Assembly: GCA_951406725.2 (NCBI GenBank)
Contig: OX597816.1
Span: 14,756,001-14,820,000, forward strand
Length of the DNA stretch: 64,000 nt
Source: Octopus vulgaris
Lineage: Eukaryota
Direction: 5' to 3'
In this document: in pieces, positions 1-64,000 of the stretch
Position numbering within the stretch: position 1 is the first letter of the stretch
Layout: the number at the start of each line of letters is the position of its first letter
Notes under the pieces: generated by a model
What the model was told of the DNA's origin: nothing
What the model saw: the letters and a program-made list of their open reading frames with translations, nothing else
Database searches by the model: none
Made by a program: the position numbers and the translations under genes

Positions 1-183
1 CCTACTTTAAAGTATCTCTGCTACAATGATATGCGACTGCCTAGCTGCTTTTCTGTCTGCGTTAGCTATTATGGTGGGATGGATATAAAACAGTATGATT
101 AGCCCCTTAGCGTTCACATTACTCTGTCAAATGTAACGGATATTGTATGAATATTGTTTGGATTAAGCCTGCATGATTTAATT

Positions 184-591
184 ACTCTTTTACTCTTTTA
201 CTTGTTTCAGTCATTTGACTGTGGCCATGCTGGAGCACCGCCTTTAGTTGAGCAAATCGACCCCGGGACTTATTCTTTGTAAGCCCAGTACTTATTCTAT
301 CGGGCTCTTTTGCCGAACCGCTAAGTGACGGGGATGTAAACACACCAACATCAGTTGTCAAGCAATGCTAGAGGGACAAACACAGACACACAAACACATA
401 CATATATATATATATATATACATATATACGACAGGCTTTTTTCAGTTTCCGTCTACCAAATCCACTCACAAGGCATTGGTCGGCCCGGGGTTATAGCAGA
501 AGACACTTGCCGAAGATGCCACGCAGTGGGACTGAACCCGGAACCATGTGGTTGGTTAGCAAGCTACTTACCACACAGCCACTCCTCCGCC
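184..591 (-). mobile_element. tRNA-derived SINE family A (about 400 bp, internal (TA)/(CA)n, GTAAAAGA tail)
   Basis: A box TGGCTGTGTGG, B box GGTTCAGTCCC. About 20 copies, including 6846-7240(-), 8370-8765(+), 11277-11695(+), 17907-18310(+), 22827-23525(-), 31988-32535(-), 34472-35170(+), 37789-38165(+), 39165-39665(-), 44104-44515(+), 44789-45190(+), 52052-52490(-). Confidence 0.88.
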
Positions 592-1801
592 TAATTGTTT
601 ATTTTTTGAATGACATTGTTGTTGAGTGTGAGAGGCAGGATCAGCCAGTTTAAACCATAAAACAGATCCAATAGCTGAGCTGGGTATGGCTGGTTTAAAT
701 ACTGAAAGGTTAATGAAATAATCTGCTTTTAATAATGGGACACTAAACAGATAAAGATATGAATAACAGTGTGTTAGGCATATCTTTATCTGCTAAAAAT
801 GGGTAAAGAACTGTTTTTCTAAGGCCTTCCGAACTGCTATGTTACAGGGATGTAAACAAACCAACAATGGTTATCAAGTGATGGTGGTGGAACACAAACA
901 CAGACACAAAGACACACACACATACACACACATTTGATGGGCTTATTTCAGTTTCTGTCTACTAAATCCAGTTATAAGGCTTTGGTGAGACCAAGGCTAT
1001 AGTAGAAGGCACTTGTCCAAGGTGCAATGCAGTGGAACTGAACCGAGAACCATGTGGTTGGAAAGCAAACTTCTGACTACACAGCCATTGTGCCTTTGGA
1101 TAGACAAAGCTTTCGTGCGTACCATCCGAGCACCATCCAAGCGTGATCGTTCTCAGAGCAGTTAACTGGCTTCAGTGCCAACGGTACATAAAAAGCACCA
1201 TCGAGTGTGATCGTTACCAGTGTCACCTTACTGGCACTTGTGCTGGTGGCACATGAATAAAAGCATTCAAGCGAGGTCATTGCTAGTGCTGCTGGACTGG
1301 CTCCTGTGCAGGTGGCACGTAAAAAACACCATTTGAGCATGGCCATTGCCAGTACTGCCTGACTGGCCCTCGTGCCAGTGGCACATAAAAGTACCCACTA
1401 CACTCTCGGAGTGGTTGGCATTAGGAAGGGCATCCAGCTGTAGAAACATTGCCAGATCAGATTGGAGCCTGGTGCAAAAATCTGGTTCGCCAGACCTCAG
1501 TCAAATCGTCCAACCCATGCCAGCATGGAAAGCGGACATTAAACGATGATGATGATGATGTGGAACTGAACATCTTTGATGAAGATAAAAGTAAATGGAA
1601 TTTCTAACAGCAGTGTATCTCTATGTGGTTGTTTGATATGCAAGAAATAACAGCTAAACATTCTTCAATACAGGCAGCAGTGGTTTGGAAAAAAGATACA
1701 TTGGGAAATTTGATCCAAAGTTTACTATGCCTAGGAAATTAATATGATAGGTTGGTCATGGCTAGAACCAAAAAGAAAAAAATATATACTAACTAATAAT
1801 T

Positions 1802-2107
1802 GTGGAGGCACATGGCCTAGTGGTTAGAGTAGTGGACTCATGGTCGAGGGATTGCGGGTTCGAATCTCAGACCGGGTGATGTGTGTGTTTATGAGTGAAA
1901 CACCTAAGCTCCACACAGCTCCGGCAGAAGGTAATGGCGAACTTCTGACTCTTTCGCCACAACTTTCTGTCACTCTTTCCTCCTGCATCTTGCTGCTCAC
2001 CTGCAATGGACCGGTGTCCCATCCAGGTGGGGAACCTATACGCCAGGGAAACCAGGAAATCAGCCCTTATGAGCCGGGCATGGCTCAAGAAGAAACAAAC
2101 AAACAAC
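1802..2107 (+). mobile_element. tRNA(Arg)-like SINE family D (V-domain-like core)
   Basis: A box TGGCCTAGTGG, B box GGTTCGAATCT; (AAAC)n tail; copies at 7427-7712(+), 53768-54000(+), 54802-55122(-). Confidence 0.8.
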
Positions 2108-2455
2108 TTATGCAGGGAGATAGGTCTGGAATATCAGGCTTGTCCTTTACAGGTGCCGGTGCCACGTAAAATGCATTGAGTGATGGCACCATGTAAAATG
2201 CACTCACACTGGCGTTGTGTAAACATACCCATGGTGGTGGAACATTCTCTAAAATGCTTGACATTAGGAAGGGCATCTTGCAATAGAAACCATGCCACAA
2301 CAGACAATTTGGAGTCTGGTCAGCTCTTCCCAAACTGTTGTCCAACACATGCCAGCATGGAAAACAGATGTTAAACAATAATGATATATACTGACTGCTA
2401 AGCAAGTCATCTCCGAAATGCCTGCCTGCCTATCTGCCTACCTACCTATCCATCT

Positions 2456-2704
2456 TGTGAAAGGTAAGAGAGTCCAGTTTGCTGGACATTGTTGTAGAGC
2501 TGAAAAAGAGGTAATTTCTACTCTTCTCCTCTGGAAGCCATCTACTCGCAATACCAGAGGGCGCACACTCTCCTACCCTGATGTAATCTCCAGGGATACA
2601 GGCATCCAGCAACAGGACCTCTGTAATGCCATGATGGACCGTGAAGTCTGGTGTAGCATGGTAAATTCCATTGTCTTGACCACGGTCGAACAATGATGAT
2701 GATG
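2456..2704 (+). mobile_element. 5'-truncated RTE-like LINE 3' end (second family) with TSD
   Basis: ORF ...RVQFAGHCCRAEKEVISTLLLWKP...MMDREVW...; (GAT)n tail; TSD ACCTATCCATCT at 2444-2455 and 2705-2716. Confidence 0.8.
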
Positions 2705-3632
2705 ACCTATCCATCTATCTATCTATCTGTCTGTCTGTCTACCTATCTATCTATCTGTCTACCTATCTATCTACCTGTCTACCTATCTATCTACCTGTCT
2801 GTCTACCTATCTATCTATCTACCTACCTATCTATCTGCCTGCCTGCCTGCCTGCCTACCTACCTACCTACCTACCTATCTATCTATCTACCTACCTATCT
2901 ATCGATGTGCCTATCTACCTACCTACCTACCTACCTACCTATCTATCTGTGTGTCAGCTGTCATTTTGATATCAGCTCATAATGTTTGGTTAAAAACTTA
3001 CCTAAATCTGCATTCGTATAAATGTTTTTTTCTCAATTCTCTGTCACAAGAATGATATGTGTCAACATTTTAATATTTATTTACTCTCTTATAGCAAAGA
3101 CCCACACAGCTGCTGTCTTTGTTAGTCTGACAGATTACTATTTTTTCTAAGTTATTACAATATGTCAGCATCACCATAAATGAACATAAAGTTATCTTCT
3201 TCAAACAGAAAAAAGAAAAATAAGTTAATTTACAGTTAATATTTTGTCATTTCTACCAGTGAACTGTGATAGCAGCTGCCGCCCATATATTCCCAATATT
3301 CTTACGTCAGCAATGAAAGTAAGATTCTTCGAGACCGCCGCCTTTGAATGACCATAAATATCAATAGCAATGACGTCTTATAATATATTCAATAGCTTTA
3401 TGTACTTTTATAGAGATTCTCAGCATGAGAACACATTTTTTCGGTGCAGGTGTGGCTGTGTAATAATATTGACAATACGTTTGCTACCCAGCTACATGGC
3501 TCCAGGCTCAGCACTTCTGTGTGGTACTTTGGCAAGTAGCTTCTGCTATAACCCTGGGCCAACAAAAGCCTTGTGAGTGAATTCAGTAGACAAAAACTGA
3601 AAGAGCCTCTTCATATATATATATATATATGG

Positions 3633-3885
3633 ACATCTCCAACTAGCAAGTCATGCTACTCCAGACTGAAGACGAGTAAAATTCAGAAACTAGTCTCTGG
3701 ATGCTGGTTTAGCTGCGTTAGGGGTGCTTATCTCCCCCTTGTAAACATAAGGACACAGGAAATGTGTCAAGGCCGACAGGAAGCAGTGCTGCTTCCTAGG
3801 GCTAAATAGCAGTAGTATTATTCCCTTCATGGGACTGTCACATGAAGTTGGCAGCATGCAACTACATTATCATATCACTACTGCA
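3633..3885 (+). mobile_element. Diverged single copy of the same HHR/retrozyme-like family as the 52.8-kb array
   Basis: Same order of HHR, hairpin gacaca-ggaaa-tgtgtc, hairpin aggaagcag-tg-ctgcttcct and tail stem gcagtagt/actactgc; starts after the (TA)n of a SINE. Confidence 0.75.
3643..3707 (+). ncRNA. Type I hammerhead ribozyme
   Basis: tccaga-CTGAAGA-c-gagt-aaa-attc-a-GAAA-ctag-TC^tctgga; 6-bp stem I, palindromic stem III ACTAGT, GUC site after 3695. Confidence 0.85.
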
Positions 3886-3950
3886 TAAATCTCTCTGAGA
3901 GATTTAGAAATGTATTATTTCTACATACATACATACGTATATACATACAT

Positions 3951-3981
<31 letters not shown>

Positions 3982-4630
3982 TACATACATACCTACATAC
4001 ATGCATGCATGAGTAATTAGTCTGAGTAATTAGTACAGCTCACAGTTCTTTTGTGCTCTGTGCGTATCAGTACGTCAAAGAACAGACCCAACGTTTCTTC
4101 TGAGTGTCATAAAAAGCATGTAAAAGCTGTAAAGGTAGGATTTGTTCTCCAACCTCGTAAAGCCCTCACGAGCAATGACTACCCAAACCGAACCATGGAT
4201 CAGAGAGTTGGTGCCTGAGAGGTGCAAAGGCATCATCCACCAGGAGTAGGGAATCACCAACAAATGGTGGATTCAGAGATATGCAGTAACAGCACATGCC
4301 CCCTACTAATACTACTACTACTGCCGCTATTACAGTTCTCTTGCATGAGAGTATCTCTCAGTTTAAGGACCTCTGCTGGTGTCACACAAAAAGCTTCCAT
4401 GCTGGTGCCACATAAAAAGCACCCAATACACAGTGTAAAGTGGTTGGCATCAGGAAGGACGTCCAGCCGCAGAAACTATACCAAAAACAGACAACTGGAA
4501 CCTGATGAGCTCTCAAGCTTGCCAGCTCCTGCCAAACTGTCCAACCGATGCCAGCATGAAAAGCAAACATTATATGATTATGATGAATGTTAATTTCGGT
4601 GAGAAAACACATGAAAATTTTAAGACTTAC

Positions 4631-4738
4631 TTTTATCATGCAAAACATAGTTTGGGTTACATTAAAAGCATGCCTCCAGTTGTGGTAGGTCACATTTCTG
4701 TAGTTCTTTTTCACACTGAGCAGCCATCGACAGAGAAC
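4631..4738 (-). CDS. PDE11A: PDE11-like exon (catalytic domain: [36 protein letters not shown]); gene continues beyond both window ends
   Basis: TTTTTCAG acceptor, GTAAGT donor, 108 nt phase 0-0; YHNWRHA class I PDE signature. Assignment to PDE11 rather than PDE5/6 is by recalled similarity. Confidence 0.95.
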
Positions 4739-4998
4739 CTGAAAAAAGATAAATTATATAAATATTTTCATACAAGATATCATGTTTACTAGATTTATAC
4801 AAAACTTGCCAAAGGAAATATCTACTGTAGTGATTGATATTGCTTTTTGGTGTGTGGGGGGCAAGGAAGGATTCACCTGTACTCGTGAACAACCATAAAT
4901 ATTAAGAGCAACAATTTTTTATATCCAATAGCATTATATATTTTTATACACATAAGATGATATTTATAATCAGAATATATACATATATTTATAATCTG

Positions 4999-5040
<42 letters not shown>

Positions 5041-5134
5041 ATCCAAACATGAACAAAGAGAAAACACAAAAACGCAAAAACATTGAACAAGAATAATGTT
5101 ATTGGATGCTCAGGAAAGGAAAGAAAGAAAGAGG

Positions 5135-5169
5135 ACTTAACATTTCGAACAGAGCTCTTCATCAGAAAT
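5135..5169 (-). ncRNA. Minimal hammerhead motif in a PLE-like fragment (about 5036-5240) next to (TA)n
   Basis: attt-CTGATGA-a-gagc-tct-gttc-GAAA-tgtt-aagt; weak stems. A related, more decayed copy lies at about 34736-34925. Confidence 0.55.
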
Positions 5170-5252
5170 ATAGAAAAAAGGAAAAGTCCAAGGAAGGGAC
5201 GATGGAGAAAGAAAATTGCCAACAATATGCACGCGGTCACATATGTGTGTGT

Positions 5253-6083
5253 ATCATCATCATCATCATCATCATCGTTTAACGTCCGCTTTCCATGCTA
5301 GCATGGGTTGGACGGTTCAACTGGGGTCTGGGAAGCCCGAAGGCTGCACCAGGCCAGTCAGATGTGGCAGTGTTTCTACAGCTGGATGCCCTTCCTAACG
5401 CCAACCACTCCGAGAGTGTAGTGGGTGATTTTATGTGCCACCGACACAGGTGCCAGACGAGGCTGGCAGACGGCCACGCTCGGATGGTGTTTTTTATGTG
5501 CCACCGACACAGGTGCCAGACGAGGCTGGCAGACGGCCACGCTCGGATGGTGTTTTTTATGTGCCACCGACACAGGTGCCAGACGAGGCTGGCAGACGGC
5601 CACGCTCGGATGGTGTTTTTTATGTGCCACCGACACAGGTGCCAGACGAGGCTGGCAGACGGCCACGCTCGGATGGTGTTTTTTATGTGCCACCGACACA
5701 GGTGCAGACGAGGCTGGCAGACGGCCACGCTCGGATGGTGTTTTTTATGTGCCACCGACACAGGTGCCAGACGAGGCTGGCAGACGGCCACGCTCGGATG
5801 GTGTTTTCTTATGTGTCACCGACACAGGTGCTAGACGAGGCTGGCGGACGGCCACGCTCGGATGGTGTTTGTTACGTGCCCTCAGCACGGAGGCCAGTCA
5901 TTGCGGTACTGGCTACGGTCACGTTCGGATGGTTTTCTTATGTGCCACCGGCACTGGTACCACAAGGATACAAATTCCATTGATGTTCATCTATTTTGAT
6001 TTGGTTCGATTTGATTTGATACGATTCGATTCTCACTTGCCTCAACAGGTCTTCACAAGTGTCACAAGAAGGAAGGTATGCAC
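5253..6083 (-). mobile_element. RTE 3'UTR copy with expanded 63-bp minisatellite (about 7 units)
   Basis: Matches the 3'UTR of the 23.8-kb RTE. Other tail copies at about 1.1-1.56, 12.8, 13.1-13.4, 17.3-17.9, 20.7-21.0, 22.3-22.8, 23.05-23.3, 26.56-26.98, 33.25-33.83, 35.85-36.07, 43.0-43.2 and 54.3-54.47 kb. Confidence 0.88.
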
Positions 6084-6140
6084 AGGTGTGTGTATATATA
6101 TATATATCATCTTGCATATATATATATATATATATCATCT

Positions 6141-6188
<48 letters not shown>

Positions 6189-7741
6189 ACAAAATTTTAT
6201 ATAGAGCTATCCAAGGTTTTGCACCTACAAGGTTTGGCTTTGTGGGGGTGAAACCTTGGGTAAGTCTATATAAAATTTAGTTGTAATAATTACTCCTGTA
6301 TTTTTTAGAGTGTGCTTCTTTCTGATATATATATCAATCATCACCATTTTACATCCACTGTCCATGCTGATATGGTTTAGAAGGTTCAAAAGGATCTGAA
6401 CTGTCTCACTCTTGGCTTCATTTCTACAACTAGATGCCGTTTCCAACAGTACCCACTTTCAAGTATTCTGGGTGTATTTTTCCTGGCACCAGCACTGTTG
6501 AGGTTGCCTTGCCCATAGCAAAACTAAATAGTGCTCCCAAATCCTCTGTTGTCTGCTAGATTTACCAACCCCAGCATGTCTGCAGTCTAATGACTGAAAC
6601 AAGTAAAAGATAAAAGATCTATATTCCTGGACATAAAATATGGAATGGTCATGATTAGAACACCTTTGACCATTCTTCTACTTGAACCCACTGAACTGCC
6701 TTTGAGTACCACAAAGTAAAGCAGTAGACACTCACCTGCATTTACAAAGTAACAAATAGAAAAAAGAAAAAAAAACCTCACATTTCACTGGTAACATTAG
6801 AACCCATTTGATGTCTAAACGAGCCAAATAATTTATTCATTTATCTACTCTTACTCTTTTCTCTTTTACCTGTTTCAGTCATGTAACTGTGGCCATGCTG
6901 GAGCACCGCCTTTAGTCAAGCAAATCGACCCCAGGAATTATTATTTGTAAGCCTAGTACTTATTCTATCAGTCTCTTTTGCTGAACCGCTAAGTTACGGG
7001 AATGTAAACACACCAGCATCAGTTGTCAAGCAATGTTGGGGGGATAAACGCAGACATGCAAACACACACACACATATATATACATATATACAACAGGCTT
7101 CTTTCAGTTTCCGTCTACCAAATCCACTCATAATGATTTAGTAGGCCCGCGGCTATAGTAGAAGACACTTGTCCAAGGTGCCACGCAGTGGGACTGAACC
7201 CAGAACCAAGCTACTTAACACACAGCCACTCCTACGCCTATATATGTATTCATGAGATAAAAGTATTTTATGGTTGTGTTTAACCCCTTCCATACCATAT
7301 TTCTGTTGACACTAAGGCATGTGGGGCAAGAATCTTCTACTGCAGACCAGGACTAACAAATGCCTTTTGTGTGAGTTTGGTAGACATAGAAACTGTGTGG
7401 AAGCCTCTTGTGTGTATGTATGTATGCGGAGGTGCAATGGCCCAGCGGTTAAGCAGCGGACTCATGGTCGGAGGATAGTGGTTTCGATTCCCAGACCAGG
7501 CGTTGTGTGTGTTTATTGAACGAAAACACCTAAAAGCTCCAGGAGGCTCTGGCAAGGGGTGGTGGCAACCCCTGTTGTACTCTTTCGCCCTGTTTCTTGA
7601 GTAATGCTGCAATGGACTGAAGTCCTGTCTAGCTGGGGGAACACATACGCCATAGAAACCAAGCCCATTGGCCTGGCTAGGCTTGAAAAGGGCGCATAAA
7701 TAATAAAAAAAATGTATGTATGTAGGTATCTGTCTGTCTGT

Positions 7742-7797
<56 letters not shown>

Positions 7798-9338
7798 ACA
7801 CATACATAAATATATGTAACAAGCCAAAACATATATAACGTAGCTTCAATTTATTTTGAAAATAATAAAGAATTGTCGAATAACTTATTATTATGTTTGG
7901 TGCTGGTGGTACATAAAAAGCACCATATGGGCATGGCTGATGCCAGTGCCGCCTGACTGGCACATAAAGAGCATCATTTGGGTATGGCCAATTCCAGTAC
8001 CACCTGAATGGCTCCTGTTCCAGTGGCACATAAAATGCACCCACTACACTCTTGGAGTGATTGGCATTAGGAAAGGCATCCAGCTGTAGAAACATTGCCA
8101 GACTGGTTTGGAGACTGGTGCAGCCTCCCAGTTTGCCAGTTCTCAGTCAAAACATCCAACCCATACCAGCTTGGAAAGTAGATACTAAAGGATGGTGATG
8201 ATACACACATATATTAAGCTCTCAGAGTGTTTGGCATTAGGAAGGGCATTCAGCCATAGAAACCAAGCCAAATCTGACTGGAGTCTGCTGCAGCCCATCA
8301 GCTGACCAGCTCTGGTCAAACCATCCAGCCCATGCCAGTATGGACAACAAACGTTAAATAATGATGATATGTGTGTGTGGTAAAAAGCTTGCTTCCCAAC
8401 CACATGGCTCCGGGTTCAGTCTCATTGCATGGCACCTTGAGCAAGTGTCTGCTACTACAGCTTTGGGCTGACCGAAGCGTTGAGTGGATTTGGTAGACAG
8501 AAACTGAAAGAAGCCCATCATATATATGTGTGTGTGTGTGTGTGTACGTATTTATTTGTGTGTCTGTGTTTGTCCCTCCATCATCACTTGACAACCAACG
8601 TTGGTGTGTTTATGTCTCTGTAAATTAGTGGTTTGGCAAAAGTGACCGATAGAATAAGTACTAGGTTTACAAAGAATAAGTCCTGAGGTCGATTTGTTCG
8701 ACTAAAGGCAGTGCTCCAGCATGGCCATGATGAAAATGACTGAAACAAGTAAAACAATGAAAGAATACAGTGAGAGATAACTAGAGGGAGACAGACAGTG
8801 CTTCCACACACTTTCTGTCTCTCAAGTCCATACACAAGACACCGGTTAGCCGGGGGCTATAGCAGAAGATGCTTGCCCCACATGCTGCACAGTGGAATTG
8901 AACCCAAACCACACGGTTGCAAAGCAAGCTTCTTAACCACACAGCCAAGCCCACACTTACAGCAGTGAACTTTCTAGTGTTGAAGTCATTACAAAGCATT
9001 TCATATCATTTCGCTTGCCAAACAAACAAAGGCTATTAAGAGAAATCCAGTCATGAAAACTGAAAAACATTTTACAATTTTACAAACTGCTGCAGTGAAA
9101 TAGGTAAGAGGAGGTAATTAGAATGTAAGTGGTGCAACAGACTGTACAAGTGTGGCGGGGGGGGGGGGGAGCAGGAAGTAAACAGCTAATTTATATTCGT
9201 GCCAATATGCCAAAAAAAAAATATATATATATTTATATAAATTCTTAATTATATAAAATAAGGAAAGTTGCCACAGGATGCTGAAGGTATTTTCAGAGTT
9301 AAGTATATTACTATTATTATTATTGTTGTTGATGTACA

Positions 9339-11265
9339 AGGCGGCGAGCTGGCAGAAATGTTAGCATGCCAGGCGAAATACTTAGCGGTATGTCATCTAT
9401 CGCTACGTTCTGAGTTCAAATTCCGCCGTGGTCGACTTTGCTTCTTAATATTTTCGGGGTCGATAAATTAAGTACCAGTTGCGTACTGGGGTCAATCTAA
9501 TCGACTGCCTCCCTCCTCCAAAATTTCGGTCCTTGTGCTTGGAGTAGGAACAATTATTATTGTTGTTGTACAAGGCAGCAAGCTGGCAGAAATGTTAGCA
9601 CACGAGGCTAATGTTCTGAGTTCAAATTCTGCCAAGGTTGACTTTGCTTTTCATCCTTTCGGGGTCGATAAATTAAGTACCAGTTGCGTACTGGGGTCGA
9701 TCCAATTGACGGCCCCCCTCCCCTCCCCCAAAATTTCAGGCCTCGTGCCTAGAGTAGGAACAATTATTATTGTTGTTTTACAAGGCAGCAAGCTGGCAGA
9801 AATGTTAGCACGCGAGGCTAATGTTCTGAGTTCAAATTCTGCTAAGGTTGACTTTGCTTTTGCATCCTTTCGGGGTCGATAAATTAAGTACCAGTTGCGT
9901 ACTGGGGTCAATTCAATTGACTGCCCCCCCAAAAAAAAATTTCGGTCCTTGTGCCTAGAGTAGGAATGATTATTATTGTTGTTGTACAAAATGGCAGGCT
10001 GGCAGAATTGTTAGCAAGCCAGGCGAAATGCTTAGCAGTATTTCGCCCATCGCTACGTTCTGAGTTCAAATTCCGCCAAGGTCAACTTTGCCTCTCATTC
10101 TTTCAGGATCAATAAATTAAGTACCAGTTGCATACTGGGATTGACATAATTGACTAATTCCCTCACCCAAAATTTCAGGCCTTGTGCCTGATAGAAAACA
10201 TTATTATTATTGTTGTTGTCGTAGTTTGTAATTACTATCACCAAGGGGCAAGCTGGCAGAACTGTTAGCATGCTGAGCGAAAAGCTTTATGGTATTTCGT
10301 CTGCCACTATTACCCCAAGGTCAACTTTGCCTATCATCCTTTCAGGGTTGGTTAAATAAGTACCAATTACACACTGGGGTCAATGTGATCGACTTAACCC
10401 ACTCCTCGCAAATTTCAGGCCTGGGGCCTATAATAGAAATGATGATTATTATTATTATTATTATTATTATTATTGTTGTTGTTGTACTTCTTCTTGGTGG
10501 TGAGTTGGCTGAATTGTTAGCACATGGGAAAAAATGCTTAGCAGCATTCTGTCCATCTTCACATTCTGAGTTCAAATTTTACCAAGGTCAACTTTGCCCT
10601 TTATCCTTTCAGGGTTGATATTTGAAGTACCAGTGAAACTCTGGGGATGGTGTAATTGACTAATTCCCACCCCAAAATTTCAGGCCTTGTGCCTTTAGTA
10701 GAAAGGATTATTATTATTATTATTATTATTATTATCATTACTATTATTACTACTACTACTACTACTACTACTACTGAAGGTGGCAAACAGACAGAATCAT
10801 TAGCGCACTGGATGAAATGCTTAGCGATATTTCATCTGCCACTATATTCTGCAATTAAATGCCACCAAGGTTAACTTTGCCATGCATCCTTTCACACTTG
10901 ATAAATTAAGTACCCGTAAAATACAGGGGTCAATGTAATCAACTCATCACCTCCCCACAAAATTGGCTACCCTTGAGGCAAAATTTGAAACCATTATTAT
11001 TATTATTATTATTATTATTACTACTACTACTACTATGTGAAGGTGGAAAGCTGGCAGAATCGTTAGCATGCTGGACGAAATGCCTAGTGGTATTTCACCC
11101 ATCCCTACATTCTGAGTTCAAATTCTGCTGAGGTTGACTTTACCTTTCATCCTTTCAGGGTCAATAAAACCAGTTAAACATTGGGATTGATGTAATCGAC
11201 ACATACCCACCTCCCTCAAACTGCGCTTGAGGTAAAAATTTAAAATAATGATTATTATTATTATT
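9339..11265 (+). mobile_element. Cluster of about 8 head-to-tail SINE family B copies (tRNA-like head + Nin/Deu-like core) separated by (ATT)n
   Basis: Repeated 'ggcgagctggcagaa...gagttcaaattccgcc...gactttgcctttcatcctttcggggtcgataaattaagtaccag'. The Nin-domain resemblance is from memory. Confidence 0.82.
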
Positions 11266-11740
11266 TAAAATCAAATGTGCGGGAGTGGCTGTGTGGTAAG
11301 TAGCTTGCTTACCAACCACATGGTTCTGGGTTCAGTCCCACTGCGTGGCACCTTGGGTAAATGTCTTCTACTATAGTCTCGAACAGACTAAAGCCTTATG
11401 AGTGGATTTGGTAGACAGAGACTGAAAGAAGCCTGTCATATATATGTATATGTATATATATATATATGTGTGTGTATATGTTTGTGTACCTGTATTTGCC
11501 ACCCCACTCCATCCACATCGCTTGACAAATGATGGTGTGTTTACATCCCCGTAATTTAGTGGTTCAGCAAAAGAGACCGATAGAATAAGCACTAGGCTTA
11601 CAAAGAATAAGTCCTGGGGTCAATTTGCTCGATCGACTAAAGGTGGTGCTCCAGCATGGCCGCAGTCAAATGACTGAAACAAGTAAAAGAGTAATAAAAC
11701 AACTATATATAACTTTGTCAGTTTTATTACTACACTCAAA

Positions 11741-12112
11741 TCTTCTCTCTATATATAAACGGCAGTTTGTCTGTGTGTGTTCCTGTGTGTCTGTTAGGTT
11801 GTACCCTCACCCTGACCACGGCTTTCAACCGATTCTGATGAAACTTGACACACACATAGCCCAATGTCATAATTCAAAACTAACGCAGCGAAAATTTTGA
11901 AAAGTTCCCCCAGTTCTGAAAAAAATCGATAAATTCGACATGGGGTCGAGAATCAGAAACACAAACCAGACTGTCTAGGGGGCGCGACTCGACCTTTTTA
12001 ACTAAAAAAAAATTTACCATCATTTTTTCCCCATTTTTTGGCTATAACTCTCTAAAAATGCTTTATAGTTATTTCCCTTACAAACCTGAGCAACGCCGGG
12101 CGATACTGCTAG
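11741..12112 (+). mobile_element. Non-autonomous Helitron
   Basis: A|TC... 5' end, subterminal hairpin cctgagcaacgccggg, CTAG|T 3' end, no TSD. Confidence 0.75.
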
Positions 12113-13054
12113 TGAACAATAAAATAACTGACGAATGGACAGAAGCCGTTTCTCTTTTCAGTTTTTGGTGAAGCTGTACTGTGATGGCGCCAGAAATCAC
12201 ATCAAAACAAAACAAGGAATGTTTACACACCAGAACAGCAGTTGGCATGAATACTACATGTTTATGTATAGTGAAAGGCCAGACAAGCCGTCGACCAATG
12301 CATTTAATTCATCGAGTGTGTCAAGGTTTAAAAATGAGGCGGTTGTTTATTAGTAAACATATGGTGTATTAGTACAACTGGGAGGGAAGAATTACTTTAT
12401 GTGTGTTAGTCTTTAACATAGCAGTCTCTTGAATGTGAGTGCATGCGTGTGTGCATGAGTATGTGTGTATGTGTGTGTGCATGCGTGTGTGCATGCGTGT
12501 GTGCATTTGTGTGCATGCATGTGTGTGTGCATCTGTGTATGCATCTGTGTGTACATGCATGTATGCATCTGTGTGTGCATGCATTTGTGCATGAGTGTAT
12601 GTGCATGCAAGCATGTGTGCATATGCATGTGTGCATATGTGTGTGCATGTGTGTACATGCATGTGTGCATGTGTGCATCTGTGTGTGTGCATGTGTGTGT
12701 GTGTGTGTGTGTGTATTATCATCCTTTTAATGTTCACTCTTCCATGCTCACATGTGTTGGGTAGAATCTGTTGATTCTTCACCGCCTGACTGGCCCTCAT
12801 GTCGGTGGCACGTAAAAGCACCCACTACACTCTCGGAGTGGTTGGCATTAGGAAGGGCATCCAACTGTAGAAACTCTGCCAGATCAGATTGGAGCCTGGT
12901 GCAGCCATCAGGTTTGCCAGTCCTCAGTCAAATCATCCAACCCATGAGCAAGGTAATATTTCCCCATAACAAGATATGTTTATATGGAAGATTGGGAACA
13001 CAGAACACTGCTTGCATGGCAGTGACGTTCATTTACTCCTATCACATGATAGGA

Positions 13055-13090
13055 GAACCTGGGTTCTCATTCCTAAGGTATTTTTCGATG

Positions 13091-13124
<34 letters not shown>

Positions 13125-13514
13125 GCCAGCACCCCCTCGTTTGGCTTCCGTGCAGGTGGCACATAAAATACACCAATCCGACCGTGGCCGTTGCCAGCCT
13201 CGCCTGGCACCTGTGCAGGTGGCACGTAAAAAGCACCCACTACACTCACGGAGTGGTTGGCGTTAGGAAGGGCATCCAGCTGTAGAAACACTGCCAGATA
13301 AGACTGGAGCCTGGTGCAGCCTTCTGGCTTTCCAGATCCCCGGTCGAACCGTCCAACCCATGCTAGCATGGAGAACGGACGTTAAACGATGATGATGATG
13401 ATGATGATGATTATTATTATTACTATTACTATTAGTCAGGTCACTGCCTGGAATTGAACTCAGAATCTTGGGGTTAGTAGCCCGCGCTCTTAACCACTAC
13501 ACCATATGCCCGTG
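13055..13514 (-). mobile_element. 3'-truncated HHR-SINE copy interrupted by an RTE 3' tail (about 13123-13410)
   Basis: tRNA head, (AAT)n and 'aataccttaggaatgagaacccagg' shared with the other copies. Confidence 0.7.
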
Positions 13515-13885
13515 ATTCCTTTAAACAAGGGCTCATACTCTTGGCAGCTTTATCAGACTGGCAGCAGGCAAGAACACAGCAACTCACATAGACACACATA
13601 CAATGGTTTTCTTTCAGATTCCGCCTACCAAATCAACTCAAAAGGGTTTGGTCAACCCAGAGCTATAGTAGAAGACACTTGCCATGCTGTGAAATGGAAC
13701 CTGAAACTATGTGGTTGGGAAACAAACTCCATACTACACAACCACACCTATTAAGAGAAAAACTGGAACAGAGCAATGAGAATCCAAACAAAAATGGATC
13801 TACTCGTTCTTAATACTCTTTACACCCCATGTATTGTTACCTGTTTGGCACAAAACAATGTACATAAGCGAATAATTTGTTTAGC

Positions 13886-14045
13886 ACATTATTTACATTT
13901 GACAGATATTTGTCCTCATCTTGTTAACACAACATTTCAGCTGATATACCCTCCAACCTTCATCAGGTGTCTTGAGAAAATTTCAAACTTGGGTTCTTAG
14001 TTCTTATTCCTAAGGTATTTTCGATGTTATTACTATTATTATTAC

Positions 14046-14088
<43 letters not shown>

Positions 14089-14163
14089 CAGATCACTGCC
14101 TGGAATTGAACTCAGAATCTTGGGGTTAGTAGCCCGCGCTCTTAACCACCACACCACATGCCC
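13886..14163 (-). mobile_element. tRNA-headed HHR-SINE copy
   Basis: Same head, (AAT)n and 3' part as 42064-42600, but without the middle segment. Confidence 0.75.
13926..13971 (-). ncRNA. Hammerhead motif (slightly decayed) within SINE
   Basis: gacac-CTGATGA-a-ggttg-gagggtatat-cagct-GAAA-tgtt-gtgtt; CpG-type substitutions in stems II and III. Confidence 0.6.
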
Positions 14164-15188
14164 TTGTTTCCTATAACTAAGGGCTCATACTTTGGTAGAT
14201 TTATTGGACTGGCAGAAGGTGGCATTGACTGCCACAATGTCTCAAAGTTCCCTTTCTTCAATGAATTGAATGTTGCGAACACACATCATCTAAAGAGCAG
14301 AGGTGTTTTCTGTTGATGCAAAAACAACAACAAACAGGTATTCACCGTTGAATCAGCTGGGACATATTAAGAATGTAAAGAAATATTATTCCTTGGATTT
14401 TTCACTGTTCTGCATGTATCCTATAAACTGTTAATCAATTTATCCTATAAATTGTTAATCAATTACATTCTGAGTTCAAATTCCACCGAGGTCGACTTTG
14501 CCTTTCATCCTTTCGGGGTCGATTAAATAAGTACCATTTACGCATTGGGGTCGATCTAATCAACTTAATCTGTTTGTCTGTCCTTGTTTGTCCCCTCTGT
14601 GTGTAGCCCCTTGTGGGCAATAAAAAAAAAGTTAATCAATTTGGCAGATGTCAGCGTGTATCAGCAATTAATTTGCTAAATTATCTCTGACCCTTTATCA
14701 TACTCCAACCCGTCACCTGGCACATGGCCATTTCTCTCGGTCCTTTTCCCTCTCTCAGCTGAAATGTCCTTGTCTTGCAAGCCACTCGATGACACTACAG
14801 GTACTGGTACCACGTAAAAAGCACCTGTGTCAGCACTACATAAAGAGGGCCACAGAAAAGAGCACTCTTGCCAGTGCCATGTTTTGTGTGCTTATGCTGG
14901 TAGCACACGAAGAGCATCCATGCTGGTGCCATGTAAGAGGGACCTGAGTCGACGTCATGTAAGAAGGACCCGTAATGGCACCACATAAGAAGCACATGTG
15001 TCAGTGCTATGTAAAGAGCACCCATGCTGACACAATGTAAGAAGCACCCAGTACACTCTGTAAAGTGGTTGATATTAGGAAGTGCATCAAGTTGCAGAAA
15101 CCATGCCAAGTCAGATTACTGGGGCTTGATGCAACTCTCCAGCTTGCCAGCACCTATCAAACCATCCAACCCATGGAAAACAGGTATT

Positions 15189-15990
15189 AAATGATGATGA
15201 TGATGACGATTCTTATAAACAAGAGATTGTGCTCTTACAAGATTCATCAGTCTGATATGGTAGCCTTAACAAGGCCAAAACACCACAGTATCCCAAAGTT
15301 CCCATATACATTGATGTTTCCATAGATGAACACACACATCAATGAAAGGAAGGAAGTGCTCTGTTGATACAAAAACCACAGTGATCAGCAAATGATGATG
15401 ATGATGACGATTCTTATAAACAAGAGATTGTGCTCTTACAAGATTCATCAGTCTGATATGGTAGCCTTAACAAGGCCAAAACACCACAGTATCCCAAAGT
15501 TCCCATATACATTGATGTTTCCATAGATGAACACACACATCAATGAAAGGAAGGAAGTGCTCTGTTGATACAAAAACCAGTGATCAGCAAATGATGATGA
15601 TGATGACGATTCTTATAAACAAGAGATTGTGCTCTTACAAGATTCATCAGTCTGATATGGTAGCCTTAACAAGGCCAAAACACCACAGTATCCCAAAGTT
15701 CCCATATACATTGATGTTTCCATAGATGAACACACACATCAATGAAAGGAAGGAAGTGCTCTGTTGATACAAAAACCACAGTGATCAGCAAATGATGATG
15801 ATGATGACGATTCTTATAAACAAGAGATTGTGCTCTTACAAGATTCATCAGTCTGATATGGTGGCCTTAACAAGGCCAAAACACCACAGTATCCCAAAGT
15901 TCCCATATACATTGATGTTTCCATAGATGAACACACACATCAATGAAAGGAAGGAAGTGCTCTGTTGATACAAAAACCACAGTGATCAGC
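15189..15990. repeat. Tandem repeat, 4 x about 201 bp, near-identical
   Basis: Units start at 15189, 15390, 15589 and 15790. Confidence 0.95.
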
Positions 15991-16020
15991 ATATTCACAT
16001 TAAAATCTGCCAGAAGGTAT

Positions 16021-16438
16021 AAAGTGGCGAGCTGGCAGAAATGTTAGCATGCCGGGTGAAATGCTTAGCGGTATTTCGTCTGCTGTTATGTTCCGAGTTC
16101 AAATTCCGCCAAGGTCGACTTTGTCTTTCATCCTTTCGGGGTCGATAAATTAAGCACCAGTTATGCACTGGGGTCGATGTAATTGACTTAATCCGTTTGT
16201 GTGTCCTTGTTTGTCCCCTCTGTGTTTAGCCCCTTGTGGGTAGTAAAGAAATAGGTATTTCGTCTGCCGTTACATCCTGAGTTCAAATTCCACCAAGGTC
16301 GACTTTTCCTTTCATCCTTTCGGGGTTCATAAATTAAGTACTAGTTACACACTGGGGGTCGATGTAATCGACTTAATCCCTTTGTCTGTCCTTGTTTATC
16401 CCCTCTGTGTTTAGTCCCTTGTGGGCAATAAAGAAATA
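16021..16438 (+). mobile_element. SINE family B with duplicated 3' half and TSD
   Basis: TSD AGAAGGTAT at 16012-16020 and 16439-16447. Other copies at about 14466, 31410(-), 39700(-), 48552, 59405(-), 60070. Confidence 0.82.
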
Positions 16439-16578
16439 AGAAGGTATTAAGATTAAATAGATACATGAATTATTAACTGTTCAGCAAACATTTGCATGCA
16501 TAAGCAAATAATTTCTTAGCTGGTTCTTATAAACAAGAGACTGCGGTCTTGTGAGGTTCATCACTCTGATCGGGGTAA

Positions 16579-16630
16579 GCTTTAACTGAGGAGACATATA
16601 ATAAGACTGAAACACTGCAGTGTCTCGAAC
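16579..16630 (+). ncRNA. Degenerate hammerhead motif in an old dispersed/tandem repeat
   Basis: CTGAGGA(16586)-16 nt-GAAA-cac-tgca-gtg-TC; stem III intact, stems I and II decayed. Confidence 0.55.
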
Positions 16631-18567
16631 TCCCTGTACACAGGTGAACCATGTGTTATGAACACGCACCATGTAAAGGCAGTGATCCGCATATTCACAT
16701 TAATATCTGCCAGAAGATATTAAGAATGGATACGTTGTTGTGATTTGGGGTCTTGCTGTTTTACATGTATCTTATGAATTGTTAATCAGTTGTGAATTCT
16801 TTAAAGTAAATATTTAATGCTGTTCAAAACAGAATATTCCGGAAGAAAATGCCAAGCAGAACTTTTATATTAAGAACAGTGAAAAAGAAAATGAACAAGG
16901 AAAAAGAAACGGTGAGCAGATTTGAAGCATTTAAAGGTTGAACCACTTTAGTATTATTCCAAGATACATTTGGTAGCTGTTTTTGAAAAGGCAAGTTATA
17001 GAAAATGGGGATACAACATAACTGTACTTTAAACGTAAACACAGACAAAAGCAAACACACACATATTTGTACATATGTGTGCCTAAGTATACATATGCAC
17101 ATACACACACATTTCTATGTATTAATGTTTTGCTTGTATGTCAAGTTTTATATAAAAGCGATTTAACATTAAACTGAAATGTTAATGGGTACGTTTTCAT
17201 GGAGGACATACTGTATTTGATGGAATAAAAGACGAAAAGATATATTAGACATCCCACTAGCCCCTAACTTCAGCAACACACATTTTGGGAAGTAAAAAGG
17301 TTTTAGTGCATTCAAGGGTCGAACCAAATATTCGAAATCAAACCAAATTCGACGACTAGCACCCATGCCAACCTCCCTTCATTGGGCACTAAACTCTGCT
17401 TGCAAAGATCTGTTAGGCAAGTGAAATCAAAATTGAACCAAATTCGATGACTGGCACCCATGCCAGTGGAGTGCTAACAGCTCCATTTGAGCGGGATCAC
17501 TGCCACAGCAGCTGTCTGGTTTCCATGCCGGTGACACGTAAAAAGCACCATTTGAGTGTGATCGTTACCAGTGTCGCCTTACTGGCACTTATGCTGGTGG
17601 CACATGAACAAGACATTCGAGCGAGGTCGTTACCAGTGCCACTGGACTGACTCCTGTGCAGGTGGCACGTAAAAAGCACCATTTCAAGTGTGGCCGTTGC
17701 CAGTGCCGCCAGACTGGCCCTCGCGCCGGTGGCACGTAAAAGCACCCACTACATTCTCGGAGTGGTTGGCGTTAGAAAGGGCATCCAGCTGTAGAAGCTC
17801 TGCCAGATCAAATTGGAGCTTGGCGCAGCCATCTGGTTCGCCAGACCTCAGTTAAATCGTCCAACCCATGCTAGCATGAAAAGCAGACGTTAAATGATGA
17901 TGATGATGTGGCTGTACAGAAAGATGTTTGCTCATCCAACCATATGGTTCTGGGTTCTGTCCCACAGCATAGAAACCTGGGCAAGTGCCCTCAGCTATAG
18001 CCTGAGGGCCAATCATAGCCTTGTGAGTAGATTTGGGAGACAAGTTGAAAGAAGCCCATCATATATGTGTGCGTGTGTGTGTCTCTTTGCATTTGTATTT
18101 GTTCCCCAATCACTGCTTGACAACCAGTGTTGGTTTGTTTACATCCCCATAACTTGGAAGTTCAGCAAAAAGAAATCAATAGGATAAGTACCAGACTTTT
18201 AAAAAAAATAAACACTAGTGGAGGGGGAGGGTTACTTGTTCAATTAAACCCTTCAGCACAATGCTCCAGCATGGCCACAGTCTGATGACTGGAACAAGTA
18301 AAGGATAAAGGAATACACAGAACCTGATTTGATATTTTTTAAATGTTTTTTTTTTTTTTTTTTACAAAAATGCATTTTCTAAGTTATCATATACAATATT
18401 TATTAATTTTTATGAAGAAATGTTTAACAGAAGCTTTGAAATTTTGGTTTCCTCATCTTCATCAGTGATCCTGATGAAGCCAAAATTTTTAAAGTCACAT
18501 TTGGTGATGGCACTGCTGTATCATCATCATCATCATTATTATTATTAAAATGATGATGACACACATA

Positions 18568-18844
18568 CGTGTGTGAGTGTGAGTGAGAGAGAGAGAGAGT
18601 GAGAAAGAGAGGGTGTGTGAGAGAGAGAAAGAGAGTGTGCAAAAGAGTGTGTGAGTGTTTGAGAGTGTGTGTGTGTGTGTGTATGTATGAGAGACAGAGT
18701 GTGTGAGGGAGAGAAAGATAGTGAGAAAGAGTGTTTGAGAGAGAGTGTATGTGTGAGAGAGTGTATGCATGAGAGAGAGAGTGCATGCATGAGAGAGTGC
18801 ATGTGTGTGTGAGAGTGTGTGAGAAAGTGTGTGTGAGAAAGAGT

Positions 18845-18880
<36 letters not shown>

Positions 18881-19097
18881 ATGTGTGAGAAAGAGCGTGT
18901 GAGAGAGAGTGTGCATGTATGTGAGAGAGAGAAAGAAAGAGTGTGTGAGGGAGAGTGTTTGAGAGAGAGAGTGTGTGTGTATGTGTGAGACAGAGGGAGA
19001 AAGAGTGTGTGTGAGAGAGAGTGTGAGGGAGTTTGAGAGAGAGAAAGAGTGTGTGTGTGAGAGAAAGAGAGAAAGAGTGTGTGTGAGAGAGTTTTTG

Positions 19098-19131
<34 letters not shown>

Positions 19132-19140
19132 TGCATGTGC
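18568..19140. repeat. Cryptic (GA)/(GT) microsatellite
   Basis: Directly visible; it explains the H/T/L/S-rich ORFs. Confidence 0.95.
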
Positions 19141-19465
19141 ATGCAGATGTGTGTATGCATTTCTTGAAATTTGTGGTCAATGAATGTCATGGCCAGAGTT
19201 GTTGGGTTTTCCCCTCCCCCCCATTGTTGCCTCTTTTCATTATAAAACAATCACAAACATTCGTCAAGCAAAAGTGCAGCAGTCGTTATAATTAGAAAAT
19301 CCTTCTAGAGGCATAACGAAAAAAAAAAACGAAACAAAAAACTATAAATTTGAATAAGAAAAGTACTTTAGTAAAATATAATCTTCATTAAGACCAAAGT
19401 TAATTACACAAATGTTATCTTCGTTTAAGAATGATTGAAAATTATTTCAGAGCAGCAAGCTACGT

Positions 19466-20233
19466 TTTTACCTCCGCCATAGCAAAGGCGGAGGTATTGT
19501 TCTCAGTTATGTTTGTGGACCAGATATCTCAAGAACTGCTGGATGGATTCGGATGAAACTTGCAAGGATGTTTGGCCTCATGACTGGCACAAACTGATTA
19601 GATTTTGGGAACAATCCACTATCAGACAAGTATTCTGGATTATTTTTCCTTTTTTCATACTTAATTTTTGAGAGCGGTCAAGTTCATTTATAGTATTCTC
19701 GTTTGTGAGAGCTTCTTCTTCTTTATGCCTTTAACCCTCCAATGCGGAGTATAGGCCACTTATAGTTGAATTCCATGTCGCATGATTTTTGGCTTCTGTA
19801 CTTATACTCTGCCATGAATGTCCTCCTTTCTCTAGTTCCTTTTGTGTTGATCTCCGCCACGAGTTCTTATCCATCTGGATTCCACTGTAAAGCACTTTTC
19901 GTTACATTTGGTGTTTCTTTTCTAATTGTGCTACCAATCCACTTCCACTTTTTCTTAAATATTTTCTCCCTAATCAAAACAAGCCCAACCCCTCATCCTC
20001 GTCGTGAGAGGTGGAAACAGGTAAAGCTGGCCAATGGGGCTCTGGTGAAGTTGAATGGGCTAATCACCCGTGAAATGGATTTTTTTCAAATTGATTATGG
20101 AAACACTGATAGTTTGTGAGAGCAATCGAGTTTATTTCAGATATTCTCATTTTAAAAATTATCTCTAGCTAATCGTTGAGAGGATGTTGGTGTTGCCTTG
20201 GGCGGAGGTTTGCACTCTCTGAGTGATCTTGTT
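19466..20233 (+). mobile_element. Helentron-associated (HINE/DINE-like) non-autonomous element
   Basis: 5' palindromic sub-TIR acctccgcc..ggcggaggt; 3' ggcggaggt + hairpin cactc-tct-gagtg; T-rich flanks. Confidence 0.65.
19713..20111 (-). mobile_element. RTE-like LINE 3' fragment (third family), (GAA)n tail, nested in a Helentron-like element
   Basis: Minus-strand KKWKWIGSTIRK...ALQWNPDG/KNSWRR; TSD GTTTGTGAGAGC at 19701-19712 and 20112-20123. Confidence 0.78.
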
Positions 20234-20516
20234 TGATATTAAAATCAAAGTTTATTTATCTTCAAACTAAAGATTACTGGCAATCTGCATGAGAAAATTG
20301 ATGTTTACTGTAACTTTTACTAAATATTTAGGAAAAAAAAAAAAACATAAAGAATTAATATAGATGCACACATGGCTGTGTGGTAAGAAGCTTGCTTCCC
20401 AAGCAACATCTCCTAAGCAGACCGAGTGCAGATATGAGTAGCATATGGGGACCGGTATTAAGGAAGGATAGGAAAATATTAGATTTATAAGCCCTAAAAT
20501 TCACTCAATAATTGCC

Positions 20517-21006
20517 CACGGGCATATGGCGTAATGATTAAGAGCACGGGCTACTAACCCCAAGATTCCGAATTTGATTCCAAGCAGTGACCTGAATAAT
20601 AATACCTTAGGAATGAGAACCCATATTGTTGTTAATATATAACATTAAAAACAAACAAGATGAGGACAAATATCCGTCAAATCTAAATAATGTAAATCAT
20701 CATCATTTAGCATCCACTTTCCATGCTAGCATGGGTTGGACGGTTCAACTGGGGTCTGGGAAACCAGAAGGCTGCACCGGGCCCAGTCTGATCTGGCAGT
20801 GTTTCTACGGCTGGATGCCCTTCCTAATGCCAACCACTCCGTGGCTGTAGTGGGTGCTTTTTAGGTGCCACCAGCTCAGGTGCCAGACGGGGCTGGCAAA
20901 CGGCCACGGACGGATGGTGCATTTTACATGCCACCAGCACGGGGGCCAGGCGAGGCTGGCAATGGCCTAATGTACATAATTCCTCATCTCTTAAATATAG
21001 AACTAT
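20517..21006 (+). mobile_element. HHR-SINE copy (HHR segment lost) with nested RTE tail (about 20695-20967)
   Basis: tRNA head and 3' end match the 42.1-kb copy; the nested insertion is flanked by the duplication TAATGTA. Confidence 0.72.
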
Positions 21007-22069
21007 ACTCCTTCTTTGTCAGTCACAATGCTTATGTCATCGAATGTGGCATTTAAGTCCCACCAGCAATTTGCAAAGAAGGCCACAGATGCTGAAAGTA
21101 TGAGAATTACAGGTCAGTGCAGGTGATATATTTGCATCTGCTTTGCACCCCTAAACCAGTCAATGCTAGTTACAACAGGGCATTGGTCAGCCCCAAGGCT
21201 ATAGTAGAAGACATTTGCTCAGGGTGCCATGCAGTGAGACTGAACCCAGAACCTTGTGGCTGGGATGCAGGCTCCTTACTGTCATAGTGACAGCTTCTGC
21301 ATGGCAAAACTTGGAATTTTTTATTTGAGTTTTCAAATTCGTTAATTATAATTAAGAACAAATTTAATTGATTTTACAATACTCTCACAGCAGCATGGAC
21401 TAATTCTGAACAGAAATATGTACTTTTATTGTGTAATAGCAAAGGAGATTTAATAAAAATAAATTAGCGTAAATTAACAATGAAAGACTAAATTTTTAAA
21501 CTAACAAAACTAAAAGTGCAATAAATCTGTTGGCTTAAAGAGATAATGAACTGATAATGTAGATTAATGATGATAATGCAGATAAAAGTCTGGCATACGT
21601 CAACCACGAATTCAACATTTAAACAGTCAATTGCCAAATATACAATTCATCATTTTAAAATAAATGTCATCAAATAATATCATGAATAAAAGATGGCTTT
21701 TGAAACTGAAAATCCTGTAATTTATTTAAATGTATAATTGAATTCACTGACTTCATAAGCAGTAAAACTAATCAGTATTTATCATTGAGACAGGAGACAG
21801 AAAAAAACTGTCAAATGTGATTTTATTGACCTAACATACTGAAGCACGCTGCCAGATAAAGCAACGAAAATATATATATATATATATATAAATAATAAAT
21901 ATTAGGGAATAAATCCAAATTTACAGGGAAAAAATCAGATTTAGGATTAAATCCAATTTTATAGTAAAATATTAGAAAATATTATTAGAGACAAAACCAC
22001 TATTTTGCAAAACAAACAAGGAAAGACTTAATCAATACATAAAATTTTAATAAATAGTCAAAAAAACCG

Positions 22070-22112
22070 CCACTACAATTGTTTCCTGTCTTGATCGACA
22101 ATCTTCAGGTGG
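22070..22112 (-). ncRNA. Minimal type I hammerhead ribozyme (inverted copy, sense to host pre-mRNA)
   Basis: ccac-CTGAAGA-ttgtc-gatcaa-gacag-GAAA-caattg-TA^gtgg on the minus strand. Confidence 0.82.
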
Positions 22113-22146
22113 ACTTCCAATAAGTCAGTTTCAAATTATTGGAAGT

Positions 22147-22189
22147 CCACCTGAAGATTGTCGATCAAGACAAGAAACAATTGTAGTGG
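22147..22189 (+). ncRNA. Minimal type I hammerhead ribozyme (PLE-type)
   Basis: ccac-CTGAAGA-ttgtc-gatcaa-gacaa-GAAA-caattg-TA^gtgg; palindromic stem III ACAATTGT. Confidence 0.85.
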
Positions 22190-22283
22190 CGGTTTTTTTG
22201 ACTATTTATTAAAATTTTATGTATTGATTAAGTCTTTCCTTGTTTGTTTTGCAAAATAGTGGTTTTGTCTCTAATAATATTTT

Positions 22284-22346
<63 letters not shown>

Positions 22347-23309
22347 CCGGTGGCACGTAAAATACTCCAATCCGACCGTACGACAGGCACCCATGCCAAC
22401 CCACTTTGCTTGTGAAGACATGTTGGGGCAAGCGAAATCGAAATCGAATTGAACCTGCCAGAATCCCTGGTCTGGTGGTACGTAAAAAGCACTATCCGAC
22501 TCGTGGCCGATGCCAGCACCGCCTCGACTGGCTTCCGTGCCGGTGGCACATAAAATACACCAATCCGACTGTGGCCGTTGCCAGCCTCGCCTGGCACCTG
22601 TGCAGGTGGCACGTAAAAAGCACCCACTACACTCACGGAGTGGTTGGCGTTAGGAAGGGCATCCAGCTGTAGAAACATTGCCAGATTAGACTGGAGCCTG
22701 GTGCAGCCTTCTGGCTTCCCATAACCTCGGTCGAACCGTCCAACCCATGCTAGCATGGAGAACGGACGTTAAACGATGATGATGATGATGATAAATAAAT
22801 AAATTCAAATATTTAAAATAAATATATACTCTTTTTACTCTTTTACTTGTTTCAGTCATTGTGACTGCGGCCATTCTGGAGCACAGCCTTTAGTCGAGGA
22901 AATCGACCCCAGGACTTATTCTTTGTAAGCCTAGTACTTATTCTATTGGTCTCTTTTGCCAAACCGCTAAGTTATGGGGACGTAAACACATCAGCATCAG
23001 TTGTCAAGCGATGTTGGGGCAACAAACACAGACGCACAAACATATACACACACATCATCATCATCGTTTAACGTCCGCTTTCCATGCTAGCATGGGTTGG
23101 ACGGTTCAACTGGGGTCTGGGAAGCCAGGAGGCTGCACCAGGCTCCAGTCTGATCTGGCGGTGTTTCTACAGCTGGATGCCCTTCCTAACGCCAACCGCT
23201 CCATGAGTGTAGTGGGTGCTTTTTATGTGCCACCGGCACGGAAGCCAAGCAAGGCTGGCACATCCACGATTGGATGGTGTTTGTTACGTGCCACCAGCAC
23301 GGAGGCCAG

Positions 23310-23358
<49 letters not shown>

Positions 23359-23762
23359 TTATATGACGGGCTTCTTTCAGTTTCCATCTACCAAATCCAC
23401 TCACAAGGCTTTGGTCAACCTGAGGCTATAGAAGACACTTGCCCAAGGTGCGACGCAGTGGGATTGAACCCGGAACCATGTGATTGGTAAGCAAGCTACT
23501 TACCACACAGCCACTCCTGCGCCTATGATAGCAAAAGATATATGTATATATATAAATAGAAATATTTAAAATAAATATATATAAATATATATTTTATATA
23601 TATATATATATATGTATATATCTGTAAATATAATATATGACAATTATTCGGTAGCCATGATAAAACTCTGAATTTTGGATGTCAAGGCAGAAACCCACAC
23701 TGGCATGAGTTTCTGACCCCGACATCCGAAACTTGGAGTTTTATCATGGCTACAGAATAATT

Positions 23763-24852
23763 CTTACCTCTGCTGGTGACAAAAGGCCTCTCGCACAGAG
23801 TGAAAGGCAGACTGTATGATGCGTGTGTACGAACAGCCATGCTACATGGCAGTGAAACATGGGCCGTGACTGCTGAGGATATGCGTAAGCTCGCTAGAAA
23901 TGAAGCCAGTATGCTCCGATGGATGTGTAATGCCGGTACTCACACTCGGCAGAGTGTAAGTACCTTGAGAGAAAAGCTGGACCTAAGAAGCATCAGTTGT
24001 GGTGCGCAAGAGAGACGTTTGCGCTGGTATGGTCATGTGGCGAGAATGGATGAAGATAGTTGTGTGAAAAAGTGCCACACCCTAGCGGTTGAGGGAACCT
24101 GTGGAAGAGGCAGACCCAGGAAAACCTGGGACGAGGTGGTGAAGCACGACCTTCGAACTTTAGGTCTCACTGAGGAAATGACTAGAGACCGAGACCTCTG
24201 GAAGTGTGCTGTGCGCAAGAAGACCCGGCAGGACAAGTGAGTCCATAACCCGTGGCCTTCTACATGGGATGGAGCCAGCCTACGTATGCATACCTTCCCT
24301 TCTTGGGACACAAAACTCTACTTGTGAAGACGTGATGAGGCAAGTGAGGATCAGAATCGAAATCGATCAATGGAAATTGCGGATGTGCTACCAGTGCCGG
24401 TGGCATGTCAAAACTCTGCTTGTGAAGACCCGTTGAGGCAAGTGACGATCAGAATCGAAATCGATCAATGGAAATCGATCAATGGAAATTGCAGATGTGT
24501 TACCAGTGCCGGTGGCATGTAAGAGAACTTTCCGTTTCGCGACCGTTGCCAGCACCGCCCCGTTTCGTGTCCGTTGCCAGCCTCGCCTGGCCCTCGTGCC
24601 GGTGGCACATAAAAAGCACCATCCGTTCGTGGCCGTTTGCCAGCTCTGTCTGGCACCAGTGCGGGTGGCACGTAAAAAGCACCCACTACACTCACGGAGT
24701 GGTTGGCGTTAGGAAGGGCATCCAGCCGTAGAAACACTGCCAGATTTGACTGGGCCTGATGAAGCCTTCTGGCTTCACAGACCCCAGTAGAACCGTCCAA
24801 CCCATGCTAGCATGGAAAACGGACGCTAAATGATGATGATGATGATGATGAT
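23763..24852 (+). mobile_element. 5'-truncated RTE-clade LINE (ORF C-terminus + 3'UTR + (GAT)n tail)
   Basis: Open frame ...LYDACVRTAMLHGSETW...RLRWYGHVARM...GRGRPRKTW...* (23776-24240). It is followed by the 3'UTR ending 'aggaagggcatcc...cccatgctagcatgga...gatgatgat', found in many truncated copies across the window. Confidence 0.92.
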
Positions 24853-25160
24853 TATATTTACAGATAAATTTCTTCTATTTACATAATAATGAGGTCTCTT
24901 TCATTCTTGTGTTGTCTTACCATTTCTATTAATATATACATATATATATATCTCACAGACAGTGCCCAACTGACCCTACTATACTGTGTAGTCAACAAAA
25001 TCAAAAACAAACAATGCACGAAATTAAAAACATAAAATGGCGATAATTTGCCCATCGCTCCCTGTGTGTGTGTATGTATATATATATATAATTTAATTAA
25101 CATCGATTTCACACCAGTGGTCTAACATAAAAAAACTGAAGGTTCTGTAAAACTGTATTG

Positions 25161-25378
25161 TATATATATTAGAGGGAAACCAATATGTGGACACCCATAT
25201 GCTAGAAATAGATCTGTTACGGTCTCACCACCAAAAAATGTTCTCAAGAAAACTTTAGCAAAACAACCAAAACGGTTGCTAAATTTTTCTTGAGAACATT
25301 TCTTGGTGGTGAGACCGTAGCGGATCTATTTCTAGCATATGGGTGTCCACATAGTGGTTTCCCTCTAATATATATATA
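25161..25378. repeat. Fold-back element (about 100-bp inverted arms) in (TA)n
   Basis: attagagggaaacc...tttagca / tgctaaa...ggtttccctctaat with few mismatches. Confidence 0.85.
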
Positions 25379-26112
25379 TGGATAAATTCAAAGTTAAAGA
25401 TCTTGACTAGGGAAACGATGCAGTGCTGATGTCAGTATATTAATTAACAAATGTTTTCACTGGTTTCATAATTTTTAGTTATTTGGTGAGCCCCAAATCA
25501 AACCTGGTCGAGTATACCTATAATCAAAAGCATTCTAGTGTTAACCATAATGTTTCTTCTTTTACCAGACAGTGCATGTAAGATTACACGGCCCAATACC
25601 TCCTTCAATTTTCCCAAAAATTGAAGGTTATGATTTGAAGAAGATTTAACTGCTACTTCTAACAGGTTATGTGACCACATACAAGCCCCGTGTTGCCTGG
25701 TTGCTTTGTGTCTTTCAACTCCATTGTCTGATATTCAGTTGACTTAGTTGTTCACAATATTATCTGACTTGACAAAAAATATTTGTCAAAGACAATTAGT
25801 AAGCGAACAACATTTTAATTCTATTTACTGTGTATGTATTTCAATGTTTGTTATACAAACTCCGTTTCATGTTGATAAAACAAACATTTATTCTTAAACA
25901 AATTCAAAGATAAGTTCTTAAAAAACACATTTTGACTGATGTATAATAACATTACCTGAAGACATAGTATATATATTTGGATAACAGACTTGGTCTAGCA
26001 CCTGTTCAACTGACAAATCTATTGAATATTTCTAATAAAGGTGAAAAAAAGCCAAGTTGTCACACAAACTCAATGATTAAAGAACTGAGTTTGTAAACCA
26101 AAAATAATGAAG

Positions 26113-26485
26113 AGGCGTAGGAGTGGCTGTGTAGTAAGTAGCTTGCTTACCAACCATATGGTTCTGGGTTCAGTCCCACTGCGTGGCACCTTGGGTAAGT
26201 GTATTCTACTATAACCTCGGGCCGACCAAGACCTTGTGAGTGGATTTGGTAGACGGAAACTGAAAGAAGCCCGTCATATATATGTGTGTCTGTGTGTTTG
26301 TCCCCCCAACATTGCTTGACAACCGATGCTGGTGTGTTTATGTTCCCGTAACTTAGTGGTTCGGCAAAAGATACCGATAGAATAAGTACTGGGCTTACAA
26401 AAGAATAAGTCCTGGGGTCGATTTGCTCAACTAAAGGTGGTGCTCCAGCATGGCCACAGTCAAATGACTGAAACAAGTAAAAGAC
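26113..26485 (+). mobile_element. SINE family A, full-length copy
   Basis: Complete head-to-tail match to the family consensus. Confidence 0.88.
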
Positions 26486-27940
26486 TAAACAAGCACCACA
26501 TTTGTGAGAGGAATCTATCTTAATGATAAGGGGTTAAACATTGAGAGGCCATGAGGATCCATCATCATCATCGTTTAACGCCCGTTCTCCATGCTAGCAT
26601 GGGTTGGACGGTTCAACCGGGGATCTGGGAAGCCAGAAGGCTGCACCAGGCTCCAGTTTTATCTGGCAATGTTTCTACAGCTGGATGCCCTTCCTAACGC
26701 CAACCACTCCGTGAGTGTAGTGGGTGCTTTTTACGTGCCACCTGTACAGGTGCCAGGCGAGGCTGGCAACGGCCACGGTCGGATTGGTGTATTTTATGTG
26801 CCACCGGCACGGAAGCCAGTCGAGGCGGTGCTGGCATCGGCCACGAGTCGGATAGTGCTTTTTACGTACCACCAGACCAGGGATCCTGGCTGGTTCAATT
26901 CGATTTCGATTTCGCTTGCCCCAACATGTCTTTGCAAGCAGAGGGGGTTGGCATGGGTGCCTGTCATACGGTCGGGCACCGTATCTATCTATTCAATAGA
27001 TCCATCCAAGTAAAATAGGAATTAAAGGGATCCATAGGTAAAAAAAAAAAAATGGTCAAGAACCACTGCTTATACTCTTATGAATGTATCCCCTCCCCCA
27101 CCCGACCCACTGTCTGTATTCTATCCTCTCTTATGCTTACTTTCTTACACCTAAAACATTTGCTTGGCACTCCATCATTTCCATCTTTATCTCCTTCTAA
27201 AATACCCCCACCCAACCCGATATAATGTGGAATAGCCATGTATTTCTTCTATAGCAAAACATCTATGCTTGACCCCTCTGTCATACTTTACCCTTTCGAC
27301 AGAAGTACTCCCCACCACCATCGTTTATTAGCAGGAAGTAGGAAGGGCATCCAGCTATAGGAACTCTGCCAGATCAAGATTGGAGCCTGGTGCGGCCGTC
27401 TGGTTCGCCAGCCCGCAGTCAAAATCGTCTAACCCATGCTAGCATGGAAAGCGGATGTTAAACGATGATGATGATGATGATGATTATCTCTCTCTGTTTT
27501 TGTTTTATAAGTTACTTGTCACTCGCTATTGCTGGTGATACGAGAAAAAAAGCACTTGGTATACACTGTAACAGGGTGGCATTAGGAAGGACACCCATCT
27601 TTTGAAACCAAGCCAAGACAGACATTGGGGCACTATGCAGTCCTTGAACTTACCAGATCTTGTCAAATACTCCAACTAATGCCAGTTAGGAACACAGACG
27701 TTAAATGATGAGGATAACATTTTTAGGGTTGCACATAGGAAGCATTATGATGGTGCCATGTAAAAAGTATTCAATGCATTTTGTAAAGTGGTTGGCATTA
27801 CGAAGGGCATCCAACCATAGAAAACTAAACAAAACAGACCATGGAACCTGGTGTGGCCTCTGACCTTGCCAGCTCTGATCAAGCCATCCAACCCATGCCA
27901 GCACGGAAAACAGATGTTAAATGATAATGATGATGCTTAA

Positions 27941-28161
27941 CCCTTTAGCATTTAAACCGGCCATATCTGGCCAAAAGTATTCTGCCTGTTTTATGTTCAA
28001 ACAGGCCAGATCAGGTCTCTCACACCAGCCCTACAATGTCGTTTTAAAAATTAACAGCAACCTCATCAAAATCTCATAGCACCAAGATAATCCCTGGTTA
28101 GTTCAAGGCAATGTGGATAAAAAAGGATTAATTTTGGCAGAATAATGAGAACACTAAAGGG
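27941..28161. mobile_element. piggyBac-type MITE
   Basis: TTAA|CCCTTTAG ... CTAAAGGG|TTAA. Related relics at about 100-712 (SINE-interrupted), 7281, 43198, 51354. Confidence 0.75.
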
Positions 28162-30145
28162 TTAAAGACACACAGAACATATTTTCAGAGAGCTTCTGTC
28201 TACCAAGGATATAGTAGAAAGCATTTGTTCAAGATGCTGAGCAGTGGGATTGAACCTGGAATCACAGAGTTGCAAAGTGAATTTCTACACCAAACAGCCA
28301 TGCCTGATCTAAGTTCAGACAGTGTCCCATCAAAGCTAAACTTAAACTAGACTAAAGGGTGTTTACAATGTTGCTGTTATTTAATGATCAACAAGATAAT
28401 CTCGCTGTAAATTCTTGTATATGTACTCGTTGACCTCAGGTGCTTCGTTGAAATAAGGATACGAGCCAAGAAAATAGTTTTAAATAATAAAAGATGAAAA
28501 AAGAAAAAAAAAAGAAAGAAATTATTAGAGAAGGTTCAGTAACGAAACTGATTTGATTATCCATAATTCTATCTTTGGGGTAGCTGTCAGTCTGCAGATA
28601 AATGGCTTTAGGATGGGAAGGAAAGATAAGATTCAAACTAGCTGTAACAATTAAATTTCTGTCTGTTATCCTTCTCATTAAAAACAAGGTGTTTGCTTTG
28701 TGCGGGAAACAAAATAATAGGTTAACAAAATGCTGCCAAATTTTAAATATTTCGCGACTGCAAATAGCATGGAATACTCTTGATTCTGCGAATTGTATTT
28801 AAATATAGAGATGTAGGCATGGCTGTAGAGTGGTCAAGAAGCTCAATTTTCAACCATGTGGTTCTGGGTTCAGTCCCACAGCTCAGCATCTTGAGCAAGT
28901 GCCAACAAATGTCGAGAGAATTTGTTAGATGCAATTTGAGTGGAAATCCACAGCAGATGCATGTGCATGCATGTGTGTGCGTGCATGCGCGCGTGTGTGT
29001 TGTTCAATGTTGTTTGTTTCCTACCACTGCTTAACAGCCGAAGTTGGTTTGTTTACATCCATTAACAATTTGGCAAAATTGATCAATAGAACATTAGACT
29101 TTAAAAAGAAAAAAAATGTACTGGGGTCTTTTGTTCAATGAAACCCTTCAAGGTAGTGCCCCAGAATGGCCCCTGTCCAATGACAAAAACAAGTACAACA
29201 AAAAAGACGAAAACATAGATGGCATTAAGCATCAAGGAACACAGCCACTAGATTATGCTTATCGATTCTAAAGTCACTGAAAGCCAAGCTTCATTTGTAA
29301 GGATTCTAATTCTGAGGCCCAAGTCAGAAACAATTATAATTTCAATAAGTTTGAGTGATGAATTGACAGCATCAGTTGACTGTCATGTTTACCCAGTCCC
29401 CGTCTCTAACCATCTCTCACCCTCCCATACACTCTTGCAACCTCTACTCATCCACACTCCTTGTTCTCCTGTCCCCACTCACATCTACTCACTTTCATAC
29501 CATGAGGGTCCACTCCGATACTTCATCACTCCTATTTTTATCTCTCATTCCAGACCCATCCTGGTTATTTCCACTCAATTTTCTATAGTGTCAGTAGCTA
29601 TGTAGCTCAGTAACTCCTCTACAACAAAATCCCTCTTCTTTTCTGGCTCATCTTCTAGCATAAAGCCAAGCCAACACACACACACACACTCTCTCTCTCT
29701 CCTGTAGCCCCATTCAGTTGATGGGGATCTTAATTTTGCAAGTTGTATGGTGACCTCACTAATGCTGGTGCCATGAAAATAACAACACTCACTATATTCT
29801 GTATAGTGGGTAGTGTTAGTTTCCACCCAGCCAGAGAAACCATGTCAAAGCAGACATTAGAACATGAAGCACTCCTCCTACATGTTGCATCCTGTCAAAC
29901 CATGGAATGATGACAACGACGATATCTCTTACATTACTTCAACACAAACCTCAAACTTTGAAAAGTCAATTAAGTTTATCCAAATACTTGACAGATATAT
30001 ATGTTTATCAACATTGCAAAGATGAAAGGCAAAGTCAGGCCCAGATAGATTTGGACTTAGAACTTAAGTGGAGCATCAATCACTTAATACCACATTTAGA
30101 CTGTTATTATAAATTCAACCAATAATAATAATAATAATAATAATA

Positions 30146-30511
30146 ATAAGAGCACTCAGAGAGTGCAAACCTCCGCTAAGGCAACATCAATGTCTTCTCA
30201 ATAATTAATTGGAGATGATTTCTAAAATGAGAATATCTGAAATAAACTCGACTGCTCTTACAAACAAGAATACTAAAAGTGAACCTGACTGCTCTCAAAA
30301 ATTAAGTGAAAAAAAAAAACAGGAAAAATAATCCAGAATCCTTGTCCAGTACTGGATTGATCCCAAAATGTAATCAGATCATGCCAGTCATGAGGCCAAA
30401 CATCCCTGAAAGTTTCGTCTGAATCCATCCAGCGGGCCTTGAGATATTTTGTCCGTGGACAAACACAGAAGACTGAAAATAATCCCTCCGCCTTCGTTAA
30501 CGAGGAAGTAA
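30146..30511 (-). mobile_element. Second copy of the HINE-like element
   Basis: Reverse complement of 19466-20233 without the nested LINE. Confidence 0.65.
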
Positions 30512-30529
30512 TAATAATAATAATGATAA

Positions 30530-31395
30530 TAAATGTCCTGATGCAGTACCAGGCAATGGCTCTCATGTCTTCTGATCTTAACTGATTGGAAGTGTTATCA
30601 TATACATTGTTTTGTCTTGGTATAAAAGATGGACTACAGCAAATATTCTGCTCAATACCACAGATTTGCTTGTCAGTTGTTTGACCGTAACCAGTTGAGC
30701 ATGCCCCTTAGTGGCTGACGATATGTGCATCTCTGATCATGAGCAGAAGTAGTGGGGGAGCATCATAGCCATGTGTTGAGAGGGTTTCTTTGGAGTTTGA
30801 ATAATTCACCTCTGGAAACATGGGTGTTTCGTTCAGTATCCTTAAACAAATCTTATTCAGGGACTACTCGACCTGAAGAAAATTCTAACAGGGCCTCACC
30901 TTCAAGGTCATATGCTGTTTATTTTGATATAAGATCACTATGTCACGCACATATGGTTGTGATGCATGGGCCTGGTATACTCTTATCAGACGTGTAGTCA
31001 TGATATGTGTATTGGGCTTCATATATTTAACCCCAGTGTCACTTTGATGACATATGCTACTCTCTCACTCAATAATAATGATAATAATAATAATAATAAT
31101 AATAATAATGGCAGAAATTCAAAAGATAGTGCTCATGGGAACTGCTCATATCCTACGCAAAATACTCTCTATGTAATCCCAAGGTTTAAAACAAACTTTT
31201 TTTTTTATTTATTTATTTATTTATTTTTGTTTTTTAATTTTTTTTTATGTATTAGACATTCACTAGTACAACACCAAAAAAAAAAAAAAACCCCAAATAT
31301 ATGGCACAGAACTTCCAACCTGTTGTCTCTTGAGGTCTCTGGGTGAGACTTGGAGCCAACTTGTACAGACATAAAGCAAAAGTCAAACATAGAAT
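30530..31395 (+). mobile_element. R4/Dong-like element: putative 5' region + (AAT)n + 3' end
   Basis: The 3' part (31107-31395) matches the 48.1-48.4 kb fragment. The 5' part (30530-31075) is joined directly to the same 3' end in the deleted copy at 47776-48012. Confidence 0.65.
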
Positions 31396-31765
31396 AATAA
31401 TAATAATCCTTTCTACTATAGGCACAAGGCCTGAAAATTGGAGGAGGGGATAGTCTATATATTAACCTCAGTGTTATTTCATTGACCCCGAAAGGATGAA
31501 AGGCAAAGTTGACCTCAGCAGAATTTGAACTCAGAATGTAAGGGCCAACAAAATGCTACTAAGCATTTTGGCCCAGCATGCTAACGATTCTGCCAGCTCA
31601 CTGCCTTAATTAAGATGATAATTATGAGGGGGGGGCATGAGATTTCTCAGAGATTTGAGCTCAGAAAGGGTAACTACTGAGCAATATGGTCCAATATCAC
31701 TCTCACTCCATTGGCCACACTTAGATTTAAGAAGTGATAATGAGTTTTAAAAAAAAAGTACTTAC

Positions 31766-31912
31766 ATCATTTCGTATCTGAAATCGCTGTAAAAATCCAA
31801 GATCTAGGAACATCCGAACACAAGCTTGTAAGGTATTGTCATCGTCTAATGTGAAGTCGTTGAAGTTGTAATCAAGCAGATTGAAATCTGATGACGTTGG
31901 AACCGTGATGCT
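31766..31912 (-). CDS. PDE11A: PDE11-like exon (catalytic N-terminal helices: SITVPTSSDFNLLDYNFNDFTLDDDNTLQACVRMFLDLGFLQRFQIRND)
   Basis: AAG acceptor after a pyrimidine tract, GTAAGT donor, 147 nt phase 0-0; FxDF...RMFxDLG pattern of PDE5/11. Confidence 0.92.
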
Positions 31913-32189
31913 CTTTAGAAAACAAAGTAAAAAAGAAACAAAGCAAGTTAAAACATACATTAAATAAATACAATCATTAAAACAATTACTCTTTTCCCCT
32001 TTTACTTGTTTCAGTCATCAGACTGTGGCCATGCTGGAGCACCGCCTTTAGTCAAGAAGATCGACCCCAGGACTTATTCTTTGTAAGCCTAGTACATATT
32101 CTATTGGTCTCTTTTGCTGAACCGCCAAGTTACGGGGACGTAAACACACCAGCATCAGTTATCAAGCGATGTTGGGGAGACAAACACAA

Positions 32190-32220
<31 letters not shown>

Positions 32221-32331
32221 CCGGAGTAAACACATAAATGTGAAACAAGGTGGAAAAAAAATGTTCGACAAACGGGAACGTGAAACTCAGAGTAACAGGT
32301 TTTGTTGAATTTTTTGCTGCTTTTAAATAAA

Positions 32332-32371
<40 letters not shown>

Positions 32372-32775
32372 GCACACATATGATGGACTTCTTTCAGTTT
32401 CTGTCTACCAAATCCACTCACAAGGCTTTGGTCGGCCCGAGGCTATAGTAGAAGACTATTGCCCAAGGTGCCATGCAGTGGGACTGAACCCAGAATCATG
32501 TGGCCCGTAAGCAAGCTACTTACCACACAGACACTGAAATTGGTCATTTTCTATAAATGATTATTGAAACAATGTAACAACTTATACTATCAAGTTGAGT
32601 AAAACATAAGCAACGTTTTCAACCATGAAGAATTTGTACCAGAGTTTTGCAGAATCTTGAATTTTTTTCTTTAACATTTTTTATCAAATGTCTGATGATA
32701 CGGACATAGACTTGCCCCAAATCATCAATAAACTGGCATTGATATTTTTTTTCACTGTTGTTACAATCATCTGAA

Positions 32776-34230
32776 ATGGAACTGTGGAAGCATGATAACT
32801 GAGCAATTTTGCTTTTCAACTTCGAAAAATGATGAAAAACAGCTACAACTGCTCACGATATCAGCGAAACATTTGGTGAAGAAATGACCAGTGAGTGGTC
32901 ATCTCGTAAATGGTTTAAACTACTTTGCAGTGGAGACCAGTTCCTTGTAGATCGTGAGTATAGTGGACGCCCACCTTTTCATTGATGACAGTCAATTAAA
33001 GACTGTCATTGAGAAAAATCCACGTAAAACCATTCGAGAACTGGCAAAAAAACCTCATTAGCCAGAAAACTGCCCACAACCATTTGCATGTAATCAGAAA
33101 ATCATAAAAAATCCAAGAAATGGGTACCACACGATTTGAATGAAAATCAGACAATGTGCAGATATGAAATTTTCTCGTCACTTCTTCTCTGTAACCAGAC
33201 CGATTCATTTCTCAACCGCATTGTAACTTGCAATGGAAAGTGGATTCTGTACATCATCATCATCATCATCATCGTTTAACGTCCGCTTTCCATGCTAGCA
33301 TGGGTTGGACAGTTCAACTGGGGTCTGGGAAGCCGGACGGCTGCACCAGGCCAGTCAGATCTGGCAGTGTTTCTACAGCTAGATGCCCTTCCTAACGCCA
33401 ACCACTCCGTGAGTGTAGTGGGTGCTTTTTATGTGCCACCGACACAGGTGCCAGACGAGGCTGGCGAACGGCCACGCTCGGATGGTGTTTTTTATGTGCC
33501 ACCGACACAGGTGCCAGACGAGGCTGGCAGACGGCCACGCTCGGATGGTGTTTTTTATGTGCCACCGACACAGGTGCCAGACAAGGCTGGCGAACGGCCA
33601 CACTCGGATGGTGTTTTTTATGTGCCACCGACACAGGTGCCAGACGAGGCTGGCGAACGGCCACGCTCGGATGGTGCTTGTTACGTGCCACCGGCACGGA
33701 GGCCAGGCGAGGCTGGCACGGCCACGATCGGATGGTGTTTGTTATGTGCCCACAGCACGGAGGCAGTCGATGCGGTACTGGCTACAGCTACATTCGGATG
33801 GTTTTCTTATGTCCCACTGGCACTGGTACCACAAAAGATTATTTGCAAGGACTGAACCAAAATGATGCACCAAAAACCTTCCCTAAACCCGAGCTCTTCA
33901 AAAAGAAGGTTATGGTAGCTGTTTGGTGCTGTATTGCTAGACTCACCCACTATAACTTTTTAAAGCCCTAAAAAAAACATTATTGCAGAAACATGTTGCC
34001 ATGAAATTGCCAAAATGAACAGAAAACTGTTATTCCTCCATCCCAGACTGGGCAACAGAAGAGGGCCAATCATTTTTTATGATAATGCTCAACTACTCCA
34101 AAGTTGGGAGAACCTGGCTACGAAGTTCTTTCCACCCCGCTTATTCCCCAGACTTTTCTCCTACTGAATACCACTTTTGGTTTCCTGTGAGAGGAGGAGC
34201 TCAAAAATCAAACCGATGCTGAAATTTGAG
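32776..34230 (+). pseudogene. Mariner-family transposase fossil, interrupted by an RTE tail (33252-33833)
   Basis: Disrupted frames give WFK..SGD..L.DREYSGRP, WVPHDL, FLNRIVTCNGKWILY, KKVMVAVW, PIIFYDNA, AYSPDFSPTEYH. Confidence 0.9.
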
Positions 34231-34683
34231 TACAGAGCAGTAATAAGAAATTATAATGACAAAAGAACAATGAGGTTGTTATGAACTTCATTAGCTTGCA
34301 GCTGTTTCTGCTATAAGGCACAATGCACAGTTGAATGCTTGTGTTTCACCTTATAGCTTCACCAGAGCATCAGACATAATGCACTTAATGCTATAAGATG
34401 CAATCTTACAGCTGAAACAGCTGTAAGTTAATGACGTTTATAACATAATTTCATCTTCCTTTGTCGTGTCAAGCGCAGGAGTGGCTGTGTTTTAAGTAGC
34501 TTGCTTCTCAACCACATGGTTCTGGGTTCTGTCCTACTGAGTAGCACCTTGGGCCAGTGTCTTCTACTATAACTGCAGGCCGACCAAAGCCTTGTGAATG
34601 GATTTGGTAGACGGAAACTAAAGAAGCCTGTCATATATATATATATATAGATAGATATATAGATAGAAAGATATATACATACA

Positions 34684-34738
<55 letters not shown>

Positions 34739-34923
34739 ACCATGATTGACTGCTAAATCCATAAGATTTTTTTATTCCCTCTCTATTTATTCCCTTGTGT
34801 TCTTTTCTGTTAAAGAGCAGACTCGAAATGTAAAAGACTTTCTCACTTTCCTGAGCATCAAACTAATACACCTGCTTGATGTTCACACATCTGTTTGTCT
34901 TTTGTTTTTCTGTAAATTTCAAC

Positions 34924-34957
<34 letters not shown>

Positions 34958-36857
34958 TATATTTGTGTGTCTGTGTTTGTCCCCCCACCATCGCTTGACA
35001 ACTGATGCTGATATGTTTACATCCTCGTAACTTAGCGGTCTAGCAAAACAGACCAATAGAATAAGTACTAGGCTTACAAAGAATAAGTCCTGGGATTGAT
35101 CTGTTCGACTAAAGGCAGTACTCCAGCATGGCCACAGTCAAACGACTGAAACAAGTAAAACAATAAAAGAATGCATCAGTTATGTCACTTTGACCTCCTC
35201 TGTTAGCACATTTTTTAAGCAGAGGAAAATGTTGGCATTGGGTTTCTGTTGACACCTGACACTAAATGATTAACTGTGATGATGGTTGTAGTTAGAACTG
35301 CGGTGTTGGAGATGTTGACTAACAAGGCTGATTTTGTTGGTCTAAAAAACCAATTTATTATATAAAAACATGTCTGCACAAACATGACCGACTGTGAAGT
35401 GAAGGCCTCAAAATACCAGAGTATAGCCATGTAATGAGAGGGTATAATGAATGCTGTGTAAAATGTGTTAGGTGCTGTCGGTGGACTTTGTAACTCTTCA
35501 CTTTCTCTGATCATTTAGCCAACAGTTTTAAATTGTGAACTGTAGAAGGGGAAGACTTGGACACAGTAAATGTAAAATTAGAAAGGGTACTGGTGTCATG
35601 TAAAAGGTGCCCATGTAGGTGCCATTCAAAAAATATCCATGCTAGTGCTATGTATAAAGCACTCATGCCGGTGCCACATGAAAGCACCCAGCACACTCTG
35701 TAAAGGGGTTGGCAATAGGAAGGACATCCACTTGTAGAATCCATGTCAAAACAGGCAACTGCAGTCTGGTGCAGCTCTCCAACTTGTTAGCTCCTGTAAA
35801 ACCATTTAACCCATGCCAGCCTGAATGTAGCCCATTGTATGTATGTGTATATCATCATCATCTTTGTTTAACGTCCGCTTTCCATGCTAGCATGGGTTGG
35901 ACGATTTGACTGAGGACTGGCAAACCAGATGGCTGCACCAGGTTCCAATCTTGATCAGGCAGAGTTTCTACAGCTGGATGCCCTTCCTAACGCCAACCAC
36001 TCCGAGAGTGTAGCGGGTGCTTTTACATGCCACCGGCACAAGGGCCAGTCGGGCACTACTGACAACGGCCACAAAAAAAATCTATTTTTTTGGTGGGGGT
36101 TTGCAAGATTCTTGATGTGAATTTGTGTGTTCAAACAAATCTTACTGTGTCTTGGGAGGGTCGTTTCGCCAATAACAATAAAACACAAACACTGGTTCAA
36201 TATCACTTCTTTATTTTTAGTCGGTTGAATATCGAACCAACAAACAAATCAGTCGTTTGTTTAATGTGTTGGTTAAACAATCTATCTGTTTGTTTGTTAG
36301 ACAAAGTCCTTTCATTGCTATTCATGATATTCTCAATGACTTGCTCTCTCTCCTCAAGGTCTGCTCTGAGTCTGTCCGACTAACAAACAACCAACTGATT
36401 GTTTAACTAACTCACTAATCAAATGATCGATTAGTTAGTTGGTTAGATGTCTGATTAACTAACAATAAAGAAGTGGTATTGAGCCAGTGTGTGTGTGTTG
36501 TTATTATTGGCATAATGACTCACCCAAGACAAAAACAAGCTAAATTTAAAGCTTCATCAAAATTCCATGTTAGTTTATGTTCTACAAACCAACTTAATAA
36601 TGAGTAAGTAATGAGTGATTCTTCGTTATCTTCAAAATTAATTGAAATGAAATCAGTATATTTCAACAGAGATATGGTTACCAAAATGGGTAAACACAAG
36701 TCTGTTTCATCAGGGTAGATTAGGATCTTAACAACAACAATGATTGTTCCAACACAAAGACATCCCACTCAAGCAAGCCTTGGATAAATAAATGGAAAAC
36801 AGACCAGCCTAAACAGCTCGCTAAAACAACAATGAAAATAAACAAAGAAATGCTTAC

Positions 36858-37001
36858 TTTGAGTTTTTCAGCTTCTTCACCCGACGCTGTAGCATGGTAG
36901 GAGAGAACTTCCAGAGAAACTTGCTGTCGAGCTATTGCCTTCACTGCCTTTTCGTACATCTGTGTGTTATCAATTCCCATGCCACAGAAGATGGCAAAAG
37001 C
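36858..37001 (-). CDS. PDE11A: PDE11-like exon (GAF-B end/linker helix: [48 protein letters not shown])
   Basis: TTGTAG acceptor, GTAAGC donor, 144 nt phase 0-0; the AFxIFCGxGIxNT...LEVLSYHA motif is characteristic of PDE5/PDE11. Confidence 0.95.
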
Positions 37002-37027
37002 CTACAAGAAAATAACAAGCATAGGTT

Positions 37028-37062
<35 letters not shown>

Positions 37063-37097
37063 ATACAAGAGTAAAAGTTCTAAGTAGTGTACAGTAA

Positions 37098-37490
37098 TCT
37101 CTCTATATATATATAAAGCTGAAGTTGCCTGTGTATGGCAGGCTTGGTAGCCTTCAACTAACACTATCTCCTCTGAGACCCTGTGGCGCAAGTTGACCAA
37201 AATTGAGTATGATAGAAAAAGGCTTGCTCTTCCTTCCGTAGAAGAAAAATTCAAATCGGACCATGTTAACAGCAAAAATTATTTACATCAAAAAGGTGCG
37301 TTTTTTCTATGAAAATCCCTATTTTTTACGATTTTTTGACTGCTGTGTCACCATTTTTCGGTGTATTTCAACCAGAAAAATGTTCACTTAAAGAGAATAA
37401 CAAGCTACATAATGCAAAATTTTTACTTTTTAAAAATTCCAATTCTAAAGGGTCGAAACAAACCTGAGCAACGCCGAGCAATACTGCTAG
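37098..37490 (+). mobile_element. Non-autonomous Helitron (same 3' end, different body)
   Basis: A|TC...acaaacctgagcaacgccgagcaatactgCTAG|T. Confidence 0.75.
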
Positions 37491-38386
37491 TATATATTAA
37501 AAGTGATGGATAAACAAGTCGGAAGAGATAGAGGTATCATTTCTTCTTTCATCATACACACACACACACACACACATATAAATAGGAAATGATAGAATAC
37601 TCCTTAACTCCTTGATAAAAAGATTTAAGGAGTATTCTACTGTCTCCTTAGGCATATATAAGACTTTTGATATCTGTATGTATATATTACATATATGAAG
37701 AAAATATACTTCCATCACTGCGGAGTTTTCTATCATTAGTAATATTTGGGCTGGATATGGCTAGCTTAAATTGTAAAGAGATAAACATGGGTGTAGGAGT
37801 GGCTGCGTGGTAAGTAGCTTGCTTACAAACCACATGGTTTCAGGTTCAGCCCCACTGTGTGGCACCTTGGACAAGTGTCTTCTACTATAGCCTCAGGCTG
37901 ACCAAAGCCTTGTGAGTGGATTTGGTAGATGGAAACTGAAAGAAGCCTGTCGTATATATGTATGTGTGTGTATATGTTTGTGTGTCTGTTTTTGTCCCAC
38001 CAACATCACTTGACAGCCGATGCTAGTGTGTTTACATCCCTGTAACTTAGCAGTTCAGCAAAAGAGACCAATAGAATAAGTACTAGGCTTACAAAGAATA
38101 AGTCCTGGGGTCGATTTGCTCCAGCATGGCCACAGTCAAATGACTGAAACAAGTAAAAGAGTAACGGCAGTGTATTTCAGCAGGAATATTATAATAAAAG
38201 GGTGAAACTGCTGATGATCAAACATAACAGATTTGTGTCTCAGACAAGAATAAGAAGTGTAGATTAAGTTTTACTAAGCAATTAGTTAAATTGAGATTAG
38301 GCCAAAATCCATAACTGTCGGTACAGATATCGATAGGAGAACTTGTTCAATTCATCTGCTACTCTAATATCTCCACAATCCATAAT

Positions 38387-38593
38387 AGTGGTTTTCAACC
38401 ATTTTTTACCTAGGATTTCTATTTCATGTGGCTGGATCCTTATAGCCATTCAGTGTTTTAAAATATCTTATTATAGGCCATGTGGTTGCATGGTAAGAAG
38501 TTTGCTTAACAGCCACATGGTTCTGATAAATTTTAAAAGCAACAGCTTATCTGGATCCCTAGAGGCCAGCTGGACCCTGGTTGAGAGCCACTG
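38387..38593. mobile_element. hAT-like MITE relic
   Basis: Imperfect TIRs tagtggttttcaacc / ggttgagagccactg; related pieces near 27.0 and 41.98-42.75 kb. Confidence 0.5.
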
Positions 38594-39484
38594 ATGCAAA
38601 AGGAGGTGGTGTCAAGAAAGAAACGGTGAAACTTTGTAAGTTTAATTCTCTCCAGAGCTGATTTAATCACTTAACGATCCCGTTTCAATGCAATAAAAAC
38701 CTATCTTATACCACTGAGCTATTCTCCTGCAAATCTGTGTCTTTTGGTGCCAAAGTAAGAAATCAATAGCTTAGTCATCTTCCCGTGCCATTCCAAAAAT
38801 AGATTGTTCTTTTACTTTTATGAATCACAATACAAGGATTTGTAACTGAAGAATATGCACGATTGAACTGACAGTTGTGTCTTACTGACATTTACATGAT
38901 CAATCACCCAGAGGGATAAATAGCAAAGTTGAATTCAATAGGATCCAAATGAGGAAATCAGATGAACAGCAGAACGAAATGCATGTATGGATGTATGGTC
39001 AAAAAGTTTGCTTTCCAAGTATGTAGTTTCAGATTCACTCTCATTGCACAGCACCGTGAGCAAGGGTTTTCCCTTATAGCTTAGGGCCAACCCAACTGCA
39101 CCTTGGGCAACAGAAGCCTTATGAATGGATTTGGTAGGCAGAAATAGAAAGAAGGCTATCATGCTTTTCTTTTATTTGTTTTGGGCATATCACTGTGGCC
39201 ATGCTGGAGCACCACTTTTAGTTGAAGAAATCGACCCCAGGACTTATTCTCTGTAAGCTTAGTACTTATTTTATCAGTACCTTTTTTCGAAACTGCTAAG
39301 TTACAGAGATGTAAACACACCAACATCAGTTTGTCAAGCAATGGTGGGGGCACAAACACACAAACAAATACATACATATATACATATATATATTTAAAAT
39401 AATATAAATTAATTAATCTTATGTATTGGCTTAAGTTTTTCATTGTATGATTTGCCTAATAGTGGTTTTATCTCTAATTTAATA

Positions 39485-39532
<48 letters not shown>

Positions 39533-40996
39533 CAGGCTTCTTTCAGTTTCTGTCAACTAGATCCACTCACAAGGCTTTGGTCAGCCTGAGGCTTGAGTAG
39601 AAGACACTTGCCCAAGGTTCCACAGTGGGACTGAACCCAGAACCATGTGGTTGGTAAGCAAGCTATGCATGTAAATAATAATCCATTCAACTGAAGGAAC
39701 AAGACCTTGAAATTATGGGGTTGGGAACTAGTTGATTGCATTGACCCCAATGTTTTATTGGTACTTAATTTATCGACCCCGAAAGGATAAAAGGCAAAGC
39801 CAACCTTAGCGGAATTGAACTCAGGGTGTAGCAGCAGACGAAATACCACTAAGTATTTCGCCTGGCATGCTAACGATTCTGTCAGCTCGCCGCCTTATGT
39901 ATGGAAATAATAAGTTCCAAAACTTAAAGAGAAGCACGACAAAGGAATGAAAGGAAAATTCACACACAAGACACAGTCATGCTCTTTCCTCATCATTATT
40001 ATCCAAAAAAAAAAGTCATTACAATTTCGCTCCTGATTTTTTTTTTGACAATAACTGACAAGGAAAAAGCATGTCTGTGTCTCGTGTGCGAATTTTGCAT
40101 TTGTTCCCTTGTCGTTCTGTTTAATTTTTGAAACTTATTATTTAAGCTAATGTCATGCACTCATCTTACCATCACCATATATCTGTGTTTGTGTGTGTGT
40201 GTAGCCTTGTATGTTTTGACATCATATGATGTTTGCAAAGAAGCACCACTCTCATACAAACAGTGTTATTTAATTCCAGTCTTCCACATAAAATGTGTAT
40301 GGCCATGTGAAAAAATTACTTTATTAGGAAACAGGTAAGGGTTGGCCACAGGAAGAGCGTCCAGTCACAGCAAATTTATATCAACTAATTCCTTCTAACC
40401 TATGTAAGCATGAAAAAGTGGATATTAAAATGATAATGATGAAGAAAATGATAAATTCTAAACAATTCTGTAATAGTTTCATCACCATCATGATCATTGT
40501 TGTTTAACACCTGTTTTCCATGCTGGCATGGGTTGGAAGGCTTGGCAGCAGCTGCCAAGGCCAGGATCCACATCAGGTTCCATAGTCTGTTTTGGCTTGG
40601 TTTCAAGAGCTGGATGCCCTTTCTAATATCAACCACTTTACAGAGTATACTAGGTACTTTTTACATAGCACCGACACCATCACCAGTGATTTTTAAATGG
40701 CACCATCACCAATGCTCTTCCAATGCTTTTTACTTGGCACCATCACCAACGATTTTTATGTGGCACCAGCAACAGTAATTTTTATGTGACATCAATACCA
40801 TATTTTTTACGTGGTTCCATCAGCAGTGCTAAAATGCACCTAACTCTCTAAGTCCTAAGTTCCAATTCTGTTGATGCCAACTTTGTTTTCAACCTTTCAG
40901 GATCAATAAAATAAAGTACCAATCCAGAATAATGGATTGATGGAATTATCAGAGAGTAGTTGTTCTGGGTTAGTGTTTCCTAAGTTTTTGGGTGTT

Positions 40997-41027
<31 letters not shown>

Positions 41028-41618
41028 TATACATTTGCTATTGATGAGCAGACAAATAAAATATGATCTAACTTCCAGATCAGAAATTTTCAGCAAATGC
41101 AAACATACGGACAAATTTCTTTTGACAAACTGGAAAATATCATCCTCTCCAGATTAAGCAGCTGTATGACAAACTTTAGACTCCTTCTGTTAGTTCTATA
41201 CCAACTAGCTTTATGGGCAAAGGGGACACAACTTACATATTCTTTCTTTTATTACTTTCTTTTTTCATTCTTTTCACCCTTCAGCTTATGCAGCCACTTT
41301 CCTCCTGGTTTTTCTCATGATTCCTCTTGTTCTATTGTCCTGATGTGAAGTTTGTATAGGCCGTGGACTCAGAGCCAGTAGATTGCTTGACAACATTAGG
41401 TGTGTTATTAGAACCTACCTAGACATCATCTCCAGTGTATGAAACTATTAGTAGCTCATAACTATTTACATTAAACAACATATATCTCTCAATGGATAGA
41501 GTACTTTTTTTTGTTGACCTTAACTTAATGGAAAAGTAATACACACCCACACACACATATATAGAGAGAGAGAGGGAGAGAGAGAGATAATAGAGAAAGT
41601 GAAAGTAAACCTAATTAC

Positions 41619-41762
41619 CTCAAAGAAATGCTCATCATTCTTGTTAAATGGAGTCCGGTCTGATTTATTGATAAGTTGACTAACACCAATAATCTGCCCT
41701 GTTGCATTTTTTATAGGCATGCATAAAATAGACCGTGTTTTGAAACGAGCATCCTCATCACT
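41619..41762 (-). CDS. PDE11A: PDE11-like exon (GAF-B: SDEDARFKTRSILCMPIKNATGQIIGVSQLINKSDRTPFNKNDEHFFE)
   Basis: TTTTGCAG acceptor, GTAATT donor, 144 nt phase 0-0; contains an intact GAF NK..F..DE motif. Confidence 0.95.
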
Positions 41763-42063
41763 CTGCAAAAAAAAATCAAATCAAAAAAAAAGTTTAAGAA
41801 AAGGTAAAAAGTCAAATTGTTCAAACAAAAGAAACATTACTTTTCTAAATTTATAATTGAAATTTCAACATGCAACATGGAAATTCTACAACTGGCTGTT
41901 AAGATTTTGATGCAAATGATACTAAACATCTGAGATGGAAGGGAGGAATTTTGAAGTCTCAAATTGGCTACACTAATGCAGTGGTTCTCAGTTGGGATCT
42001 ATATGGCCCTTGGGGTTCCATATAAGATTCCGATGTTAAAATTTCTCTGCAATAAATTGACTA

Positions 42064-42471
42064 TACAGTTCTATATTTAAGAGATGAGGAATTATGTACA
42101 TTATTTACATTTGACAGATATTTGTCTTCATCTTGTTTGTTGTTAACACAACGTTTCGGCTGATATACCCTCCAGCCTTCTTCAGGTATCTTGGGGAAAT
42201 TTCGAACCTGGGTTCTCATTCCTAAGGTAATTTTCAATGTTATTATTATTATTATTATTATTCCTTCTTTCTTCACATTTTCTTCCGTTTCTCACCGAGT
42301 GTTTTCCGTACACCTAGGGCAGAGAAGCTCATTGTATGCATTCCCAGATTACACACTCAAATTCACAGGTAAAATATGTATTTAAAAAAATTAATGAATA
42401 AATAAATTCATGAATGGATGTTGTTTTCACAACGATAATGCTCTTCCCAGTACATGAGCCGTTCCATGAGC

Positions 42472-42512
<41 letters not shown>

Positions 42513-42600
42513 TCACTGCCAGGAATTGAACTCGGAATCTTGGGGTTAGTAGCCTGTACTCTTAACCACTATGCCATATTCATCAAATGTAAATAATGTA
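42064..42600 (-). mobile_element. tRNA-headed SINE with (AAT)n and an HHR-bearing 3' part (most complete copy)
   Basis: Head at about 42508-42579 with A box (TGGCATAGTGG) and B box (GAGTTCAATTCC); HHR at 42145-42190; an 18-nt inverted copy of its own 3' region sits at 42583-42600. Confidence 0.75.
42145..42190 (-). ncRNA. Minimal type I hammerhead ribozyme within SINE
   Basis: gatac-CTGAAGA-a-ggctg-gagggtatat-cagcc-GAAA-cg-TT^gtgtt; stem III reduced to the palindrome AACGTT (dimer-type). Confidence 0.72.
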
Positions 42601-44264
42601 AATTGGTTATACATCTAAAATACACAAAATATTTTAACGATTATTTTTATACAATTCCTAATAATATTTAATTATAAAAATAGGATTTTTTACAAACAGA
42701 ATGGCCATGAGGGTCCATCCGATCAAAATAGGAATCAAAGGGGTCCATAGGTAAAAAAAAGATGATATTGGTTTTAGGGACCAATATACTTTAGATAGGT
42801 ACAAGACCCGAAATTTTGTGGAAGGGGACTAGTCATTGACTTTGCCCCGATCGTGTTCATCGTGTATTTGCTTCATTGACCCAGAAAGGATGAAAGACAA
42901 AGAAGACTTCAGTGGAATTTCAACTCAGAATGTAAAGATGGATGAAATGGTGCTAACCATTTTGTCCATTGAGCGTGGCCGTTGCCAGTATCACCTGACT
43001 GGCCCTCGTGCCGGTGGCACATAAAAGCACCCGCTACACTCTCTGAGTGGTTGGCATTAGGAAGGGCATTAAGCTGTAGAAACTGTCAAATCAGATTGGA
43101 GCTTGGTGCAGCCATCTGGTTCACCAGTCCTCAGTAAAATCGTCCAACCCATGCTAGCATGGAAAACGGATGTTAAACGATGATGATGATGATCAACTTA
43201 TCCCTTTTGATAGCATATTTCTATTGAAATATTTTGTAATTGCTTCAATTAATTTTTTGACAATAATGAAGAATTTAGTTAAATGACTCTTATTATTAGG
43301 CTGGTGGCCGGAACATAAATTAAAAGGAAATTTTGGTGGAAAGTTTTAATCTAGATCCCTTTAACACCAGAAACTTCTCCCATAGAACTGGAAGTGGTCT
43401 CAGATGGGTTGAAATCAGTCAAATCATCCAACCCATGCCAGCATGGAAAGCAGATGTTAAACGACGATGATGATGATGATGATGCTAACAATCTTGCCAG
43501 CTTGCTGCCTTGCTTTAAAGACTAATATAACAGAAGCTACAAAAAATAGTGTCACACTGCCCGCATGATTCAAATATTGTGTCTGCCGTAAACTGTAGAG
43601 CTGCGTTGAGTACTACACCAAAAGTGACATCACAATTAGAAGACCTAAACCATAACAGCAGCTTTTTATTGGGAATTGCAATCCGCACAGTATCAAAATG
43701 AATTTGTTCAATCATTTATTTTGTTTAACATCTATTTTTTCCCACGCTGGAATGGTTTTGACAGGAGCAAATTTTAAGGCAGAATTTTTACAGCATGATG
43801 CATTTCTCATCATTAAATCTTATCAGTTTCTCAAGTAAAGGATTTTTTATTCCGGAGGAAATCAAAAGCACTGAGATAGCAAATGATTTTGCTGACAGGA
43901 AATGTGAATGAACTTCACCAGTTGCATGCAAAACACGTGTGAGGACATCACCATCTGTAGATGAGCTGAAAATAGTGATACTACAGATTTTACCTGTACC
44001 TCAACATAGTTCTGTAAGTGTTCACACAAATATACACACATGCCCATACACATACGACAAGGCTTCTTTCGGTTTCCCTCTACTGAATTCCAAATTTGCA
44101 CACAGGCGCAGGAGTGGCTGTGTGGTGAGTAGCTTGCTAACCAGCCACATGGTTCCGGGTTCAGTCCCACTGCGTGGCATCTTGGGCAAGTGTCTTCTGC
44201 TATAGCCTCGGGCCGACCAATGCCTTGTGAGTGGATTTGGTAGACAGAAACTGAAAGAAGCCTG

Positions 44265-44308
<44 letters not shown>

Positions 44309-45860
44309 GAGTGTGTTTGTGTGTCTGTGTTTGTACCCCTAGCATTGCTTGACAACCGATGCTGGTGTGTTTACGTCCCCGCAAAAGGAGACCGATAGAA
44401 TAAGTACTGGGCTTACAAAAAGAATAAGTCCCAGGGTCGAGTTGCTCGACTAAAAGCGGTGCTCCAGCATGGCCACAGTCAAATGACTGAAACAAGTAAA
44501 AGAGTAAAAGAGTAAGGCAATTGTCTACTCATGGCTATAGTAAAAATAATTGCTCAAGGTACCACACAGTGAAACTGAACCTCAATCCAGGTGATTGACA
44601 AATGAACTTCTTCACCATACAGCTATGTTTGTGCTTATGATCATCAACATAATCACCATCATCATTTAACCCTTTGGGGATGGAGCCTCATTTGGTAGTT
44701 TAGTGCCAAGAAGACGGAGCCCCTTTTCACAAGCCTTGTAGAGGGTATGCACTTATTTTTAGAGAAAACTACAAAAAATAAAGTAATTAGGCGTAGGATT
44801 GGCTGTGTGGTAAGTAGCTTGCTTATGAACCACATGGTTCCGGGTTCAGCCTCACTGCGTGGCACCTTGGGCGAGTGTCTTCTACTATAGTCTCAGGATG
44901 ACCAAAGCCTTGTGAGTGGATTTGGTAGATGAAAATTAAAAGAAGCCTGTGATATATATGTGTGTGTGTGTGTGTATATGTTTTTGTGTCGGTGTTTGTC
45001 CCCCCAACATCACTTGACAAGTGATACTGGTGTGTTTACATCCCCATAGCTTAGCAGTTCGGCAAAAGAGACCGATAGAATAAGTACTAGGCTTACAAAG
45101 AATAAGTCCTGGGATCGATTTGCTCGACTAAAGGCAGTGCTCCAGCATGGCCACAGTCAAAATGACTGAAACAAGTAAAAGAGTAAAAGTGTAATTACTT
45201 TACATATATAAGCTATATAGATTCTTGTAGGAAATTGAATGAACTAATACAATCTTCTTTATTATTTGTCTTTTTCAGCTGACAAATCAGCCTTGTTGTC
45301 CCCTAAGGATTAATGTCCATTCTCTATGCTGGCATATGACATATATATATATATATATATATATGAAGATAGGAAAAATTGTAAGATCACTTGTGGGATT
45401 TGAATGTCATATCTGCTGTACTTTCGTTCTGAATATCTTGACATTTATATCATACTTTTGATGCAAAAGTCTGTTATTTATCATGACAAACACTGCACTG
45501 ATGCAGTAGAATAGCCTGTCCTGATATTTGTCAAAGGTTTGGCTATAGAGACAAGCATGGCTGCGTGATAATAACCACATGTTTCCAGGTTCAGTCGCAC
45601 TGTATGGCACCTTGGGTTGAACAAAGCTTTGTGAATGGATTTGATAAATAGAAACAGAAAGAAGCTTATCGTATATATCCATATCTAAAATATTAGTACT
45701 GGGGTTGATCCATTTGGTTGAAATTCTTCAAGATAGTGCCCCAACGTGACTGCAGTCTAATCACTAGAACAGGTGAAAGGTAAAACATAAAATATATATT
45801 TTCTTTCTTTTATCCATAATAAAGTTTGCATGCGTGTGTGTGCATGTGTGTGCATGCATG

Positions 45861-46322
<462 letters not shown>

Positions 46323-47118
46323 AGTTTCTTTATTGGCCACACAGGGCTGCACACAGATGGGACAAGTTACAAGGTAGAGCTTTTCTTTTGGGGGATGAAG
46401 AGAACAAAAAACAAAAGAAAAAAAAAGGGGGTGGCGTAGGTTTTCAATCAAGAGGGATCGTAAAAGGGAAGAAAAGAACAAAAAAAATTGAATAAAATAA
46501 AAAGAAGAAAAAGAAGAAAAAAAAGGAAAAGGAACAAAAGGAAAGAGAAATGAAAAAAGAAGAAAAAGGGGGAAAAAAAGGGAAGAGGAAAAAAAAAGAA
46601 CGATCAATAGGGATCGTGTATCACAGTGTTATGATATATGGTGTAAAGGGGAAAGCAAGTAAGGTTTATCCGTGGGAAGAAAAGCCTACGAAAAAGACCA
46701 TGGTAACCTTGGTCAATATTGTTATATGTTACCACATTTGTTTGCAAGTGGGTAACCCTCTGATTTCAATTTCTGGGTTCATAGGATTATGCTCAAGGTG
46801 GCTTCGTCATTCATACGTGCCATCCTTGCTACATTCACCCATCTTTTTTAAAACATTCGCTAGACAAAACTTGCCTCTCTACTCTCACTTTCCTTTTCAA
46901 GTGGTACTTGAAGAAGTTGATGAGAGATTAACCAGAGAGGAAAGTGTTTGTCTCCAATCCTTTCAGATGCGTCCACCAGATACATTCTTTCGCCATAGCC
47001 ACAAGGATAATGAAAATAGCTCTTCCTTCCCATTTGAAGGAAGGAGGCGTGACAATATTGACGATAGACTCAGCTGATAAACCAACTCGTCCCACACGTG
47101 ACAGCAGTTGTTCAGACA
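46323..47118 (-). mobile_element. L1/Tx1-like LINE 3' fragment adjoining (GATA)n
   Basis: Minus frame ...IILVAMAKECIWWTHLK...FKKRW (one stop), a T-rich 3'UTR and AATAAA; the clade call rests on the AKxxIW / FxxxW motifs only. Confidence 0.6.
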
Positions 47119-47245
47119 GATATAGATATAAATATATACAAGTAAGTATTTATGTAATAAATCATCATCATTTAATGCCTGTCCAACCCATGCCAGCATG
47201 GAAGGTAGACATTAAATGATGATTTATGGAATTATAAACACTTAC

Positions 47246-47293
47246 AGATGGGTCAAACCTGCAATCTGCATAGGCATTTGGAATGTTGAGAAT
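47246..47293 (-). CDS. PDE11A: PDE11-like exon (GAF-B: ILNIPNAYADCRFDPS)
   Basis: Poly-T + CAG acceptor, GTAAGT donor, 48 nt phase 0-0; matches the GAF 'LNIxDAYxDxRF' motif. Confidence 0.93.
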
Positions 47294-47775
47294 CTGCAAA
47301 AAAAAAAAAAAAAAAAAAAAAAAGAATTTAATTATAAAACTGAAATAGAATCTCACACAAATTTAACATATGCAGAAAGACCATACTGAAAAAGGATTTT
47401 TTTTAATATACCACTCGTCTAAAATGGAGAATAGAGCATATATATTCATGATGAAAATCAAACTCAATTTTTATTTTTCACTGTTTTTACATAACCAGAC
47501 GCATACAAATACATACATATGCACAGAACGTAAGCACACACATAAACAAACCTCAATCTCACACATGTAATTCATCTGCCTTCTGTGCATTTTATAACTG
47601 CCATATAAATAGATACTTCATGAAACGGTGAGCAGTAAACAATAAAAAAAATATAACATATTTAGTTTGTCAGTGAAAGTATTAATATCCACAATGAAAT
47701 TTTCAGCAAATCACTCAAACATTGCTTAACATTGACTAATCGATCTCCTTCCATTATTATTATTATTATTATTAT

Positions 47776-48012
47776 TTTATGCTTGACTTTAGCTTTACAT
47801 CTGTACATGTTGGCTCCAAGTCTCAGCGCATGACCTTGCAGGTGGGGCCCAGTTAGAATTTTCTTCAGGTTGAGTAGCCCATCCTACTCAAAAGGTCCCT
47901 GAATAAGGATTGTTTAAGGATGTTGAATGAACCACCCATGTTTCCAAAGGTGAATTATCCAACACACGACTATGATGCTCCCTCACTACTTCTGGTACTT
48001 CATTAGGGCAGT
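47776..48012 (-). mobile_element. Internally deleted non-autonomous Dong-like derivative
   Basis: Mosaic of the 5' terminus, middle and 3' terminus of the 30.5-31.4 kb element; flanked by (AAT)n. Confidence 0.65.
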
Positions 48013-48091
48013 TATTATTATTATTATCATTATTATTATTATTATAATTATTACTATTATTATTATAATTATTATTATTATTATTATTATT

Positions 48092-48500
48092 ATTCTATGT
48101 TTGACTTTTGCTTTATATTTGTACAAGTTGGCTCCAAGTCTCACCCAGAGACCTCAAGAGACAACAAGTTGGAAGTTCATGTTGGTTTTATGCCTAGGGT
48201 GCCATATATTTGGTTTTGTACATAGTGTTGTTCTAGAGAATGTTTAAGAAACCATAAGAAAATTATGTTTGTTTTAAAACTTGAGATTACATAGAAAGAA
48301 TTTTGTGTAGGATAAGAGCAGTTCCCATGAGCACTATCTTTTGAATTTCTGCCATTTTGGGGTTTCCTGGTATCTGAGTTAGGTAGCAATCAGTCCCTTT
48401 TGCTATCATTCCCAGGGCACCTATGATAACAGGTATTGTTTTAGTCTTCAGGTTGCACATTTTGCTAATTTCTATTTCAAGATCTTTATATTTGCTCAGC
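48092..48500 (-). mobile_element. R4/Dong-like LINE 3' fragment (restriction-like endonuclease end) in (TAA)n
   Basis: KLSKYKDLEIEISKM...IPVIIGALG...IQKIVLMGTA; flanked by (AAT)n on both sides. Confidence 0.8.
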
Positions 48501-48552
<52 letters not shown>

Positions 48553-48763
48553 GGCAGCGAACTGGAGGAATTGTTAGCATGCTGGGCAGAATGTTTAGCA
48601 GGATTTTATCTGTCTTCACATTCTGAGTTCAAATTCAGCTGAGGTCAACTTTGCTTTTCATCCTTACAGAGTCGATAAAATAAATACCAGTTACACACTG
48701 CGGTCAATGTAATTGACTAGTTCCTTCCTACAAAATTTCAGGTCTTGTACTTGAGTAGAAAGG

Positions 48764-48801
<38 letters not shown>

Positions 48802-49542
48802 ACAGAGTCATTAAAGCATCAGAACAAAAAAATGTCTGGTGGTCTTTCTTCCAGTCCTTTAAATTTTGGTTTCAAATCCCACTGAAGTCAAATTACATCT
48901 TTTAGGGGTCAGTAAAAATAAAGTAGCAGTTGACTAAATCCCAACCCCTTAAAATTGCTAGCCTTGTACCTAAATCATAATAATAATAATAATAATCATA
49001 ATAATCCTTTCTCCTAAAGGCGTAAGGCCTGAAATTTGGGGTGAGAGAATAAGTTGATTACAATGACCCCAGTGTTTCATTGGTACTTAATTTGTCAACC
49101 CTGAAAGGCAAAAACTTCCCATTCTGATAAAAGGCCAGCAAGTTCAGGGAAGGGATAAGTTGACCTCAGCAGAATTTGCATAATAATAACAACAATAATT
49201 ATAAGTCACAGAGCAAATAAAGAATCAGTGGGAAAGGAGACAAAAGTATCAGCCATCTTGAATGAATGCAGTAAACTAGAACAAAAAGAGTATAAACACA
49301 AACATGTATAAATCACAAGTCAGAGGCTGTGATAGAAAATAATAATTGCAGGTTTTATGGGACTTCCCCAAAACTGGTTCTTAGTTCATCGACACCCTCA
49401 AAAGAATGAAAAGCAAAGTTGACCTCGGTAGAACTTGAACACAGGACATGAATTCAGACAAAATGCCACTAAGCATATCGCCTAGCGTGCTAACAATTCT
49501 GCCAGCTCGCCACCTTAAATAATGATAATAATAATAATAATA

Positions 49543-49830
49543 AGCAAAGTACCAGGACCTAGCTATTGAATTACAGAGACTATGGAAAGTGTAGGTAAAA
49601 TAAAATATATCCCAGTGGTTATACGTGCATTAGGAACTATCCCTAAAGATCTGAACAGATGGATAGAGGAAATAGACATAAAATCAGGTTTACTACAGCT
49701 GCAGAGAACAGTGTTATTAGGGACAGCTAGGATACTTAGGAGGGTTCTTGGCATCTGAGGTTACTTGCTGTAACCCGATAGGTGGGTTCTTGGCATCTAA
49801 GGCAACTTGTAGTCTGATGTTAGGATTCTT
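49543..49830 (+). mobile_element. Second R4/Dong-like LINE 3' fragment
   Basis: KYQDLAIELQRLWKV...IPVVIRALGTIPKDL...LQRTVLLGTARILRRVLGI*, following an (AAT)n tract. Confidence 0.75.
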
Positions 49831-50703
49831 TTCTTTTCCAACAGACTAATCTGTTGAGTGTATATGAATAATAATAATAATAATAATGATTTCTTTCTAC
49901 TAGAAACACGAAGCTTGAAAATTCTATGGGGGGGGCCAGGTGGTCGATTACACTGACCCAAATGTTCAATTGGTCCTTATTTTCTTGACTCCGAAAAGCA
50001 TCAGTGGAATTAGAACTCATAACATAATTAAAACGAGAGTAGGTTTCCAGAGAAATATGGTAAGCAGAAAGTTAGAGGAAGATTCTGACAAGCTGAAGTT
50101 GATTGTGAGTAATGCATTCAATCAAAATTCTTACAGCCAAGTCATCCAAACTTCTTAGAAATGTACAAAAATAAAAGAAAAAAATGATAAAGAAAGAAAA
50201 AATACAAATATGGAAGCACAAAAAGTCGGATATTTATTTATATATCTTTCAGTTTTCATTTTCTGAGAAAACATGCTTTACAAAATACTGCACTAATTTA
50301 CATAATTACTCTAAATTAATTATTTTTCTACTTGGCATTTTTTATTTATTTTATTTTTTTCCCTCCACATAATTGCTATTAGCGCTTTCGGGTGATACGA
50401 TATTCTTCATTTTTCCAAGAATATATAGATAGTATCAGAAACATGACCTCCTTGAAAGGAGGTGCCCGGAGAGAAAATTTCAGTTACCTGAGGGGCAATA
50501 TTTTAGCCTATTAGGAGGGAGGGAGGGAAGAAAAGAAGGAAGCGAGAAGAAGAAAAAGCCAGGAAAGAGAGGAATGAAGAAAGGAAGAAAGAAAGAAGAA
50601 AACAAACACACATACACACATGCACACATAAGCATACACAAATACACACATACATGCACAAATGCTTACACAAATACACATATACACACTCACATACATG
50701 GTT

Positions 50704-50734
<31 letters not shown>

Positions 50735-50892
50735 GAGTCAGTTTTCTCTATTAAGGTATTGAAATATCAGTGTATATTATGGCCTTCAGGCAGAAACACA
50801 TATTTTACTTGAAACACCACAACCAATATTGGAACCAATCAAACCAATAACATAACAATATATGTGTGTGTGTGTGTGTGTGTGTCTGTGTG

Positions 50893-51190
50893 AGAAGAAA
50901 TGAGGTACTCAGAAATTTGGATGGTTTTATATTTACAGATATTTATTTGTATATTACATGTTTTTATACATCATATATCATATATTAGTGCTTTCGTCCA
51001 TTCTGGTAGAGTTTTCAATTAGTAAACTCCACCAGAATGGACAAAAGCACTAATATATGATATAAGTTATATGATGTATAAAAACATGTAATATACAAAT
51101 AAATATCTGTAAATATAAAACCATCCGAATTTCTGAGTACCTCATTTCTTCTAATATAAAATACCAGTACATCATCTCTAAACCTTCTAA
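50893..51190. repeat. Fold-back element (about 125-bp inverted arms + 3' extension) between (TG)n and (TA)n
   Basis: agaagaaatgaggtactcagaaatt... / ...aatttctgagtacctcatttcttct, 9-nt loop. Confidence 0.85.
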
Positions 51191-52917
51191 TATATATATA
51201 TTTATATATATATATGCATTATATACACTATATATATTCCTAATAAGAGGACACAAAACTGCAGTATGTCATCTAATTTAATGATTCTGTAACAATAGAA
51301 AATAGCTGCTCCTTCACATGCTGGTTTGGTGTTCTATCCTTGAGCTTGTTGCTTAACCCTTTTGTTATCATGTTTCTACTGAAATATGATAACAAAAGGG
51401 ACAGGTGTGACACAAAACTTGCTTCCCAACTATGTGGTTCCAGGTTCAATCACGTAGTGTGACACCTTGGGCAAGTGTCTTCTGCTATAGCCTTGGGCCA
51501 ACCAAAGGCTTGTCAGTGGATTTGGTAGACGGAAACTGAAAGAAGCTTGTTGTGTATATATGTGAAAGAGAGAGAGAGAGAGAGAGAGAAATAGTGTGTG
51601 TCTGTGTGTCACCAGTGCTTGACAACTGGTATTTGTGTGTTTACATCCCAATAACTTAACAGTTCAACAAAAGAGACCTCAAGTACCAAGATTTTCTAAA
51701 AAAAGTACTGAGGTCAATTCATTTGACTAAAATTTCAAGGTGATGCCCTAGTATGGCCGCAGTCCAATGACTGAAACCAGTAAAAGATAAAAAAAGAAAA
51801 GGAAGATGAAATATAAAAGGAGTCTCAACATAGGTACATAAGCTTGTTCCAGAGCCCTGTTCATAAACCCTACCATACTGCATTTCCAGCATAGAGAGAA
51901 GAGCCTAAAAGTAACCTCTGCCGGATTCCCATTAAAACAGAAATGAACAACACACATAAAAAAAGATAAAATTCTAAAAACAGACAACCATAAACAACCA
52001 ATCACATTGCATCTTTGTAGTCATGTGTTTATGACTCACCATAGCTGTTGTTTACTCTTTTACTTGTTTCAGTCATTTGACTACGGCCATGCTGGAGCAC
52101 CGCCTTTAATCGAGCAACTCGACCCTGGGATTTACTCTTTTGTAAGCCCAGTACTTATTCTATCGGTCTCTTTTGCCGAACCGCTAAGTAACGGGGACAT
52201 AAACACACCAGCATCGGTTGTCAAGCAATGCTAGGGGGACAAACACAGACACACAAACATACATGCACATACATATATATATATATATCATCATCATCAT
52301 CATCATATATATATATACATATATACGACAGGCTTCTTTCAGTTTCCGTCTACCAAATCTACTCACAAGGCATTGGTTGGCCCGAGGCTATAGTAGAAGA
52401 CACTTTGCCCAAGGTGCCACGCAGTGGGACTGAACCCGGAACCATGTGGTTGGTAAACAAGCTACTTACCACACAGCCACTCCTGCGCCTAATGTTTACT
52501 AATTTTTAATCATTAAAAAAGAAAAGATTTTTGTAATGAAATGAGGGTGTGATGAATCCAGCGCTTAGCCAGGTAAACAAGCAAGGCCTAGACTTTTTAC
52601 AGTTGTGGAAATTATTGAAAATATTTAATCTCCAGATGTATAGGCTCCCAGTTTATCCTCATGTATAGTCTGCTTGCATTTTATTGATCAAAGTTCAGCT
52701 CAAATAAAATGGAGTTTAATCTCTCTCTCTCTTTTTTTTTTCTTTTTCAGAAAATCGTTTGTTATTTAATTTCATTATTTAGAGAACCATACTTCACATT
52801 GTTGTGCAGCTACTGTTTATACCTTGTTCAGAGATTTATTATTGCTCGTTTACACTTTTTCATCACTGGAAAAAAGATATATGTATTTGCATTGGGACCA
52901 CTTCGCATCGAAGACCA

Positions 52918-52976
52918 GTGATTGTCGTGCACTGACGACGGGTAAATACCCAGAAACCTGGGTCCGTGCGTATCAC
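52918..52976 (+). ncRNA. Type I hammerhead ribozyme (array unit 1)
   Basis: gtgat..cgtgca-CTGACGA-c-gggt-aaat-accc-a-GAAA-cctggg-TC^cgtgcg.atcac; predicted GUC cleavage after 52964; the stem I pair next to the core is mismatched (A.C). Confidence 0.8.
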
Positions 52977-53166
52977 TTCAGGTCAACAATGGAAAGGATG
53001 GCTTCCCTTTTGCAAATACTGATAGGGCACAGAAAGTGTGTCAATAGCCAGCTGGAGAAGATCTTCTCCTGGGGCCACAAGCTACACTTTTTCGAGATCA
53101 GTAACTTTCCGTCACTGGAAAAAGGAAATATGTATTTGCATAGGGACCACTTCGCATCGAAGACCA

Positions 53167-53225
53167 GTGATTGTCGTGCACTGACGACGGGTAAATACCC
53201 AGAAACCTGGGTCCGTGCGTATCAC
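53167..53225 (+). ncRNA. Type I hammerhead ribozyme (array unit 2)
   Basis: Same motif as unit 1; predicted cleavage after 53213. Confidence 0.8.
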
Positions 53226-53415
53226 TTCAGGTCAACAATGGAAAGGATGGCTTCTCTTTTGCAAATACTGATAGGGCACAGAAAGTGTGCCAATAGCCAG
53301 CTGGAGAAGATGTTCTCCCGGGGCTACAAGCTACACTTTTTCGAGATCAGTAACTTTCCGTCACTGGAAAAAGGAAATATGTATTTGCATAGGGACCACT
53401 TCGCATCGAAGGCTG

Positions 53416-53474
53416 GTGATTATCATGCGCTGACGAGGGGTAAATACTCAGAAACCCGGGTCCGTGAGTATCAC
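53416..53474 (+). ncRNA. Type I hammerhead ribozyme (array unit 3)
   Basis: gtgat..atgcg-CTGACGA-ggggtaaatactca-GAAA-cccggg-TC^cgtgagtatcac; palindromic stem III ACCCGGGT; predicted cleavage after 53462. Confidence 0.82.
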
Positions 53475-54801
53475 ATCAGGTCAACGTTGGGAAGAATGAC
53501 CTCCCTTTGCAAATACCAATAGGGCACAGAAAGTGTGCCAATAGCCAGCTGGAGAAGATGTTCTCCCGGGGCTACAAGCTACAGTAGCATCCACCCTTAG
53601 TGGTTAGCCACATTTAAGTGGCAAATATACTTCACATTGTCATGCAGCTACTGTTTATACCTCGTTCGGAGATTTATTATTGATTATCATTTATATATGG
53701 GTATCTCATTATGTATATTTTTGTTTCCAGTTATTTGGGAAATAAAAAAAAAAGAATTTAGCAAAACAATGGCCTAGTGGTTAGGGCAGCGGACTCGCGG
53801 TCGCAGGATCGCGGTTTCGATTCTCAGACCGGGCGTTGTGTGTGTTTATTGAGCGAAAACACCTAAAAAGCTCTACGAGGCTCCGGCAGGGGGTGGTGAT
53901 CCCTGCTGTACTCTTTCACCACAATGGCGGTGCCCCAGCATGGCCACAGCTCAAGAGCTGAAACTGGAAAAACAAAAAAAAAAACAAAAAACAAAACAAC
54001 GGTTTAATTAATCTGAGGTTTTAAACTAATTATATAAATTTATTTGAAATTTTGAGGGAAAGTTTTAATTTAGATCACTTTAATGCAAGTTTGAAGCATG
54101 GAACTAAGGGTTGTCTCAGGTTAGTTGGCACCAAAACGGTTAGTAGGCAGTAATAATAAAATAATAATGCTCAGGTGCACCACAACGTGTCAAAAGTGCA
54201 TATAAAGTATATTTCAACATAAAATGCCCTAATTATCATTGCATAGCCACAGGTCAACATGATAACTGAACAAACCTGATATCAAGGGCAATCTAGCCAT
54301 GGCCATCAGGTCCTTCCTTCCTTTTTCTAGGGTATCCAGCCATAGAAACATTGCCAGATCAGACTGGGCTTGGTGCAGCCTTCTGGCTTCCCAGACCCCA
54401 GTTGCATCATCCAACCCATGCCAGCATGGAAAGTGGACGCTAAACGACGATGATGATGATGATGATGATGAGTAGTTTAATAACTTAGAGAAACAAACAT
54501 AATTTCACTCATTGGACCGTGGCCACGCTGGGGCACAGCCTTCATGGATAGAGTCAAACAAATTGACTCTCTTATTATTTTTAAGTCTGGCATCTATTCT
54601 ATTGGTCTCTTTGTCAAACTGCTAAGTAACAGGAATGTAAACAAACTGACACCAGTTGTCCAGTGATGGTGGGGCATGCACACAGGCACACACACAGACT
54701 GGCACACACATAAAATGGGCTTCTTCCACCTGTCATCTACTAAATGCACTAACAAGGCATTGGATAGCCTGAAATTTTAGTAGAAGACACTTGCCCAAGG
54801 T

Positions 54802-55122
54802 CTTTGTTTTTGTTTTTTTTTTTTGTTCCTTCTCGAGCCATGCCTGGCTCAAAAGGGCTGGTTTCCCAGTTTCATTGGCGTATAGGTTCCCACCTAGATG
54901 GGACGTCGGTCCATCGCAGGTGAGTTGCAAGATGCAGGAGGAAAGAGTGAGAGAAAGTCATGGCAAAAGAGTCAGCAGAGGTTCGCCATTACCTTCTGCC
55001 GGAGCAGCGTAGAGCTTAGGTGTTTCGCTCACAAACACACACATCGCCCGGTCTGAGATTCGAACCTGTGATCCCTCGACCGCGAGTCCGCTGCTCTAAC
55101 CACTAGGCCATGTGCCTCCACA
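54802..55122 (-). mobile_element. SINE family D nested in a family A copy
   Basis: 13-bp TSD ACTTGCCCAAGGT at 54789-54801 and 55123-55135. Confidence 0.85.
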
Positions 55123-55715
55123 ACTTGCCCAAGGTACCACACTGTGGGACTGAACTTGAAAACATGTAATTGCAAAGTAAATTTCTTAACCACATGTCCA
55201 TGTCTCTTTTTGTGTTTTCTTTTTAATTTTCTGTTTTGTTTTATTTATTTATTTATTTATTTATTTATTCTTTTGGTTTTTTTCCAATGATGGAGATAAT
55301 ACCAAAGTATTTTCCTTCACAACTAAAGCTAGACAAACGCCAGAAGATATTATAGTACTATAGTGTGATTTTCTCTATTTCAATTTAGCCTTCACAGACA
55401 GCTTTCCACTTCATTAAGAAAAACAGTAAAATTCTATATGGACCAAATTAAATTCATTAATTGTTAGCGTTAATCAATGCACAAATTGCTCTATAATATA
55501 ATCTGATATATATTCGCAAGGAAAAAAAGTCATTTTAATGAAAACAAATTGCATTACACTCATTATGTACAGAAATGTAATTTAGCATTTAAATGCTAAA
55601 TTTGTTATAATTACCAATCTTCCAGACAACTTACTCGAACAAAAAGACAAAAAGAAATAAATAAAAGCCAATAATAAAGAAAAGCAAAAAAAAAATAATT
55701 GTATTAAATACTTAC

Positions 55716-55782
55716 ATCTCCGGTTGTTGCTACATGCCCAGTGATGCCAATATTAATTGGATATCTTGGTTCTCTTGACAAC
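55716..55782 (-). CDS. PDE11A: PDE11-like phosphodiesterase, first exon visible in window (GAF-B: xLSREPRYPINIGITGHVATTGD)
   Basis: Pyrimidine tract + TAG acceptor; GTAAGT donor; 67 nt (phase 2 to 0); GITGHVATTG is a typical GAF motif; splices in frame to the next exon. Confidence 0.9.
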
Positions 55783-56049
55783 CTATACCAGTAGCAAACG
55801 AGAAACAAGGAAACAAGTAAGAATAAATTAACAAATTTCACACAGAAACAGCCAATAACAGTAAAGACCATGGATTAACCTTTCGTTGTCCAAATGACAT
55901 TTCAACATAAGATGCCCTCATTGTTAGTGCATAGCCACAGGTCAACGTGATAACTGAACAAACTTGATATCAAGGGCAATCTAGCCGTGGCCATCAGGTC
56001 CTTCTTTCCTTTTTCTTTTTTCAAAGGCATCAAGCACAAATATCCTATG

Positions 56050-58580
56050 TGTCCTTGGGAGTAGCCACTTTGTCCTTAAACATATTCAAAGTGTCTTTGG
56101 ATACTTCTAATATCTTCCGACTTATCCAATTGTCCTTGAATAATTCTAGTATGCCCTTGAACATACCCAGTGTATCCTTGAATAATTCTATTGTGACCTT
56201 GAACATACACAGTGAGTCCTTGAATAATTCTAGTATGTCCTTGAACATACCCAGTGTGTCCTTGAATAATTCTATTGTGACCTTGAACATACACAGTGAG
56301 TCCTTGAATAATTCTAGTATGCCCTTGAACATACCCAGTGTATCCTTAAATAATTCTAGTATGCCCTTGAACATACCCAGTGTATCCTTAAATAATTCTA
56401 GTAAGCCCTTGAACATACCCAGTGTGTCCTTAAATAATTCTAGTAAGCCCTTGAACATACCCAGTGTGTCCTTGAATAAATCTAGTATGCCCTTGAACAT
56501 ACCCAGTGTATCCTTAAATAATTCTAGTAAGCCCTTGAACATACCCAGTGTGTCCTTGAATAATTCTAGTATGCCCTTGAACATACCCAGTGTATCCTTA
56601 AATAATTCTAGTATGCCCTTGAACATACCCAGTGTATCCTTAAATAATTCTAGTATGCCCTTGAACATACCCAGTGTGTCCTTGAATAAATCTAGTATGC
56701 CCTTGAACATACCCAGTGTATCCTTAAATAATTCTAGTAAGCCCTTGAACATACCCAGTGTGTCCTTGAATAATTCTAGTATGCCCTTGAACATACCCAG
56801 TGTATCCTTAAATAATTCTAGTATGCCCTTGAACATACCCAGTGTATCCTTAAATAATTCTAGTATGCCCTTGAACATACCCAGTGTGTCCTTGAATAAT
56901 TCTAGTAAGCCCTTGAACATACCCAGCATGTCATTGAATAATTCTAGTAAGCCCTTGAACATACCCAGTGTGTCCTTGAATAATTCTAGTATGCCCTTGA
57001 ACATACCCAGTGTGTCCTTGAATAATTCTAGTATGCCCTTGAACATACCCAGTGTGTCCTTGAATAATTCTAGTAGGCCCTTGAACATACCCAGTGAGTC
57101 CCTGAATAATTCTAGTAAGCCCTTAAATATACCCAGTGTGTCCTTGAATAATTCTAGTAAGCCCTTGAACATACCCAGTGTGTCCTTGAATAATTCTAGT
57201 ATGCCCTTGAACATACCCAGTGTGTCCTTGAATAATTCTAGTAGGCCCTTGAACATACCAAGTGAGTCCCTGAATAATTCTAGTAAGCCCTTAAATATAC
57301 CCAGTGTGTCCTTAAATAATTCTAGTATGCCCTTGAACATACCCAGTGAGTCCTTGAATCCTTCTAGTAAGCCCTTAAATATACCCAGTGTGTCCTTGAA
57401 TAATTCTAGTAAGCCCTTGAACATACCCAGCGTGTCCTTGAATAATTCTAGTAAGCCCTTAAATATACCCAGTGTGTCCTTAAATAATTCTAGTAAGCCC
57501 TTAAATATACCCAGTGTGTCCTTAAATAATTCTAGTATGCCCTTGAACATACCCAGTGAGTCCTTGAATAAATTCTAGTATGCCCTTGAACATACCCAGT
57601 GTATCCTTAAATAATTCTAGTAAGCCCTTGAACAAACCCAGTGTGTCCTTGAATAATTCTAGTATGCCCTTGAACATACCCAGTGTATCCTTGAATAATT
57701 CTAGTAAGCCCTTGAACATACCCAGTGTGTCCTTAAATAATTCTAGTATGCCCTTGAACATACCCAGTGTATCCTTGAATAAATCTAGTATGCCCTTGAA
57801 CATACCCAGTGTATCCTTAAATAATTCTAGTAAGCCCTTGAACAAACCCAGTGTGTCCTTGAATAATTCTAGTATGCCCTTGAACATACCCAGTGTATCC
57901 TTGAATAATTCTAGTAAGCCCTTGAACATACCCAGTGTGTCCTTGAATAATTCTAGGAAGCCCTTGAACATACCCAGTGTGTCCTTGAATAATTCTAGTA
58001 TGCCCTTGAACATACCCAGTGTGTCCTTAAATAATTCTAGTATGCCCTTGAACATACCCAGTGTGTCCTTAAATAATTCTAGTATGCCCTTGAACATACC
58101 CAGTGTATCCTTGAATAATTCTAGTATGCCCTTGAACATACCCAGTGTGTCCTTGAATAATTCTAGTAAGCCCTTGAACATACCCAGTGTGTCCATAAAT
58201 AATTCTAGTATGCCCTTGAACATACCCAGTGTATCCTTGAATAATTCTAGTATGCCCTTGAACATACCCAGTGTATCCTTGAATAATTCTAGTAAGCCCT
58301 TAAATATACCCAGTGTGTCCTTGAATAATTCTAGTAAGCCCTTGAACATACCCAGTGTGTCCTTAAATAATTCTAGTATGCCCTTGAACATACCCAGTGT
58401 GTCCTTAAATAATTCTAGTATGCCCTTGAACATACCCAGTGTGTCCTTGAATAATTTTAGTATACCCTTGAACATACCCAGTGTGTCCTGAATAATTTTG
58501 ATATTCAGTATGTCCTTGGCTATATCCAATGTCTAATATCCAATATGTCCTTGAACACATTCAGTGTATCCTTGGACAAA
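56050..58580. repeat. 42-bp minisatellite (two 21-bp subunits), about 56 units
   Basis: Unit ccttgaacatacccagtgtgt-ccttgaataattctagtatgc; degenerate edges; one extra A near 57570. Confidence 0.95.
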
Positions 58581-60478
58581 TTTAATATTCAAAAGTGTCC
58601 ATCCATTTCTTTAAGACAATAAGGCATGAAAAGAGTGAGACTGGCTGCTACTTCTAGCAAGGCAAGCAATCACATACAGGCATCCTTAATGGCTCAAAAA
58701 TACTTCAGTGGATGGCAGACATGCAATGCAGCATCAAGTGTTTGATGGACAGTTTCGGTTATCTAGATTTAATTACCATTTGAAAAACACTTCGTTAATG
58801 TCATGAATGGTCAGCGGAAGGTAAAACAGTAATGACGTATGTGACTGTAACTAATTGCCAGATGTAAACCCGATCACAAACTTAATTTGAAAGATAATAA
58901 TAATCCGTTCAGTCTTTGTCACAAAAGCAATCAAGCTTCAAAACGGTAGTACATTTACAGTTCAGTTCAATAAAACAACTTATTAATCTAGAAATAATTG
59001 TTACTCAGACATAAACTTCAAAGCTACGGCTACAGACCTCATCAGTAATTATAACAGTAAGAGTTTCTGATGCTAACACAAAGCCACAATTGATTAATTC
59101 AACCCCACAATGTGATTTGTATTTTATCAACACCTCACTTATCTGCCACCACCCTCGATGCTGTCACATATCAACTGCAGCTCCTACTCACAAGCCTCTC
59201 CTATAGCCGTTCAAGAATTTGGACCTGGAGATCTCCATTTCCAGCGACTTCGAGGGTCACCTCCCAGTGGTGTCGGGCGTCAATGAAGACGACCAAAGTG
59301 TTTTTTTCCCAAGGTCTGGGGTCTCCCGCCCCTAAGCCCTAGACCATCACCTAATCACCCTTACCCGTCTTGTTGCTTAACAACAACAACAGCTTCTCAT
59401 ATATATTTCTTTACTACCCACAAGGGGCTAAACACAGAGGGGACAAACAAGGACAGACAAAGGGATTAAGTCAATTACATCAACCCCAGTGCGTAACTGG
59501 TACTTAATTTATCAACCCCGAAAGGATGAAAGGCAAAGACGACCTCGGCGGAATTTGAACTCGGAAGGTAACGACAGTCGAAATACGGATACGAATTTCG
59601 CCCGGCGTGCTAACGTTTCTACCAGCTCACCATGTCAGTCCATCATTTGCAACAGTTACCTCTTTCCTGCCCACACACCCAGTCCAAATATCAGTATCAC
59701 CTCACTTAGTCTCACCACCACAAATGTCCCTTGAGGGCACATCTCAACACCCCTTCACCATCATCTCTCTCACAACTGCTCTCTTTATCTTCCTCACTAG
59801 CTTGCTCCTCTTTCCCTTCCAATGGGAGGTGGGGTAGCCATGTATCTCCTCTGCAGCAAGACACCTATTTTTGTCCTTTAATCTCCCAACTGGCACAAAC
59901 CCACTCTTCACTCCCCACAAGCAGCCAAGGAGCTTTGCCTTGCAAGTTGCTTGGTGACCACATCAGTGTTGGTGACATAAAGAGCAGCCAGTATGCTTTG
60001 TAAGATGATTGGTGTTAAGAACCGTTAGCATACTGGGCAAAATGCGGTGAGCTGGCAGAATCGTTAGCAAAGGCGGCGAGCTTGTAGAATCATTAGCACG
60101 CCATGCCAAATGCTTAGCAGTATTTCATCTGCTGCTACGTTTTGAGTTCAAATTCCGCCAAGGTCGACTTTGCCTTTCATCCTTTCGGGGTCGATTAAAT
60201 AAGTACCAATTACACACTGGGGTCGATATAAACGACTTAATCCCGTCGTCTATCCTTGTCTGTCCCCTGTATGTTTAGCACCCTGTGGGCAATAAAGAAA
60301 TAATTTCTAATGATCTACACCGACTTCTTTTTAATTGATTTTGAAACTAATGAAGGATTTAATTTAGATCACTTTAAACAGGAGGTTTGTATCTCAAAAC
60401 CAGGAACAATCACAGACAGATCAGTATCGAAAGGGTCAAACATTAAAAGTTCTTTGATATTTTGTCATCTATTTCAAT

Positions 60479-60654
60479 AGGCGTAGGAGTGGCGGTGTGG
60501 TAAGTAGCTTGCTTACCAACCACATGGTTCCGGGCTCAGTCCCACTGCGTGGCACCTTGGGCAAGTGTCTTCTACTATAGCCTCGGGCCGACCAAAGCCT
60601 TGTGAGTGGATTTGGTAGTCAGAAACTAAAAGAAGCCCATCGTATATATGTATA

Positions 60655-60694
<40 letters not shown>

Positions 60695-60920
60695 TGTATA
60701 TGTTTGTGTGACTGTGTTTGTCCCCCCCCCCCCCAACATCACTTGACAACCAATGCTGATGTGTTTACATCCCCGTAACTTAGCGGTTCAGCAAAATAGA
60801 CCGATGGAATAAGTACCAGGCTTACAAAGAATAAGTCCTGGGGTCGATTTGCTCGACTAAAGGTGGTGCTCCAGCATGGCCCCAGTGAAATGACTGAAAC
60901 AAGTAAAAGAGTAAAAGAGA
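60479..60920 (+). mobile_element. SINE family A, full-length copy
   Basis: Complete head-to-tail match to the family consensus. Confidence 0.88.
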
Positions 60921-61489
60921 GGTAACTCATGTCCTCAAAGTCAAATACAGGCCATGTATAAGTGATCCCTTACATGAAAAACAGGCAAATTAGCGTCAGG
61001 AAGGGCATCCACTTGTAAGACAATGCTTCATGTAACATAGTCATCTACTCACCCAACCCATGCAAGCATTGAAAAACAGCTGTAAAATTAACAATATTTT
61101 TGATGAGGAAGAAGAAAATGATAAAAAGATTTTAAATATATTCAAGTGAATTGCTTCGAATACGAGATTACCAAAGTAGAGTTAGATTTTATTCTTTTAA
61201 TATAAAGAAGAGGAAACCACTTTATTAAAAAATCAAACATCAATTCAGAGAAGAGACAAGCAGCCATCGGTTGAGAGATAAGTAGAAAAATAAAAGACTT
61301 AGAGAAATAAAGCAGCTTATACTTAAAAGAAGACCCATTCAGTGAGGTGTAGTCGTATATAACTAATACACCTCTGTATCGTAGAAGCAATTGAAGAAAT
61401 GACACAGAAAATAGTATACAATTGACTGACAAGGTGATCCAACCGTAACACATACATATACAAACATATACAGACATATATCTGAATGT

Positions 61490-61927
61490 GTCGTCATCAT
61501 GTGTGTGTCAGTGTGTATGTGTATATATATATATATATATGCATATATATATACACATATATAACATATATATATACATACATATACACATATATAACAT
61601 ATATATACTTACATATACATACGTGTATACATATCTATAGATACACATATGTATACACACACACACACACACACATATGTATGCACATGTATACACATAC
61701 ATAGATCTACCTACACACGTACATACATCCACATATATGTATGTATACATATACACATACATAAATCTACATACATTTATCTAAATATATGTATGCATAC
61801 ATATACTCATACATAAATCTACATACATATATCTAAATATATGTATGTATACATATACTCATACATAAATCTACATACATACATCTACATATATGTATGT
61901 ATACATATACACATACATAAATCTACA

Positions 61928-61960
<33 letters not shown>

Positions 61961-61981
61961 GTGCGTGTGTGTATATATATA

Positions 61982-62013
<32 letters not shown>

Positions 62014-62030
62014 CACACACCCACACATAT
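61490..62030. repeat. (TA)/(CA)-rich low-complexity tract with short higher-order repeats
   Basis: Directly visible. Confidence 0.9.
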
Positions 62031-62084
62031 TTGTGGGGGGGAGGGGCAGATGAGCAGGAACAATAAATACTAAGAACACAGGAA

Positions 62085-62690
62085 ATAGATTTTCTCAAAT
62101 ACTCAGGAGAATCCTTAGATGTAGTAGATAGATTCTGTTACCAAGGCAACCTAATTAGCATTGGAGGAAGCTCTAAAAGTATAGCTGCTAGAATAAGAAT
62201 CATCTGGCGAAAATTCAGAGAATTACTACATCGCTTCTTTTGGTAACAAAAGACCTTTCTCTCAGAGTGAAAGGCAGTTTGTATGGAGTTTGTGTATGAA
62301 CAGCAATGTTACATGGTTGCAGAACATGGGTTTGTGAATGCAGAAGACATGCGAAGGCTTGAAAGAAAGGAAGCTTGCATGCTCTACTGGATGTGCAATG
62401 TTAGGGTCCATGTGTTTAGATATAGAACTGAAAGTACAAATATGTTGAGAGAAAAAAGTGGGCCACAATGGAAAGAAAAGACTGCATTGGTTTGGTTATG
62501 TGATAAGTATGGAAGAGGGCAACTACATAAAAAAGTGATAGTCACTAAATGTGGATGGAACCTGTGGTAGACATGGGACACAGTGAAAGATGATTTGTGG
62601 GTGCTGAGCCTCAAAGAGGAGATGATAAAGAAGCAGCAGTTTTGGTAATTTACTGTGCTGGAGAAGATTTGTCCATTTAAGCAAAAACAA
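62085..62690 (+). pseudogene. Degenerate RTE ORF fragment
   Basis: Frameshifted LDVVDRFCY..IAARIRIIWRKFRELL / RVKGSLYGVCV*TAMLHG, homologous to the 23.8-kb RTE. Confidence 0.8.
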
Positions 62691-62949
62691 GGCCCTAAAA
62701 GCCTATCATATTTGTCTATGCCCCTTCATCCTATCTGTTCTTGGTGAATCTTTCCCCACCAATCCTTTCATCACTCTCCTGACTACTGCACTAATCATTC
62801 AGCTGTTGTAATTATGTGGGAGCAGAACTACATATATTTCATCCCCCTGCCTCTCTACATTCCTGAAACCACTTCCTTTTTCTTGTGCATTCTCAATATC
62901 ATCCATTACCACCTTTTCTACTTCCTTCTTTCCCCTGTATGGTCACCAT

Positions 62950-63445
62950 AGGGTCTTGATCATATGCCACTGCCACCTTGAGGCCCAATGCTTGAATGGT
63001 GCATTTTATGTGCCACCAGCACAGGTGCCAGTCTGACGGCACTAGCATTGGCCATGACTACAATTTCATTCGGTTCAGTAGATCTTCATAAGGACAGCAT
63101 AACACCCAGCAACTCAAGGGTGCTTTTAACAGGCCAGTTAAACAACAATGGCATCGGCCATGACCATAGTCTCACTTGGCTTGACAGATCTTCTCAAGCA
63201 TGGCATATCTCCAATGATCTTTGGTCACGTGCCATTGCCTATGTGAGGCCCAACATTCAAAGATTGTGTTTCACAACCTAATTCCATGTCTTCCTGGGTC
63301 TGCCTCTGCCACAGGTTCCTTTCACCGTTATAGTGCAACACTTCTCCACACAGCTGTCCTCATGCATACGCATCACATGACCATACCGACGCAGTTGTTT
63401 CTCTTGTACACCACATCTGATGCTTCTTATGTCCAGCTGGGTGAT
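62950..63445 (-). pseudogene. Degenerate RTE ORF C-terminus + 3'UTR
   Basis: LDIRSIRCGVQEKQLRRYGHVMRMHEDSCVEKC...GRGRPRKTW. Confidence 0.85.
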
Positions 63446-64000
63446 ATTTAAAACTGACCACACCTCTACCCATGTCCACCACAATATATCTCCCTCTATC
63501 CATCTACCACTCCTGCCACACTCACAAACTCACTGAACTGCCCACACACTCTGTCCATCTTTTGGACCACTTCTCTTATATTCACTCCTTGTAACATGAG
63601 AGTGAAGGTGTGTCAGAACACACCTTCACCACCATCTTTGCTTTTTCAACAGGTGTAACTATGTATCACCCCTCCATTAAGACACCTGTTCCTGTCCTTT
63701 GATCATACTTTAACCTCTCGTTACCTGGCATAAAGCCACCTCTTTCAAAACTGCCATTATCCACTTAAAGGTTTTTTTATTGTGAATTACTTGGTGATGC
63801 CACGTAAAAAGCACCCAGAAATCTCTGTAGGGTGGTTAATATTAGGAAGGCATCCAACCACAGAAACTACATCAAAGTAGGCAATGTAGCTTGGTGCAAT
63901 CCTCACTGTAACTGTTCAACCTATGTGAGCATGAAATAAGGATGCTAAATGATGAAGATAATATGTATATATATATACGTACATACATACAGACATACAT

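Follow-up and report, generated by a model that had tools for sequence, protein, structure and literature searches.

The analysed stretch of Octopus vulgaris DNA (64,000 nt, called the window below) contains copies of non-coding retrozymes of about 350 nt whose insertions carry a Penelope-type (PLE) signature, and the conserved fold at their 3' end likely tells a borrowed Penelope reverse transcriptase (RT)-endonuclease where to start. The view of a conserved structured RNA family, put forward in a preliminary description of the locus, is borne out: six sister families, A to F, keep the same predicted fold.

The retrozyme copy at 3633-3923

The preliminary description had reported a lone copy at 3633-3885, distantly homologous to the units of an array 49 kb away. 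The two loci are homologous, as a global alignment of 3630-3900 with 53385-53680 scored 175.5, compared to 107.0±7.7 (maximum 134) for 500 dinucleotide shuffles; this score is far above the shuffles, and the homology is therefore real despite blastn giving only one 21-base match. However, the copy is not a lone one. It is one of many copies of a family named A, sister to the family of the array, named B, and the structured element ends at 3923 instead of 3885. Its parts are the following, all on the forward strand.

3633..3923 (+), 5'-truncated copy of the family A retrozyme that retains about 290 nt of the 351 nt in a unit, with a TA run on one side and a TACA/CA run on the other
3633..3748 (+), long rod (extended helix I) capped by the hammerhead, according to predicted folds; the truncation removed the outer 5' arm
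3666..3695 (+), type I hammerhead core, a motif from the sequence and family tallies, with predicted cleavage: CUGANGA at 3666-3672, GAAA at 3686-3689, palindromic helix III at 3689-3694, predicted cut after C3695
3673/3685 (+), C·A apposition at the base of helix II
3752..3768 (+), hairpin H1, in which the sequence of the first five pairs hardly varies across all six families
3771..3803 (+), two-part hairpin H2, with an inner stem that covaries between families
3809..3884 (+), tail multiloop with closing stem 3809-3816/3877-3884 and hairpins H3 (3822-3834), H4 (3835-3854, 8-nt loop) and H4b (3863-3874, one pair broken here)
3860..3872 (+), site S1, the inner of the two fixed 3' ends, placed here by projecting the family A value (about +165 to +175 from the cut) onto the copy
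3887..3923 (+), hairpin H5 together with the AT-rich terminus and site S2, the outer fixed 3' end, at which the copy terminates

The motifs listed previously were found at this locus, namely the stem I arms (3660-3665/3696-3701), the stem II arms (3674-3677/3681-3684), ACTAGT (3689-3694), the downstream hairpins (3752-3768 and 3778-3797) and the tail stem at 3809-3816/3877-3884, which matches 53581-53588/53647-53654 as claimed. Some of the quoted pairs are nevertheless owed to mutations private to this copy, namely pair four of stem II, which has 3 bp in family A, and the two innermost pairs of the 9-bp hairpin, which has 7 bp in family A. Compared with the majority sequence of family A, the copy agrees at 271 of 289 positions; taken by itself, it is an unremarkable, decayed insertion. 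Its 3' module (3745-3915) folds with a z score of -4.7, none of 200 shuffles being equally stable. A scan of the 64-kb window with Rfam at gathering thresholds gave no hit, which places this hammerhead variant below the curated thresholds, and a distant-mode comparison found no match in the phage collection.

The second locus is an insertion of family B.

52789..53682 (+), insertion of family B made up of a tail fragment (52789-52844), two deleted units (52863-53111 and 53112-53360) and one unit whose full tail stops at S2, with the hammerhead cores located at 52932, 53181 and 53430

The 'flank' of this array had been reinterpreted as the 3' tail of the element. It does belong to the element, but the true unit is 357 nt long and not the 249-nt period, which results from a 109-nt deletion between short repeats in the 357-nt unit. 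The 249-nt unit was rejected as a subfamily; its deletion junction occurs twice genome-wide, both times inside the window. Units 1 and 2 are identical at 216 of 224 positions and each resembles unit 3 at 197-203 of 223, a similarity that suggests a later local duplication of the first two. The stems earlier quoted for the array are present, but the perfect 8-nt palindrome occurs only in unit 3 and gggt/accc only in units 1-2. Other tandem arrays in the window are located at 56131-58497 (42 nt x 56), 15189-15991 (201 nt x 4, 99% identical) and 9407-10016 (210 nt x 3).

Six families of non-LTR retrozymes

Copies continue upstream into their own tail, so that the units could be closed at 351 nt (A) and 357 nt (B). 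The units of all six families measure 351-361 nt, are non-coding and are 48-70% identical (A versus B, 51%). The genome-wide collection of homologues proposed earlier yielded, in the 2.8 Gb searched, 2601 first-look candidates for family A and 3071 for family B, which are not copy numbers; 40 of the family A candidates were scored, and the near-full-length matches among them showed 87-91% identity. Families C and D were traced from weak matches in the retrieved loci, and E and F were recovered with a covariance model, also proposed earlier, and profiles built from A-D. Since the model was run on the window and the loci in hand, the count of at least six is a lower bound, and further families exist.

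Mean identity of the copies to the family majority is about 93% for A, 96% for B, and 89% each for C and D, and these four families occur mostly as monomers or partial tandems. The best matches of family E are 99-100% identical and lie in (TA)n as tandem arrays with a 360-nt period, inverted arms and as many as about 11 units (e.g. L097:426-785 and L293, G000:C14:72705500-72711500). This near-identity implies a very recent spread; family E is still spreading.

The elements are thus non-LTR retrozymes, a known kind, with a hammerhead motif in each unit, a non-coding unit of the length given above and head-to-tail tandems (360-nt period in E). Several side relatives were also noted. A further distant relative of the unit (L246:1902-2201, profile E 4e-8) has a hammerhead-like region in which helix II is much longer and helix III self-contained; L089:285-496 and L235:331-396 are pieces of an A-like family, about 75% identical; and L061:6134-6345 is a fragment of a subfamily resembling B, in which U4C is combined with a U·U at the base of helix II.

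Insertion footprints

On the 3' side the insertions stop at fixed points, on the 5' side their ends are scattered, and both inverted 5' pieces and partial tandems occur. Two fixed 3' sites were found, about 45-55 nt apart, one inside and one just beyond the conserved 3' module. Among 343 mapped 3' ends, S1, in the tail multiloop at +155 to +194 from the predicted cut, accounted for 115 and S2, immediately beyond H5 at +205 to +245, for 179, making 294 in total; the other 49 include truncations and self-matches of the rod, and the S1:S2 ratio depends on the query. We infer that S1 is the first reverse-transcription start. Of the 74 inverted insertions, 69 carry one S1 and one S2 end, whereas independent choice would give at most half. 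This two-ended pattern is the tail signature of PLEs, the tail of which is described as present on one end only (available part of Craig et al. 2021, PMC8557442) and the reverse transcriptase of which starts at two internal sites bounding the genomic tail (Frangieh et al. 2024, PMC11167929). The octopus insertions combine two fixed 3' ends and a one-end tail with 5' truncation, an inverted arm and partial tandems.

Family E ends at +178 or +221 from the cut (43 nt apart), and a young PLE of the same genome ends at +143 or +189 from its own hammerhead (46 nt apart), both into (TA)n. (TA)5 was present within 40 nt after S2 ends in 14/33 copies of A, 28/57 of B, 12/19 of C, 1/20 of D, 10/11 of E and 3/7 of F, with a background of 5.8%. 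Family D thus shows no (TA)n preference, and because of this difference in target one partner cannot serve all families. Most copy ends lie in microsatellites, which mask target-site duplications.

The location of the two fixed 3' ends, within the module or directly behind it, lends positional support to the idea of RT recruitment raised in the preliminary description. Nothing in the present data points to the role in ligation that was proposed beside it. The main rival reading, to which we give a clearly minor share of the probability, is that the units are mobilised by PLEs but the fold serves stability, processing, export, ligation or transcription of the RNA, while AT-rich sequence pairing with the target sets S1 and S2 by itself. 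Both sites are indeed AT-rich in all families and in the young PLE, the ends of the three autonomous PLEs examined are AT-rich and do not match the fold, and retrozyme circles are described as generally highly self-paired (PMC7229834, in the part available). Against this, other AT-rich stretches of the units are unused as ends, and the position of S1 and S2 relative to the helices is kept across families that are only 48-70% identical.

Search for an autonomous partner

A young autonomous PLE beside locus L060 has a 775-aa frame with matches to RVT_1 and GIY-YIG, and all 150 scored matches to its endonuclease were 100% identical.

L292 (G000:C1:27840000-27849999) and L061:1859-4183, young PLE, 4271-nt tandem unit with two overlapping frames

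The first frame, a 430-aa ORF1, has no Pfam match; the 775-aa RT/GIY-YIG frame lies in the -1 frame and has no initial Met. Runs of A and T in the overlap suggest a frameshift. Like that of family E, the hammerhead of this PLE has U4C together with a U·U at the base of helix II. As a parent of the retrozymes it was rejected, the 4271-nt unit having no significant match to the six units (best model E 0.24). A second young PLE family (L297, L298) has a 753-aa frame and, in the 3' region, a hammerhead-like motif with a U3-A8 core; L299 and L300 belong to an older PLE family, and all four loci end near (TA)n. In the window, other minimal hammerhead-like motifs at 13966 (-), 42185 (-), 22151 (+) and 22108 (-), the last two forming an inverted pair, are probably ends of different PLE families.

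The three autonomous PLE families, two of them represented by these four 3' regions, gave no significant sequence or model match to the units. Genome-wide, each PLE protein query had more than 10,000 first-look candidates, and in no fewer than two PLE families identical or nearly identical copies are numerous. No RT and GIY-YIG frame attached to the repeat was found by tblastn of a PLE protein against 151 loci or in the 15 young family E loci.

These figures bear on the improbable alternative that the copies derive by truncation from the pseudo-LTR ends of unsampled autonomous PLE families. Three families are few beside more than 10,000 candidates per query, most copies of A-D are monomers or partial tandems with PLE-type ends, and among 57 retrozyme families of Xenopus, 24 match known elements, PLE ends in nearly every case (Li et al. 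2026, in the part available). However, the 5' extensions of the octopus copies run into their own tail and close a unit of 351-361 nt, the 15 young E loci contain E units only, up to about 11 in tandem, and PLE coding sequence was detected in four of the 151 loci, in none of them joined upstream of a unit.

Conservation of the fold outside the ribozyme

A 26-pair structure of the 3' module was 91% paired on 20 copies of A-D; nine pairs had two-sided changes (reached by 14 of 500 shuffles), in 33 cells (reached by none of 500), the first hairpin of D being misaligned in this test. A table of helices anchored by hand gave two-sided changes in 25 of 50 pairs and pairing in 288 of 290 cells, with H3 in E and H4b in E and F unanchored and left out. 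This table is circular, since its arms were chosen by eye, and is superseded by an unbiased test, in which confident pairs were predicted in each single family and carried through an alignment made from sequence only.

In the latter, 207 of 251 doubly changed cells outside the rod still pair (null 96.5±7.3, maximum 119), which upholds the earlier claim of compensatory change outside the ribozyme. Within the rod the figure is 237 of 394 (null 161.6±9.4), and for A to B alone 22 of 30. The cells are non-independent, as they stem from six related lineages with each pair counted both ways. One-sided changes outside the rod break the pair in 143 of 200 cells and keep it in 57, an excess that is in some part due to misalignment. 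Families E and F, both found with A-D models, keep seven of seven tail-stem pairs. As circles, the six units fold with z scores of -5.8 to -10.1 (30 shuffles each), and the ribozyme strand is the one with the more stable fold in 6/6 families. At pairs predicted on both strands, G·U was counted 126 times versus 84 for A·C (binomial p 0.005, with non-independent cells).

A literature search, including full text, found no account of these families or of a conserved non-ribozyme fold in retrozymes, although such motifs may be contained in the work on PLE hammerhead dimers (Lünse et al.), in the supplement of PMC7229834, or in Repbase or Dfam. A conserved non-ribozyme fold bracketing the presumed reverse-transcription starts, as predicted from sequence and modelling, thus appears to be new.

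That the covariation arose merely at the DNA level, as the arms of inverted repeats in an inert satellite corrected one another while the RNA was under no selection, is very improbable: the copies do decay (about 4-11% from the family majority) and the 84 A·C appositions are not rare, but the G·U excess and better folding on one strand, the multibranch architecture with its loop lengths kept, the covariation in the core of F and the current spread of family E all speak against it.

The hammerhead motif

In all six families a type I hammerhead motif is located at the tip of the long rod. Helix III is palindromic in all six majority sequences (for D, in a 30-copy alignment), which fits cleavage as a dimer (PMC4209133, in the part available). 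The base of helix II is C·A in A, B and C, variable in D, U·U together with U4C in E, and G-C in F, and the core of F covaries, U3-A8 replacing C3-G8. Precedents for U·U and U3-A8 are given in the available parts of PMC3088659, PMC7229834 and PMC4209133. In A, B and C the C·A replaces the usual hammerhead pair G10.1-C11.1, a change that may make cleavage slower or prevent it altogether. In the part available of Li, Clavereau & Pollet 2026 (bioRxiv 10.64898/2026.07.22.740005), eight of nine Xenopus retrozyme dimers failed to cleave in vitro, and a PLE did not need the ribozyme to insert in vitro (Frangieh et al. 2024, PMC11167929).

The 5' ends of tail-selected copies do not pile up at the predicted cut, as 0/30 of A and 0/30 of B lie within 3 nt of it, and 35 of these 60 copies (21/30 A, 14/30 B) cross it. 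The template is therefore either uncut or re-joined at the cut bond. Family D has 10 of its 30 5' ends no more than 11 nt away from the cut, but the query used for it itself started near that point. Family B-like contigs, mostly of the 3' half, were detected in four sequencing runs merely guessed to be RNA and were not counted as evidence.

Comparison with known elements

Animal non-LTR retrozymes are described as non-coding elements of 150-450 nt with a type I hammerhead, present as monomers and tandems, with units of about 330-390 nt in mussel and axolotl (PMC7229834, in the part available). The octopus units are alike in size, hammerhead and tandems. For the animal elements, the parts available of two papers propose PLE mobilisation from co-occurrence and end homology (PMC7229834; bioRxiv 10.64898/2026.07.22.740005), and contain neither a between-family fold outside the ribozyme nor a two-ended PLE tail mapped on inserts. 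In the same limited texts, circles and cleavage are demonstrated for the animal elements, whereas both are proposed for the octopus units, and many Xenopus families match known PLE ends, whereas the octopus units match none of three PLE families. The accessible portion of the squid genome paper only counts hammerhead matches.

With endonuclease-bearing PLEs, as far as the consulted portions go, the units share partial tandems, inverted 5'-truncated arms, a one-end tail and (TA)n targets (PMC4209133, PMC8557442, PMC11167929), and with the hammerheads of PLE pseudo-LTRs the palindromic helix III and the U3-A8 core variant (PMC4209133). In contrast to the PLEs described there, they have no ORF, are GC-richer and heavily structured, and have a tail of about 45-55 nt versus 30-40 nt. 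The PLE hammerheads in these accounts have an extra unpaired base followed by G10.1-C11.1, whereas the octopus units lack the extra base and have a mismatch at that pair in most families. The U·U of family E resembles U10.1·U11.1 (Perreault et al. 2011, PMC3088659) and the axolotl HHR_Amex2 (PMC7229834), both accessible in part; no counterpart of the C·A of A, B and C was found in the partial accounts consulted of hammerheads with a mismatch at the base of helix II.

Proposed mechanism and significance

The following route is proposed. A tandem or read-through transcript would be cut once per unit by the hammerhead acting as a dimer through its palindromic helix III. A host ligase would then circularise the monomer, a step that we rather favour by analogy (PMC7229834, in the part available), the alternative being an uncut linear multimer. 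A PLE protein would next bind the 3' module (H1 to H5), nick AT-rich DNA and prime at S1 or S2; that the module performs this binding and priming job is, in our estimate, only slightly better supported than its negation. Finally, copying would run through the cut site and the unit junction, so that inserts arise truncated, in tandem or inverted, carrying an S1 end and an S2 end.

On a broader and more tentative reading, which we consider possible but rather unlikely, these retrozymes would be a long-lived independent lineage of RNA parasites and not offshoots that arose repeatedly from PLE ends. A portable structured module of about 170 nt would capture Penelope-type RTs and fix both priming sites, and it would have been retained over successive bursts while partners were switched, the targets of family D being different. 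If this is true, the module, which family E would still be using, is a defined RNA signal that directs insertion by PLEs.

Retrozyme papers have relied on co-occurrence and end homology, and in the in vitro PLE study the binding region was mapped for one element only (PMC11167929). The insertion footprints link six retrozyme families to the PLE mechanism, and the covariation outlines a candidate signal for the PLE RT around both start sites. The 360-nt family E spreads alongside intact frames of a young PLE, which makes the question directly testable.
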